A stretch of DNA of 64,000 bases from Emiliania huxleyi CCMP1516 (taxonomy: Eukaryota): NCBI RefSeq assembly GCF_000372725.1, contig NW_005201202.1, positions 124,001 to 188,000 on the forward strand. The letters run 5' to 3'. Position 1 is the stretch's first letter; the number at the start of each line of letters is the position of its first letter. The position numbers and the translations under genes were made by a program. The notes beneath the pieces are model-generated. The model had not been told where the DNA came from and made no database searches. It worked only from the letters and a program-made list of their open reading frames with translations. Below, one piece after another: positions 1-64,000 of this stretch.

Positions 1-1007
1 TCAGCACCAACGCCACGCTACGTTCTAGGGACGCAGAGCGCGCACTGAGAGACCACTCATACATATCGCTGTTGCGGGGCGGCAATGTGACTGGACTCGC
101 CGTGCGCGCCCAGCTAACCCTAGCCACCAGCCTTCGCCATACCCAGGTACGGTCGTACCTGTCTCCCCACCTAGTCATCCCAAATCCTCGGGCGACCGCG
201 CGGCTGCGCTACTCACAGGCAGTCTCCCTGCCGTAGCTGTTACAGGCACCACCCACCGACCAATCTCGACGACGAGCCGTGGCAGGGCTCGCTGCGCCAG
301 CTGCACAGCAGTACGCCACAACACAACATATTATATTATCCAACATAACCTCTCCCTGAGTGCCCTACCCTTGCGGGCTCAGTTGCCGCATTAGGAGCCT
401 TCGCACCGCGAGTGGGCTCAGGTGGGATCCACACAGAGAGAGGTTCAGTACAGAGCCGCACTCTACACACCTTATCCCCCTACTCGGGCGGCATCGTGGT
501 GAGACCCTGGGCAGTCAGAGAGGCTGGCAGTAAGTGGCGGGCTATGAAGTCGGGCCTCTCCCGACCCGCCATCGTTGCCTAAGGGAGGATCCTATCGGCC
601 ACTAGACCATGACAGATCAGAGGCGCACATGCCCTGTCCCAGCTCCCCCACTCCTCACACTGGGTTTGCAGTGCGCGGCCTCACCACCTCCCTACCAGGG
701 CAAACCCCCTCTCTCCCCCTAGGTGCTGCACTGGACGCCCATAGAAGGCGCGCGGCAGAGGCGGGAGCACGATGACACAACGCTTGAAAAACCATTCTGA
801 CGAGCCTCCGAGCATACTTGTGTGGACGTTTCGGGCTCCCATCCCCCGCCCCGGATCCGTGGGCGATCGCACACGCGGCTGGGGGGCACGGCGCGAGGTG
901 CCAGGTGGCGCTTACCACTGAAAAGGAGGTTTTGGAGCCCCTAAAAGCGTCATAATAGCCGCACGTTTGCACTCGCCGTGCCTTGCCATCTCCGAGCCGC
1001 GCCCCCT

Positions 1008-1236
1008 CCTTCAGTTTTAAGGCGAATCGGGTGCCGAACTCGGCGTCGACAGCTTTGGCTCGACATCTTTACCATTTTGGCGAGAAACGCATAAGCCGCC
1101 CCAGCGAAATGGCCGATACGGCCGGAATCGGAGGCGGCGCCGGGGCGGCTTATGCGTTTCTCGGGGTCGTGTGGTTTAGCCGGATATCGACCTGGTGTCC
1201 CGTGGGGAAGGTATTGAACTGCCTTAAAACGGAAGG
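1008..1236. repeat. Nested inverted repeat: two symmetric box pairs
   Basis: 1081-1102 is the exact reverse complement of 1142-1163 (22 bp). 1008-1023 matches the reverse complement of 1221-1236 with 1 mismatch. Both arms have 57-bp spacers. Confidence 0.85.
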
Positions 1237-2456
1237 GCACGTCCTGTTCACGCGATGGCCAGCCGTGGTGTGAGCCCGAAGGGTCGGCGAGTCGGCAGAC
1301 AGACAAAATAACCTCCAACTCCCTCAGTTTCTAGGACTCCCCTCTCAATGACCACCTCTATACACATTCGAGGTGGCCTTATCTTATGGAGGGAAGTGCT
1401 AGAATCATCATCTAGGAGGGAGGGGCCCCCCCGCCCGACCCGCGGATACTCCCTCTCGCGCCGGTTCGGCACGCGGGAGATTGCCACGTGGACGGAGGGG
1501 TTATTTTGCGAGGTGGAGGCCGACCTCTCAAGCAAGCTCGAGAGGCTTCGGATACCGGGGCTATCCGCAATAGATGTATTACGCCCTTTCTCCTCAACGG
1601 CTATCCCTGCTTCCCTATTGGGATTTCTTTTGCAGGTGCTGCGCCCTGCGTGGTCCCCGGTTTTGGACCGGGAGGGGAATTTTTTTTTGGGTGATGGAGA
1701 CGGTTCTGCGCCCGCCCTCAGTGTCGGTTCTGCGCTCGACTTTTTTTTTGAGGAAGGGAATTTACTGCGTTCTTCCCGCTCTTCCGGGGGAGTTGAAATG
1801 AGAATTTTGAAGGCCCTTTCGGGAAATGGTGCGCCGCAAAGGCGGGCTTGGGTCTAATAACTAGGTGGGCTGGGGACATGGGGCCCTCAGAAGGGTAGGG
1901 GTGGACTGTGCATGAAGGAGGATCAGACATGTACGCGTACACCGGGGGGGGGGGGGGGGGCAAAAGGGGGTGCGGGAGTGCAGACTGTCTCTTGAGAGCA
2001 GTCGTCGCCACGCGGGTAGAGCGGGCTGGCCGCAGAGCGGACGCTCGCTCCCCGGGCGCTGCGGGTACGCCCGCTGTGCGAAGAGGGGGCGCTGGCCGCT
2101 GGGCGGACGCGCCCTCTCCCCGAGAAGTGGTGCCTCTCTGAGGGCGTTGGTACCAGTCAGACTGGTAATGGTCTACTCCTACCAGGGAGGCATACCTGTT
2201 CGAGGTGGAGTCGAGTGCGAGCTGGTTCGTCTCGTCGCCGCCGCGCGGCGATGGGCGTAAAGCGTACCTAGTATTCCCTCGTATATAGGGTGTGGTTTCA
2301 GCAGAGGCACAGTATCGCCCATGTGTGGCGGCAGGAGCTGCACGCAGCTCTTTCGAGCGGCCACTTTTGGCAGGTTCGAGGACAGGTCGGCGCTTCGCGC
2401 CTTCGCGTAAGCGAACGCGTGCGCGCGTACGCGCGCGTGCGTGCACGTGCAAGTGC

Positions 2457-2482
2457 AACAAACGAACGAACGAACGAACGAC
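2457..2482. repeat. (AACG)n microsatellite
   Basis: aacaaacgaacgaacgaacgaacgac. Confidence 0.8.
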
Positions 2483-4605
2483 ACGCCAAAGCCTTGCCGC
2501 GCGCCTTTTGTGCGGCGTCCTCCGATGCAACTTGGTTCCGCGGCGGGGCGACCAGTCCCGGCGTTCGATCCCGTGGTCGAGAAGGCGTGAGAGCTGCACC
2601 GTCGCCGAGCCGGAGGCGGGCAAGCCCGAGGGCGCACCTGTGGCTTTGTGTCTCCATGCCAAAAAAAGAATTTTTTGACTCGGCGAGTCGGCACAGGCCA
2701 GCAGAGCCCTTGGTCAATTTGGCTCTGACGCCGTGCCAGTAGTCGGCGCGCCGCGATCTGCATACCTGTTCGTACCTCTACAGTAGTGCGGCCACGTGTA
2801 TTGCTGTTCGGCGAGCCGCGTTCCGCTCTCTCGACCGTGAGGCCAGTTGGCGGGCGCCTAAAGAGCCTGGTTTGTGCGTCGAGCGGTGAGCTCACAACAG
2901 ACACCGTCCGAGCCCGATGTACGCCAGGCGTCTCATTCCAAGCCCACTACGCATTCCCACGCGCTCAGGCGCCGCTCGAACCCCACCTCTTTGAGCCGGT
3001 TACCCCGCGGCAAGGCAACTCGGCGCTCTAGATGTGCGCGCTAGGCAGTCTCAACGCCGATTACTGCCGAGCGCGCACGACTCGTAGGCGTACCGGCGTG
3101 CCGCTGGCGTACTACGCGACGGTGGAGGCGCGTGGAATTGCTCAAAAGGCATGCATCTGTCGGAGAGCGTGCCGCAAGACCTGATGTGCCTCCGCTCCAG
3201 GTGTGTGGCAGTTCGATGGATCCAGCCCAGCGACCTCTACGTGACGATTGAGGACTGCTCTTCCCCTTCGGCCGAGCCTCCAGTCCCTGCCACCGTGCAC
3301 TGGCGCCAGCGAGCTCCATTCAGATCCCGCACGCGCGATCGGCAGTCGAGTTACAACCCGCAGCTGTGCTGTGTGCGCGCGCACTCGAAACGTGGTTCGG
3401 CGATCTCTCGGCGACCACTCGTCGACTCGCGCCCAGACGCGAGGTGCGTGCTCGCCCGGCCCCCCGTGAGGGGACTAGGCCATTTTTAGCGAGATCGGGG
3501 AAATCACTCTCATCGCCCGCCGCTCACGCTTCCCTCCCTCTCCCGCGCCGCCGTCTCCGGTCCTAGCCTGCGATACATTGAGACCTCACGCCCCGCGACT
3601 GTCTTCCACGCTCGCAGGCGGGCCTATCCGCCGTGCCACTCCATGCATGATCATCGCTGGGGGCAGCGGTGCTCGTGCGACTGCGGATTCGGCCTCACCT
3701 CACGCCCTCTAGCCTGCAGCTGCACGTTGCCGGGCGCCATTCTCGAGCCCTCTGGCGAATGGGCCCAAATCCGGGCTCTGAGCACGCCTACTGCTGACGA
3801 TCTATGTAGCTAGTGCGGTGGGGTCTGGCGCAGGTGCGCGAGACCGTCGCCACAGGGGGGGGCGCGCGATTATGTGGGCGCTCCCGAGGGGGCGAAACCG
3901 CGTGTTCAAGGGAAACGAGGCGAATTGCGCCCCCAAAATGGTCCTGAGCGGCTCCAACGACCTCCCCAACACCCGAGGTGCACGACACGACCGCTTGTTC
4001 GAACATTAGCGACACAAGTATTTATTCCTGTGGGTTGTGTCATCGTGCGGGAGGGAGGCGGGGAGAATCTAGCTCGCTCTGGCAGGGAGGCAAGGGTGTG
4101 ATAGAGTGTTTGGGTGAGAACAGGCGGAGCGTGTGTGCCTGGGCGCGATCGGGAGGGCACTTGTGACGAGGCATGGTTAGGCGAGTGGCAGTCGCTGGTG
4201 CGGACTTGCTGAGTCGTGTGTGCTCCTTTTTGCTTGCTAAGACTGGAACAATTTTTTTTCAGGCAGCCTTAAAATGGGCCATGGCCCGCTTTAACCGTTT
4301 AAGCCGTTTAAGCCGCAGGCGCCCCAGGGGGCCGGCACCCTTTTAAGCCTAGGCCCCCCCCGTAAGAATCAAATCGCATCAGCAACAGAGATCAAATCGC
4401 ATCAGCGACGAACAGAGACACAGCGCGGCGCAAGCCGCAAGGCCGCTGGTGCTGGTGTGCCTGGAGGCACCAGGAGCCGGCGCGGCCTCCCGGCCTGCCC
4501 ATCCCACGAGAGAGAGCCGAGACCCATCACACAACGGATGATGCTGAATAAACCTCTGTCGAATGCTGCATGAGGCGGCAAAGGATGGGGCGGCTCACGC
4601 GGGCC

Positions 4606-7600
4606 TCACGCCACCTCCACCTCCATGTCGGGTGCAAGGGCCTTCGTCCCTGGTCGCGGCGTCGGCGTTGCCGCCTTGAAGACGTCGGCCTTGGCGAGCA
4701 GGATGTCGCCATCAAAGTTGGCGCGGTTGGGCAGCACCGCCGCGAGGAGCGCCTCGTCGCGCACGCCGAGCCACTGCGCCTGCGCGTTGAAGACGGCCTC
4801 CCACGGCGTCGTCGGGATGAAGCGGCCGCGCATCTGCAGCTTGTCCGACGCGGGGACGAGCAGCGTGCCCGGGTAGCGGCCAAACAGGCGGCCGCCGCGC
4901 ACGGCGCCGCCGGCGAGTAGCGCGTGGCCGCCCCAGCCGTGGTCGGTGCCAAAGCCGTTGTTGGTGATTGTTCTGCCAAACTCGGACGCCGACATGACCG
5001 AGACCGACTCCCACATGCCCTGCAGCTTCATCTGCGCGGCGAAGGTGCCGATCGCCGCGTCGAGCTGGCCCGTCAGCTTCTGCAGCCGCGTCAGCTGGTC
5101 GGTATGCGTGTCCCAGCCGCCGAGCGAGACAAAGAAAAGGTCGCGCTCGCCCCGGAGCTGCGCGCGCGCCTTGATCACCTTGGAGACAACCTCGAGCTGC
5201 GTGCTCAGTGGGTTGCGCGCGTCGAACTTGGTCGAGGAGTTGGTCTGGCCGGGCAGCGCCGTCGCGTCGAGCACGGCACCAAGGGCCTCCATGTCCTGGT
5301 TGGCGTGCTGTATGGCCGCCGCCGCCGTCTCCGCGAAGATCGATCCCGACTCGAACGCCGTCAGGTTGCCCAGCGCCTCCTTCAGCGGCGCGTAGCGCTT
5401 CCAGCGCACCGCGCCGCCGCCGGTGAGCACTTTGGGCGGGGCGCCGCCCTGCACCGCCTTCGCGTTGCCCGAGATTGAGTACAGCATCGAGCTGTACGGT
5501 GCGCCATCATCGCTCTGCTTGGTGGCGAGCGCGGTCGCGAGGCGTGCGAGGACGCCCTTGGCGGAGGAGATGGCCTGCGCGTGCACGGTCTGCGTGGCTG
5601 CCTTCTGGGTCGTGTGAGCGAAGAGCAGCTGTGGCAGCTCTGGCGAGCCGGCGAGCGCCTGTGGCGTAAGCGGCTCGACAAGCGGGCCGACATTTGCAAC
5701 GTAGCCTAGCTCGCCCGCCTTGTACATGGTCTGGATGTTGTTCATTCCGGGGTGAAGCCCAAACGTGGAGCACGGCGGCTTGGCCTTGGATGCGGTGGCG
5801 TCGATCGAATGGAGCGCCGACGCGTTGTACGCTAGGGGTCCCTTGAGCGCAGTGTACTGCGCAAAGAGGTCGGCGCCCACTTCGCAGCCGCTGAGCGGCA
5901 CGAGGTGCGAGTACGTGTCGGCGCCGCCATCGAGGTACAAATATAGGAGCGCTTTGTAGCCCCGGCCGGGCGGCGGCGGCGGCGGCGGCGCGGGCAACGT
6001 GCGCTTCACAGCGCGGCGCGCGTTAAAGGTGGTGGCGTGAAACTCGGGTAAGAGGCCGAAGAGCTCCTCGGCGACGCCGACCGCGGTGCGCAAACGCGGG
6101 GCCGAGAGGTTGGCGCCGAGAAAGGCAGCGACGGCGTCGGAAATGTACTCGCGGTTGGCCGGATGGAGACGCCCCCCTGTTAGCAGCACGTCGAGCTGCG
6201 CGACCGTCTGCTGCGCTGCCTCTGCTCGCGTGAAGTTGGGCGGCAGCCTCGGCGAGAAGGCGAGCACGCCGTCGGACTGCGCCAGCGCCTCCTTGGAGGG
6301 CGGACAGCGCATGCCGAAGCCGCCGCTGCACGAGGCGAGGCCGTTTCTGACGAGCGACGAGACGCCGTTGAGGTGGGAGATGGCGGTGGGCGCCGTGAGG
6401 ATTTGCGCCTCGGGCGAGTGTAGCTTGGCGCCCGCGACGGCACCGTCAGGCGCATAGTCGGGGAAGTAGAAATTAAAAACGGTCGGCGAGTCGAAGACCT
6501 GCTCTCCCAGCTTGTCCTCGAGGCGGGGCAAGTCGAGCTCACCACCGTGGCTCGGCACATACTCCAACGAGCGTAGCAGCCCAATCAGTTTGACGATCGG
6601 CTCACGTAGCTTTCCCGCCGCCGGGTCGAGGTCGAGCGTCGGCGAGCGCGCCTCCGGGTCGAGCAGGATGGCGGCGACGGTGGCGGCGAGGTCGCCGTGG
6701 TGGCCCGAGTAGGTCCTGCCCGAGTGCGCGCCGGACTTGAAGGCGGCGACGGCCGACGCGACGTAGCGCGGCGACGGGTTGCTCGTGACAAAGCGCTGGA
6801 TCAGCTGTGAGGCGACGAAGGGCCCCGTGTTGGCGTGATAGAAGAGGTGGTCGAGCAGCGCTTCCGTCTCGTACGCCGCGTCGCGCGCGCTCGGCAGCGC
6901 AAACGAGTGGAACGTCGGCGGGTTGCGGAACTCGAACCCACCCGAGTTGTTGAGGCGGACGATCGACTCCTTATTGGTGAGGTAGACCGGTCGCGTGCCG
7001 TTGAGAACGATGCGGAACATCGTCGACGCGTCAAAGCTGCGGTCAAGGCCCTCCTCGTCCGCCTCGGCGCCCTCCCCGCCGGAGGAGCTGCGGTGGAGGT
7101 AGACGGCGACGCCACGGTTCGCGGCAGCGGCGCATGCCGCACTCGCGCACGCGCGGTACGTCCCAGCGTCGAAGCTGTCGGGGTGCGGCGCGCCGATGGT
7201 GAGCTGCTCCTCGATATCGGCCGCGGTCGGCACGGCGGCCGCGTCGGTAAAGACGGCGCGCTCGACGACCCTGGTCGCGCACATGCACGACGAGCCGTGC
7301 GCCTTGCAGCCGAGCGAGACGCAGCTGTCGGTGCCGCCAGTCTTGGCAAGCGACGGGAAGCGGCCGCCCGCCCAGCGCACGCGCAGCTCGTTACCGCTGT
7401 CGGGCTGGAAGGCGGGGTCGCTGCTGGCGGGGTGGACGATCGTCACAAGGCCCGCGCTATCGACCTGGGCGACGGGCGCGCCACACTCCGCGCTCGTCCA
7501 CGAGTACATGAACGCCGACGCGAAGCCGGTGGCGCGCGAGCCGTTGCCAAAGGAGCGGCAGACATGGGCGTCCGTCGCCTTGCACCGTGCGGCGGCGGTG

Positions 7601-10600
7601 GCGAACCTGACGCGCTCGGCGCGGTAGGTCTTCGCCTTGCCATCCTCGGAGTGGTTCTGGTGGACGGTGGGCGACTCGCAGCACGCGACGCCCGCCGCGA
7701 CGGTCGCGGGGTCGGCGCACGCGACGTAGCGGTAGTGGGGAGGAGGGTGTGTGGGCTCGCCGTGTGCTCCAGGCTGCAGGAACGACGAGTTTTGTACGAG
7801 GCGGCCGCCTTCGTAGAAGGCTAGCTCGACGCACGCCGGGCGGATGTACTCATAGTAGACGACCTCAGTGGCGCTGCGCACGCCGACGACAATGAGCGTG
7901 TCGACGCGGCACTCGGCGCCGTCGCACGGGAGCGCGCCGCCGTGCGTGCTGCTGCTACTGCCGGGCACCGGCGGTGCCTCGAGCGTGACCTCGCTCAGGA
8001 AGGTGCAGCCGCCGCTCGTGTGCGCGCCGTGCGGCGGGTTGGCCGGCCTGCAGAGCTTGCGGTACAGCGCCGACGTGTTGCGCAGCTCCAGCGCGGGCGA
8101 TACCCTGGCGTACTGCATCTTCGGGGTGGGCTTGCGGCCGAGGTACGAGTAGCGTGCGCCGGCGCGCAGGAAGGAACGGCGCGGAAGCTCGGCGCAGAGC
8201 GGATAGCGATCGCCCAGGTGGCCGTCGTTGAGGTCGACCTTCGGGAAGAGGTCGCGGTACGCCTTGTAGCCGGTAGACCCGAAGTTCGTGATGACCATTG
8301 GGTCGACGAACGCCCACGCAGAGAGGCCGAGGTTGTCGCGGCTGAGCCCGTGGCCGAAGCCCGTCCAGGCGCGCGAGAAAGCCATCATGTGCTGCGTGTC
8401 GTAGGTGGGGATCGGCTTGCCGTGCGCGTCGTTGATGACGGTGCCGTCGTCGCGCAGCTTGACGAGGCCGATTGTGAAGAGCTGCATCAGCTCGCGGCCG
8501 TAGTTCTCGTCGGGCGGCGTGCCCTTGGAGGCCTTGGAGCGCGAGCCGAAGAAAGAGAGGTAGTTCGCCATCATCGCCGAGTACGAGACCTCCGTGAGGA
8601 GATGGCGCAGGTTGCCGAAGGCGTGGCGCACGAAGAGGTCGTAGTAGGTGAGCCACGACTCACTCGCCTGCGTCTGGTACCCCTGCTCCGAGATGACGTA
8701 GATCTGCGAGAGCGCCCAAGCGACGCGCTGACGCAGCTGGTCGTTTGCCTTGAAGGCCACGTTGGGCCACACAGAGAGCAGACCCCTCTCCTGTGAGCGG
8801 TAGAGCTCGGGGATGCCGTGGTACTGCGCACCAGTGGTCGTCTCCCAGAAGATCGGGTAGAGGTGGTTGTGCGTCGGGTCGCTAGCCACCTCGCCGGGCG
8901 AGCCGCAGATCTCCGGCGCGTCGGTCGAGAGCGTTGCGCTGGCGCCAAAAGCGGCAGCGAGGCTCGGCGACTGCGCTGAGCTCGGCAGCCGATCAAAGGT
9001 CACGTTGGCGCCGAGGGCGCCGATGAGGTGTAGCCGACTCTCGCGCGTCGTCCACTGCGCGGGCGATCGCGGCGGGCGGCGTCAGGGACGAGGGCGGCAG
9101 CGGGCGTGGCGGCGGGCAGGCGGCGGGCCTGGTCCATCGTGTGGCTCGCCGGGAACCGCAGCGTCGTCTGCGCCGCGACGCCCGACCAGTCCGGCAGCTT
9201 GGCGAAAGCCTCGATCGGGTTGGCGCCCGCGCCGAACCTGGGCGAGCCATCGTGCGTGTATCGCCACGCGGTCGCGTCGTAGACGTTGAGCTGCTTGCCG
9301 TGCGAGTGCTCCCAGCAGACGCCGTCGACCTCGACACGCGCGCCGATGGCGGTGACGCCGCCGGCCTCGGTTGTGCAGCTGCCGTTGCTGACGGCGCCCG
9401 GCGAGTTGACGGTCGTGTTGCGCACGAAGATATTGCGCCGCCACGGAGACGGCGCTGCGCGCACCGCCTCGGCGAGCGTCGCTCGCGTCGCGGCGTCGAG
9501 GGGCGTCGCGGGCCCGACGTGGCTCGCCTTCGAGCCGCACGGCGCGTGCAGCGAGACCCACCGGCTCTCGCCGTGGCAGGGCGAGACTCGCGCCTCGCCC
9601 TCGAGCCTCAGCCCGTCGAGGGCGTACAGGTAGACCCCACCCACCTCGTAGAACTTGCGCAGTGTCGCGTGGCTCAGCGGAAGCGTTGTCCTCGAGTAGT
9701 CCACGGCGGCGCACGCCGGACGCCGCACGCATGTCGGCGCGTTGAGGAAATTCTTTGCGACCCGCGGGCAGCTCTCGCCGGGAAGGCGCTGGTCGAGCGG
9801 TGTCGTCAGGTCGGCGGGCGCCTCCAGCGTGTTGCGCGCCATCGCCAGGCGGGGGTCGTGCTTGTACCACACGCCGCCGCGCCGCATGAGCGCACCGAGT
9901 TGAGCCACGACGCCCTGCAGCGTGCACGGGGCGTGCAACGCCTCGAGGACGAAGATCTCGCGGTCGGTCGGCGAGTAGCCAATCCCCGAGGTCGGGCTCG
10001 CGAGGGAGAAGACCGGCTTCAGCGGTGCGGCGGCCGCCGACACGTCGAGGAAGTTGGCCGGCATCACCTCCGCCGGCTCTCCGCCGCCGACCGAGGAGGC
10101 GAAGCTGAGGTTGACGTTCCTCACCGCGATCAGCATTGTCTGGCTGGTGCAATTGAGCGCCACAGAACCGCGAGCGCCGACCCGCTCGACGACGTGGCAG
10201 ACGGTGCCGCGCCAAGGCGGCGATGATACGCTGTGCAGCCCGAGCTTGCCGAGCACGTCAAAGTCCTTGGCGTGCGGCACCAGCGTGCGCGGCTCGCCGC
10301 CAACGGCAATGAGGAGTGCGCCGCCCCGCCTGGCAGTGACGGTGATTGGCGCTCCCACGTCTCGCTGCGAGAGCGCGAAGCGGTGCCACATCGAGCCGGC
10401 ACGACACGCGGGCGAGAAGCCGCCGAGTGTGGTGTGCATATCGCCACGCGGCGTCGCACGCGCGCGGAAGTAGGCGCGGTGGAGCGTGGCCGGCGCCGCG
10501 ATCTGCTCGTCGATCCACTCCGAGACGGCTGAGGAGCCGCCAGGGCCCACGAGCTTCGCACTCAGCCGAGCGACGTCAAGCAGGGTCGGCCCGTACGTCG

Positions 10601-10973
10601 CCTGAGCGAGCAGCTTCGCTGCTTCGTATTTCGGCTCGAGGTGCGACGGGCGCCGCACCGCCGTAAGGTTGTGTTCGACGAGGTGGAAGGACGTCCCATT
10701 GATTGCAGGCACCTGCACGACGCATGCCTTGGCTGAGCAGCTGTGGACATGCACGCCTGCAATGAGCGGGTCCAAGGCCGACTCCCACGCCAGCCCATCG
10801 TAGCTTCGAGCGGCGGTGGCCCAGTGCGCATTGCTGAGCGGGAGCTTCGACTCAGCCGGCGCACGTGCTATCCTGAGCAGCTGGTTGTGGAGCGAGCGCG
10901 GGAGCGTGTGGTTTCCGGCGGAGAGCGGTCCGTCGGTGATGGCGAGCACTGTTGCGAGTGCGAGTGGCAGCAT
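4606..10973 (-). CDS. Secreted DUF1800 + DUF1501 fusion protein, ~2097 aa, 2 exons (10973-9129, 9054-4606)
   Basis: Signal-peptide-like start MLPLALATVLA. DUF1800-like motifs: AAKLLAQATYGPT, DQLRQRVAWALSQI, PDENYGRELMQLFTIGL, LIQRFVTSNPSPRYV, KLREPI. DUF1501-like motifs: LYLDGGAD, FGLHP, GGWDTH, SEFGRT..NG.GTDHGWGG. A 74-bp GC-AG intron (9055-9128) joins the two long ORFs in frame. Confidence 0.85.
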
Positions 10974-11214
10974 CGTGACTGGGACCGCCACCGCCTCCGC
11001 CGCCGCCGGCCACACTGTGTCCGTCCGCAATCTGTGCTTCAGCGAGCCTGGAGTCGCTAGTGTATATCTTGAGTGTCCTCTCTCGGCAGCGATGACAGCA
11101 GCAATAAGTACACGTTACCGGTAAGTACACACGTGCGCCCTCGCGCGAGGCTGCTACTCGAGTAGGTAGCTAATACGCCACCTGTGGATGTGCGTGCCTC
11201 CCCCACCCCTCCCG

Positions 11215-14200
11215 CTACCAGTGCGCGAAGAGCTGCTGCTGCTCGCGGCTGAGGGGTGCCGCATCGCCGGCCGCCTCTTGCGGCGGCGGCGGCGGAGAGG
11301 CGAGGAGCCGCTCCGCCCTCAGCGCGCAAAAGTCGGCGTGCGGCGGCTGCAGCTCGCGCGCCTCCAGCGCCCGCCAGTCGAGCCCCCAGAAGAAGGGGTG
11401 CGTGCGGAGGCTCTGCCCGCCGTCGCGCTTGACGTCGCCCAGCCGCTTGGCCGGCTCGTGCTGCAGCAGCGAGTCGATCAGGTGGACCTGCCACCAGAGC
11501 GCGAGGCGTGAGGAGACGCCGCTCGCAGCGCGCGGTGGGCAGCGGACCGGTCCGGCGCGCCGCGTGCGACGAGCATGCGCGGCGGTAGTGCTGCACGTCG
11601 GGGACGGTGAATCGGTTCTGCACGACGTTCGAGAAGGTCTGCTGCGCGCGGCCGTCGGGGTCGGCGAACGGCGTCGCGGCCGTGAGGCACTGGCAGAGGA
11701 GGACGCCGAGCGACCACAGGTCCGAGGAGGGGCCGTACCCGAGCGAGCGCACGACCTCGGGCGCCATGAACTCGGGCGTGCCGCACAGCGAGAAGAGGGG
11801 CCGGTTCTCGGCGGCGCCGGTGGTGGCGAGGCCAAAGTCGGCGATGACCGGCCAACCCTCGCGAGAGAGGAGCACGTTCTCCGGCTTGAGGTCGCGGTAC
11901 ACGATGCCGATCGAGTGGAGCTTCTGCAGCGCGAGCACGAGGCAGCCGACGTAGAAACGCGCCTCGCCGTCGGACATGGCGCCAAAGTTTGCGAGCAAGT
12001 CCCACAGCTCGCCGCCCAGCACCGCGGGCATCACGATCCGCAGCGAGTGCTCGTCCTGCCCCGAGCAGACGTAGCGCACCATGAGCGGCGCCGCCGGGTC
12101 GCCGCGCAGCCGCGCGCACAGCAGCTGCAGGTGCTCTCTCTCGCGCTCGATGTAGCGGAGGAGGACGCGGCCGCGCTTCCCGTTGGCGAGCCACGCCTTG
12201 CTGAAGGACTTGACCGCGTACAGCCTCCCCGAGAAGCGGTGGCGCGCCAGCTGCACCGTGCCGGTCGACCCCTCGCCGAGCGGCCTCTCCGGCACGAGGT
12301 CGAGCAGCACCATCCCCTCCTCGCCCTGCCCCACCCCCTCGCGCTGCAGGTACAAGCACAGCTCCGAGAGAGAGAGCAGCCAATCGCGCGCCGCCCGCGC
12401 GCCCGCGCCCGGCCCGCCTCCGCCGGCAGCGGCGGCAGCGGACGTCGCCCAGCCGGCGAGGCTGCCCAGCCCGAGCTGCGCCGCGAGCGTCGGATGCCTC
12501 GCCTACCAAAAGACTCGACCAAGGCGCCTCAGGGAACCCCTCCCGACGTGCCCACGAGCGGCTGCCGCCTCGCCTCGAGAAGCGTGCGGTAGAGGTCTCC
12601 GACCGTGCGCGGCGCGCCCTCGCCGAGCGCCAGCGGCGAGTCGTCGGCTGCGAGGAGGGCAACGGCGGCGGGCAGGTCGAGGCAGTACACGCTCAGCGGC
12701 TGCGGCGCCTGCGGCGGCGCGCGCAAGTCGTGCGTGTCGGAGAGGAGGGTCGCGTCCCCGGCGTGCAGCGCGTTGACGGCGAGCATCTCGCGCAGCTGCG
12801 ACTCGACCCGCCGCAGCAGCGAAGCGGTGTCGGCCAGCGCGGCGGCGCCCCGTGGAGCGACGGTGAAGACGTCGTGCGCGACCTCGCTGCCGTCGGCGCC
12901 CGTCTCGGTGCGGATGCGAGCCGAGAGGACGGCCAGCCCCAAGTCCTGCGGCGGCGGAGGAGGAGGTGGCGAGCGGCGTCTGGGACGGGCCTGCGGAGCG
13001 AGTAGAGGGGGGGGGGGGGGAGTGTCCTGCAGGATGGAGGAGAGGTCGGCGAGCAAGCGGTGCCGCGACGGCACGCGCACGCCCACCTCGAAGCTGCTGC
13101 CGCCGCCGCCGCGCTGCGAGAGTGGCGAGATCGTCACCGAGACGGGCAAAGTCTCGAGCAGCGTGCCGCACGCGACGAGGCAGAGGAGGGGCGTGCTGCG
13201 GCCGTCGCGCGTGGCGGAGAGGGCGGAGAGGTCGGCGCCGAGGGGCCGCAGCGCGCCGCTGCGGAGCAGCTTGCGGCCGAGGCCGGGCGCCTGGGCGAGG
13301 CAGCCGAGCTCGGCGCGGGACGACCAGCCCGCCGGCAGCAGCTCTGGCAGACGGGAGAGCGCCTCGCCTAGCGACGAGTCCCTCGGCCAGCAGAGCAGCC
13401 GCGCGCCAGCGCCGCAGGAGGAGATGCGCACGCCCCGCGGCAGCGCGGAGCCGTGCAGGGCGCCCGCCTCGCCGAGCGTGTCCCGCGCGCGCAGCCTGTG
13501 CAGCGGCAGCCGCAGCGGGACCGCAGCCGCCGAAACGTCCGCGCCGCCGTCCACGCCGCCGTCCACGCCGCCGTCCACGCCGCCGTCCACGCCGCCGTCC
13601 ACGCCGCCGTCCGCGCCGCCGTCCACGCCGCCGTCCGCGCCGCCGTCCACGCCGCCGTCCGCCTCGTGCAAGTCGAGGGTGACGAGGAGCTCGCCCTCGA
13701 GGAGGATGCAGAAGGAGGTCTCGTGCAGCACCTCCGCCGCCTCGGCCGGGAAGGACGCGCCGCGGCACCGCGGCGGCAGGGCGACGGTGAGGGGCGGCAG
13801 CACCACCTCGACGGCGCGGCGGCAGAGGGCGAGCATCCGTCTCGGCGAGAGGGGCGCCAGGACGGGCAGGTCGGAGAGCAGCTGGAGGTGGCGGCGGGCG
13901 AGCGCCTCCCGCCGAGAGACGAGCAGCCGACGCAGCTCGGACGCAGGCAGCGCGAGCAGTCGAGCGCCTGTTCGCGGACGGTGACGTGAAGAGACGCTGT
14001 TCACACCCTCCGAGGCGGGCAGCGCGGGAGGCCCGCGTGCCGTTCGCCGCAATAACGGTCCGCCACCGAGGGGGCGGCGAGGCGGCGGCCGTCTGGGAGG
14101 GTGCGAGGTCGGGAGGGAGGGCAACCTCCCACAGCACCGACAGGGCAGGGAGCGGCACAGAGAGCGGCTCGCCACCCTCCTCTGCCACGCACCCTCCTCC

Positions 14201-15336
14201 GCCGCCTCCTCCCTCGCCCCACGCCGCGGTTGAGCGAGTCGCTCGGCGCAGCTGCGTGCTCGACGGAGCCGTCGCCGCGGCCCGCTCGACGGAGGCGGTC
14301 GCCTCGTCCTCGAGCAGCAGCAGCCACGCGCTGTCCGAGCGCAGCTCCGCCCCCGCCGGGAGCCTGCACCGCCGCATGCGGGGCAGCGCGGCGGCGGCCA
14401 GGTCGCCGGCGAGGCCGGGCGGCAGAGAGCCGAAGGGGAGGGCGCCGCAGCGCAGCGCCGCGCACAGCGCCGCTCGGAGGAGCGGCTCCTCCTCCTCCTC
14501 CGGCCCCTCCGGCGGGGCGGCGTCGCGGACGGCGTCGCGCAGCGGCTCGGGCGGCTCGAGGGCGCCGTCGGCGAGGGCGCTGATCGAGTTCGCGGACCCG
14601 ATGGAGCGGCTCAAGCCGGTCGCCGCCGCGTCGCGGTCGATCAGCCGCTGGATGCCTTGCCTCAGCCAGCCGGACCGGGCCCAGTCGTGCATCCGTTGCT
14701 CGATCGCCGCGAGCCGCGACCGGCCGACGACCTTGCGGCCGTGCTCCACGACGAGGAAGGAGTTGGCGGCAGAGCCGGTCGCCTGCGGCGGCGGGGATTC
14801 GTGGCGGCGGTGGGGCTGGGCGATGGCGGTGGGCGCGATGGCAGTGGAGGCGATGGCAGCGGCGGCGCCTCGTCGGTGGAGACGGTCGCGCTCAGCACGG
14901 AGAGGCCGAGGCCGGACAGCACGGCCGACATCTCGGCGAGGAGGCCGGTGCGATCGGAGACGACCACCCGCACCAGCGTCGCAAGCTGATCCGAGCAGTT
15001 GTCGACCGTCACCGAGATTGCATTCTCCAAGCTTCCGCCGCCCTCCACCGTCTCGAGCAGCTGGTCCGTCTCGGCAGTCTCGTCGGCCAGCGTGCCACCC
15101 GCCGCGACGACGCTACGCGTCGGCAGCGCCGTCTTCGGAGGTCGGTACGCGGCTGGAGTGCCAGAGGCGACGGCGGAGGTAGCGTTCTCTGCAGGGCTCG
15201 CCACTGGCAGCAGCGGCGTGTCGAGCTCGGAACGCCCTGCTCTGCGGCGAGACGCTCGTAGCAGGATCGGCTTGAGGAGTAGCGTCAGAAGCGAGCCGAG
15301 GATCAGACCCGAGAAGAAGGAGAAGGTCTCGTGCAT
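11215..15336 (-). CDS. Multi-exon AGC (PKG/PKA-like) Ser/Thr kinase with N-terminal TM helix, two ACT-like domains and a degenerate cNMP-binding-like region
   Basis: Kinase motifs GEGSTG, YAVK, YRDLKPEN, DFG, CGTPEFMAPE and AGC tail HPFFWGLDW. ACT-like DRTGLLAEMSAVLSGLGLSVLSATVST and SRHRLLADLSSILQD/LGLAVLSARIRT..AHDVFTV. cNMP-like ILLEGEL..DTLGEAGAL. A single-gene model is inferred from GC-AG introns. Confidence 0.75.
13536..13660 (-). repeat. 12-bp tandem repeat encoding (DGGV/A)n inside the kinase ORF
   Basis: ccgtccacgccg units, about 10 copies. Confidence 0.85.
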
Positions 15337-15765
15337 TCTGGTGTGTGCCCGGCACTCTGCCGCCGCCTAACTTTCCGTCTTCTTTCTTTTCGCTTGAACA
15401 AATCAATCTTGAAGGGATTTGAAAATCTTGGAGGGCGCCCGTACCGCCTTGCTCCGCGGACGGGCCCCTCCAAACTTCGCGTACGGATCATGTAGTCCCC
15501 ACAATCGCTGTTGTCCTGGGATCGCTTGTCATGTGAGAAAGTGCCCGGGGTTGTGCGTTTACGTGAGAAAGTGAATCCGGCATTTCTCTTTCTTGAAAAA
15601 TCGCAGATCGCACGCGTGCCAAATCGCAGGCGCAGGCAGATCGCAAATCGTAGCGCAGATCGCAGGCGTGCGCCCCATCGCTGGCACTCCACCTGCCTCT
15701 CCAACTTGCAGCGCAATCCGCCAAGAAGCGTCATTATTCACTGGCCGCTCCCGTCTCTAGGCAGG

Positions 15766-17827
15766 ATGCTCGTCGTCAGCCTCATCTCCACCGCGTACAA
15801 CGTCGGTGCTGGCCTTCGGGCTGCGCCGCACGCTTCGTCTTCTCGCGCCGCCTCCACTGCCGTCTCGATGGGAATGGACATCTCGGAGCTCATCGACGAC
15901 GCGAAGAAGTCGCGACTCGAGCACCTTGAGGCGCAGGCCATCCAGTCCCTCAAGGTTGCGGTCGATCAGTTCGAAAAGCCCGTCTTCCCGAACGCGATGA
16001 TCGTGGGCGACTGCGTCATCACGCACCTGCTGCACAAGATTGACGCGCTCAAGACGGGCAAGGTCAAGATCATGGTGGTCGACACGTTCCACCTGCTCGA
16101 CGACACGATGCCCTTCCTGGGCAAGGTGGAGGACAAGTACGGCTTTGAGGCGGAGGTGTTTGGACCGGCCGGCCTCGAGTCCAAGCGCAACCTCTCTCCC
16201 GAGAACTTTGCCGAGTACGACAAGAAGTACGGCGCCAACCTCTGGAAGGAGGACATCGAGCAGTACGACAAGGCGCGCGCTCCTCCCTCCCTCCCTCCTC
16301 CTCCCTCCGGCGCCGCCAGCTCGCGCTCTCTGCCGCTGCAGGTGTGCAAGGTGGAGCCCTTCCAGCGCGGCCTCAAGACGCTCGGCGCCAATCTGCATCG
16401 TGATCGGCCAAGACAGCGCCCTGCCCGACCTTCCCTCTGGACCTTCCTGCAGGCGCCGACATCATGATCAACGGCCGCCGCCGCGACCACGGCGCCGAGC
16501 GCGCCTACATCGACATCGCCGAGACGGCACAGCCCGCGCCCCGCTCCGCCTCCCGCGCCGCGAGCGCAGCAGCCGCCCCTCGCCAGCAGCCCCTTCTGCG
16601 CCGCCGCCGCCCCTCCCCGCCCGCCGCCGCTCTCCCGCCAGCGAAGCGCCTCCTCCTCACGCGCGCGTGAGCCTCGGGGCAGGTGCCCGTCAACGGCGGC
16701 CTCGCCAAGCTCAACCCGCTCGCGTACTGGACGCTCGAGGACTGCTTCGACTACGCGGCCGCGAACGGCACGCTCCCGCCCCCCCCTCGGCCGGGCACCC
16801 CCTCGGCCGGGCACCTCCTCGGCCCCTCGCGCCCCACTCCTCCCCGAGAGGGGCGTGCAAGCGGCTCGCTCGACCCCGCTCGCCCTCCCGCCCCACACCC
16901 TGTCCCCTGCCCCTCACCCTCGCCCCTCACCCTCGCCCTCGCCCCTCCGCCCTCACCCTCGCCCCTCTGCCCCTCCGCAGGAGTGCCGCTCCACCCGTCG
17001 GTCGAGCGCGGCTACCCCTCGCAGGGCGACGCAAAGGACACCGTCCCCGTCCCAGACCCAGACGGCCTCTCTGGCGTCCAGGGCGAGGCTGGGTCCGTCA
17101 AGTGGGTCGACGGCGTCTGGACGGGCGACAAGGCCATCTGGCTCGACTACGGCTGCGAGCGGCGCGGACGATTCGTCAACCTGCTCAACAAGGCGCGCCG
17201 CCTCGCGCCGCCTCGCGCCGCCTCGCGCCGCCTCGCACCGCCTCGCACCGCCTCGCACCGCCTCCCTCCCCCCCGCCGCCCCTCCTCGCCGGCCTCCCCG
17301 CCCCGCCTCCCTCACCGCATTCCCGCCCCCGCCCCTCCCAAGGACGGCTCCAAGAAGACGGAGTGCGGCATCCACGTCGCGGGCGCTGAGAAGACGTTTG
17401 ACCGCGACCTGTGGGACACGTCCAAGGCGGTGCAGACCCTCGCCGCGCCCTCCGACGTCGAGTCGCTGACCGCGTCGGGCAAGGAGGCTGTGGTGGTCGT
17501 GTACGCCCCGTGGTGCCAGTTCTGCCAGGCGACGAGGGGGCGCGTGACGCAAGGCTCCCGCCTGCGGCGATTGTCACGCATGCTGTGGGTGCGGAACAGG
17601 CGATGGAGGAGGAGTACGACAAGCTCGCCGACGCGTCGGGCCTGCCGGTGTACAAGTTCCGCGGCGACGAGGAGCGCGAGTTCGTCAAGGCCAACCTAAA
17701 CACGCAGTCCTTCCCGACCATCAACTACATCGACGCGTCCGGCAAGGCCATCAAGTACGAGTCCGAGGACCGCTCCGTCGGCGCGATGGCCGAGTTCGCG
17801 AAGAGCGGCGGCAAGGTCGCCGCCTGA
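15766..17827 (+). CDS. APR: Adenosine 5'-phosphosulfate reductase, APR-B type (PAPS-reductase family) with C-terminal thioredoxin domain; probably plastid-targeted; multi-exon
   Basis: VVDTFHL, CKVEPFQRGL, NGRRRDHG, KLNPLAYWT, LHPSVERGYPSQGD, ERRGRF, KTECGIH and thioredoxin YAPWCQFCQ. N-terminal signal/transit-like leader. Confidence 0.9.
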
Positions 17828-18486
17828 GCAGCAGCTGCTCGCCGCGCCCCGCCCTGCCCCGCGCGCGCGGGACAGAGCCCGAGACCCCGGTCCTCGCTGG
17901 CGCGCGCGGTGTCGGGCGCAAGAAGAAAGCGCGCTCGCGCGGACGGCGGACCACAATTATAGGCTCGGCCCGCAAACGCCTAATGGTCTCGTTGATGTTT
18001 GTACCTCGGTGTTGAACGACCTCTCCATACCCCTGTGTCGGTCTGTGTGATGATTCTGAGTAAGGTGTAAGCGAGTCTCTCAACAAATATTAGCCGGAGT
18101 GTGGAGATCTCTCTCTCACATCTCTGTACGGCCGTAAACCACGATGTCGCGCGGCGGAGTTTTTGGAGAGAGATTTGTTGTTTTGGTGGCAGACTCACTC
18201 CGCATAATCCATAAAAATCAAGAAACAAAAAATTGAAGCAGCGTGTGGTGATGGCTCAGATCGTTCGACGCACAACAGCCTGGTTGAGTCCTCACTGACA
18301 CAGTGCCGGTTGATTCTCAGTACGATGGCCGGAGCGTAGTGGCCGATGGCAACTCCCGACTCGCTCCCTCCCCACCACAGCCCATAATCCGTGTCAATAC
18401 AGGCGGCTTTGCCACTCCTCTCACTCCCCCCTACCCACCCTGGCAAGCCCCAGCGGGACGGAGAGTCCCCCCCCCCCCCAAACCGG

Positions 18487-19986
18487 TCACCGCAGCTTGT
18501 TCCCGCCGGTGAGCTTCGCCCAATAGTCATCCTTCTCCTCGGCGCTGCTCGGCGCGCCCGCAGACGCGTTCAACACCTTCATCCCCGCCATGCCGCTGCC
18601 CGCTGCGCCGCCCGCCCCGCCCCCAAGAGTTTGCCCGCCGCTCGGCGCCGCCCCAGAGAGCACCTCCCCCGACGGCCCGATCCGCACGCCCAGCCTCGTC
18701 GCCGCCGCCTCGCCGCTCCCGCCTCCGACCGCCTGCCCGCCCTGAGCCGCGGGTGACGCCTTTGCCTTGGGCGGCTTGATCGCCTTGCCGTCGAGCCGGA
18801 AGCCGGACCCGGTGAAGGAGGGGGCAGCCTCCTCCTCCTGACGACGCAGGGGGGGGGGGGGGTCCGCCCTACCCCGCGCACGCCGAGCGCCTAGGAGAGG
18901 CGAGGGGTTGGCTGCAGCGGGGACGGCCCTCGTGCATCCCGGAGGGGCGGAGGGGCGGAGGGGCGGAGGGGCGGAGGGGCGGAGGGGCGGAGGGGCGGAG
19001 GGGCGGAGGGGCGGCGGCGGGGTGCGAGAGGGAGGCTGGCGGCGGGGGAGGGGGCGTTGTCACTGCGCGCCTCGGACGAGTCGCCGTCGAGGACCGGTGC
19101 TCCCATCGGCTGCAGCACCGGCGACTTTGAGAGCGGAGAGGCGGAGGGCGGCGTCGGCGTCTTCGCGGGCCTGGGAGGCTCGACGTAGTCTGCGGGGGCC
19201 TCGAAGTCAAGCTGCATGTCCGTCTCGATGATGCACACCGCCTGCGAGGCCAGGCGGCGCACGTGGCTTGGCCCGCGCGACCCCTCTGGGGGGGGGAGGC
19301 GGGCCGTAGCCCGCCCCTCGCTGGCGAGCCTCGGCGGCGGTGCGTGCCGCCGGCTTGCGCGGTGCCCTGGGCGGGCGGATCGGGTGGGTGGTTGGGCTCC
19401 TGGGAGGCGGCTCGGGGGCCGGAGGGGAGGGCGCCTGCGGCTGGCCGGGCGCAAAGTCTCCCCCGTGTCGCTTCACCTCGACGACGCCAATGTCGTACTT
19501 CTTTTTGTTGTACAGGATGCGGAAGGTCTGCCCCTTTGTGAGCGCTGAGAAGTTGCGGAGCGACTGCTCGAGCACAACCTTTGGGTTGGAGATCTTGATG
19601 AAGTCGGTGAGCTGTGGCTGCAGCTTGACGTACGACCCCTTGTTGAGGTTGACCGACCGCAGCTGGATGATGTCGCCCTCGCTCACGCGCAGGTTCTCCA
19701 TCATCCAGTACGGCAGGTACGCCATCCCCTCCTGTGCGATGAACTCGAGCACGCCGCAGTGCAGCTTGCGCTCCATGGCGCGCGGGTTGGCGATCTGGAA
19801 CATCATTGGGTACTGGATCTCCAGCTGCGCCAGCTTCTCGAGGCACGACGGTGGCAGGATGATCTTGTCCGAGTACTCGAGCCGGCTCGCGTCGCGCTGC
19901 TGCTCCGCTGCGAGCAGCGAGACGCTGTGGCAGCGGAACGAGTCCTGGAAACCTCGGCTACCGAAGCCGCCCGGAAGGCCAAACAT
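18487..19986 (-). CDS. UFD1: Ubiquitin fusion degradation protein 1, multi-exon
   Basis: DKIILPPSCL, YPMMF, HCGVLEFIAQEG, LPYWMM, ISNPKVVLEQSLRNFSALT, IIETDMQLDFEAP and SHP-box-like FTGSGFRL. Confidence 0.95.
18940..19012. repeat. (GGAGGGGC)n octamer repeat in a UFD1 intron
   Basis: About 9 tandem copies. Confidence 0.85.
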
Positions 19987-20193
19987 CGACAAGAGCGGGG
20001 AGAAAGGGCAGAGGCGCGCGACGAGCAGGGCGCGCAGGGCGGCGTTAGCGAAAAGAATTTAGGGCGCCACGACACAGGAGCTCCCGTGGTAGTGGTAGTG
20101 AGAGACTGCTGGTGAGAAGCCGGAGGAAGGTCGCTAGTCGAGAGAGATCGCCAGTGGAATAGGGAGTCCACCGTGCTGCGAGCCTGTCGCTGT

Positions 20194-20407
20194 GTGGCGT
20201 GAATGCTTTAGCATTCTCGCCCGCTCTGCTGAGGGGAGGGGCAGGACGAGCGGTCGCCTGAGGCGCCTATCTCTATCTACCCTCTCTTGTGGTTTGCCAG
20301 CGGGGCACGTGGCCAAGGACGACGTTTCAGATCGCGCGTCCGCTTGTTTGCGCACCCGCGTGCTCGTCCACGCCACTGTCCTCCCGCCCCCTTTGATCTC
20401 TGTCGCC
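20194..20407 (+). repeat. Split direct repeat A1
   Basis: Matches 29867-30081 except one substitution and one C indel. Confidence 0.95.
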
Positions 20408-20415
20408 TGTCGCTG

Positions 20416-22881
20416 ATGTCTGCCATTGAGACGCTTGTGGAAGTGGCGCTTGCCAAGGCCACCAAGGACAGTGCCGTGCATGGCGTGGACAAGGATCAAT
20501 ACCTGTTGTGTTCCTCTGTCGTCAAAGCCGATGTGCGCAATTACCATACCGTCGAGGTGCTGCAGAAGGGACTCGACGAGAGCCAGGCCAAGGCGGCCGC
20601 TCTCGCCCTGCTATCGCAGCAATACCCTCAGCTGGCCGCAGGCGGAGGCACCGCCTCGGATGGCCCCGCCGATGCGGCAGAAAAGGTTGTCAAGACACTT
20701 GAGCGTTTGTCGTCATCACAGTTGGGTCACCTGGCCGCGGGCTGGGCCACGCAGCTCGGAGAGGCATTCACCAACGCGAGCATTCTTTCGACAGTGGAGG
20801 CCGGCTCGCTCGCGGGCCGCACCGGCAGCGGCAAGGTGCCGCTCGAGAGCGGTGAGGAGGCGCAGATGTCTTACACCGTCATCCAAGGACCATCCGAGGG
20901 CATGTACGTGCTCGAGGAGAGCGGAGCACAGGGCGAGCCACGACGCTCGGTCATCCTCAACACCACGCTGGTGACCCTCATGCTACAGCCGACGCAGGCA
21001 CACGTCGTCTCGAACGCGACGCTTGTCAAGATCAACGGCTCGAGCAGTGCTCTGGCTGTTTTCCGCAAGTTGCCCAAGTCAGGCAGCGCCGCCGAAGACC
21101 ACGTCTCGCTAGAGGAGATTCTCCAGTTAGCAGACGGTCTTCCGGCCGCGGGCGCGGTCTCGCTCTCGGGAGAGGAGCGCGTCAAGACGTTCGCCCGGGC
21201 TCTCGAGGCCAAAGTCTCCGGCGGGGAAGGCTCTAGCTGGTTGGCGGCAGTTGGGGACAAGGCGACCTACTCCGTCTTCGAGCTTCGGAGTCAGCTCGAG
21301 AGGCTTGGCCCCGACTTCACGCCGGTCGCCGCGCTGCCCGCACCCAAGTCGTGCGCGGAGTTCTTCACGCGCAACATCCGCGGGGAGAACTGGGGCGCCT
21401 TCGCCAAAAGGGTCGCCCCTCTGATTGAACCCGATGAGCAGCGGTGCAATTTCATCCGCTCCAGCGAGACGGTCCTTCGCGACGCGATCGAGCGATGGCT
21501 GGAAAGTGGGCTCGGCAGCCTCCGAGAGGCTTCCGTTGCGTCGCTCGCCCTTCGCACCGACTGGTCGGTGGACGCAGCGTGCTCGCTGATGTACCAATTT
21601 GCGATGGCCAAGGACCAGCAGCGGCTCGCCCCGCCCACTCCGCCACCGGGCGTGCCGCCTCCGATCCTTACGCAGCCGATCATCAAGATCACGACGGGCG
21701 GATCGGGTGAGGGCGGCGACGAGGCCCTCTCCGCGGCCGCTGCCGCGCAGAGCTTGACGACCGCGGAGCGCGAGTGCGTCAAGAGGCTCGCCGCATTCGC
21801 CGCCATCGAGGACAACAAAGGGGTCGATGAGATCGCCAAGTACATCGACGGCGCGTCGTCAGCAGGCGCGCCCTCCCCGCACATCATGCGCCTAGTGCAC
21901 GCGACAGACGCTAGCGTAAACAGCCTTGCGTCGTCGTACGTTGCGGACGACGGTTTTGTTGTCGACCTTCGGTCAATTCGCCGGGCCATGCTTCGCCGTC
22001 TGGAGTCAATGCACTTTGGCTTCGCGACTGACAAGCAATGGTCAGAGGAGCAGCGCCGCCAAGCAGGACGCATTCGCGTCGGGCGCTTCAGCGAAGTGGA
22101 CATCGCCTGCCTTTTGGAGGGTCAGCAAGACGGCTTCTCCAAGAAGGCGCCGCTGGCGCACATCAGGTGCCCTGTCAAGCTGCAGATGGCGCTCGGAGTC
22201 TTCTTCAGCATCTGGGCAAAGGCACACCTCACCTTCTCCAGCCATATCCTCGCCTTTGGCGCGAATGTGGCCCGCTTTCTCCACCAGACGCGAGAGGACG
22301 GAGCCTCGTGGGAGCAGCTCTCGGACTACTGGCGGAAGCTGATGCAGAAGTGCGAGCAGCCCGCGCTCCGCTTCGAGCGCAAGGAGGCACTCGCCCCACT
22401 CCAGCCGCCGCTACTCAAGTGGGCGGACGACCGCTCCGTCACACACGTTGCGGAGCTCATGGACGCCGTCAACCGGAGCGAGCGAGAGCGGCTCGCCAAG
22501 CTGCTCGAGGAGGCGCGCGCGCCGAAGGAGAGCGCAGAGCTTGCCGAGCTCCGCAAGATGGTCAAGCAGCAAGAGAGCAAGCAGCAGCAGCACGAGGAGC
22601 GCCTCGTCGCCGTCAAGAAGCGCTTGGCCGGCGGCGACGGCGGCGGTGGTGGCGGCAAGCACAGCAAGCGCGGCGGCGGCGGTGGCGGCCGCGGCGGCGG
22701 CCGCGGCGGCGGAGGCGGCGGCCGTGGCGGCGGAGGCGGCAACCCGCAGAAGCCCGGGGAGACCCAACAGGAGCTCAACGCCCGCCTCGGCCGCAAAGAC
22801 GGCAAGGACCCGTGCTGGTTCCACCACATCAAGGGCTCCTGCCGTTATGACGCCGCCGAGTGCCGCGGCCATCACGGCTGA
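20416..22881 (+). CDS. Gag-like ORF1 (~821 aa) with coiled coil, RGG tract and C-terminal CCCH-type zinc finger
   Basis: First ORF after A1. C-terminus reads KRGGGGGGRGGGRGG...CWFHHIKGSCRYDAAECRGHH*. Confidence 0.8.
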   Translation: MSAIETLVEVALAKATKDSAVHGVDKDQYLLCSSVVKADVRNYHTVEVLQKGLDESQAKAAALALLSQQYPQLAAGGGTASDGPADAAEKVVKTLERLSSSQLGHLAAGWATQLGEAFTNASILSTVEAGSLAGRTGSGKVPLESGEEAQMSYTVIQGPSEGMYVLEESGAQGEPRRSVILNTTLVTLMLQPTQAHVVSNATLVKINGSSSALAVFRKLPKSGSAAEDHVSLEEILQLADGLPAAGAVSLSGEERVKTFARALEAKVSGGEGSSWLAAVGDKATYSVFELRSQLERLGPDFTPVAALPAPKSCAEFFTRNIRGENWGAFAKRVAPLIEPDEQRCNFIRSSETVLRDAIERWLESGLGSLREASVASLALRTDWSVDAACSLMYQFAMAKDQQRLAPPTPPPGVPPPILTQPIIKITTGGSGEGGDEALSAAAAAQSLTTAERECVKRLAAFAAIEDNKGVDEIAKYIDGASSAGAPSPHIMRLVHATDASVNSLASSYVADDGFVVDLRSIRRAMLRRLESMHFGFATDKQWSEEQRRQAGRIRVGRFSEVDIACLLEGQQDGFSKKAPLAHIRCPVKLQMALGVFFSIWAKAHLTFSSHILAFGANVARFLHQTREDGASWEQLSDYWRKLMQKCEQPALRFERKEALAPLQPPLLKWADDRSVTHVAELMDAVNRSERERLAKLLEEARAPKESAELAELRKMVKQQESKQQQHEERLVAVKKRLAGGDGGGGGGKHSKRGGGGGGRGGGRGGGGGGRGGGGGNPQKPGETQQELNARLGRKDGKDPCWFHHIKGSCRYDAAECRGHHG

Positions 22882-25800
22882 TGGCCAGCGGCAGCCTCCG
22901 ACCCGCCCGGCGGCCCATCGACGCCGAGTGTGGTGCCCGAGGCAACCGTGCCAGTGTCGTGCGTGACTGATGTGAGTGATTCGGCTGTGTGTGCGCATGG
23001 GTGTGATACGCAGCATGACAGCGGAGGGGAGGGCGGCGGGAGCGATGTGGAGGTGGGTTCTAGTGCGCCCCCGCCGCAATCGCCGCATCCCCGAGACGGA
23101 CGGAAGTCCGTCGATCGAGATTTGGCAGCAGCTGCTCTGGGCAGCTGCGACACTAGCCCGAGCGCGCCGCGCGGGCTCCTCCTGCACCTGTTCGCGGGCG
23201 GGCCGCGGGATGGGAGCTTCGCGCACTTTGCCACCGCGCTCGGCTTTGATGTGATTGAGAGAGACATCATCCTCGACCCCGGCCATAACCTGGTCGACGA
23301 TGGCGTCTTCGCCGAGGTGATGGAGCTCATTCAGAGCGGCGCGGTCAAGGCGGTGCTTTTGGGCACGCCGTGCGGCACCTTCTCCGTCCTGCGCATCCCG
23401 CAGCAGGATGGTCGAGAGGGCCCGCCGCAGCTGCGCGACCGGCTACACCCCATGGGCATGCCCGGCGTGCCGCGCCAAAACCTCAACGAGCTGGCGACCG
23501 CAAACGTTCTCGTGCGTAGAACCGTGATCATCGCTCAGGCCATCGCCGACGCGGGCGGCGTCTTCATCATCGAGAACCCGCCCGACAGAGGCGATGGCCC
23601 GCTCTACCAGGCCAAGTTTGCATCGCACGCGCCTCTGTGGCTGGTGCCAGAGGTCATCGAGCTCGCCGACCGCACTGGAGCGATCAAGATCACCTTCCCC
23701 CAGTGCGCCCTCGGCTCGGACTTTCAGAAGTGGACGACGCTGCTGGTCTCGCCGCAGCTAGTCCCGCAGCTCGTGGACCTCTCGAGGCTCGCGTGCCAGC
23801 ACCCCGACGGCCACCGTGACGTCGCTGTCGGCGCACGTGCAGCGCGGGCTGCTGCGTACCCTCCGTTGATGAACCGCAGACTGGCCGAGGCGATCTCGGA
23901 CTGCCTCACGTCGCTCGGCGGCGGTGCTCCGAAGGAGAGCAGCCATCTCGCCGGCGACGCTGCGGGCGAGGCTAGCGAGCCGGCGGGCGAGGATCTCGAC
24001 GCCCCCGCCGCCGGCCGCGGCTCGCCAGGCATCGTCGCAGATGCTGTCGATTGCCGTCGTAACGATCTGCGTGGCAGCAAAAGGTCGCGCGACGGGATGC
24101 GCGACGCGCAGCTGTCTCAGCGCGCGCGACAGCGACTGAAGCGGCGGCAGGCCGCATCCAGTGGTGAGGCAGGCGACGGGCGAGGTCCTGGGTGCAGAAC
24201 CCGCCCCGACCCTGCCGATCCACCGGAGCGCGACACTGCTGCCGACACCGAGCTACTGCCAGAGGCCGCGCAGGCGCCCGCCATGGCGGTCGGGTCTGCC
24301 ATGCCCCATGCGGGGCCGCTCGGCGAGGTGGCGGTCGGCCGGCGGTCGGACGAGGGGTCGGTCGACATCACACGCCTCGGCGTGCTCGGCAATCCCTTTC
24401 CGATCCGCCCTCTCGTCGCGAGGGGCATGGATGACGAGGTGGCGCGCCGCGCAGTGTGCGACGCGCACAGGCTCTACCTGCGGCGCGTCATGAACAGGCA
24501 GGAGGCCGATCTCGCAGAGATAGCAGGCACAGTCGGCGCGCCAGCCGACGGTCAGCCTCTCGTCTATCAACAGCCTCCCGCACCGGAGGCAGTGCGAGGC
24601 GAAATCGACCGTCTTGCATTCGTCGTTGCCCGAGGTGGTCGCCTCCTCCTCGGCTGCGTGTGCGCACCCGAGCAGTGCCACGGCGACGCCGTGAAGGAGG
24701 CTATCCTCACGGCGGCGATGGAGAAGCGGGTCTGCGCCGAGCCGCGCGGCCCCCCCGCCTCCGGCTCGCTGCGGAGGCTGGTTCCCGAGCAGGAGGACGT
24801 TCTCCGAGGTAAGCTGCTGCCCGTCGCCAACGAGCCGCCGTCGACCGACCCCGTCGAGCCGCCCGCCGAAGATCGGACTCCGCCGGCCCCGCTGCGCACC
24901 GCGGAGCTCATCCCCGGGCCAGTCATACGGCGGCTGCGGCGGTTCCGCCGGGACGTACGCACGTGCCTGCGGCTGGCGGCCAAAGGCAAGTGGAAGCGAG
25001 CGAGGGGCGCTCGACCCGAGGCCGTCTACCTCAGCGAGGAGGAGGCGATCCTTCCGGCGGGCCGAGGTTGGACCTGGCGCCACGATCCCGACGCCGACCT
25101 GTGGCACCCGATCACGCCCTCCGCGTGGCCCTCCTCCGAGCCCGTCGGCGAGCTCGACCGCGCCGCCGTCGCCGAGCTCGCCACCGATTACCCGGACCAG
25201 GAGATCGTCTCGTACATGTTGCACGGATACCCGGGCCCGCACATTGCGCCGAGATGCCTGCTCGGCCAGCCGCACGTCGGCGCGCTCAAGGAGCACGCCG
25301 GCTTTGCCAAATGCGCGGCCAAGGACCGCGCCAAGGGCTGGGTCGAGGCTGGCAGAGAGCTTCCTCCCGTCTGGCCTTACTGCGCCGACCCCTTCAACGT
25401 TGTCGAGCGTTATGGCAAGTACCGCATGACCATCGACAAGACGATGACGCTAGTCCCCGGTGTTACCTCGTACAATGACTCGGTCGACCTCGACTCGATC
25501 GACCCAGTCGAGTACGCCACCATCCGGGACCTCGCCGAGGCGTCCGCGATACTCGCGACCGCCGGAGTGCCCATCGCGCTCTGGGGCTTCGACCTGGAGG
25601 CGTACTTCCGTAAAACCGGCAAGCAGCGGCGCGACGTCTGGATGTCCGGCTTCGTCCACGAGGACGGTTTCGGACTCGACGAGCGGATCCAGTTCGGGCA
25701 GCGCGAGGCTCCAGTCCTCATGTCCCGACAGAGCTGCTATCTCGTCTGGGCGATACGTCGCGAGATCGAGCGGCTCGAAGCCAAGTACCCGCCGAGGGAT

Positions 25801-26937
25801 CCCGTGGTCAGGCGCTGGCTCGAGGCGCGGCGTCGGCTCGCTGCCGGCGCCGCGGCGTACCGCGGGGCCGCTCTCTCCTTCATCCTCATGTACGTCGACG
25901 ACCTGGGCGGCGTCTGCGTTGATGATGACGTCGAGGTTGACGGAGTCGTGTGGCGGCGCAGCCAGCTTTACTATGTGGCCGCCAAGGCTGTGGTCGAGCA
26001 GCTCGGCCACTCCATGGCCGACGACAAGCTCAGCCCACCTTCGCGCGAGGGCATGGAGTTTCTCGGCGCGTACCTGCGGATCCTAGATCAGCGCGTCCTG
26101 CCCGCCGAGGGCAAGTGCGAGAGGTATGCCGCGGCGACTCGCGCCGTCCTCGATGTGGAGCCGTCCGGAGGCGTCGTGGTCGTGCCGAAGGAGGCGCTGA
26201 ACTCGCTCACGCACAAGCTGCTGCACGCGGCCTCGTTCATCCCGCTCGGTCGGCAGCATCTGTATCACGTGCGTCGCGCCCTCAAGGCGGAGAACAGGCT
26301 CGCCGGCGCGAGGGCGACGCTCGGCAGGGCCGCGCTCGCCGAGCTGCGGTGGCAGCTCGCTCAGCTGGAGCTCCAGGAGCCCGTCGGTGTACCGTTTGCC
26401 ACGCGGAGCCGCTTCCCGGCGGCGGGATCAGCCGGAGTGCTGACGCCCTACTCGGACGCCTCGAAGGAGGAGGACTCCTCCGAGAGCGGCTTCGGCGCGT
26501 GGTGCGTCATCGACGGCACTTTCGTGTACGTCGAGGGTCGCTGGACGCCGGAAGAGTGCAAGCAGCACTCGATCAACGTCCTCGAGCTCGCGGCGATGAA
26601 CATCGGCACGTTCGCCTTCCTCGACTACGCCGAGGGGCGCGGCTTTGACGTGCAATACGTGCACGAGTTCGTCGACAACGAAGCCGCCGAGTTTGTCGCT
26701 GACCGCGGCAAGCCGCGGGCGCCCGCGATGGAGGACCTGCTCGGGAGACGTTACGAAGCCTTTTGGGAGCGTGGCATCTTCGCCGCCGCCTCGCGCATCG
26801 CCTCCGTCGATAACGACATCGCTGATGGCCTGTCGAGGGGCGGCGAGAGGCTCGAGGACGCGCTGCGGATCGCCGCCGCGTCGGGCATGCCGACTCTCAA
26901 GCTCGAGCCGCAGCCGCGGTGGCGACAGCTGTCGTGA
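22882..26937 (+). CDS. Pol ORF2: C5 DNA-methyltransferase-like + DUF4326-like + reverse transcriptase + RNase H
   Basis: MTase-like HLFAGG, GTPCGTFS, IENP (23176-23890). DUF4326-like VDITR..LGNPF...LGCVCAPEQCHGD (24361-24700). RT FDLEAYFR, QFG, YVDD (25891). RNase H YSDAS, INVLELAA, VDN, NDIADGLSR. The frame is open from the gag stop codon. Confidence 0.88.
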   Translation, partial: WPAAASDPPGGPSTPSVVPEATVPVSCVTDVSDSAVCAHGCDTQHDSGGEGGGSDVEVGSSAPPPQSPHPRDGRKSVDRDLAAAALGSCDTSPSAPRGLLLHLFAGGPRDGSFAHFATALGFDVIERDIILDPGHNLVDDGVFAEVMELIQSGAVKAVLLGTPCGTFSVLRIPQQDGREGPPQLRDRLHPMGMPGVPRQNLNELATANVLVRRTVIIAQAIADAGGVFIIENPPDRGDGPLYQAKFASHAPLWLVPEVIELADRTGAIKITFPQCALGSDFQKWTTLLVSPQLVPQLVDLSRLACQHPDGHRDVAVGARAARAAAYPPLMNRRLAEAISDCLTSLGGGAPKESSHLAGDAAGEASEPAGEDLDAPAAGRGSPGIVADAVDCRRNDLRGSKRSRDGMRDAQLSQRARQRLKRRQAASSGEAGDGRGPGCRTRPDPADPPERDTAADTELLPEAAQAPAMAVGSAMPHAGPLGEVAVGRRSDEGSVDITRLGVLGNPFPIRPLVARGMDDEVARRAVCDAHRLYLRRVMNRQEADLAEIAGTVGAPADGQPLVYQQPPAPEAVRGEIDRLAFVVARGGRLLLGCVCAPEQCHGDAVKEAILTAAMEKRVCAEPRGPPASGSLRRLVPEQEDVLRGKLLPVANEPPSTDPVEPPAEDRTPPAPLRTAELIPGPVIRRLRRFRRDVRTCLRLAAKGKWKRARGARPEAVYLSEEEAILPAGRGWTWRHDPDADLWHPITPSAWPSSEPVGELDRAAVAELATDYPDQEIVSYMLHGYPGPHIAPRCLLGQPHVGALKEHAGFAKCAAKDRAKGWVEAGRELPPVWPYCADPFNVVERYGKYRMTIDKTMTLVPGVTSYNDSVDLDSIDPVEYATIRDLAEASAILATAGVPIALWGFDLEAYFRKTGKQRRDVWMSGFVHEDGFGLDERIQFGQREAPVLMSRQSCYLVWAIRREIERLEAKYPPRDPVVRRWLEARRRLAAGAAAYRGAALSFILMYVDDLGGVCVDDDVEVDGVVWRRSQLYYVAAKAVVEQLGHSMADDKLSPPSREGMEFLGAYLRILDQRVLPAEGKCERYAAATRAVLDVEPSGGVVVVPKEALNSLTHKLLHAASFIPLGRQHLYHVRRALKAENRLAGARATLGRAALAELRWQLAQLELQEPVGVPFATRSRFPAAGSAGVLTPYSDASKEEDSSESGFGAWCVIDGTFVYVEGRWTPEECKQHSINVLELAAMNIGTFAFLDYAEGRGFDVQYVHEFVDNEAAEFVADRGKPRAPAMEDLLGRRYEAFWERGIFAAASRIASVDNDIADGLSRGGERLEDALRIAAASGMPTLKLEPQPRWRQLS

Positions 26938-27139
26938 GTCCGTCCCGGGCCGTGTATGGCGCCGCGGGCGGCGGGTGGCTGGTTGCCCCCAGAAACCAGC
27001 TCGGGTACCCGTCTCGCCGACGTCGGGCGGGACTGGTACGGCAGTGGAGGCAGGAAGCCGCCCTGCCCGCGCCGACCGGACGGAGTAGTCCGTCGAGCGC
27101 GCCGTGGGGCCTGGAGATGCCCCGGAGCCAAGGAGCGTG

Positions 27140-27587
27140 CTGTCAGGGTCCCTTCAGGGAGCGACTGCACCGTGCTGTCAGGGTCCCCTCCGGGGAGCGA
27201 CGGTTCGAAGGGCGCTGTCAGGGTCCCCCTCGGGGAGCGACGGCGCCCGACCGTCAGGGTCCCTACGGGGAGCGACGGCTGAAGCGCAAGGGGTACTGTC
27301 AGGGTCCCTTTAGGGAGCGACGGTGCCCTACTGTCAGGGTCCCCTCCGGGGAGCGACGGTTCGAAGGGCGCTGTCAGGGTCCCCCTCGGGGAGCGACGGC
27401 GCCCGACCGTCAGGGTCCCTACGGGGAGCGACGGCTGAAGCGCAAGGGTACTGTCAGGGTCCCTTCAGGGAGCGACGGTGCCCTACTGTCAGGGTCCCTA
27501 CGGGGAGCGACGTTCGAAGGGCGCTGTCAGGGTCCCCCTCGGGGAGCGACGGCGCCCGACTGTCAGGGTCCCTACGGGGAGCGACGG
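27140..27587 (+). repeat. Array of 12 hairpin-forming repeats (consensus CYGTC-AGGG-TCCC-loop-GGGA-GC-GACGG), arranged as three 4-unit blocks
   Basis: Blocks start at 27140, 27296 and 27451. Linkers of 7-17 bp recur with period 4. Confidence 0.95.
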
Positions 27588-27861
27588 TACGCAGCCGCGG
27601 CAAAGGGCCTGCGCTGCAGTGGTCGCCACTTCAAATGGACTGGCGGGCAATGGGTGGATGACGAACGGCGGAACAATCCGTGGCATGGTTGCTCGGCCGG
27701 GAGCGTCGCTCTGATGAGCAGCGCCTCCCTCTCCCCGTCCTAGTCCCACCACACGCCTCGTGCGCATTGCCACCGGCGACTCGCCGGTCATCCGCATCTC
27801 TCTGGCCTTCTCAGGTGAGGAAAGGCCGCCTCAGCCGGATCCCGGGTACGGCTACGCCGCG

Positions 27862-29580
27862 ATGCCGGGCTGCGAGGCGAGCCGAGAGAGCACCACCCCG
27901 GTACCTGATCCATCGAGCCAAGCGCCCGCCCTCGCCCCGCACTGGCCGGGGAAGCGGAGTGCGCCGGAGCCGGATCCGCCGCGTTGGCGCGTCGACGAAG
28001 CGACGAGGGCAGCCGGGGCTGGCCGCGTCGCCGATCCAGAGAGCGCCCGGCGCGGAGGCAGCGCCGGAGGTGCCGGGCAGGGGGCCGTCTGTGACCCGTT
28101 CGTGGGGGGCGCGCCGCTCACTGCCGTCGCCGTCGAACGACCCGGCGACGCAGACGCGCCCAAGGCCGACGCTGCCCCGATGGGGAGCGCGTACCGCGAG
28201 CTCGAGACAGCCTCGGAACGGACAAGAGCCGATGGCGCCGTGCTCGCGGATCCGAAGCTTCGCCGGATGAGCGTTCGTTTCGCAGAGGCGATGGCGGTGC
28301 CGCCTGGAGACTTCGTGGAGGAGGAGGGCGGCCAGCGCGTCTTCGTGAAAGACGAAATCGCGCCCAGCCGCGCGTTCGCGGCGCTCTCGATCAAGGATCC
28401 AGCCGCGCGCGACGCGATCGGCTCGCAGTACCTCGACGACGAGGGTGAGCCGTTCAAGTACTCGTTCGACGCCTCCCTCGAGCCCAGCTCGCACCCGCTG
28501 GACGCGGAGAAGCAGCTGGAGCTACGAGGGCTCGACAAGGGGATCGAGCAGGCGCTCGAGGCCGCCACCCGCGATATGAAGGGCGGCGCAACATCCACCG
28601 GCGTCAGGGCGTGGCACGCCTTCTGCCGCCACTTTGGCCTCGCGCCGTACCGCCCGTTAGACACTATCGCCACTCTTCCGCGGAAGCTCGCCGAGGAGCG
28701 GCTCGTCATGCGCTTTGTCATGTGGCTGGTCGAGTCGAGGGACATTCTCGCCTCGACGGCAGCCAATTACGTAGGCTCGGTGCAAGGATGGCACCTCCGC
28801 CGAACGGGAGTCAAGTTGGCAGCCGGGATGAGGCTGGCTCGCGTGGCCGAGATGGTCAAGGGCCTGCGGCGGCTGCGAGGCGACCCCGGCCGACGAGTGC
28901 GCCGAGGCGTGTCGCCCGACGTGCTGCGCGCGCAAATGGACGCGATGCTCGATCCGAGGACGGTCGATGGCGCCAACATGCGCGCCGCCCTCTCGCTGGG
29001 CTTCCAGGGGCTGCTGCGGGGGGCCGAGTTCACCGTCAGAGGCCGCCAGTGGGACCCCGCCAGGGACATGTCGCGAGCTGACGTCGCTGAGCTCTCCGCG
29101 GAGAGAGCGGTCGTCATGATGCTGCCGTGCAAGAACATGCAGCATCTCAACGGCAAGACCGTCCCGCTCGTGGTCGGTGGCGGCGGGCTGTTCATCGACG
29201 CCCCAGCTGAGCTGCGCAACCTCCTCACCGTCGACCCGGTGTACGGCGACCGCGCCACGCGCACGCCGCTGTTCCGCCACGCCGATGGCTCCGCCATCAC
29301 CGAGGCGCAGGTGCGGGACATGATCAAGCGGCTGATGCAGCGCGCCGGTGCGTCGCCCGCCGAGTTCGGCGCCCACTCGCTGCGCATTGGTGGCGCGACG
29401 GCGCTCTTCAAAGCGGGCGCCTCCCAGATCGACATCATGACGATGGGGCGGTGGTCGTCCGACTGCTACCGCCTGTACGTCCGCGCCTGCTTCGGTCACG
29501 CCGTCGAGTGGTCGAGGAAGGCCGGGTCCACTAGCGTCGACGACGTCGCCGAGGAGTACAAGGAGGTGGACTGTTACTGA
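27862..29580 (+). CDS. Tyrosine recombinase ORF3 (start uncertain; frame open from at least 27760)
   Basis: FQGLLRGAEF, HSLRIGGAT and MGRWSSDCYRLYVR supply the R-HxxR-W-Y catalytic set typical of DIRS YR. Confidence 0.93.
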   Translation: MPGCEASRESTTPVPDPSSQAPALAPHWPGKRSAPEPDPPRWRVDEATRAAGAGRVADPESARRGGSAGGAGQGAVCDPFVGGAPLTAVAVERPGDADAPKADAAPMGSAYRELETASERTRADGAVLADPKLRRMSVRFAEAMAVPPGDFVEEEGGQRVFVKDEIAPSRAFAALSIKDPAARDAIGSQYLDDEGEPFKYSFDASLEPSSHPLDAEKQLELRGLDKGIEQALEAATRDMKGGATSTGVRAWHAFCRHFGLAPYRPLDTIATLPRKLAEERLVMRFVMWLVESRDILASTAANYVGSVQGWHLRRTGVKLAAGMRLARVAEMVKGLRRLRGDPGRRVRRGVSPDVLRAQMDAMLDPRTVDGANMRAALSLGFQGLLRGAEFTVRGRQWDPARDMSRADVAELSAERAVVMMLPCKNMQHLNGKTVPLVVGGGGLFIDAPAELRNLLTVDPVYGDRATRTPLFRHADGSAITEAQVRDMIKRLMQRAGASPAEFGAHSLRIGGATALFKAGASQIDIMTMGRWSSDCYRLYVRACFGHAVEWSRKAGSTSVDDVAEEYKEVDCY

Positions 29581-29669
29581 TGGAGGTGCCTGACACGCGA
29601 TCGCGTGGGGGGGGACTGCGCCCTGGCCGTTCCGGGCTCACGCGGTGGTCACACCATCCCGGAGAGCGA

Positions 29670-29866
29670 GGGGTAGGGAGCAGCACCTCCCCCCTCACCA
29701 CGCATGTCAGGCGCGGCCGCCGCCGAGCGCGGCGGCCGCCCAGGCCTCGTGGCCGATTTGTTTGTCTCGCAAGAGGAGCGCATTTCTCAATTCAACTACC
29801 TCCTCTTCTTCGAGACCCTCTCGCGCTATGAAGGCGGGCGAGAGGAGGGAGGGGCCCCTTGCAGAG
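29670..29866 (+). repeat. Split direct repeat B1
   Basis: 197 bp, no difference seen from 30238-30434. Confidence 0.95.
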
Positions 29867-30081
29867 GTGGCGTGAATGCTTTAGCATTCTCGCCCGCTCT
29901 GCTGAGGGGAGGGGCAGGACGAGCGGTCGCCTGAGGCGCCTATCTCTATCCACCCTCTCTTGTGGTTTGCCAGCGGGGCACGTGGCCAAGGACGACGTTT
30001 CAGATCGCGCGTCCGCTTGTTTGCGCACCCGCGTGCTCGTCCACGCCACTGTCCTCCCGCCCCCCTTTGATCTCTGTCGCC
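29867..30081 (+). repeat. Split direct repeat A2
   Basis: Copy of A1, directly abutting B1. Confidence 0.95.
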
Positions 30082-30237
30082 CCACCCGCCTCTCCCGAGC
30101 GACTGAGATTCGAGGTTGGTCTGTTCTGTTATCTGTTGGAGTCTTGCGAGTGTGTCCGTCGTCGTACCCTCCGCCGTCCATGCATGGTGTGTGTGGAGTG
30201 CTGTCTGTGGTGTTTTGTGGGGTGTGTGGGGGGGGAG

Positions 30238-30434
30238 GGGGTAGGGAGCAGCACCTCCCCCCTCACCACGCATGTCAGGCGCGGCCGCCGCCGAGCGCGG
30301 CGGCCGCCCAGGCCTCGTGGCCGATTTGTTTGTCTCGCAAGAGGAGCGCATTTCTCAATTCAACTACCTCCTCTTCTTCGAGACCCTCTCGCGCTATGAA
30401 GGCGGGCGAGAGGAGGGAGGGGCCCCTTGCAGAG
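30238..30434 (+). repeat. Split direct repeat B2
   Basis: Copy of B1 at the element's right end. Confidence 0.95.
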
Positions 30435-30468
30435 CGGGGACCCAATAACGATCGATTTGTTTGACAGC

Positions 30469-33400
30469 ATGGCGGCTGATCGACCAGGAATGAGAGACGA
30501 CGACCCGGAGTGCGCCTTCGCCGTTCGCATCGTCAAGCTGGAGCCGGCGCGCACGCCTCCGGTCCAAGGCCTCGACCCGACTCACAGCCCGCTGACCGGC
30601 AGGAAGATCCGGTGCGGGCTGTAGTCGTACCTGCGCTTCCGCTGATAGCACACGCTGCCGGCCGCGAATCGCCGCGACGCAGCATGCGACTTAGCGTGCC
30701 GCCTCCGGCCGCAGGCACGCGCCGGTCATGCGCGTCTTCGGTTCCACGCCGCGCGGGCAGACGGCGTGCGTGCACATGCACGAGGCGTTCCCGCACCTGC
30801 TCGTGCCCGGCCCTCACTGGCTGGCGTCGGCTCCGGACGAGCGGGTGGCGGCGTTTCGCCGGAGGGTGGCGGACAGCCTGGACGCGGCGCTGGCGCACCG
30901 CGAGGACGAGCGCGCCGCCGAGCGAGCCGCGCGGGCACAAGCCGCTCAGACGGGCGGCGGCGGCGGCGGCGGAGGCGGCGGAGGCGGAGGCGGCGGGCGG
31001 GAGAGGGCGGCACGGACGAGGGCGGTAGCAGCAGCGCCCGCCATCGGCTGTAGGCGCGCCGGCGTTGGCGGAGCGTGAGCGGGCGAGGGTGTTTGACATC
31101 GCAGTAGTGTCGAGGACCCCGTTCTACGGCTACCACGCCGAGGCGAGATCTCGCCGAGATACAGCCGAGATGTGGCCTCACGGAGGCCGTTCTACGCGCG
31201 CGCCGCCTTCTCGCGGCTCAGTGGAGGCGGATCAATCTCGGCTCATCTCGGCTCATCTCGACGCCCTTCGGCAGGCGCGCCCTTTTTTGCGTGTCGTGCT
31301 GGTCGAGACGCAAGCCAGGGGCGTGGACCAGGTGGGGAGGGGGGTGGAGGGGGGGCCGGACCGGCGTCGCCCCGGCAGAATGACGAATCTCTCCACCCCT
31401 CGGCAACTAGGTCGTCGAGGCGGCCGACCTCTTTCTCCTCGGCCTCGTGCCGCCGCTGCAGCGGGCGCAGCCGCCGCCGCATCGGTCACCGACCGCCGCG
31501 ATTCCTTCCCAGGCCACCCACCTGTCCACACACCCGCAGGCGCAGCCGTACGAGTCGCACGTCGGGTACGCGCTCAAGTTCAAGGCCGGCCTGGGGCCCT
31601 CGCTGCGGGGAGGGCCCCGTGGATAGCCGCCTCTTCCACCCCCCCCCCCCCCTCTCTCCCGTGAGCAGGTCGACCTCAACCTGCACGGCATGGACTTGCT
31701 CCGGCTGGGTGGCGCCTCTCTGCCCGCCCTGAGGCCGGGCCTGCCTCGGGCGACGGCGGCGCGCCCTCTCGCCTCTCCACTCGCCTCGCAGACTGGCGGC
31801 GGCGAGGGGAGCGGCGGCAGCGGCGGCGGCGGCGGAGGCGGCAGAGGCGGAGGCGGCGGAGGGGGAGGCGGTGGGAGCGTTGGAGGCGGGAGCGAGAGGC
31901 GGCGGAGGGAGACGGGGCTTCGAAGCGTGTGGACGGAGGGGGCGACGCACGGGGCAGAGGAGTCTCGGGTGCCCCTCGGCCAGATCTCGGGGAGGCGTGT
32001 GCTGTAGGAGGGGGAGACGCATGGCTTGTGCGTGCGGTACCTCGCGCCGCGGCTGACCTCTTGCGAGCTCGAGCTAGACGCGGCACCGGCGCAGGTCCTG
32101 CTTCGAGAGGTGCTGCGCGAGTCGCTCTCGCCCTCTTCACAGCCACAGCTGTGAGCAGGTGCTCAACGCGCGAGACGTGCTGCACGAGCCCCTCTCGTCC
32201 GCCCGCGCCGACGTGCAGATGGTGCCGCGCCCCTCCCCGACTTGTGCACTTGTCCGCCGGTGAGCTGCCAAGCCTGTCAAGCGTGGGCCCTCAGGTCTCC
32301 TCCCTCTCCAATTTGTGGAGGGACGAGCGCGACAGGTCGGGCAGCGCCACGACTCTGCACACCTCGAGGCCCGCCTCTCCACACACCTCCGCCCCTGCGA
32401 GCAGGCGGGCAGCACTCGGGCTTGCCCCGCTGCGCGGCCCCAACGGGTCCCCTCGAGGGCGGCACGCTGGCCGGCGTCCCTCCGTTGTCAACGAGCACGG
32501 ATGCACTCTTAGGACTCCCGAGGGAGGCACGCCGGCGGCCGAGGCGTCGCTGCGATGTGCTCTTCCTCCCGCACGCAGCGGTGCGGTGCGGGACCAGTTC
32601 GAGGCGGACTAGCCTGTAGTTCATTGCTAGTTGTAGTAGCAACAGCGGTGCGATGCGGGTTCGATCGAGCGCCACCTCTTCACACCTGCCTCTTCACACC
32701 TACCTCTTCACACTTGCCTCTTCACACCTGCCCGTTTCCTTCACACCTACCTGTTCACACTTGCCTGCAGGTGCTCGAGCAGATCCTCGCCGCCACCGAG
32801 GCGGACGAGGAGGAGGGAGCGGCGGGCAACGAGGACGGCGGCGGAGGGTCCGGGGACGGCTAGCGGGCCCCGGAGGGCTCGGCTCTTCTTCCCCGTGTCA
32901 CGCTGCAATGAAGTGCTGTGTGTTGGTGATCAGGCTGGGCCATGGACGGCCCCCTCTCCCCCGTCGCGTCTGCCGATGCGGCGGGAGGCCCGACCGAGCC
33001 GCCGGGAGGGCTCACCCAGCTCATCGACGCCGCGGACACGGCAGAGCTGCAGGCGAAGGTGCAGCAGGCAGGCCGCACTGATCGGTCATCTGGAGCCATC
33101 GATGCGTTGCTCATCGACAGGCGTCGCAGCTGTCCCAGCAGTCGGAGCCGCCGCAGCTGTCGCAGCCGCCGCAAGACGGCACCGCCGCGCTTCTGCGGTG
33201 TCTGGCTGCCTCTCGGCCAGGACTCGGCTAATCCGCCTCCGCGGCTGAGTCAGGCCTCGACGCGCTCTTGCGGGAGATCAACCAGGAGATGGCGGGGCGC
33301 GGAGGAGGAGGCAGGCGGGGAGGCGGCTTCTCTTCACACCGCCCGCCGCCGTGAACAGGAGAACGAGGAGGCGTACGAGGCGGGTGGCCTCTCCTCCCAG

Positions 33401-36400
33401 CCGCTGCAGCCGTCCCAGTCGCAGCAGTCTTCCCTCGGCGCGGAGGCCGACGCCGCAGGGGCATACGCCGAGGGGGAGGAGGAGGAGGAGGCGGCGGAGG
33501 AGGAGGCACTCGATACGGCGCGGCTGTGAGCAGCGTCTCTTCACACCTCCTGCCGTGAGCAGGTGGAGGAGGTGCTCGAGCTCGAGGCGGCGGCGCTCAA
33601 GGGGATGCCGCGGCGAGCGCTCGAGGCAGCCGCGGCCGCAGCCAAGGCTTGGAGCGGGCAGCTGCTCTTCACGGCCTCCTTCTGTGAAGTAGGAGCTGCG
33701 TTTGCTCCTGCTCCTAGTAAACAGCTGACACCAGTCGATGAGCCCCTGCCCCGGTGTGAGCAGGAGCTGCAGCTGCAGCTGCTCCGGCTCGGAGCAGTCA
33801 CCTCTGCGGCGGTGACGCGGCTTGGGACGGTGACGGTCGAGGCGAGCCCGTGCCTGCGCTTGTGAATGCCGCCACTTGATCAGTTGCTGTTCACCTATTG
33901 AGCTCGCGGTGGCGGTGGAGGCGAGCCCATTAGTTAGTTGCGAATGGCACGAATTGTGATGCAGCCCGGTGGCGGTGCAGGCGCGTCTTCCCGCTCTCGC
34001 GCTGCCGCGGCTCGAGGAGCAGGTCCGCGACGGTCCTCGGAGGGTGGTGGTGGCCCGGCTGGACCAGGCAGCTGAGGGAGCCATGAATCGACCCGTAGGT
34101 CCCCGCGGCGGTCTTCGGAGGTGGCGGCCGTTTGTCAGTTTAATCAAGGAGCTGTCGACCGCCCCGCTTGACAGGTGCGCGCGGTCCTCGCAGGGGCGGG
34201 CGTCTCCACCGGCGCCGATGGCATTCGCCGAGGTGCGACACTGCGCGGGGCAGTCCCCGAGACTGCGCCGCTTCTTCTTCAGGCGTGGCGCCGAGTTTCG
34301 AGGAGGAGTTGCAGGCGTCGCAGCTGGCGTCGCAGCAGCTGGCGCAGCGCCTGAGGGGGAGCGAGCCCGCCGGGGAGGGCGGCGGCGGCGCGGGCTGGGA
34401 GGGGGAGGGGGCAGGGGAGGGGGAGGGGGCAGGGGAGGGGGAGGGGGCAGGAGAGGGGGAGGGGGAGGGGGAGGGGGAGGGGGCGGGCGTGATTCCGCAG
34501 TGGGACGGCGGCGGGGACAGCCCTCAGCGGCCGGACGAGGAGAGGGAGCCGGAGGAGGAGAGGGAGCCCTCCTCCTCCGCCACCAGCGCCGCCGCCACCT
34601 CCTCGTTCGCATCCTCGGGGCCTCCGCCCTCGGCAGCGGCGACGGCGGCAGCGGCGACGGCGGCGGCGGCGACGGCGGCAGCGGCGACGGCGGCGGCGGC
34701 GACGGCGGTGGCGGCGACGGCGGCAGAGCGCTCCCCCGTTGCTGCTGCCGAGCAGCCAAGCAGCAGCTTGCTCGCGGGTCTACCGCCGGACCTGCCCGCC
34801 TTTTGCAGGGAGGCGTACCTCCGGGCGTACCGCCGCGAGTCGGGGAGCGGCAGAGGAGGCGGAGGGGGTGGCGGAGGCGGCGGGCTTGGACTGGGCGGGG
34901 ATGGGCCTGCGGTGCGGGTGTCGGGCGTGAAGCGAGTGCGCGAGGCGTCCGACACGAAGGAAGGCGGCGGTGAGGCGGAGGGGTCGGCGGAGGGCGTGGC
35001 GGAGGGGGGGACGGAGGAGGGGACGTCGATGGATGTGGAGGAGGGTGGAGCGGCGGCGGGAGAAGCCATGGAGGAGGAGGGGGCAGAGGCGGTGGCGGTG
35101 GCGGAGGCGGAGGAGGAGGAGGAGGAGGAAGAGGAGGAGTTGGAGGAGGAGGAGATAGAGGTTGGGGTGGACTCGGAGGGCGCGGCATCGGCGGCGGGGG
35201 CGGGGGCGGGGGCTGGGGCGGAGGCGGGGGCGGGCCTCTTTGACGAGTTTGCCGACGAGGAGGAGGAGGAGGGCGGTGGCGGGCAGGCGGCCGAGGAGGA
35301 GGAGCTGAGCCAAGCAGAGCTGAGCCAACTGCTCGTCGTGCAGCGCCCGCCTCCTCCGCTGTCCGCGACGCCGCCAGGGTCACCGACAGAGCGGTATGCC
35401 CCCGCCTCGCACGCCGCCTCGCACGCCGCCACGCCCGAAGGGCTGCCCGGCGGGACGGAGATCCTCCCCGGAGGCACGCTGCTAGACCCGCTGCTCGACC
35501 TCCCACGCTTCTTCGCCCCCGCCGACCAACAAGGACCGCTCACCTCGCCGGACCCCGACGGGACAGTGCCAGAGCCTCCACCTCCGCACTTCCCGCAGCC
35601 GCCGTCTCCACGCAGCGGCCCTCCGCCATATCTCGAGCCCGCACACGGCGCTCGCTCGTCGCCGCCTCCGCCGCCGCCGCCTCCGCCGCCGCCGCCACTG
35701 CCGCCGCCACCGCCTCCGTCGCTCGCGACGTCGCCGCCGGACTACCCCGACCACCCAAGGCCAGCTTCTCCAAAGTACGACGAGCGAGGCAACACGCTAG
35801 GAGATTGGACGGACTTCAAGCAGCGAGACGAGTCTGGCTTCAGCGATGAGTCGGACCCGGAGGAGCAGTCGCGGGCTGCGTCGACGGGCGTGCCTGCCAT
35901 GAGCCACGGCACCGCACCGCCGCGAGCTGGCGAGCCGACGGGGCGAGCAGCGCGAGGCGTGTGAGGAGACGCTGTTCACGCAGCCCATCTGCGAGCAGGC
36001 GGTGCCGCGGGGAGGCAGGCAGCGCGAGGGCTCAGCCGTGTGATCTCGAGGGGCTACGGCCCCCTCGCCGCCGGCTGTACGGCGCCGCAGCCTCGGGGAG
36101 GCGCGTAGCATGAAGTGCTGCCACTCGCCATGACGGGAGATGTGAATGATCGCAGGTGCTGCGGCCGAAGGAGGCGCCGCCGTCTCGAGCGGCGGTGCAG
36201 GAGACTCTCTGGCCTCGGGTGGTGCCCAAGGGCGTTTTCTACTCGAACCGCGCCGACCTCGAGGCGGACGGAGGCAGCTGCAGCGCAACGCGGTCCGGCG
36301 GACGGAGTCCGTCGCTGACGAATCACTCGCGACGGAACTTGCTCACTAGGCGCCTCGCGGGCATGCTCCATGGTCACGAATGAATCGGGGAAGAGTCATT

Positions 36401-39400
36401 GAGTGCCACTAGGCGCCTCGCGGGTCGTGCGGCACCGCGAGCATCGCTTCGGCTCTGCGGGCGCCGCCTGGCCCTGCAGACTCTTCTTTACCAGCGAGCC
36501 ATCAGCCATCAAGGTTCGTGATGCTTACCAGGCGCCGTTTCGCTCTGCCGCTTCTTCTGCGACGCGCGCGGACGCCCCGACGGCTGCCCCGCCTGCCGGC
36601 AGGAGAAGCTCTCTCACTCTCCCCTGAGCCCTCTCTNNNNNNNNNNNNNNNNNNNNNNNNNNNNNNNNNNNNNNNNNNNNNNNNNNNNNNNNNNNNNNNN
36701 NNNNNNNNNNNNNNNNNNNNNNNNNNNNNNNNNNNNGCGCGCGCAGCACCGGGGACCTGAAGCCCCTGGCGACCGCCGATCGGGTGCGAGCGAAACGAGC
36801 AGGAGATGCAGCCGCCGCGAACACGCGCGATCGGCAGGCGCGCGACCAGCGCCGCCGGCAGCGTGAGCAGCACGACCGGCGCGCAGCGCCGGCGGTCGCC
36901 AAGACCGTGCGCCCACAACGCGGCCAGTGCGGCTGCCCGGCGCACGCGGTGTGCGGCATGTGCGTCGACCAGGGCAAGCTCGCCGCGGCCGAGCAGGCGG
37001 CCATCGACCTGGAGACGCGCTTCCACGCCTCGACGAACGTCGTCATGGACCTGGAGCGGCCCGAGGACGAGACGGCGGCGCTGCTGCAGCGCTGCGTGCA
37101 CGTCTCCGACGAGACGAAGCGGCGGCTGCTGGGCGAGTGGAGCGACGAGCGCATGGCGCACGCGCTGCCGCTGCACGCATGCGCCTCGTGCGGCGTGCGC
37201 GACCCGTCGCTGACGTACACGCGGGTTGACGTGTCGGCGCTGCCGCGTACTGTGTCTGTGCGCGTAGCCGGCGGCGAAGACGAGACGCGGCACGTGTTTG
37301 AGCTCTCACCCGAGCAGTTGCGGTGTTGATCGCCGCGGGAGCCCTCTTATTTGCAGCGAGAAGCGGCGAGAGACTGCGAAGAGAGATAGGAAGAGGCAGA
37401 CTCCCTAGGGTGGGCGACGGCTAGCGCACCACACACCTCTCCTTAAAATCCCTGTGTGGTGGCGGCGTGCCGTCCTCCCATCCCTCCCTTGGGTTGTCCG
37501 TTTTCTTTATTTCTTTTTTCAGTGTATGTGGCTCTTACGTACATTCCCGTAGTATTTTTGCTTGGGCGGGCCTGATGCTGAAATTCTGCAAAAACCTGGC
37601 CGGCCCCTGCGGTGCCCCTACCTTGAGCACTTGAGCACTGGATAGGGCCGATTCCGCGTGGTACGGGACCCCTCGATCGTCTCGCCCTCCCTCACTGGTA
37701 TGTTCATTGGGGGGGGTCATAACAAACACGGTACAGGATCGAGGTGCACGCTGCCGAAGCAGTGTCGTCCCCCCTCTCCCCGACGGCGATGGCGGTGTGA
37801 CCGATCGAGCTACAAGAGGAGCTTGTTCAGCAGGATCCGGGGTAGTCAGGCGCACTACCTCACTGGGCCTGAGACCGCCGAGACGCCTCCCATCACCGTC
37901 TCGGATTCATGTGGGATCGAACCACTCCGGGATGGGCAAGCCCATCAATTTTCGTTTCGTGTTTCCCTGCACCTGCAGGCGATGGCGAGAGAGGGATGAG
38001 TGGAGCTGGGACGGAGGAGGGGAGGAGGAAGGGCGGGGGCCGGGCGGGGAGGGGGGGGGGGCTGATGTCTGACCCGCGCCTGCCCTCTCCTGTCCGCCGA
38101 CCCTTCTGCCGACCCTTCTGCCGACCCTTCTGCCGACCCGCGTCTGCCGACCCTTCTGCCGACCCTTCTGCCGGCGACCCGCGTCTGCCGACCCTTCTGC
38201 CGACCCCTCCCACGCGGGATCACGCAGCCGAAGCAGCCACTAGACATCCGTGCGCCGCTCGAACACGCCTCTGCCGAGGCTGCGAGGCGCCGTGTGAGAC
38301 ATGCCGCGTCCTCGCCCCGCTCTCACTCTCTCTGCTCTGGTCGCGCAGGCGCCTTGCCGATGACCGGCGTGTCGGGCCCGTCTGCGATGGCGACGCAGGG
38401 GCGGCGCGGCGGCGGCGCGGCGGCGGCGGAGCTGGCGTCTCTTCGGCCGCCACGCCCCAGTTGCAGTTCGCCGTCATTGACGTGTCATGAGTATGAACCA
38501 GGCGCCTCACGGCTGCCAGCATCTCTGCCTCTTCGCCTTCGAGCTGCACGTGCGCACGCGGGGCGGGATGAGGCCTGACCCAGGCCGCCCCGGCAGCGAT
38601 GCGGCGGGAGGCGCGGCTGAGACGTGCAGGCATCTGGCTCGTGCAGCCGCGAGGAGTGATAACTGATGACTGAGCAGGCGCGGCGGGCGGGTCAGCCGGC
38701 ACGTCAGCGGCGCACGGTGCCCCGGCCGGCGGCGGGGACGAGATCCTGGCGGTCGTGTACTGCGTGCAGCGGGAGGACGGCGCGTGGCCGCTTCGCGGTC
38801 GCGGAGGCGGAGGAGGCGGAGGAGGAGGCGGAAGAGGAGGCGGAGGAGGCGGCGGCGGTGCAGAGGGCGGAGACGGTGGCGGAGGCGATGGGGGCGGGTG
38901 CGGCGGCGGGTTTGAGTGGCACGACGAGCGGAGCATGCGGTGCGGCGCCACCCTTCGGCCGGACAGGTCGTCCAGTTGACGATGAATGGCTAGTCATGCC
39001 TAATCAGGTACGGCGTCATCCTTCGGTCGGACCAGGGCGGGGGAGGGCTGGGAGGCGGCGCGGCGGCGCGGCGGCGCGGCGGCGGTGGGTGAGGGTGTGA
39101 ACGGCGCCTCTTCACGCCGTGTGCTGTGAACAGGCGCGGCTGCGCGGCGGGCTGCTCGGGCGTGGCGTTGCTTGCACCGAGGCGCGCGTGGCTGGAGGGG
39201 AGGTGGGCTTGCTCAAGGCGCTCGCCGCGGCGGTGCAGCAGCACGACCCCGACATCCTACTCGCGTGGGACGTGCGGCGCGCGTCGCTCGGGTACGCGCT
39301 CGAGCGAGCCGCGGTGCTCGGGATGAGGCCTCCGCTCGTGCGGCTGCTTGGGCGGATGCCAGACTCGGACGACGGCGACGCGAGGGCGAGGCGGGACCCG

Positions 39401-42400
39401 TGGGGCGAGCAGCACGGCTCGATGGACTTGGCCCAGAGATAGCCGAGATCTAGCCGAGATCTAGCCGAGATCTAGCCGAGAGATAGCCGTGGGGCGAGCA
39501 CGGCTCGATGGACCTGGCCTGCGGCCGGTTGGTCAGAGGTGTGTGGCGGCGGCGCCTCTTCACGCCGGCGCGGGTGTGGGCCAGGTCTGCGGCCGGCTGG
39601 TGCTCAACGTGTGGCGCTCCGCGCGGGCAGAGCTCAAGCTCACCTCGTACACACTCGACAACGTCGCCGCCAAGCTGCTCGCCGCCGTGATCAGTGAAAA
39701 CACTACGATGCCGCCTGAGGAATCTATAGGTCGCCGCGAAGCTGCTCACCATTGTCGGCGCGGACGGGCGCCCTAAGCCACAGCACGCACCCGGCCCACG
39801 CCGAGGAGTGGCCAATCAGTCGTTGATTGCGAGAGCTAGGCGCCCCATGCCGCAGCGCGTGCCCGCCCACACCCACCGCTCGATGACGCTGTGGTGGGAC
39901 GAGGCGCCCGCCCATGCCGCCGCTCGCCGAGGCGGTTGGGTGGTCCTTCATCCAGGGTTGACTATCTCAATCAGGCGCCCGCCGCCGTCCCGCCGGCCGC
40001 GAGCCGGCTGGACGCCGGCCGACTGCACGTGCTGCGCCACTACGCGACCGTCCTCCGCACCACGCTGCTCGTCGTCGCCAGGCGAAAGAGAACAGATCGG
40101 TGTTTGATACCCAAACAATACCTCATCGTTCACCACGCTGCTCTTCGCCAGACTGGATAATTGGTTCATCATGCAATAGAAGGAATGGTGTGATTCATCA
40201 CGAGAGAGCTGCTCGTCGCCAGGCTGGAGGTCATCTCCCGCACCTCGGAGCACGCGCGAGTCTTCGGCACCGACTCCCTCTCCGTGCTCACAACTCAGCC
40301 ATACCTCCTGACCAATCCGCTGCCCAATCAGGCATCGACTTCCACTCTGTGCTGGTGCGAGGCTCGCAGTACCGAGTGGAGTCGATGCTGCTGCGGCTGG
40401 CCCGGACGCAAGACTACGCCCTCCCCGCCACAAACAAGGAGCAGGTGAGGGGCCAGTCAGCCATCGAGTGCCAGGCGCGCAACGCAGCACCGCTGCTTTT
40501 ACCCTCTCACATCGTCCTCACCGACTCAGCCGTCGAGTGCCCAGGCGCTCAACTTCGACCCCGAGGGCACCCTCTACTCGGACCCGGCCGCACTGCTCAG
40601 CGGGGGGCGAGAGGCGTGCGGTCGGGCGGGTGCCGATCGAGGCATGAGTTGATCGTAGGCGGCCGTGCTCGACTCTGCACGTTGTTGTCTCGTATTCGGT
40701 TGATAGGTCTATGACTGTGCCACAGGTGGCCGTGCTCGACTTTCGCTCGTTGTACCCCTCCGTCGTCTGCGCGTACAACTATTGCTACTCCACCTGCCTT
40801 GGCAAGCTCGAGGCGATACCACGGACCCTCCGGCGGGAGACGAACCCGCGCCTCGTCACACCTCTGCGCTGCGAACAGGCGATGGCGCCTACCCTCCGGA
40901 GGGAGGCGGGGCCGTCGCATAAGTTCGGATGCCTCGAGCTGCCTCCGCGTGCGCTCGCCACCCGCGACGAGGTGCACTCGTCACTACCCCTAGGACTGAT
41001 TTCGCGCTAGCAGCTGCTAGCCACTCACTGAGCTACTAGCTCTCCACCCGCAAGAGGCGCTCGGCCATCGCACATGCCTCGCACACGCCCCTCGCTAGTC
41101 AGTGAGTGACTGGTTGACCGGCGCGCCTCCGGACGGACAGGCACACGGCCCCTCGGGGCCTCGAGACGCCGGCTGGCAGCTCCGCGCCGCCCTACGTCGC
41201 GTCGGAGCCGCCGCCCCGCCCGCCGACAGCGACCAGCCCACCTCTGCCACCAACCCCTCTGCCGCCGCCTACTCTCCCGCCGCCTCCTCTCCCGCCGCCC
41301 CCTCTGCCGCCCCCTCTGCCGCTCCCTCTGCGGCGGCTGGCGGGCTTCTGCGCGGGACCTACGCCTCGCCAAACGGGCTCCTGTTTGCGCGCGCAGCGGC
41401 GCGGCCTGGCGCGTGCTGCCGCGGTGCAGCGTGCAAGACGCCGATGACATCCTTCAAGGCATCCCTGCGTGGATCAGGCGTGCTGCCGCGGCTGCTGCGC
41501 GAGATATTGGAGACGCGCTTTATGGTCAAGCGCGCGATGAAGTCGCTGCCGCCCGGGCCTGCGCTTTCACTGCACGATCCATGGGCTGTGAGTGACAGTA
41601 CTTCACCGTTGCCTCATTGCTCACAGGTCAGCGCTGCACCGCACGCTCAACGACCGGCAGCTCGGCCTCAAGCTGGTGGCCAACGTCACGTACGGGTACA
41701 CCTCCGCCTCCTTCTCCGGGCGGATGCCGAACGCTCACCTCGCAGACGCCATCGTGCAGACCGGGAGGGAGACCCTCGAGGCGGCGATCGAGATGGTGCA
41801 CCAGCGGCGCGAGTGGCGTGCGCGCGTGGTGTACGGCGACACGGACTCGATGTTTGTGCTGCTCGAGGGTCGGTCGGTCGCGGAGGCCTTCGCGGTCGGC
41901 CGCGCGATAGCCGAGGCGGTGACGGAGAGGTGCCCGCACCCGATGGAGCTCGAGCTCGAGAAGGTGTACGCCGCGAGCATGCTGCAGGCAAAGAAGCGGT
42001 ACGTCGGCCTCTCGTACGAGTCGGCCAGGCAGTACGAGCAGCACGTCGCCGGCGACGCGTCTCGCGCGCCCGCTCTCGACGTCAAGGGCCTCGAGGCGGT
42101 GCGGCGCGACGCGTGCCTCGCGACGGTCAAGGTGATGGACCGCGCGCTGCGGCTGCTCCTCACCACGAAGGACGTGTCGGCCGTCAAGAGCTACGTGCTC
42201 CGGCAGTGCGACAAGCTGTGGACGGGCCGCTTCCCGCTCATCGACTGCGTCTTCGCCACCGAGATGAAGGGCGGCGCGCAAGACACCTTCGGGTACAAGT
42301 CGGAGGGCGTGGCGCCGGGGTCCGGCCAGGCGGCCACCACGCGGCTGCGCGCTGTGTCTGGGGATGTGATCTCGGGCTGACCTCGGCTGTGTCTCGTGGT

Positions 42401-43416
42401 CAGGTTGCGATCCGCAGGCAGAGAATCGACCCGCGCGACGCGGCGGAGATGGGGGAGCGGGTGTGCACCTCGGGGCGGGCGAGTCGACTACCCGAAGATG
42501 ACCCGAGATGAGGCGAGATTGCCCGAGAGTAGGTGCCGTTCGTGGTGGTCGAGTCGGCCCAGTTCGGCGTCGCCGCGTCGTCGACCAAGGCATTGCAGCG
42601 GCCCTGCCCTTCTCACCTCGGATAATCTCGGGTGATCTCGGGTACTCGTCCGAAGGCGTTCAAACTGCGCGAGTCGGCGCGCCGCCCCGAGGAGCTGCTC
42701 CTGCACGAGCGCGGCCTCAAGATCGCGGCGCACTACTACATCTTCAAGGGCATCCTGCCCGCGCTCAACCGCATCCTCGAGCCGATCGGCGTCGACGTCT
42801 TCCGATGGCACACCCCTCCCGGAAGCGCGAGATGAGCTCGCCCAGCTCAGCCGCGGGCGTGACCCGCCGGGCGTGACCCGCAGGTACACCCTCCAGATGA
42901 AGCGCAACAACGTCCCTCTCGCGCTCGACCGAGCGGCGCCCGTCAAGGCGACCGGCCCGCGCCGGACCATGCACCAGTACTACCACTCGGAGCACTGCGT
43001 GCTGTGCGACGCCCCCGCGGCCGACGGCGCCGACCTCTGCGCCGCGTCCTTTGCCCGGCCACTGATGGACCAAGTAGTCCATGACTTGATCAGGCGCCAC
43101 CCTCTGCGCCGCGTGCCTCGGCCGGCCTGGCGACGCCGCGTTTGCCCTAGCGACGCGGCTGCGGCTGCTCGAGCAGAGGCACCAGCCGCCGACGCGCCAC
43201 TGCATGCTGCTAAGCAAGGTAACTATCATCGATTAATCGACGAACAGGCACGAGCAGACGACGCGTCACTGCATGCGCTGCACGGGCGAGCACGATCGCG
43301 ACATCCGGTGCGAGGCGATCGACTGCCCCGTGCTGTACGCGCGGCTGAGGTACGAGCGGCAGGGCCACAACGCGAGGCAGCAGCAGGCCGCCGCGGTGCG
43401 GGCGCTGCAGTGGTAA
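30469..43416 (+). CDS. REV3: DNA polymerase zeta catalytic subunit; many introns; spans an assembly gap
   Basis: N-terminal FAVRIV..GLDP, RVFGSTPRGQTACVHMH, TPFYGYH. Then VRGSQYRVESMLLR. PolB motifs VLDFRSLYPS, KLVANVTYGYTSASFSGRMP, YGDTDS, KKRYVG, KGLEAVRRD. C-terminal Cys clusters CVLC..CAAC and CMRC..CEAIDCPV. Confidence 0.92.
36637..36736. other. Assembly gap (100 N)
   Basis: Run of N. Confidence 1.
36737..37329 (+). pseudogene. Cys-rich ORF fragment unlike REV3, possibly transposon (Helitron-like) derived
   Basis: Coding-like sequence with CGCPAHAVCGMC and HACASCGVRD, ending in a stop at 37329 inside the REV3 span. Confidence 0.35.
38095..38205. repeat. (CCGACCCTTCTG)n 12-bp minisatellite
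   Basis: About 8 imperfect tandem copies. Confidence 0.85.
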
Positions 43417-44091
43417 GGTCGGTTCAAGCAGGTGTGTACGTACAAGCCTCTGTTCCGCCCCCTCTGGACGCGTCCACCCTCCGTCCAATCGAGCCGTCCG
43501 CGTCCCCACTAATACATACATATAAGTGTAAGGTACGGTGTACTGACGTACACTGTGACTGTGTACTACACACTAGTGTACGTGAAAACCCGGTCTGCGG
43601 GAAGCGGATCACCCTCTATAAAAACTAATTGTTGACAAACTAAAGAGCACGGTAAAGCCGTAGCTCTCTCGCTCGACCTCTCGACGCACACGCTTGGACA
43701 GCCGCTCTACGGCTTTAAGTGCCGCTCTCGTCTCCGGTGTCCGGACTCCGCGCGCCCTCCCCGCCTCAAGCTCAACACCGGCACCCCGGCTGCTAAAGCC
43801 GCGTAGCAGCAGCTGCGCGCGCGGTCGTGCACCGGCGCTTCGCGAGCGCCGAGAGCCGCGCGAAGCGTGTAGCCTTTGCCCTTTCGCGCGCAGAACGCCC
43901 GGGAACACGTAGCGCGGCGTGCCGGCGTCGGCAGTCTGGAGACTGGAGCACACATGTGTCTCGTCTCACACCCCGTCGCAGTGGCCGCGGGCCCCGCGCG
44001 CGTGCAAAATTCTTCTAAGAGGCATGACCAGGTACCTGCCATGCCTGCCTGTGCTGCATTTATCGAATTTATCGGACCGCGCCCCTAGACT

Positions 44092-46202
44092 CTACTCCCG
44101 CGGAGCAATCCGTGCGCCCTCGCGCAGCAACCGCTGCAGTACCGTGCGATCGTGCACTCGCTTCGCAAACCGCGCAGCTGGGCTGATCGCGCCAAAGATG
44201 CTGCGCGGCAGCTTGGCATGCGCCACGAGCAGCGGGCGGGCCGCATCCATCACGTTGTACTCGGGCACGAGCTGGCGCGCCATGCCCTCGAGGCACATCG
44301 CGTTGACGACGAGCGTGACGTAGTTCGCGCCGACGGCGACTCGGTGCTCGCGGATGAGGCTGAGCGTCTCCTGCTCGCGGCAGACGATGGTGAAGAGACG
44401 CCTCCCCCAAATGTGCCCGATCTCAGCTGCGTCTCGGCTATCTCTCCCTCAGCACGACGCCCAAGTCAATGCCGTGGCCGTACCCTCTGCAGTGCCGCCC
44501 AAAGCTACTCGCCATCGCGTCGGCAAACGCGACGTCGCGCAGAGACGCCTCGCCCGCAGGCGCGCCATAGCCTCCGCCGCCACTGCCGCCGCCGCCACTG
44601 CCACTGCCGCCGCCGCCGCCAGCCCAGCGCAGCACGCACCGCGCCGCGGCGCGGCCGTCTCCCTCCCCGACGGCCTGCAGACGCATTCACATCCGTCTTG
44701 GTTTGTCGACAGACTGCGGATGACTAGCCCTCGCCGACGGCCTGCAGGAAGCCGATGAAGTTGTGCTGCTCGCTCGCGGTGAGCACCGCCGTCATGCCGA
44801 GGTCGACCATCCCGATGGTGCCGAGCCCGCCCCGCCCGTCGGCGCTGAAGAGCAAGTTGCCTGTGCTCACAGCGCAGACAGCGTGATGAGGCGCCGTTCA
44901 CGGCCGTTCGCAGCGCCGGTGGGCAGGCTCGCCGGGGTGCAGGTCGGCGTGCATCAGGTTGTCCGCGAGCAGCATCTTGTAGTAGATGTCGACGCCTTCC
45001 AACGGACACCCACCCGAGAGGTGACCAGCGGCCTGCGAGCGGCATTCGCTGGCAGCCGGCGCAGAGCCTCGCTGTACGATGTAGTGCCGCTGCGCAACGC
45101 TGAGCTGCCGCGCGCGGCTGATTGGCAATGCAGAGGGGGTGAGACGCTAGGAGTTGGGGCCGCAGAGATTGCTTGCCGCCTCTCGCGCCCGCGGATCGGG
45201 TCGTGGGCCGAGGCGGTCGCAGCGGCGAAGTTGATGTATTCGCCGATGGGCGCGCCTAGCACATGACAACACAATCACAGAGTAGAAGCTGCAAGACGGT
45301 GTGTGCCCTCGCCGTAGCGCGCCCGGCACGAGGGTCTCAATCAGAACACTCGGCGACGCCGAGAGAGGCGCGGGGAGGAGGACGTCGCCCCAAGCCTCGA
45401 AGTTGCGACCCACCAGCCGCAGCCAGCGAGCCTCCTCCTCGAGCGACGCCTGCCGCTGCAGCGCCCAGCCGAACTGCTTCACTGTCGACTGCGCGTCGAG
45501 CCAGCGCAAGCCGGGCACGCTGTCGACGGCGCGCGCAAGCAGCTCGAGCAGCCTGAAGTCCGCCTGTTCACGGGCCGTGAAGGTGTGAAGAGGCTGTGCA
45601 TAGGCAGCGGCTCGAGCAGCTCGAAGCCGCGCCTCCAGTTCTGCCCCGACACGCGGGTGGCGAACCTTGACCGCCACCGCACTGCCGTTGAGCCGGGCGA
45701 GGTGGACCTGTGGGAGGAAGGAGTCTCGCATCACAGAACTGGCCGAGTCAGTGAGCCGTGCGAGGTGGACCTGGCCGATGGATCCGCTCGCCAGCGGCTC
45801 GTCCTCCCACGCGTCAAAGTAGTCTTCGATGCTCGCTCCGGTGGCCGCCTCGACCTCGGCGCGCGAGATCGCGGCGGCGTGGGCGGGCGCGTGCGCGTGC
45901 AGGACGGAGAGCGCCTCGCAGACAGACGGAGGGACGAGGTCCGGCCGCGTCGCCGCCCACTGGCCCCACTTTGTCAGCGCGGCGCTACGGCCGAGAGCGT
46001 GCCGCAGCGCCGGAAGGAAGAGGCACTGCTGGATAGTGGAGGAGGCCGCCGCCGCGGGCGATAGCAGGACAGCAGGCGACAGCGCGAGGCTGAGGACGAG
46101 TGCGCGATTCAGGAGGAGAACGGTTTGCGGCGCACAGGCGAGCAGCAGCGCAAGCAAGAGCGAGATGACGGCGCATCGTCGGAGGAGGCGCGAGGAGGCC
46201 AT
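44092..46202 (-). CDS. ABC1/ADCK (UbiB) family atypical kinase, multi-exon
   Basis: TKWGQWAATRPDL, PLASGSIGQVH, VAVKVRHP, MLLADNLMHADLHPG(N), DLGM. Confidence 0.92.
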
Positions 46203-48233
46203 GGCGACAACAGAACGGAGGACGACAGAGCGGGCCTGGTTCTGGTGGGTTCTTGATCTCGTGCGGGAAGCCCCGGCTCGAACCCTTGGGGGGGGGGGGG
46301 GCAATGCGCGCCAGTCCCGTGCCATATACAAATAAAAAATGCAGCACGCATGGGCGACGCACGAACACAGAGGCACAGTCTGTCACATCACGGTGAAAGA
46401 AAGAAAAAAGATACGCCAAGGGAGGGATACACACGGTAAATAAATAAATAGATCATCTCCAGGGAGAGATGGGCGACGCACACGAACACAGAGGGACAGT
46501 GCGCACCCCGCCCCGCTCGAAGGCAGGGTGTGCATCAGAGCATCACACAGGTGGACTGTGATCTGTGGAAGCTGCCCGGGTACTATCCGTTGTGGTCGGG
46601 CGCAACCTCGACAACCTAAACCTCGACATGTGCATGGAGCTTTTGGAGCAGACCCCGCGCGGCCAGCGCGCCGCGCAGCTGGGCCCCGGTGGTCGCCAGG
46701 ATGGATCTCGACCCCTCCGGCACGAGCACCGCGCTCGTCAGCGACTCGGCAGACTATGCCGAGGAGCGCGTTCGAACAGCGCCCCGCCGAGATCTCCCTC
46801 TCTGAGTACATACACCCCACGATCGAGACCGCCGGTCGGCAGCCCTAAAGCTGACTTTCCAGAGCTGCGGTCAGCGCCTCTCGTCGAGTGTCGCCGACCG
46901 CAGCTCTGCTTCGTTCCTCTACAATCGATCGAGGCTCATCTCTCGACAATCTCGGCTCCACCAAGCCGCCGGCCAGAGAGATGTCGCTGTCGAGCGCGGT
47001 GATGCGTGCCGTGGGGGTCGGTCTCCCTCCTAGTGGCCGCCTCCGCGCGGATTACTGGCCGTCTGGGAACTCGGCGAACTGCAGGGGAAGGGGGCGCGTC
47101 GGGAGGTTCTCGCGCCCGCCGTGTGGTGAGGATTCAAGCTTACGCCATAATGGGGGGCCAGCACGCCGGGCTGGTGGCCTTTTGTGGACAATGAACACAG
47201 ATAGCAGTGCGGACAAAGATGGGGATCGGCGCCATGCACAAACACCTGGGCGTGCATTGTCCGCGCCTGCGACACGACACATTACAGAGTTTTTACACCT
47301 CACATTACACGGACGAATAACTCTCAGAAGTCCACACGAGACGCACCGGGGAAGGGGTGGGGGCGGCAGCGGTAGCAGCGGGGGCGGCGGAGGCGGCAGC
47401 GGACGCGCGCGACGGAGGGGCGGAGCAGCGGTCGCTGCTCCGTGTGCGGACAGGGATGGGAATCGGCGCCATGCACGCTCCTGTGGGCGCGCGCGCATTG
47501 CCACATTACTCTCGGGAGACGTACCGGGGAAGGAAAGGGGGGGGCGTCGGGGGTAGCAGCGGAGGCAGCAGCGGGCGCACGCAACGGAGGGGCGGAGCAG
47601 CGACCGCTGCGCGCGCGGTCGCTGCTCCGTCTGCGCCGGAGCGCGCCGCCAGCGCGCACGCCCTCGATAGGCTCGCGCGTGAGGAGGCAAGCGTGGCGGC
47701 GCGGGGAAGCGCGGCGGCGGCGGCGAGCACGCGAGTGGTCCGCGCGCGGCGAGGCGGACGGGCGATGGCCGGCGGGTGACGAGGCAAGAGAGCAGCCAAC
47801 ACCCGACGCGAACGGCATTGAACGTCTGCGCAGAAGCCATAGGGCAGTCAGTGGTGGGGCGAGGCGGAGCCGGCCGCGGGCCGGGTGCAAGGCGCCGGCC
47901 TTGGCGCCGCCTCGGCGCGCCTTCTTCAACTGACCGAGCTCTCCTCCAGACTCTTGGCGCGATTGCCGCAGCAGGACGGGGCGCAGCGGCGGAGTCGGAG
48001 GCGAAGGTGCAGCCTCAGGGGGGCGCGCGCCGCCATCCGAGAGCATCAATATGCTCACTCGGACGAGACGACCTTGCTCGGCTTCCGTAATTGTGCATGA
48101 GCAGCGCCCGGAGCTTCCTGGGGGAGGGGGGCGCGTCGACGTTGTCGAGGTGTCGAGGTTGCGTGTTTCGAGGTTGCATGCTCACGCTACTCGAGTTCCT
48201 CCTGCCACTCCTGCCACTCTCCGAGGCCACCCC

Positions 48234-49700
48234 ATGCCACTCTCCGAGGCGCAGCTGCTCGAGATCCAGGCCGACGCGATGGCGGACGACGTGCCCATAG
48301 ACCTCGTCACCATGTCCGAGTGGAGCGAGGCCGAAGCGGTCGCCTACTTTGAGAGTGGCGGTGAGACGGTGCCGGGCGCGGCGGGCACCTACACCCGCGG
48401 CGACGCTCCCACCGGTTCGACGCCTTGGCTGCGCTGCCTCGGGAAGAAGCCGGCGGCGACGCACCGCGTGGTCGTGTTCAACTGGACGGGCAACCGCGGC
48501 GGGCAGGGCTCGGCGCACAACCTGATGCGCCCAAACTGGTCGGCGGCGATGGAGGCGTCCGAGGTGTACGAGGTGCTGCTTCCCGGCCGAGGGATGCGCC
48601 AAAAGGAGGCGCTGCACACCTCGACCCGCGAGCTCGTCGCTGCGCTCGCCGCCGCGCTCGGCCCGGCGCTCCGCGGCGGCAAGCCCTTCGCCTTCGTCGG
48701 CCTCTCCCACGGCGCCCTCCTCGCCTTCGAGACCGCGCTCGCCATCAGCGCCGCCGCGCCGGGCGAGGGACCCGCGCTGCTGTGCGCCGTCAGCGCCGAG
48801 GGCCCTTCCTGGCCCGGCCGCAAAGGCGGGCCGGTGATGGAGTGAGCAACAGCGATCGTCCTGTGCCGTGCTTGATTACCCAACTGTCAGTGAGGCACAG
48901 GCGAGCTGCACAAGCTCGACGACGACGCCTTCAAGGCGACGCCTCTGCCGCCACGGGCTGGGACGGAGGCCTTCGCTACTGATTCACCAGCCCGCTAGCA
49001 GGCGATGCTCGCCGACAAGGGCGGCACCGACTTCATCCTCCGCGACGCCGGCCTGACGAAGATGTGCCGAGAGAAGCCGAGATGAGCCGAGAGGAGCCGA
49101 GAGGAGCCGAGAGGGGCCGAGAGGAGCCGAGAGGAGCCGAGAGGGGCCGAGAGGGGCCGAGAGAAGCCGAGAGGGGCCGGGAGGGGCCGAGAGGGGCCGA
49201 GAGGGGCCGAGAGGGGCCGAGAGGGGCCGAGAGGGGCCGAGAGAAGCCGAGAGGGGCCGAGAGGGGCCGAGAGGGGCCGAGAGGGGCCGTGAGGGGCCTC
49301 AATCAGACGCGATCAAGCGCGTTCAGACGCGTTCAGACGCGGTCTCTGGCATGCGAGTGCCGGACATGGCGACCCTGTGAACAGCGTCTCTTCACAGCCA
49401 GCCGGCGTGAATAGGTACGTGCCGGTGATCCAGGCCGACCTGGCGCTCGAGGAGACGTACGCCCCGTCCGGCGGCCGGCTGGGCGTGCCTGTCCTCGCGG
49501 TGGTTGGCGAGGCGGCGGGCCGAGACAAGCAGCGCACGTGCGTGCCGCGAGAGGCAGCCGCTCTCTGGCTTGAGGCGACGAGTGCCGCTGGAGGATCGAG
49601 GGTGTGCTCTCTGCCGGAGGTGGACTGGTACGTCTTCCAGGAGCCCGCGGGCGCGGCGGCGGTGCAGCGCGAGGTCGCCGCCTTCATGAGAAGCGTCTGA
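48234..49700 (+). CDS. Type II thioesterase-like alpha/beta hydrolase with short acidic N-terminal module, multi-exon
   Basis: LPGRGMRQKE, KPFAFVGLSHGALLAFE (GxSxG), PVIQADLALEETY. Confidence 0.85.
49065..49290. repeat. Intronic 10-bp minisatellite (GAGRRGCCGA)n
   Basis: About 22 tandem copies within a thioesterase intron. Confidence 0.92.
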
Positions 49701-50117
49701 GATGCCCTTGGTGATGCTCCGATAAACCCGCCGGATCTTCTTCGACAACGATTTTTCTTTTTTGGAAGGGGTTGCGCCGGGGCCGCGCGGGGGGCGGGCG
49801 CCCGCCAGGATCCCCCGCTGACACACCCCTCTGCCTCTCCTCTCAATATGATAAAATAAAAACAAATAACAATCTCCGCGGAAGAGCTCAAGGGACACAA
49901 AAGAGCATCGACCCGAACCGTCTGCGGCACACACTGCACATCACACGCCCCGCGTTCAGAGTCTCGAGTTCAGAGTCGCGCACGCTGCAAATCTCGTGGC
50001 CGGTTGCGCGCTCGCCTGACTCTCTGAGCCGCGTCGCGATACGCGAACGCCCGCGCAACCCACTGTATGTTGAAGGCCCGCCCCAACAGGCGGAGACAGA
50101 GGAGGGGGTTCCCAAGG

Positions 50118-51800
50118 TCAGAGCGTCTTCTCCTTCGAGTCACGCGCGCCAGCCAGCTGCTTGAGCTGCTCCTCGACGGCGGCCGGCTTGACGCCCGCGC
50201 GGTGGCCGTACCAGTTGAGGTACCTATTGACCATGCGTGCCTGCTCTTATTTATGACTCATGACGCGTGGTGGCCATACCAGTTGAGGCACCTCTCGACC
50301 ACCCATTCGGACAGGAAAGCGGGCAGCCGCGGCAGCGCCTGCATCGCGAGACTTGACGAGTAATCGGGACTGGGCGTGTCGCAAACTGTTCGCTAACAGC
50401 AGCCGCGGCGGCGCCTGCATCACGTAGCGCGAATCGCAGCCGCAGTAGACCTCCGCCTGTATGAAGCACAATGCACATGACACATCACGGCACGGTATCT
50501 CGCAGCGGCAGCAGACCTCCGCCTCTGGTGGGGAGAGAGTGGTCGCCGCGCGGACCAGCGCCTAACCAACGGAGAGCTCACTCAGCCCATTTCAACCAAT
50601 GCCGAGTGGTCGCCGCGCGGACCGGCGCCTCGCTCGCGCGGAGCGGGCTGGGCCTTGGGCGGCGTGGGCGTTGGGCTCGGGTTCGGGGATGGGGTTCGGG
50701 GGTCGGGGGTGGGGCTTGGGCTCGGGTGCACGCCTCGTTGACGCGGAGCGGGTCCCAGGCAAAGTCAATGAGCAAGGCGTCGCTCGAGTACTCGAGGCAC
50801 TCGAGCACGGCCTCGCCGTACTCGGCCTGCTTGGAGGCGGCCATGCGGTCCCACGTCTTGCGCACGTAGTCGGCGCCTCGGAAGGTTCCGTCGGCGGCGA
50901 CGATGAGCGGCGTCTTGTGGAAGGAGGCGAGGACGGTGGTGACGCCGATGCCAAAGTGCTGGAGCTCCATCCGGAGGCAGGCGGCGTACGTGTCGCACGC
51001 GTGCTTCGACGTCGAGTACGGGGAGAGGTACGCCACCGGAAGCTTGCCTAGAAGGCTCCTAGAAGGTTCCTAGAAGGTTCCTAGGAAGGGGAGAGGTACG
51101 CCACCCGCAGCTTGCCGGCGATCGACGAGTTGATGACGAACCGCGGCTGCGGCGGCGCTCCCTCGCCCCCCGCCCGCCGCATCGCGGCGGTGCGCTTGAG
51201 GGCGGGCAGGAGCGCCTTGGTGAGCCGGATCACGCCGTAAAAGTTGACGTTGATGTTGGACTCGAAGTCCGACATCGCCAGCCAGTCGATCGGCCCGCCG
51301 GCGGCCAGGCCCGCGTTGCAAACCACAGAGAGGAGCGCGCGGCGGCCGCCGCCTCCGAGCCACTCGTCCACGGCCGCGACGGCGGCGTCGACGGACGCGT
51401 CCTTGGTCACGTCGAGGGCGACCGGCACCAGCCGCTCGCCTCCCGCCGCAGCCTCGCGCAGCGCCGCTCCTCCCTCTGGCGTGAGGCAGCCCGCAAAGAC
51501 GGTGTAGCCGCGGCCGGCGAGGGAGAGCGCGGCTGTCTTGCCGAAGCCGGAGTCGCAGCCGGAGATGAAGATGCCGAAGCGGCCACGCTCAGTCTCGGCC
51601 AGCTCCAGCTCTCCCGCCATCGCCGCACGGATGGCGCGCACGCACTTGTACGCAAGGACAAAGGGCGCCACCAGGCCGGCGGCGAGGCAGAGCAGCGTCC
51701 AGTGGAGGCCCTCGACGATGTGGCCAGCAACTGGGTGGTGGAGGAAGACGTTGACGGCGTTGAAGGCGGCGCCGGGCGGCTGGCGTGCAGGCACAGGCAT
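50118..51800 (-). CDS. Short-chain dehydrogenase/reductase (RDH/BDH1-like), multi-exon
   Basis: ISGCDSGFG, LDVT, CNAG, VNFYG, YSTSKH. Last exon inferred as LNWYGH...KEKTL*. Confidence 0.9.
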
Positions 51801-52102
51801 GACCAGGAGATATTTTTCTTCTTTTGCCCTTGACCTTTTTTTCGTCGTGCCAGAGACGGCGAGGTACTACTTCCCGCCTGCTGTGAAAACATGAACACTG
51901 TCGCCTGTCTGCTATAGCCGCAGCCACTCCCAGCTGCTCGGTGTGAAGTTCGTACACCGAGCTCCGCAAGACTGGGGCCCTCCGGTCTTCACAGCGGAGT
52001 TTGCCAGCAGGCTGCTCGCGCCGAGGCTCGCATTCTCAGGTTGACTCAGCCGCGAGAGGCGTGGGAATTTCTCGCCAGCCTTGCAATCGATCGATCCGCT
52101 GC

Positions 52103-52843
52103 ATGTGTGTGACACTCCTGCTGGCCGTGGCCGGCGCGCTCGCGCTCCGTCCCGGCGTGCACGTCTGCAGGTCCAGTCGCGGCGGCGACGTTTCCATGAA
52201 GATCCTTCGGCACCAGGCGGGCGCGAGCGCCGACTCGACGAGCGCGGCGCTGGACCGGCTGTGCGGGGCTCCGTCCGGCGTGTTTGTGCTCTCGTACACC
52301 GAGGCGGGTGCGCTGTCCAACTCTCTCCTCGAGAGGGTAGTCGCAGACTTTGAGGCCTCGGAGCTGTACGGCGGGCCGGCGCTAGCGTGTGCCCAGATCG
52401 TGCGCGACGGCGGCGGGCCGCAGGATGCGCTCTGCGACCAGCGCGGGGTCACCGTCTTCCCCACCACCGAAGTTTGGCAGAAGGGCGCGCTGGTCGCCAC
52501 GGTCGGCGCCTTTGAGCTCGAAGCGACGCTGCGTGGGCTCGGCCTGCGCACGGCGCGCCGCGCACCTCGACGTGGTGGGCAGCGCGGCCGAGGGACGGCT
52601 CCAACGCTTCCGAGACGTGTCCTGTAGGCCGCCACGTCAACGTGGAGCAACGCGGCCAAGGGCTCCGACGCAAAGGGGCTGCCCTCGGCCACCGCCGTCG
52701 ATGACATCGACTTCACAGGCGGCGGTGGGGAGGGAGGGAGGCCGATCGACATGGGCAGAAGGGGCGACCGCGGGATCACGCAGGACTACTTCCCGTTTGG
52801 CGACACCGACAAGCCGGGCGACGAGATGGGCGATGCCAAGTGA
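52103..52843 (+). CDS. Probable plastid/secreted protein with atypical thioredoxin-like fold (no CxxC), one intron
   Basis: Signal-like MCVTLLLAVAGALALRP and LCDQRGVTVFPTTEVWQKG. Exon 2 follows an acceptor at ~52627. Confidence 0.6.
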
Positions 52844-53685
52844 GTCGGAAGGTGAGACGTTTGAGAGCGCGTGGGTTTTTGTGATTGTCGGTGCGTTTTG
52901 GTTTTTTTTTAGGAACAAGCAAAGGAGGCGACGCACGCCACCCCCCGGGCCCGCCGACAGAATCCCACACAGTTCACAGAACCTTGGAGACGACACACAT
53001 AGGTGGTAGACAGCGCCCCAACGCAAAAAGGCAAAATTCACCAGTGTGGGATTTCGCGCAAACCGCAATTTCGCTTGACTCTGAAAAGCTCGCATGTACC
53101 TCCTGCGAGCGCTGTGATCGCCGCAGACTGGCTCCGACTTGACGGGCGCATGGAGACGTGATGCCTCCATGCGCCCCGTCGCGTCGAAATCGACATGTGA
53201 GTCGATCTTTGGCCCGCCAGAGGTACATGCGGCGTTTTGGGCGACAACAGCGCTGCGACCGCGAAGTGGCGGTGGACATGCTCCCATGTTGCCGACGCGG
53301 CGCCGGAGTGGCCGGCGCTGCTCGCCGCGACCACGACGGTGCAGAGGAGCCGAGTGCAGTGACGATCCAGAGGCTACCTGGGTCACCAAGTGGTGGACCT
53401 TGCCCACTCTGAGCAGGGCTGTGCTTTGGTGTGGGGTTGTGTTTGAGCATGTGTGAAGTGGGAGTGCGTGCCGGCGGTGTCTGTGGGTGAAATAGGCGTG
53501 TGTGAGGCTGCAGAGCCGGGGTATGCGAGCCAGAGTGGGCTTCATCACCCAAAATAAGGACCGTCTGGGACAGCTCAGACTTGATACTGATGGGCCTTGG
53601 CCAGGAGAGCGGCAGGGAAGGCGAGGTGGTGAGATGGGAAGCCGCTTTGTCGGCACCTGGACGTGTCGCGATGACCTGTGCCAAA

Positions 53686-54378
53686 AAGCGTTGTTTGCGG
53701 CTATTGCTCAAGACTTCGGGAGAGAAGGCCTACATATTATGACTTCATCCATGCGCCTGGTGCATGAGAGCTGTAGGTCGGGACATATCACGGTCGGTGG
53801 CGCCGATAATGACCTCCGAAAAGCCCTCGCAATCGCTCCAGATGGGTCCACCGGGGACGATCTCGAGCCCTCTCCGTGGCATCACGAGCCGGTATGAGCC
53901 TGAAGACCCAATATTCGTGCGGTCTGGCACTCCACAGTTCAGACCTGCTCCTGGTAGGCCTGGGCCAGGAGAGCGACAGAGAAGGCGAGGTGGTAAGCTG
54001 AGAGCAGGAAATAGCGCTTCGTGGCACCTGCTTCGCGACAAGGTCACACGCGGACTCTCCAGCCTCTCAGCTCACTAGCTCGCCTTCTCTGTCGCTCTCC
54101 TGGCCCAGGCCCATCAGTAGCAGGCCCGAGCTGTCCCGAACCGCACTTATCTCGGGTCTTCAAGCTCACACCGGCGCGTGATGCCACGGAGAGGGCTCGA
54201 GATTGTTCCCAGTGGACCCCATCCGAGCCGATTGCGAGGGCATTTCGGAGGTCATTATCGGCGCCACCGACTGTGAAATGTCCCGACCCACAGCTCTTCT
54301 GCACCAGGCGCATGGATGAAGTCATAATATGTAGGCCTTCTCTCCCGAAGTCTTGAGCAATAGCCGCAAAAGGCGCTT
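53686..54378. repeat. Long imperfect inverted repeat (fold-back), ~320-bp arms, ~60-bp loop
   Basis: 53694-53764 is the exact reverse complement of 54300-54370 (71 bp), and similarity continues inward. Confidence 0.92.
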
Positions 54379-55433
54379 CTTAAGTGGCCGTTTCGGAGCA
54401 CCGTGTTGCCTTCGGTGGCAACGGTGGCAGGGTGGTGTGGCGCGAGAACAACCTCGACCCGCGAGCCCTTGCTTGGCATGCCAGTAGGGACATGTCATGC
54501 CGTGCCAGGAAGGACGGTATTTCCACCTCTATAGAGCCTGGGGCGGTGAGACTCAGCGAGATTACTGCGTTTTGCCGACTCGCGCCCCGTCTGCTGCACG
54601 AGCCAAGGCGCACGTCAGGCACCGTGGGGGGCGCGCACGAGCGTCTGACACCGTTCATCCGACTAGAGAATTGTAGTAAGGAGTCCGTACTGCAACCCCA
54701 AAGTCCGACAATCGATGTCAATTGCTCTTCCGCGCCCTCCACGGCGCGCACCGTTCTGGGACTTGCACACCCCTCGCGGCCCGTCTGCTGGATGGAGCCG
54801 ACATCACTGCCTAAGCCTCGACGGCTCCATGGCCGGCATGTTGGGTACTATACGGGCGGCGGGAAGTGCGCTTCCTGCCAGGCGCTAGCGGTGGAGCTTG
54901 GCTGGCTCGATACTGTGCACTCAGGCCCGGAACCAGACGGGCTGCGTGGTGACGACGCGCCGGATGCCGTGCCGACGGCCGACAAGATGCCCGACGCGAC
55001 GGGTGGGACCATGTCAAGCCGGGGACGGGGCGGTGTTATTTAGCCGCAAGTCTTACCGGGAATGCACGCAGCGCCAGAAGGCCGCGGTGTGGCTCTGCGA
55101 AGGCTGCCACACGCACCAGCGCACCACACAAGCATGCTTGCCCGGAGGGCCGGTCTCTGCTGGTTGGGTGAGCGGTGGGGGAAGATGCTGTGCAGACCGA
55201 AGTAGTGCGTATTATCGCTTCTAGCTTGGAGTGTGTGGTCTCTACAACCCCTACACCACATCCCACACCGGTAGAGCTCGACTGCACCTCGGCAAGTATA
55301 CGAGAAAAAATCTTCGACGCCTACTGACACAAGGTTAAGGAGAGGAGTGTGGTGCTAGCCGTCGCCCGGGGATCGCACACTGAATTCTTTTTGCCCCGGC
55401 GCAGATGCCCAAAACGCAACGCAAACACGCACG

Positions 55434-56737
55434 ATGCCGCTCACCTGCGCGCCTATTGCGCAGCCTGGCGCCAGCGCCATCGCTCTCGGCGCCGCCCTCG
55501 CTGCGGCCACCTTCCTCGTGCCGCTGCCGCAGGGTTGGAAGGTGTTTGCCACTCAATCGCCCACCCTACCGCCGCTCTGCCGCCGCCGCTCGCCTGTCAT
55601 CACCGCTCGCCTATCGCCGAGAAGCGCCGCAGCCGACATCGCGCCCTCCCGTCGCTGCGCCGCTGCCGCCGCTGCCTCGCCTCGGTCGCCTTGGAACCGG
55701 CCCCTTGCGGTGACCGCCGCCGCAGGTGTGGCGGACGCGCTCGAGCCGCGGCATCTCTCTCCTCACGCTGCACCTGACGGTGCTCTTCGGCGCATCGAGC
55801 ATCGCGACGATGATCGGCTTCAAGCAGCCCGCCCTCGCCGCATGCGCCCACGGCCCAGGCTGCCTGGCCTCGCTCCTCGACGCCCTGCAGCAGCTCGCGG
55901 CCGCCGCCTCGTGGACGGGCGTGCTCGCCGTCACCCTCCGCACGCCCGAGTCTCGCTCCGCCTCCTCCCTCCTCGCCGCCGGCGCCGACGCCTCTGCGGC
56001 AGTGCAGCCGCCTCGCAGCAGCCTCCCGTGAGCCCTCCCGCGAGAAAGCTGCCTCTAGGCCTGACGCTGTGCGCCGTGGCGGCCGCCGTCGGGACGAGCG
56101 CTGCGCTCGCTTCCGCTGCACCGTGCTCTCAAGCCTCGCTGCTCTACGCGCAGGCCCTCGGCTGGGTCGGTTCCGCCATCGCGGCCTGCCAGTTTGCGCC
56201 GCAGCTGCTGGCCACGTGGCGGCAGCGCGGCTCCGGCGCCCTCTCGTACGCAACCTACCTGCTGCAGACGGCGGGCTCGCTGCTCGTCGTCCTCAACCAG
56301 GCCGTCTTCCAGCAGGACTCGTGGCCCGTGTGGCTGCCCGTGCTCGTCTCGGCGGCCATGCAGGCGCGCGAGATCCATATCTCGGCGCATCTCGGCACGT
56401 CTCCGCATCTCGGCACATCTCCACGTCTCGGCCCATCTCCGCACGCCTCTCCGCACGCCACTCCGCACTCCTCAAGGCGTGCGTGCTCGCGGTCGGCATC
56501 TTCTTCGACCGGCCCTGCTGCCGCCCAGCCGCCGCCGCCCGCCCGACCTCGCGCTCGCTGCTCCCGGAGTTCAACGCGCGCGCGGAAGATGGGGGCGGAG
56601 CGACGGCCGGGCGGCGGCAACCGCTGCTGCAAGGCGCGCTGCCGGCGGAGCAGGCAGCGGACGGGCCCCCGGAGGAGGGCGGGGAGCCGCAGCCCTTGGG
56701 CGCGGCAGTGGAGGAGGGGCGAGGGGGGTCTGGGTGA
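55434..56737 (+). CDS. PQ-loop repeat membrane protein, multi-exon
   Basis: FLVPLPQ(V)WRTRSSRGISLLTL and CQFAPQLLATWRQRGSGALS, plus several hydrophobic helices. Confidence 0.85.
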
Positions 56738-58587
56738 CATATGAACGTCCCTTTCCCATACTGTGACCTCGCTGGATGGTAGCATATGCGTTGAAAGCAC
56801 GTGCTCGCACAAATAATTTAATTATTAATTTATTTCAAATACAGAGAAAGTGAGAGATCAGCCGCCGGCGGGCGAGCCGGGGTGTTTTTGAGGGCCGGTC
56901 GAAAGCCCCGAGACACACACATCACGAATAATTAAATACAGAGACGACTGACAAGTCACAAGATCAAGAAATGGGATCCGACAGTGAGACCGGTCAAACT
57001 GGAGGTCTCCGGTGTGTGCTGGGCGACCAGTGCAATCGAGAATCAACTGGAGGACTGATCGCAAGGGTCGCAGGTGCGTCGCAGGTCGGGGTGATAAGGC
57101 CGGCTACGCGACCATCGAGATCGAGCTGAAGAACGAGAAGGCCGCGGGCGACCGCGAGTCGGTGAAGGCGGCGGAGCGCTCGTACGTCGAGCGCACCGAG
57201 CCAAAGAAGAAGGAGCTCAGCTCACCAAGGAGCAGCTCGCGGCAAAGGCCGCGGCACGCAAGGCCAAGAAGACCCGGCAGAAGGCGCGCCGGGCGCAGGA
57301 GGCCGGCGAGCGCGCCGCGAGCGAGGCCGAGCGCTCGGAGCCCCCGCGCGCGCAGCTGCGCGAGAACATCCAGTAGCTACGTGATGGCCGGGCTGCGGTC
57401 TGCAGCTGCGCAGGCGCGCAGCCAGGCCGGGGCCAACATTTGGGTCGAATACTCGCTGCCCCCGGAGAGGGACGACGGGTATCGACGCGGCCCCAGCAAG
57501 GTGTACGCCACGGTTCCCCAGGGGACCGTGGCGACGACGGTTGCCCTAGACTGGCTCGCGAACGAGCTGGCCGGGCGCGGCAAGATTGATGCGAGCGGCA
57601 TGCCGCGACCGCATGGTCATGCACCTGATGACGGCCGCCGGCGCCTCGGCGCCGGTCGACGCCGTGTTCAGGTTCACGGCCGGCGAGGCGATGCAGATCG
57701 AGGACGACGACGAGGACACCGACCGCTCCGAGGAGTATTCCGACGACGCGGGAGGGTGTCCGACTAGCTGGCCTCACCCATATCTTACCTTCTGCCCCCC
57801 CCTCCTGCAACCCCCCAGGCTAGATGGAGTAGTCAGATGAAGATTCTGCCCCACAGCACACAGCCCCTTTACGCTTTACCCCTTCACCCTCGCCTCGCTG
57901 CTTGGTGTTTCTGAACACGTAGACGTCCACGCTGTGGGGGTTGTGTCTAGGGTTGTGTGCGGGTCCTACTGTGTCTGGGAGGGAGGGAGTGGGGTGCAGG
58001 CTCACCCACGGCACCGGGCCAGTGCTTGCACTTTGAATGCCCTCCTCCCCTTGTCCCGGGCGTGGAGATGCGAGGGTCGCCCCCCCTTGCCCTTCGAAGA
58101 AGCGAGGATACACAGGCACGGCTCCGGCACGGAGCAAACACCTCCTCCCCCCAGATACACACAGGGAAGCGCGGGTGGGTCAACCAAAAGCACACACACA
58201 ACGAAGACAGCGCGGCCGCGGGCGGAGAGGTGGGACGGACGGACGCGATTCATTCTAATGTCGAAGTAATTCGCCAGCCCAACGGCGCGGCGACGTACGT
58301 CCCTCTGGGGCGCAGCGGCCCTCCTGGCAACTTGCGCCTTGTGGGCGAAATGTTCACAAACTGTGTTTCCCCCCCACCTCATCCACCCTATAGGTTCCCC
58401 ATCGTGCATCGAGCAATCGTCCGCCCGCGGGCCCCGCGGTCCGCCCGCGGTGTTGAGAGAAGACTAATCCTGTGGGGGAAGCTACCGCGGGGGGGAGAAT
58501 GGGAACTTATCTTTTCGTTTTTCGCGGGCTGACGAGCCGTAAACTAAAGCTGAGAGCTGTCCTTACTACTAGTACGTAGGGCGAAGA

Positions 58588-61097
58588 CTACTGCCGCATG
58601 GGCCTGAGGGCGTCGGAGACGTCAAAGTCGGCGGCGGTCGCGGCCCGCACCGACTCGACCGTCTCCCCCTCCCCGACCTCCGCCAGGAGCAGGCCCGCGC
58701 CGTCCGGCTTCACCTCGAACACGGCCTTCTCCGTGATGATGAGCGAGACAACCCGCTGGCCAGTGAGCGGGAGCGTGCAGCGCGGCAGCACCTTCGGGTT
58801 CCCCTTGCGGTCGGTGTGCTCCATGGTCACAATGACCTTTGAGCCCGACGACACGAGGTCCATCGCCCCGCCCATCCCCTTGACAAGCTTGCCCGGGATC
58901 AGGTAGTTGGCCTACGGGCCACTGCGCTGCTCTGCACGAGTGCAGTGAGTACGTGTCCTCTCGAGCGCTAGTTGGGAGACAAGGGTCGTAGTCCGCTTCT
59001 AAGGTGGTTGACCATGTCGCCGTTGGCGGCCACCTCCATCGTGCCGAGCACCTGATGCAATCAATTCAATGAGTCACGTAGATGAGAAGGGCCAACCACC
59101 CCCCATCGCGCCGAGCACCGTCACGTCGCAGTGGCCTCCGCGGATCATCGCGAAGGAGGTGTCGGCGCTGAAGAAGGAGGCGCCAGGCAACGCCGTCACC
59201 GTCTGCTTGCCGGCGTTGATCAGGTCGCAGTCCTCGGCGCCGCGGAGCGGGAAGGGGCCGGCGCCTAATCTCGGGTTGATCTCGGGTCATCTCGCGCGGG
59301 GAGGGGAGAGGAGTGGAGTGGAGTAGAGGGGAGGGGAGGGGAGGGGAGAGGGGAGGTGATACGCATTGTGGAGGGGAGGGGAGGGGAAGGGAGGGGAGAG
59401 GAGAGCAGAGAAGATCGAGCGAAGCGAAGCGAAGCGAACCCTAATCGTACAGGAGCGGAGAGGACAGGAGCGGAGCGGAGCCGACAGGGACGANNNNNNN
59501 NNNNNNNNNNNNNNNNNNNNNNNNNNNNNNNNNNNNNNNNNNNNNNNNNNNNNNNNNNNNNNNNNNNNNNNNNNNNNNNNNNNNNNNNNNNNNTTTATTT
59601 TTTTTTTTTTTTTGGGGTGGGGTAGGGGGAGAGGAGAGAGGAGAGTGGAGAGAGGAGAGAGGAGAGGGGAGCGGAGCGGAGAGGTGAGGAGAGGAGCGGA
59701 GCAGAGAGAGGGGAGAGCGGAGCGGAGAGGAGAGGAGAGGAGAGGAGCGGGAAGGGTCCGGCACCGAGCATCCCATTCTCGGCCTGCAGCGTGACGGAGA
59801 CGCCGCCTGCCACGCCGCCAGAGACGAGGGCGGTCAACCACTTCCCCTCCTCAGACAACGACTACTAACTGCCAACGGCAGCGCCCGGCACGCATTCCGA
59901 GAGGAGGCCGGCCACTCGTCTCCAGACAAGGACGTCTTCTCGACGGCTAGTGGCGGCGCCTGGCACGTAGTCCGAGATGAGGGTCGGCATCCCGATGCCG
60001 AGGTTGACGTAGTCGCCGTCCCGCAGCTCGAGCGCCGCGCGCTTGACGATGCGCTCGCGCAGCGCGTCGGCCGGCTTTGTGCGCGGCGAGAAGGTGGAGG
60101 TGGAGGGGTCGTCGGCGAGGGTGAGCCGCTCGATGACGCCCATTCGCTCCCCCTGCACGACGCGGTCGACGTAGATGCCCGGGGTGTGAACCTCGTCCGG
60201 GTCGAGCTCGCCCGCGGCGACGACCTCCTCGACCTGTTCACGGGCAGCAGCTGTGAAGACACGCCGTCCACAGCTCGCCCGCGGCGACGACCTCCTCGAC
60301 CTCGGCGATGGTGACGCGGCCGGCGGTGGCGATGGCGGGGTTGTGGTTGCGCGCCGTCTTGCGGTAGACGAGGTTGCCTTCGGTGTCCGCCTTCCACGCC
60401 TTGACAAGCGCGAAGTCGCCGCCGAGCGCCTCCTCCATCACGTATTCGGCCGTCTCGCCGCCGCCGCCGCCCGGCACTGCGAAGGCGCGCGACGGCTTCG
60501 GCTCGGAAGCCTGCACGACGGCGCGAGAGCCGTCCGGCGCGTACCTGCGAAACCATACCTCCATAATATCGAACCCAGTGTGGGTTCAGTCCCGTGGGTG
60601 GTGCGGCAGCCGTCGGGCGCGTACCGCTGCGGCATCCCTCCCAAGTGATGCCACGTCCCCGCCCCAGTCTTGGTGAAGAAGGCGGGAATGCCCGCGCCGG
60701 CGGCGCGCATGCGCTCGGCGAGGGTGCCCATCGGCACGAGCTCGACCTCGATCTCGCCGTTCAGGAACTGCTGCTCGAACGCGTCGTTCTCTCCCACGTA
60801 CGCCGAGACCACCTTTGCGATCTGCCTTGTCTGGAAGAGCAGCCCGAGCCCGCGCTCGCTCGTGCCCACGTTGGAGCTGACGACGGTGAGTCCACCGCAA
60901 GCGCGGTCGCGCAGCGCAGTTATCAAGTTCTCCGGCACGCCGGAGAGGCCAAAGCCGCCCACCAGCAGTGTGGCGCCGGCCGGCACGTCGGCAACCGCCT
61001 CGCTCGCAGAGCCGACGACCTTGCTGCTCAAGGGTCGCTGCGGCCTCGTGTGTAGCCGCTGGAGCAGGCAAGAAGAACGGAGCAGCCTACACCGCAT
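58588..61097 (-). CDS. OXCT1: Succinyl-CoA:3-oxoacid CoA-transferase (mitochondrial type, fused A+B subunits), multi-exon
   Basis: [62 protein letters not shown], catalytic [14 protein letters not shown]. Confidence 0.95.
59494..59593. other. Assembly gap (100 N) within a purine-rich low-complexity SCOT intron
   Basis: Run of N flanked by GGAGA/GGAGC repeats. Confidence 1.
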
Positions 61098-61592
61098 TGT
61101 TGGATGGCTGCCTTCGTGGCCAGAAAGCAAAGACTTTTTCCCATAGCATGGCAGCGCCCCCGATCGTCCTTCCAGAATCCTGCTCGTGCAGGTGGGGACC
61201 CTCCTCCTCCCCTATCTCGTTTGAATTGCGTTTTTCGTTTCTTTCTTTCTTTTTACCATTGAAAAGAAACGGGGAGTGAGGGCCCCCGCCACGAGAAGTG
61301 CGTTTTGGGGATGCAGAGCGTGCAAAGCGGCAAGAAGAGAAGAGAAAAAGCGGCAAGGTAGGGAGGGATGAAGCCGCAAAGAGGCGCGTGAGGCAAGAAG
61401 AAGAAACGGGGAAGACAGAGAGCCACCAGCCACAACAGGCGTCGTTGGCGCACATACGCGGAATCAATATTGCCTCAGGGAAAGGAAAAGAAGAAAGAAA
61501 GAAAACACAAGATCAAAGATTTTTTTCTGGGGTCAGGAAATCGTGTGACGCCCCAAACTTCGCGTCTCGAACCAGCCCGTGCACACATACAC

Positions 61593-62447
61593 ATGTGCAA
61601 GCGTGGCCTCGTGTGTGTGCTGCTTGCCGCTGCCTCCGCTCTGCCCTCGGACCCAGAGGGCTGGGGACAGCAAGGGCCGGACGACATTCTTGTTCCGATC
61701 GCGCCCGAAAAGGAGTCGCGCAGCTACGAGAAGGAGTGGTACCCGGGCAAGCACCTCTCGCGACCGGGCTGGTTCCCCGGCAAGGCGGTCGACGAAGAGG
61801 TGGTCAAGATGCTCCCCGACGGAGACCGCGATGGCACGCCCGACAGTATTGATAACGCGTGGCATCGCGCGTCGCCCGCAGCGAAGCACTTCATGGAGCA
61901 CTCGGCGCTCGGCATGCTCATGATTTGTACTTTTGAGGCGGACGAGGCGGTGCCCGGTGCGGCTCGCCCGCGGCACGTCACCCGTCTCACCCCCCTACCC
62001 TTGCGCCTGAGCTGTCAACCCTCACCGCACTCGCCATCCCCCCTCAATCATGAATGGCGAGTAGGGCCGGTCGCGGCGGCAAAGGAGGCGGTGCTCCCCG
62101 CGAGCCGCGAAGTGGTCTGCACTTTGAGCGTGTCATCAAAGCCAGTTACGTGGCTCTGCGGGTGCGCACGGCCGGCCCTGACATGGCCGCGTGTGTGAGT
62201 GTGTGTGGAGACTGGTGTGGAGTCCCGCAGACGCACATGAATCTCTCCCCTCGCTGCGCTTACATTGTGCCGCTCATCCCCTTGTCCTCTCACCGATGTT
62301 TTCGCCCTCCCTGTGCACTCCTCTTGCAGGCTCCTCGCCGTCGCCCTCGTCCTGGTGCTCTTCTACCCGCCGCGCGCGTACCTCCGCGCGGCAGACGCGG
62401 CGCGCTTTAGGTCGGCGCGGTCTGTCAAGGAGGGCGACATGCTGTGA
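61593..62447 (+). CDS. Hypothetical small type I membrane protein, 2 exons
   Basis: Signal-like MCKRGLVCVLLAAASALP and internal repeat WYPGK/WFPGK. After a probable intron (~61912-62329): LLAVALVLVLFYPP...GDML*. Confidence 0.55.
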
Positions 62448-63439
62448 GCGGTCATGTGGGCTGGTATAGGTAGTGTGTAGCATGAGCGCGCATGTGTCCA
62501 TGTCCATGTATCATGGCATGAATGTGTGTTGGGGGGGAGCCCTATGTGCATGTCAGAGTGCTCGACCACAACGTAGTAATGCTAATGGTACGCTTTAGGA
62601 GAGAATAGCGTGTGTGAAATAACCCCAGTCCACCCACGGCGCCACGCCCCCAGCCCCCAGCCCCCAGCCCCACCGCCACCCCCACATCCCTGCCGCGGCG
62701 GCCTGGCTCGCTGTCTCTTGCAGGACCAACAGTGCAACAATAACCTTTTTTTCGATTAAATGACACTCCGCTCCACCCCGTTCACGCGTTCTGCGTCCTG
62801 TGCGTCCTGCGAGTGCGTCCTGCGTCCTGCGTCCAGCTAATCGCCCGCCGCAGGTGGCCGGGTCGCGAATTCTTTACGCCGCCGCCGGGCTCCGAGACTT
62901 GCGTTGGGACGTGGGCGGCTGGAATCGCGAGCCCAGAAAGATGATGCTAGTACGACTCGGACAGGGACACGGCCATATGGAGATATCCAGAATGAGGCTT
63001 TCCGGGCCTGCCGCGCGTCCGGCTTAGGCGAGCAGTTCAAGGCTGCGGTGGAGGACGACAGGACGAGGGCACCCCTTCGGCGAGTGTGGCTCGACGAGCT
63101 ACCGTTCGAGAGGTAGCTGCGGCTACCGCCCGGCTGCTCAAGCACCACACGCGCTCCGGCGCGTGGGTCGAGATCACGCCCGGCTTGAAAGTGCCTCACA
63201 CACACAGCACACAGCACACACAGGCCTTATTGCAACACACACACAGGATGTCGCGCACCGCCTCCGCCTCGCGGGGCGCATGGCGGGCGTCTCGGGATCC
63301 AGCCTAGGCGATCCAGCGCCACAGAGGACAGCTTCCCAGTAGCAATCTTGTAGTGTCGGTCGGCGCGGAGGTGAGAGCGTTTGGCGGAGCGGAGGCGGAG
63401 CAGCTGGGCTCTCCCCTGCCAAGATTGCTCAGGCTTTGC

Positions 63440-63711
63440 GCAAGAAAAGAATTTTACAACAAAACTCCCTCGCACACACTAGGGACGGGACTGCGGCGCG
63501 CACTGGCACTAACAAGGTACACCTGTGCAGGAAAAGAATTTTACAACAAAACTCCCTCGCACACACTAGCGACTAGGCACGGGACTGCGGCGCGCACTGG
63601 CACTAACAAGGTACACCTGTGCAAGAAAAGAATTTTACAACAAAACTCCCTCGCACACACTAGCGACTAGGCACGGGACTGCGGCGCGCACTGGCACTAG
63701 CACAGGTACAC
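63440..63711. repeat. Three tandem copies of an 87-94-bp unit
   Basis: GCARGAAAAGAATTTTACAACAAAACTCCCTCGCACACACTAG... at 63440, 63527 and 63621. Confidence 0.92.
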
Positions 63712-64000
63712 CACGGGAGCCGCCTACGTACGTACGCGGCGACTCCTGCCTGCGAGGACGGCGAGGCAGGCACCTAGCTCCGTGCACTCGACCGCCCTCG
63801 CCGCAGGCAAGCTCATTCACAATCTGCTCTGCGATGGCCGTGTGAGAATGTCTGAGATACGCTGCTTCTGCAGCCCTAGCCAATTCTTGGTGGACCAAGT
63901 AGAAAAAAGACGCCCGCACGATGGCCTCCGATGTACCCCCCCAGTTGTGTGTCGCACAAAGCCATCGCTCAACCCGCTTTGAGATGCCCAAGACGCTCCT

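Follow-up and report, generated by a model that had tools for sequence, protein, structure and literature searches.

The window analysed here, a 64,000-nucleotide stretch of the Emiliania huxleyi CCMP1516 genome, contains an intact tyrosine-recombinase (YR) retrotransposon whose Pol protein carries, ahead of its reverse transcriptase (RT), a domain predicted to adopt the fold of C5 cytosine methyltransferases. The domain keeps this fold, the catalytic cysteine and the glutamate, but fails one defining catalytic motif (VIII). With a probability of about one half, it would methylate the element's own newly reverse-transcribed cDNA, using a rebuilt active site.

The element measures 10.2 kb (20194-30434) and has A...B-A-B split direct repeats with a spacer of 156 nt between A2 and B2 (Table 1). 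Between 19500 and 30600 we found no inverted repeat pair of at least 25 nt. The repeats follow the order A1...B1 A2 B2 and enclose RT/RNase H and YR frames as well as a Gag frame assigned by position only, as in other YR elements with split direct repeats. A strict DIRS1-like type was rejected: the element lacks inverted ends, has nothing behind RNase H and shows split direct repeats instead. ORF1 matched no Pfam family above the cut-off and closes with a Gly-rich tract and a Cys/His knuckle-like tail. Pfam detected only DUF4326 in ORF2 and neither RT nor RNase H, which is why these two were assigned by fold. A model of the last 581 ORF2 residues (25192-26934, pLDDT 91.0) matched the RTs of CaMV, Ty3 and retroviruses at E 1e-16. 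Pol thus reads methyltransferase fold, DUF4326, RT, RNase H. The initial annotation had already placed a C5-like domain before RT and RNase H at the end of the frame, and fold model and motif positions agree with it. ORF3 shows the catalytic motifs of tyrosine recombinases (R 29011, HxxR 29374, Y 29446), and ORF3-like frames with 67% identity exist in two related loci, L002 and L003, neither of which has a tandem array at the corresponding place. We considered whether the Pol-YR-Gag order of these two loci points to a free circle, and rejected this reading: during assembly, A...B-A-B repeats can collapse to the same cyclic arrangement.

Table 1. Features of the YR retrotransposon, in window coordinates.
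Feature	Position	Strand	Remarks
Split direct repeat A1	20194..20407	+	5' element end; 99% identity to A2 over 215 nt
ORF1, putative Gag	20416..22881	+	Open frame of 882 codons, its first Met (ATG at 20416) being codon 62; TGA stop
ORF2, Pol	22882..26937	+	1351 codons; follows the Gag stop immediately and in the same frame
C5-cytosine-methyltransferase-fold domain (predicted)	23158..23910 (about)	+	AlphaFold model, fold searches, conservation, dN/dS
DUF4326, accessory domain	24334..24699	+	PF14216, E 1.4e-8, above cut-off
Reverse transcriptase core	25369..26106 (approximate limits)	+	YVDD at 25891; fold match to CaMV/Ty3/retroviral RT
RNase H, final Pol domain	26419..26901 (approximate limits)	+	DAS motif (YSDAS at 26449), secondary structure, invariant acidic residues
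Tandem array	27124..27588	+	35-nt unit repeated about 12 times; higher periods of 75 and 156
ORF3, tyrosine recombinase	27718..29580	+	PF00589, E 1.3e-5, just below cut-off
Split direct repeat B1	29670..29866	+	100% identity to B2
Split direct repeat A2	29867..30081	+	99% identity to A1
Split direct repeat B2	30238..30434	+	3' element end; different sequence beyond it in another sequencing run

C5 motifs had initially been read in order at 23176..23890, and all six were recovered in place within a single open frame: LHLFAGG at 23182, ERDI at 23257, GTPCGTFS at 23362, IENP at 23569, QKWT at 23725 and AAAYP at 23848. The catalytic Cys lies at 23371, an invariant Arg at 23434, the Glu at 23572, the KxT at 23728-23736, and a Cys/His cluster at 23704, 23794, 23800 and 23812. 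The AlphaFold model of the domain, built with 27 sequences, was confident (pLDDT 92.8, pTM 0.91), and every match listed by Foldseek against the PDB was a C5 methyltransferase, so the structural check proposed in the initial annotation came out in favour of its assignment. Of 48,161 representative chains searched by fold, the 11 with the highest scores were all C5 enzymes (Z 11.7-10.1), while the best unrelated Rossmann folds, short-chain dehydrogenases, reached Z 9.9 and below. Structural comparison gave Z 12.2 for M.HhaI (rmsd 3.5, 196 positions aligned) with DNMT3A/B tied at Z 12.1-12.0, all at 9-13% identity. A carboxymethyltransferase (Z 10.7) and Dnmt2 (Z 10.1) fell within the tied matches, and the best viral fold matches were compact methylases of about 210 residues. 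By sequence, the domain gave nothing significant against the PDB (best relevant hit Dnmt2, E 1.7) and no match to PF00145. The modelled structure supports a Rossmann-like C5 cytosine-methyltransferase fold with its motifs in the order I-X. Fold, conservation and dN/dS all speak against a GC-rich frame read by chance, and this possibility was rejected.

Conservation was scored over the filled rows of 193 family proteins, which were chosen by profile similarity, a choice that itself favours conservation. The PC and ENP motifs highlighted at the outset hold among these relatives: the catalytic Cys is present in 191 of 191 rows and the motif VI Glu in 192 of 192, with the Pro of motif IV in 184/191. 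Likewise kept are the motif II Asp (173/181) and Arg185, 21 residues behind the catalytic Cys (191/192). Of the FxGxG expected at motif I, Phe is kept in 162/173 and the first Gly in 169/170 rows, but the second Gly in 27/171 only, and the loop after the first Gly is longer and variable. Motif X of the domain is unlike the canonical form. At motif VIII, a KxT (Lys 187/190, Thr 183/189) occupies the columns that hold RxR in the phage controls, a register based on sequence alignment and the predicted strand; arginine was found at the first position in 0/190 rows and at the second in at most 1/189. The segment between motifs VIII and X is short (median about 45 residues) and bears a near-invariant Cys, Cys, His/Cys, His set (Cys275 188/191, Cys305 188/189, His311 187/188). 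In canonical enzymes the lost arginines matter: both are reported to be essential in Dnmt3a, and R165A cuts M.HhaI catalysis 1e5-fold (PMC4802922). A study of phage C5 methyltransferases describes active and inactive clades (PMC8256090).

Selection acts on the domain. Between the window copy and L002 (simple counting, dS near 1.2), dN/dS was 0.17 for the domain, 0.19 for RT and 0.16 for RNase H, versus 0.34 for the linker, 0.52 for DUF4326 and 0.57 for the N-terminus. Judged from these substitution ratios, the domain is under purifying selection at the level of the RT.

Clustered at 50% identity, the sequences retrieved by a profile of 16 members form 13,463 clusters for E of 0.001 or less (6,257 at 1e-10, 545 at 1e-30), and the best 150 of these were examined for carrier context. 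Among the 56 members of at least 1000 residues in the best 150 clusters, in 44 the domain is followed by an RT of this element's type, in 42 of them together with RNase H; the other 12 are Pol proteins of LTR elements, of which 11 are copia-type and one is gypsy-type. Wherever the context is visible, domain and RT share one frame. The 193-protein set includes 19 copia-type proteins, six of which show the order integrase, domain, RT in one frame. A search from a distant member found Pol proteins, about 1050 residues long, in which the domain precedes RT, two of the clusters being named Symbiodinium; no YR gene was seen for this Symbiodinium-like group, and YR frames adjoin the family relatives in loci L002-L006. 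Most family members come from marine eukaryotes. PF00145 matched none of the family proteins tested (0/16, 0/29, 0/20 and 0/27 in partly overlapping sets), with a phage control at 3.4e-6. The nearest named family, phrog_757, matched 14 of 32 rows (best 2.5e-10), and NCBIfam gave no methyltransferase family on the same number of rows. None of 119 pattern matches in IMG/VR was confirmed as a close viral relative, and GenBank phages gave weak partial matches (best 7e-3) or none. One of the rows compared with NCBIfam, P0288, was rejected as a family member at 14% identity. An Atlas comparison, to be taken as a lead only, gave 0.96 for unnamed clusters and 0.87-0.88 for named PF00145 clusters.

In a FastTree phylogeny of 198 rows (185 domains of at least 200 residues and 13 phage rows, eight shorter domains being dropped), Symbiodinium-like rows form one clade (support 98), copia together with gypsy rows another (99), and the window copy falls in a marine YR-type clade (90). 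IQ-TREE on 46 hand-picked rows recovered the YR-type clade (22 rows, 96/99) and the Symbiodinium-like clade (100/97) and set all 38 retroelement rows apart from the phages (96/90); copia rows were not grouped with support. We claim neither donor nor order of events, since the two phage outgroups have long branches and the trees contain no Dnmt3, Dcm or giant-virus rows. In 70 YR-type Pol proteins, a set from which the length filter had removed the Symbiodinium rows, 17 of 24 supported domain splits were common to the RT tree and one conflicted, and domain and RT distances correlated (Mantel rho 0.45, 0/999 permutations). Such agreement argues for long co-inheritance of the domain with this RT. 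It has moved between classes of element as well. The idea of a further lineage or an independent capture therefore stands in part: the domain is distinct from the published Dnmt3 captures, but, being shared with copia, gypsy and Symbiodinium Pol proteins, it is an old mobile module and not a private acquisition.

At the protein level, ORF2 clusters with two near-identical E. huxleyi CCMP1516 gene models. Three other sequencing runs, all of one organism, contained about 80% of the words sampled from the element. Contig depth over the element was about 470-650 versus 77 on the right flank (X15) and 77-156 versus 33 (X17), and contigs from those other runs carry different sequences at the element ends. 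Depth and differing ends fit several copies and a polymorphic insertion, contig depth not being a copy number. Runs labelled as RNA gave low-depth contigs over much of the element, and these may be DNA. Poly(A) reads, a sample of 13 million records that makes up about 3% of four runs, gave none on the methyltransferase-fold domain and, in the sampled runs, none across the Gag-Pol junction. The first in-frame ATG of ORF2 (23320) lies inside the domain, none preceding motif I in this copy; in L002, where Pol is likewise in frame behind the Gag TGA, an ATG stands just ahead of motif I. To make Pol, the window copy would therefore have to read through the TGA of Gag, splice, or start at a codon other than ATG.

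We also looked for traces of methylation. CG was not depleted in the element (CG o/e 1.17 versus 1.11 in the flanks). Among 52 transitions in the displayed rows (112 and 7 rows being left out), 17 fell in CpG against 20.1 expected and 19 in CpC against 13 (p 0.08); no context was significant and there was no C-to-T excess. However, SymbioDIRS-Dnmt3 is reported to be active yet without CG depletion (PMC5890265), which makes this footprint test weak. The host is reported to methylate about 16% of CpG and 5-6% of CHG, leaving over 80% of the CpG positions unmethylated (PMC13334186), and mimicking a methylated genome would thus be a weak motive. The initial suggestion that the element mimics host DNA is, for CG methylation, not borne out by depletion, transition bias or host methylation level. 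That suggestion also took circular cDNA as the substrate, which is an assumption; DIRS-1 cDNA is described as mostly linear and single-stranded (PMC7192593).

Because the domain is fused to RT, its target is likely to be the cDNA of the element itself, and we envisage the following course. Carried along with RT, the domain would bind SAM, its Cys would attack C6 and its Glu would have the role known from other C5 enzymes. Two invariant residues, the Lys of KxT and the Arg that follows motif IV, may stand in for the lost arginines, and the Cys/Cys/His/His cluster may bind a metal in place of the target-recognition domain, leaving low sequence specificity. The mark could then shield the cDNA until YR-mediated integration, be it from nucleases or deaminases of the host or from silencing. 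There is precedent, as SymbioDIRS-Dnmt3 domains methylate CG in yeast, and a counter-example, as SymbioLINE and KnitGypsy DNMTs are inactive there (both PMC5890265). Several observations speak against self-methylation: KxT in place of RxR, altered motifs I and X, no footprint, no poly(A) reads and no ATG before motif I.

Some of the same observations would suit a C5-fold enzyme with another substrate or product, that is, one acting on RNA or single-stranded cDNA, transferring another group, or deaminating or trapping cytosine via the Cys adduct. An invariant Cys and Glu amid a rebuilt motif I loop, motif X, motif VIII and target-recognition region, the carboxymethyltransferase and Dnmt2 among the tied folds and the lack of a 5mC-decay footprint all point this way. 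But KxT also occurs in phrog_2882 proteins of DNA viruses, which are DNA methyltransferases by annotation only, and a deaminase finds no echo in the 52 transitions; on balance we consider such an enzyme unlikely, though worth keeping in view. In a broader and tentative formulation, to which we would give clearly less than even odds, the family is an unnamed class of cytosine-modifying enzymes that YR, copia and gypsy elements of haptophytes, dinoflagellates and other plankton have exchanged; its catalytic centre would be rebuilt from a lysine, an arginine in a new place and a metal knuckle, and it would possibly set a mark on single-stranded cDNA or RNA, or one other than 5mC. If true, the family, with more than 13,000 clusters at 50% identity, would be larger than all retrotransposon DNMTs described so far taken together, and many elements held to be DNMT-less would become carriers.

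Action in trans, whether on the chromatin of the host, at the target site, on rival elements or on viral DNA instead of the element's cDNA, seems improbable to us. The element itself bears no footprint, and the domain is accompanied by DUF4326, which has been proposed for virus-host conflicts (PMC9503650); yet RT fusion in all visible contexts fits action inside the particle, and the element is silent in the sampled poly(A) reads. Equally hard to favour is a non-catalytic module that binds nucleic acid or SAM, or a decoy, as proposed for the DIRS1 adenine-methyltransferase domain. Loss of RxR would agree with it, and DIRS1 methyltransferase domains have been called likely inactive (PMC4738411), but the Cys and Glu have been kept without exception across three element types and deep branches.

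Methylation of the element's own cDNA, if it occurs, would have wider consequences. With so large a family, unseen by Pfam, in the Pol proteins of YR, copia and gypsy elements, self-modification would be common in algal retrotransposons, and an active domain would mean that C5 chemistry does not depend on the arginines of motif VIII. With an intact copy in a cultured alga with published methylomes, the use a retrotransposon makes of its own methyltransferase becomes directly testable.

Among known systems, SymbioDIRS-Dnmt3 (PMC5890265) is closest in design: it too is described as a YR element with A-coding-B-A-B repeats, a C5-fold domain in Pol with RT and RNase H, YR in a frame of its own, purifying selection, agreement between the trees of RT and DNMT, and no CG depletion. 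Our element differs in its haptophyte host, its PF00145-negative domain with KxT, Cys/His segment and AAYP end, its additional DUF4326 and an activity that is only predicted. By the tests run (PF00145, RxR), the domain does not appear to be a Dnmt3. Descent as a diverged member of the SymbioDIRS-Dnmt3 or SymbioLINE-Dnmt families is very improbable, since, for all the shared repeat design, the tie of DNMT3 with M.HhaI and the relatives in Symbiodinium, the published elements were found by PF00145, which matches no family protein tested while matching the phage control, identity to DNMT3 structures is only 9-11% and RxR is absent. Our domain trees cover this family and phage sequences; on PF00145 and RxR the domain differs from SymbioDIRS-Dnmt3.

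Other retrotransposon-borne cytosine-methyltransferase domains are those of SymbioLINE-Dnmt and KnitGypsy-Dnmt3 (PMC5890265) and of the EpiLTR elements (bioRxiv 10.64898/2026.05.21.726589), which differ in class, host and DNMT clade (orphan, Dnmt3 and DNMT4-sister). SymbioLINE-Dnmt carries its DNMT in ORF1 of a LINE and shows CG depletion, in contrast to the YR element with an LTR-type RT fold and undepleted CG described here. DAM domains, too, are reported as modules moving between retrotransposon classes, a likeness to the present domain. In the sections consulted, de Mendoza 2018 (PMC5890265) describes Symbiodinium copia without any DNMT, names Emiliania only in a count table and cites two earlier reports of RT-linked DNMTs, one of which may deal with Emiliania. 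Orphan DNMTs are added in Sarre 2025 (PMC12344493), where the elements that carry Dnmt3 are given as copia and DIRS, and the 2026 preprint on EpiLTRs adds the DNMT4-sister group. Published PF00145-based surveys have counted Symbiodinium copia and many DIRS elements as DNMT-less. Outside subscription journals and Repbase, the literature searched yielded no paper on this domain family or on a haptophyte carrier.

The compact phage 'DNA methyltransferases' of phrog_757, phrog_2882 (P087 gp15, MAV1 MarMP) and phrog_363 (Sheen gp59) resemble the domain in size (about 210-250 aa), in their PC and ENP/ENV motifs and in a short region behind motif VIII, with KxT in phrog_2882; profile matches to them cover part of the domain at E 1.1e-5 and 2.1e-7. 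They are unlike it in being stand-alone genes of DNA viruses without the Cys/His cluster and with long branches, and none was identified as donor. For YR subgroup definitions and host DNMTs we refer to PMC9998398, PMC4738411, PMC3266345 and PMC6681497. YR elements with split direct repeats share with ours the arrangement A1...B1 A2 B2, Gag, RT/RNase H and YR; Ngaro and VIPER are without a methyltransferase, and PAT/DIRS1 carry one of the adenine type behind RNase H, whereas here a predicted C5 fold stands before RT.

The Pol protein of the tyrosine-recombinase (YR) retrotransposon contains a DUF4326 segment. In three further family proteins (P0022, P0201 and P0257) DUF4326 is likewise placed between RT and the family domain, which has a predicted C5-cytosine-methyltransferase fold. 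In P0036 it is located behind RNase H, and in P0272 it precedes the family domain. Since its position varies among the Pol proteins, DUF4326 is a mobile accessory. Of 9 papers in which DUF4326 is listed, none has retrotransposons as its subject, as judged by title.

Features of the element and of other parts of the window (window coordinates)
Feature	Position	Strand	Remark
Host gene, intron-containing	15496-17830	+	upstream of element
Host gene, intron-containing	18800-20060	-	upstream of element
Repeat	20100-20193		left flank of element
DUF4326	24334-24699	+	inside Pol
Tandem array	27124-27588		~12 units of 35 nt, between Pol and YR
Nested long inverted repeats	53526-54381		arms ≤175 nt at 89%

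Pol opens in frame immediately after the Gag TGA (window 22879-22884), and the same junction was detected at 7548-7553 of L002, whose element is ~70% like that of the window. Judging from this arrangement of frames, stop read-through is possible. In the related elements of L003, L005 and L006, the YR frame likewise lies directly behind the Pol stop, in frame. The tandem array was not found at the same place in the nearest relatives (L002 and L003).

The left-flank repeat is very deep and strongly expressed, and in 1676 poly(A) reads it runs on into a different sequence. The element adjoins, or is inserted in, another repeat. From their translations, we take the two host genes to resemble a PAPS/APS reductase and a UFD1-like protein. 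The inverted repeats are possibly a foldback or MITE-like element.

P0254 carries, behind the family domain, the first part of a UvrD/Rep-like helicase, and its domain branches beside the window's clade in the domain tree. P0200, a single case, is a Pol of the gypsy type that comprises RT, RNase H and integrase and bears the family domain at its N-terminus; this domain clusters with the copia-borne domains in the same tree. The Symbiodinium-like members (P0313-P0325) have EQP in place of ENP and an insertion of ~14 residues or more within the Cys/His segment. As for DUF4326 itself, a role in processing ADP-ribose phosphates in virus-host conflicts has been proposed (PMC9503650).

Follow-up and report, generated by a model that had tools for sequence, protein, structure and literature searches.

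Twelve hairpin monomers arrayed in tandem between the pol and tyrosine recombinase (YR) genes of a 10.2-kb retrotransposon form a real, family-specific feature of the Emiliania huxleyi CCMP1516 genome that lies in a probable intron. The array, delineated by a pattern search and monomer parsing, occupies positions 27135–27592 on the + strand of the window (the whole 64-kb stretch of DNA that was analysed), with monomers of 35–45 nt and hairpin cores at 27140–27587. We tentatively propose, at somewhat less than even confidence, that it could act as a multivalent tag by which Gag or an export factor would recognize the unspliced genomic RNA.

Results

The element is delimited by split direct repeats arranged A1-[ORFs]-B1-A2-B2, the Ngaro/PAT layout of the DIRS order. 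All four repeats lie on the + strand: the 201-nt A1 (20194–20394) is 99% identical to A2 (29867–30067), and the 197-nt B1 (29670–29866) is identical to B2 (30238–30434), which forms the right end. Terminal repeats and open reading frames agree with the earlier note in placing the array inside a YR retrotransposon, between pol and the recombinase. The gag-like ORF (20233–22881, +; 20417–22881 from its first ATG), named for its position, gave no Pfam match; its C-terminal end combines a tract rich in Gly and Arg with a CCCH-like motif. Pol (22882–26937, +) continues in the same frame past the single TGA stop at 22879–22881, which directly follows the CCCH-like motif. Its N-terminal domain (23152–23910, +) is, judging from motifs, the predicted model and Foldseek, a C5-cytosine methyltransferase fold: the PC and ENP motifs are invariant in 20 sequences, the model has a pLDDT of 89.6, and the best Foldseek matches are to DNMT1 (E 1.4e-5, TM about 0.41, 12–15% identity). 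DUF4326 follows at 24334–24699 (+; profile match, E 2.3e-6); among 94 Pol homologues it is annotated only in the window family and its sister family, an annotation that suggests a recent domain gain. Further downstream are what we take, from their motifs, to be reverse transcriptase (RT) and RNase H; YVDD and the RNase H acidic residues are visible and conserved, but no Pfam or PDB profile matched. The methyltransferase thus shares an ORF with RT, and the YR has a separate ORF, as in SymbioDIRS-Dnmt3-like elements. The YR coding exon (27815–29580, +; frame open from 27718) matches Phage_integrase PF00589 at E 1.3e-5 and 25.5 bits, below the gathering cut-off of 27.1; its HSLR (H-x-x-R) motif and downstream Tyr are visible, and the protein has 402 homologues.

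The 90% cluster of Pol includes two E. huxleyi CCMP1516 gene models, and the element is present in marine DNA and RNA runs. Read depth over the element exceeds that of the host flank, which is consistent with several element copies, though it gives no copy count. A 101-nt high-depth repeat (20093–20193) abuts the left end; its contigs extend on either side into other sequence and were seen in every RNA run examined, and it may be a preferred target or belong to another element. The adjoining host gene (19207–20058, −) presumably encodes a protein resembling ubiquitin fusion degradation protein UFD1, judging from its translation.

The core pattern GTCAGGGTCCC-N(2-6)-GGGAGCGAC has 12 exact matches, at 27142–27585 on the + strand, which are all its matches within the 64-kb window; 100 shuffles gave a mean of 0.00, and the 4-nt-loop form, allowing up to three mismatches, has no further copy in the window outside the array. 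The 12 structured units reported earlier are therefore upheld, as are their variable apical loops and the stem extensions of the odd-numbered units. However, the monomers fall into four loop/linker types, and a 156-nt four-unit block is repeated 2.9 times at 95% match, leaving about five independent monomers rather than twelve. Most units contain the stem that had been claimed for each of them, the exceptions being unit 1, which is divergent and has a U-U mismatch, and unit 10, in which one lower-stem G is missing and the loop belongs to another monomer type. Loops are 4 or 5 nt long between the inner arms, a variation that a hairpin tolerates, and 4 of the 12 are cUACGg, which we take to be UNCG tetraloops. 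The linkers, 7–19 nt long, recur every 156 nt and are not unique spacers, and the description of the array as CRISPR-looking does not stand. Rfam returned nothing at the gathering threshold in 26900–27900 (best E 0.14), and no match was found to an SRP helix-8-like register. A Hammerhead_II match at 27666–27727 was rejected (E 2.5, with GGAA instead of GAAA), and three single core-pattern matches in viral contigs were attributed to chance; contig L003 is phage-like.

Folding favors the sense strand, as the earlier note had proposed. The + strand RNA reaches −276.8 kcal/mol (z −4.89), with none of 100 shuffles as stable, versus −223 kcal/mol (z −1.36) for the − strand. The odd units have 10-bp lower stems. 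According to the predicted ensemble, the lower stem is paired within its own unit with a probability of 0.59–0.99 in units 3, 5, 7, 9, and 11, versus 0.00–0.11 in the even units and 0.03 in unit 1. The even units are predicted to pair mainly with other units, around the odd ones, re-forming the same internal loop in reverse; folding of a unit as its own hairpin is accordingly predicted for units 3, 5, 7, 9, and 11, not for the even ones or unit 1. The global fold reaches −274.1 kcal/mol, compared with −247.5 kcal/mol for local hairpins only in a span-limited fold. Either predicted fold, local or rod-like, displays a purine-rich internal loop many times, and this loop is predicted to contain an isolated G-C pair (AG bulge, G-C, G.G).

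Sequence constraint follows the core. Between the four monomer types, 23–24 of the 24 core positions are identical, as against 1–3 of 4–6 loop positions and 3–9 of 7–18 linker positions (Fisher p 7e-4 to 1e-7, for a core delimited post hoc). Core identity alone is not decisive because conversion between shared cores gives the same picture, and conversion does happen in the array, since the loop of unit 10 comes from another type. The significant covariation that had been expected was not found: core pairs are never changed on both sides, and double changes are confined to linker pairs, where they stem from about three events. Linker covariation surpasses shuffles only on relatedness-sensitive measures (4–5 of 500), and 199 of 500 shuffles do as well in the number of linker pairs with a double change. 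The proposed bias of G-U pairs toward the + strand is present but thin, with G-U in 3 pair columns versus A.C in 2, of 13. Overall, the evidence for a selected RNA structure within the array is suggestive, not strong.

These patterns invite a neutral reading, the chief rival of the tag though judged rather unlikely, whereby an intronic hairpin was duplicated by RT template switching, the cores were homogenized by conversion, and the linkers drifted, the whole being functionless. The threefold recurrence of the four-type block and the exchanged loop of unit 10, as a sign of conversion, fit this reading, and the linker changes can be viewed as CpG transitions in about three lineages (roughly 1 in 8 by chance). 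Conversely, three odd-unit types acquired complementary extensions that differ in sequence, and the element shows no CpG depletion (o/e 1.15).

To place the array among its relatives, 53 related loci from one scan of metagenome contigs were compared; element relatives were absent from viral and prokaryote genome collections. The pol end is missing in L038, L048, L054, and L055, and L035, L053, and L056 were left out of the tree and groups. The remaining scheme comprises 22 locus groups, of which five lack a covered spacer, leaving 17 for comparison; a quick tree of these loci only was used solely to name sister groups. A second copy of the window family, L007, retains all 12 units and differs at three places: AGCG replaces AGGG in unit 3, one loop is changed, and one stem is broken. 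Two of these differences, the stem break and the internal loop, fall in the core. One shallow RNA contig carries A27180G in the internal loop, and either this change or the AGCG of L007 may be an error. Thus, the kept core reported earlier is borne out between monomer types, whereas its AGGG loop is not invariant outside the window.

The array is missing from the sister family (L004–6, 75% protein identity; three copies, one covered to the YR), and 14 of the 17 groups with a fully covered spacer have no spacer array, a count that is biased because short-read assemblies break at arrays, which may be undercounted. The three array-bearing groups are the window family plus two from a single distant clade. 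One of the latter, L049–51, belongs to the L041 family in decayed form, reducing the three groups to two lineages. The AGGG/GC loop was found in no other family's spacer in a structural search of the related loci, where the window array matches L007 alone in sequence. Sequence comparison thus indicates that the motif is private to one family and that hairpin arrays at the pol-YR position arose in at least two lineages. Absence from related copies had been named as grounds for abandoning the array; it is absent from related families and present in the family copy. It looks like a lineage-specific add-on that may be functionless.

Three arrays, unrelated to one another, occupy the same position in the distant clade, with units of 83/102 nt, 91 nt, and 179 nt (L041:7310–7860, L049:9820–10560, and the spacers of L043–46 and, for the 179-nt unit, L047). 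Hairpin arrays unrelated to that of the window are present in L041/L049–51 and L043–46. The first two (83/102 nt and 91 nt) consist of hairpin pairs containing ATTGG. The hairpin-pair unit of L041/L049 folds much better on the + strand (for example, −43.4 versus −25.7 kcal/mol) and has G-U in 13 pair columns versus A.C in 3; its covariation does not rise above shuffles (36–443 of 500). Within the same loci, tandem arrays with a period of at least 30 number 3 in 13.9 kb of spacers versus 2 in 127 kb elsewhere, mostly coding. Rfam gave no matches in the 20 of 53 related loci scanned, and spacer folding z-scores were mixed across 20 loci, with short spacers lacking structure.

Two further structures were observed in the spacers of relatives. 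The single hairpin of the L008 and L009 spacers is present three times, dispersed, in the L010 spacer (L010:6510–6790), which may represent an early amplification stage. Directly 5′ of the acceptor, a non-coding block of ~300 nt is more conserved than its flanks (L012:1880–2190, L029:1590–1920, L034, L036, and L042); it has a predicted multi-stem fold with 6 of 107 predicted pairs doubly changed in four sequences, gave no Rfam match, and is a possible single-copy counterpart of the array's role.

This distribution bears on several readings. The lack of an array in the sister family and the unrelatedness in sequence of the relatives' arrays favor the neutral reading, as does the frequency of hypervariable tandem arrays in Ogre 3′ UTRs, according to the parts of PMC7004042 consulted. 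Opposed to it are the + strand bias shared by the window array and the unrelated L041/L049 array and the concentration of arrays with a period of at least 30 in spacers. The sister family also has both the methyltransferase and DUF4326, which leaves the suggested recruitment of that module unsupported. The same point weighs against a signal at the DNA level, in which the array would supply internal promoter or enhancer sites, or sites in folded single-stranded cDNA for the YR or the methyltransferase. For such a signal, which we regard as distinctly improbable, speak an invariant core that equally suits sequence-specific DNA binding, better folding of the + strand as DNA as well (−133 versus −97 kcal/mol), and ATTGG in the clade-X units, which we take to be a reverse CCAAT. 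However, the half-site spacing varies by 1 nt, the 86–146-nt spacers of relatives leave little promoter room, and the expected site of YR action is the terminal junction. A further point in its favor is that DIRS-1 makes single-stranded cDNA of both strands, as stated in the part of PMC7192593 consulted.

The expression of the three genes determines which RNA would carry the array. A single in-frame stop parts gag and pol in 16 of 19 loci, including the window, and a CCCH-like end precedes it in 15 of the 18 others, which suggests that the stop at 22879–22881 is read through to make Pol. Downstream, the pol-YR spacer (26938–27814, +; 877 nt) would, by sequence comparison, form the 3′ part of an intron ending in a polypyrimidine tract and AG (27791–27814, +), 227 nt 3′ of the last core. 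This AG, at 27813–27814, scores highest of the 115 AGs between the spacer and the YR core. Acceptors were picked in 21 loci, with those of L008, L009, and L020 chosen by hand; 18 of the 21 read YAG/G, and an in-frame stop lies 3–15 codons upstream in 11. In six loci (three groups), the conserved WPW motif precedes the first Met, so the YR cannot start there. Furthermore, five clade-X loci are alignable from the pyrimidine tract and AG onward, whereas their upstream spacers differ, and three haplotypes of the window family differ in frame upstream of the AG. Acceptor phase was rejected as evidence of an intron, since the phase-1 bias also occurs in coding controls (11/17 versus 22/37). These comparisons make a fairly strong case that the YR would be made by splicing to AG 27813–27814.

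The donor is supported at a moderate level, at 25619 within RT or at 22802. Scoring donors locus by locus gave no common site, whereas an alignment scan ranked the window 25619 column best, donor-like in 18 of 20 groups; the candidate 5′ splice site there reads G/GCAAGC (25619–25625, +), within the RT motif RKTGKQ. G/GYAAG occurs in 18/20 groups versus 35/61 other Gly-Lys codon pairs (p 0.006, uncorrected), and a synonymous codon test gave GGY in 18/20 and AAG in 20/20 against backgrounds of 0.64 and 0.81, in a column selected on the same property that was later tested. Joined to AG 27813–27814, this donor would yield a 2196-nt GC-AG intron with the frame kept. The second candidate, 22802, lies just before the Gag finger and is donor-like in 8 of 12 groups. 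According to the part of PMC4028052 consulted, GC donors are the majority in E. huxleyi and intron retention is frequent. No splice joint was found in the contigs of six RNA runs; at depths of 2–6 this is no proof of absence, and the contigs show neither strand nor level and may include DNA. Two RNA contigs (depths 3 and 4.4) cross the AG unspliced, and one begins 23 nt before it; they count against the intron, although genomic RNA must keep it and retention is frequent in the host. The array thus lies in a probable intron on sequence grounds.

Such a position suggests that the array might instead control splicing, its structure and G-runs 227 nt before the acceptor setting how much genomic RNA stays unspliced relative to the spliced YR mRNA. 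This role appears improbable. It gains from the location near the 3′ splice site of the probable intron, from the element's need for both RNAs, and from the clade-X arrays, which likewise end 80–200 nt before acceptors; it loses from the similar acceptor without an array in most relatives and from the lack of splicing in the contigs of the six RNA runs.

An effect on translation is very improbable, whether the array is coding or serves as an IRES for the YR. The IRES-like role suggested earlier gives way to the splice acceptor, which explains YR expression better; with the array in an intron, an IRES would be unnecessary. The coding version relies on a 305-codon frame through the array (26826–27743, +; from the ORF list) that would join the YR without C27739. 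This frame is stop-free, the block measures 156 nt, the combined length of the two shortened dimers is divisible by 3, and the 27739 deletion is found in L007, one RNA contig, and protein P0284. Nevertheless, the window's closed allele occurs in three of the four stored full-length YR proteins of the window family, L007 is shifted out of frame once more at 27691, and translation takes the monomers in different frames although their DNA core does not vary. Long frames free of stops are also common (111 of at least 100 aa in 18 kb), no longer near-identical YR protein occurs among 41 matches, and no Met precedes the conserved YR motifs in the six related loci; the open frame is probably incidental.

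No Gag-YR fusion proteins were found, the five long matches being Pol-YR ORFs of distant elements. Those proteins of distant relatives (P0238–P0242) combine Pol and YR in one ORF, which is consistent with a YR working while fused to upstream domains. Within the sister family, the YR frame of L004 (L004:3770–4940) is open from the pol stop, so that gag, pol, and YR share a frame interrupted by single stops; L005 and L006 have indels where it is open.

Discussion

Our preferred reading, the tag on unspliced genomic RNA, would begin with one short hairpin motif amplified within the pol-YR spacer of a retrotransposon family. Readthrough of the gag stop would give Pol, and a spliced mRNA using AG 27813–27814 would give the YR. 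With either donor, 25619 or 22802, the array would fall inside the intron and be kept only by unspliced RNA, the form that needs export and reverse transcription; the tag would mark unspliced RNA only, given that the recombinase mRNA is predicted to lose the spacer by splicing. Purine-rich loops displayed 12-fold, in a local or rod-like fold, might then serve as binding sites for the CCCH finger of Gag or for an export factor of the host, which is a weak step of the scheme. Binding would favor export or packaging of genomic RNA, as with psi and RRE/CTE. The tag would be a family-specific booster and not a clade requirement. Core identity, the + strand bias, retention in L007, and unrelated arrays at the same place are counted for the tag; the arrayless sister family, the lack of core covariation, the L007 changes that hit the core, and the missing splice joint are counted against it.

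Gammaretroviruses make Pol by stop readthrough and Env from a spliced mRNA. It is possible, though doubtful, that split-repeat YR elements in general express their genes like simple retroviruses, with gag-pol readthrough and a spliced YR occupying the position of env, and have repeatedly evolved, through tandem amplification, intronic psi- or RRE-like arrays that mark their RNA for Gag, the window array being one of them. The analogy with HIV-1 psi/RRE and CTE/MTE concerns the way of working: purine-rich internal loops at several sites, confined to intron-retaining RNA. As described in the portions of the two sources consulted, HIV-1 packaging is driven by unpaired guanosines kept only in unspliced RNA (PMC4576207), and the RRE binds Rev at several purine-rich loops (PMC4488727). 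Unlike psi, RRE, and CTE, the array has no sequence or Rfam match, consists of tandem monomers rather than one folded domain, is not conserved across its clade, and has only a putative partner.

Among known elements, SymbioDIRS-Dnmt3 shares the A-coding-B-A-B repeats, a C5 DNMT in the Pol ORF with RT, and a separate YR ORF; the window element differs in its haptophyte host and its additional DUF4326, and its methyltransferase has DNMT1-type proteins as best structural matches. The part of the SymbioDIRS-Dnmt3 source consulted (PMC5890265) mentions neither a spacer array nor splicing. Ngaro elements, such as those of Cafeteria burkhardae (PMC8547959, as far as consulted), share the A1-[ORFs]-B1A2B2 arrangement, the order gag, RT/RH, YR, the absence of ORF overlap, and the H-x-x-R and Tyr residues. 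By contrast, the window element is 10.2 kb long, encodes a C5 methyltransferase, and carries the array in an 877-nt pol-YR spacer. Ngaro elements are described as lacking a methyltransferase in the part of PMC3266345 consulted; the element departs from this strict definition, but the definition refers to DAM-type methyltransferases, and we therefore assign the element to neither Ngaro nor PAT. Tat/Ogre 3′ UTR arrays (PMC7004042, in the parts consulted) are likewise tandem, specific to their family, and located at a constant non-coding site 3′ of pol, whereas the present repeats are hairpins, fixed in the core and variable in the loops, that lie in the probable intron of a YR element. CRISPR arrays share palindromic repeats of similar size and short spacers; here, the 7–19-nt spacers recur every four units, the setting is a eukaryotic retroelement, and there is no Rfam CRISPR match. 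The literature covered, which included few subscription papers and no supplements, describes no such array or spliced YR for DIRS-order elements, and the consulted parts of PMC7192593, PMC3266345, and bioRxiv 10.64898/2026.05.21.726589 do not mention such an array.

These findings matter for how DIRS-order elements express their YR and select their own RNA, elements whose primer is described as unknown in the part of PMC7192593 consulted. If the array is neutral, it would be an example of hairpins seeding tandem repeats in retroelements. If it serves as a tag for Gag or for export, the 12 copies of a 25-nt motif would offer an easy handle for binding and structure studies, in a family present in a culturable alga; as a mark for Gag, the array would be a first defined RNA ligand for a DIRS-order Gag. 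Finally, if the splice holds, the start-less recombinase genes of the clade would be explained.
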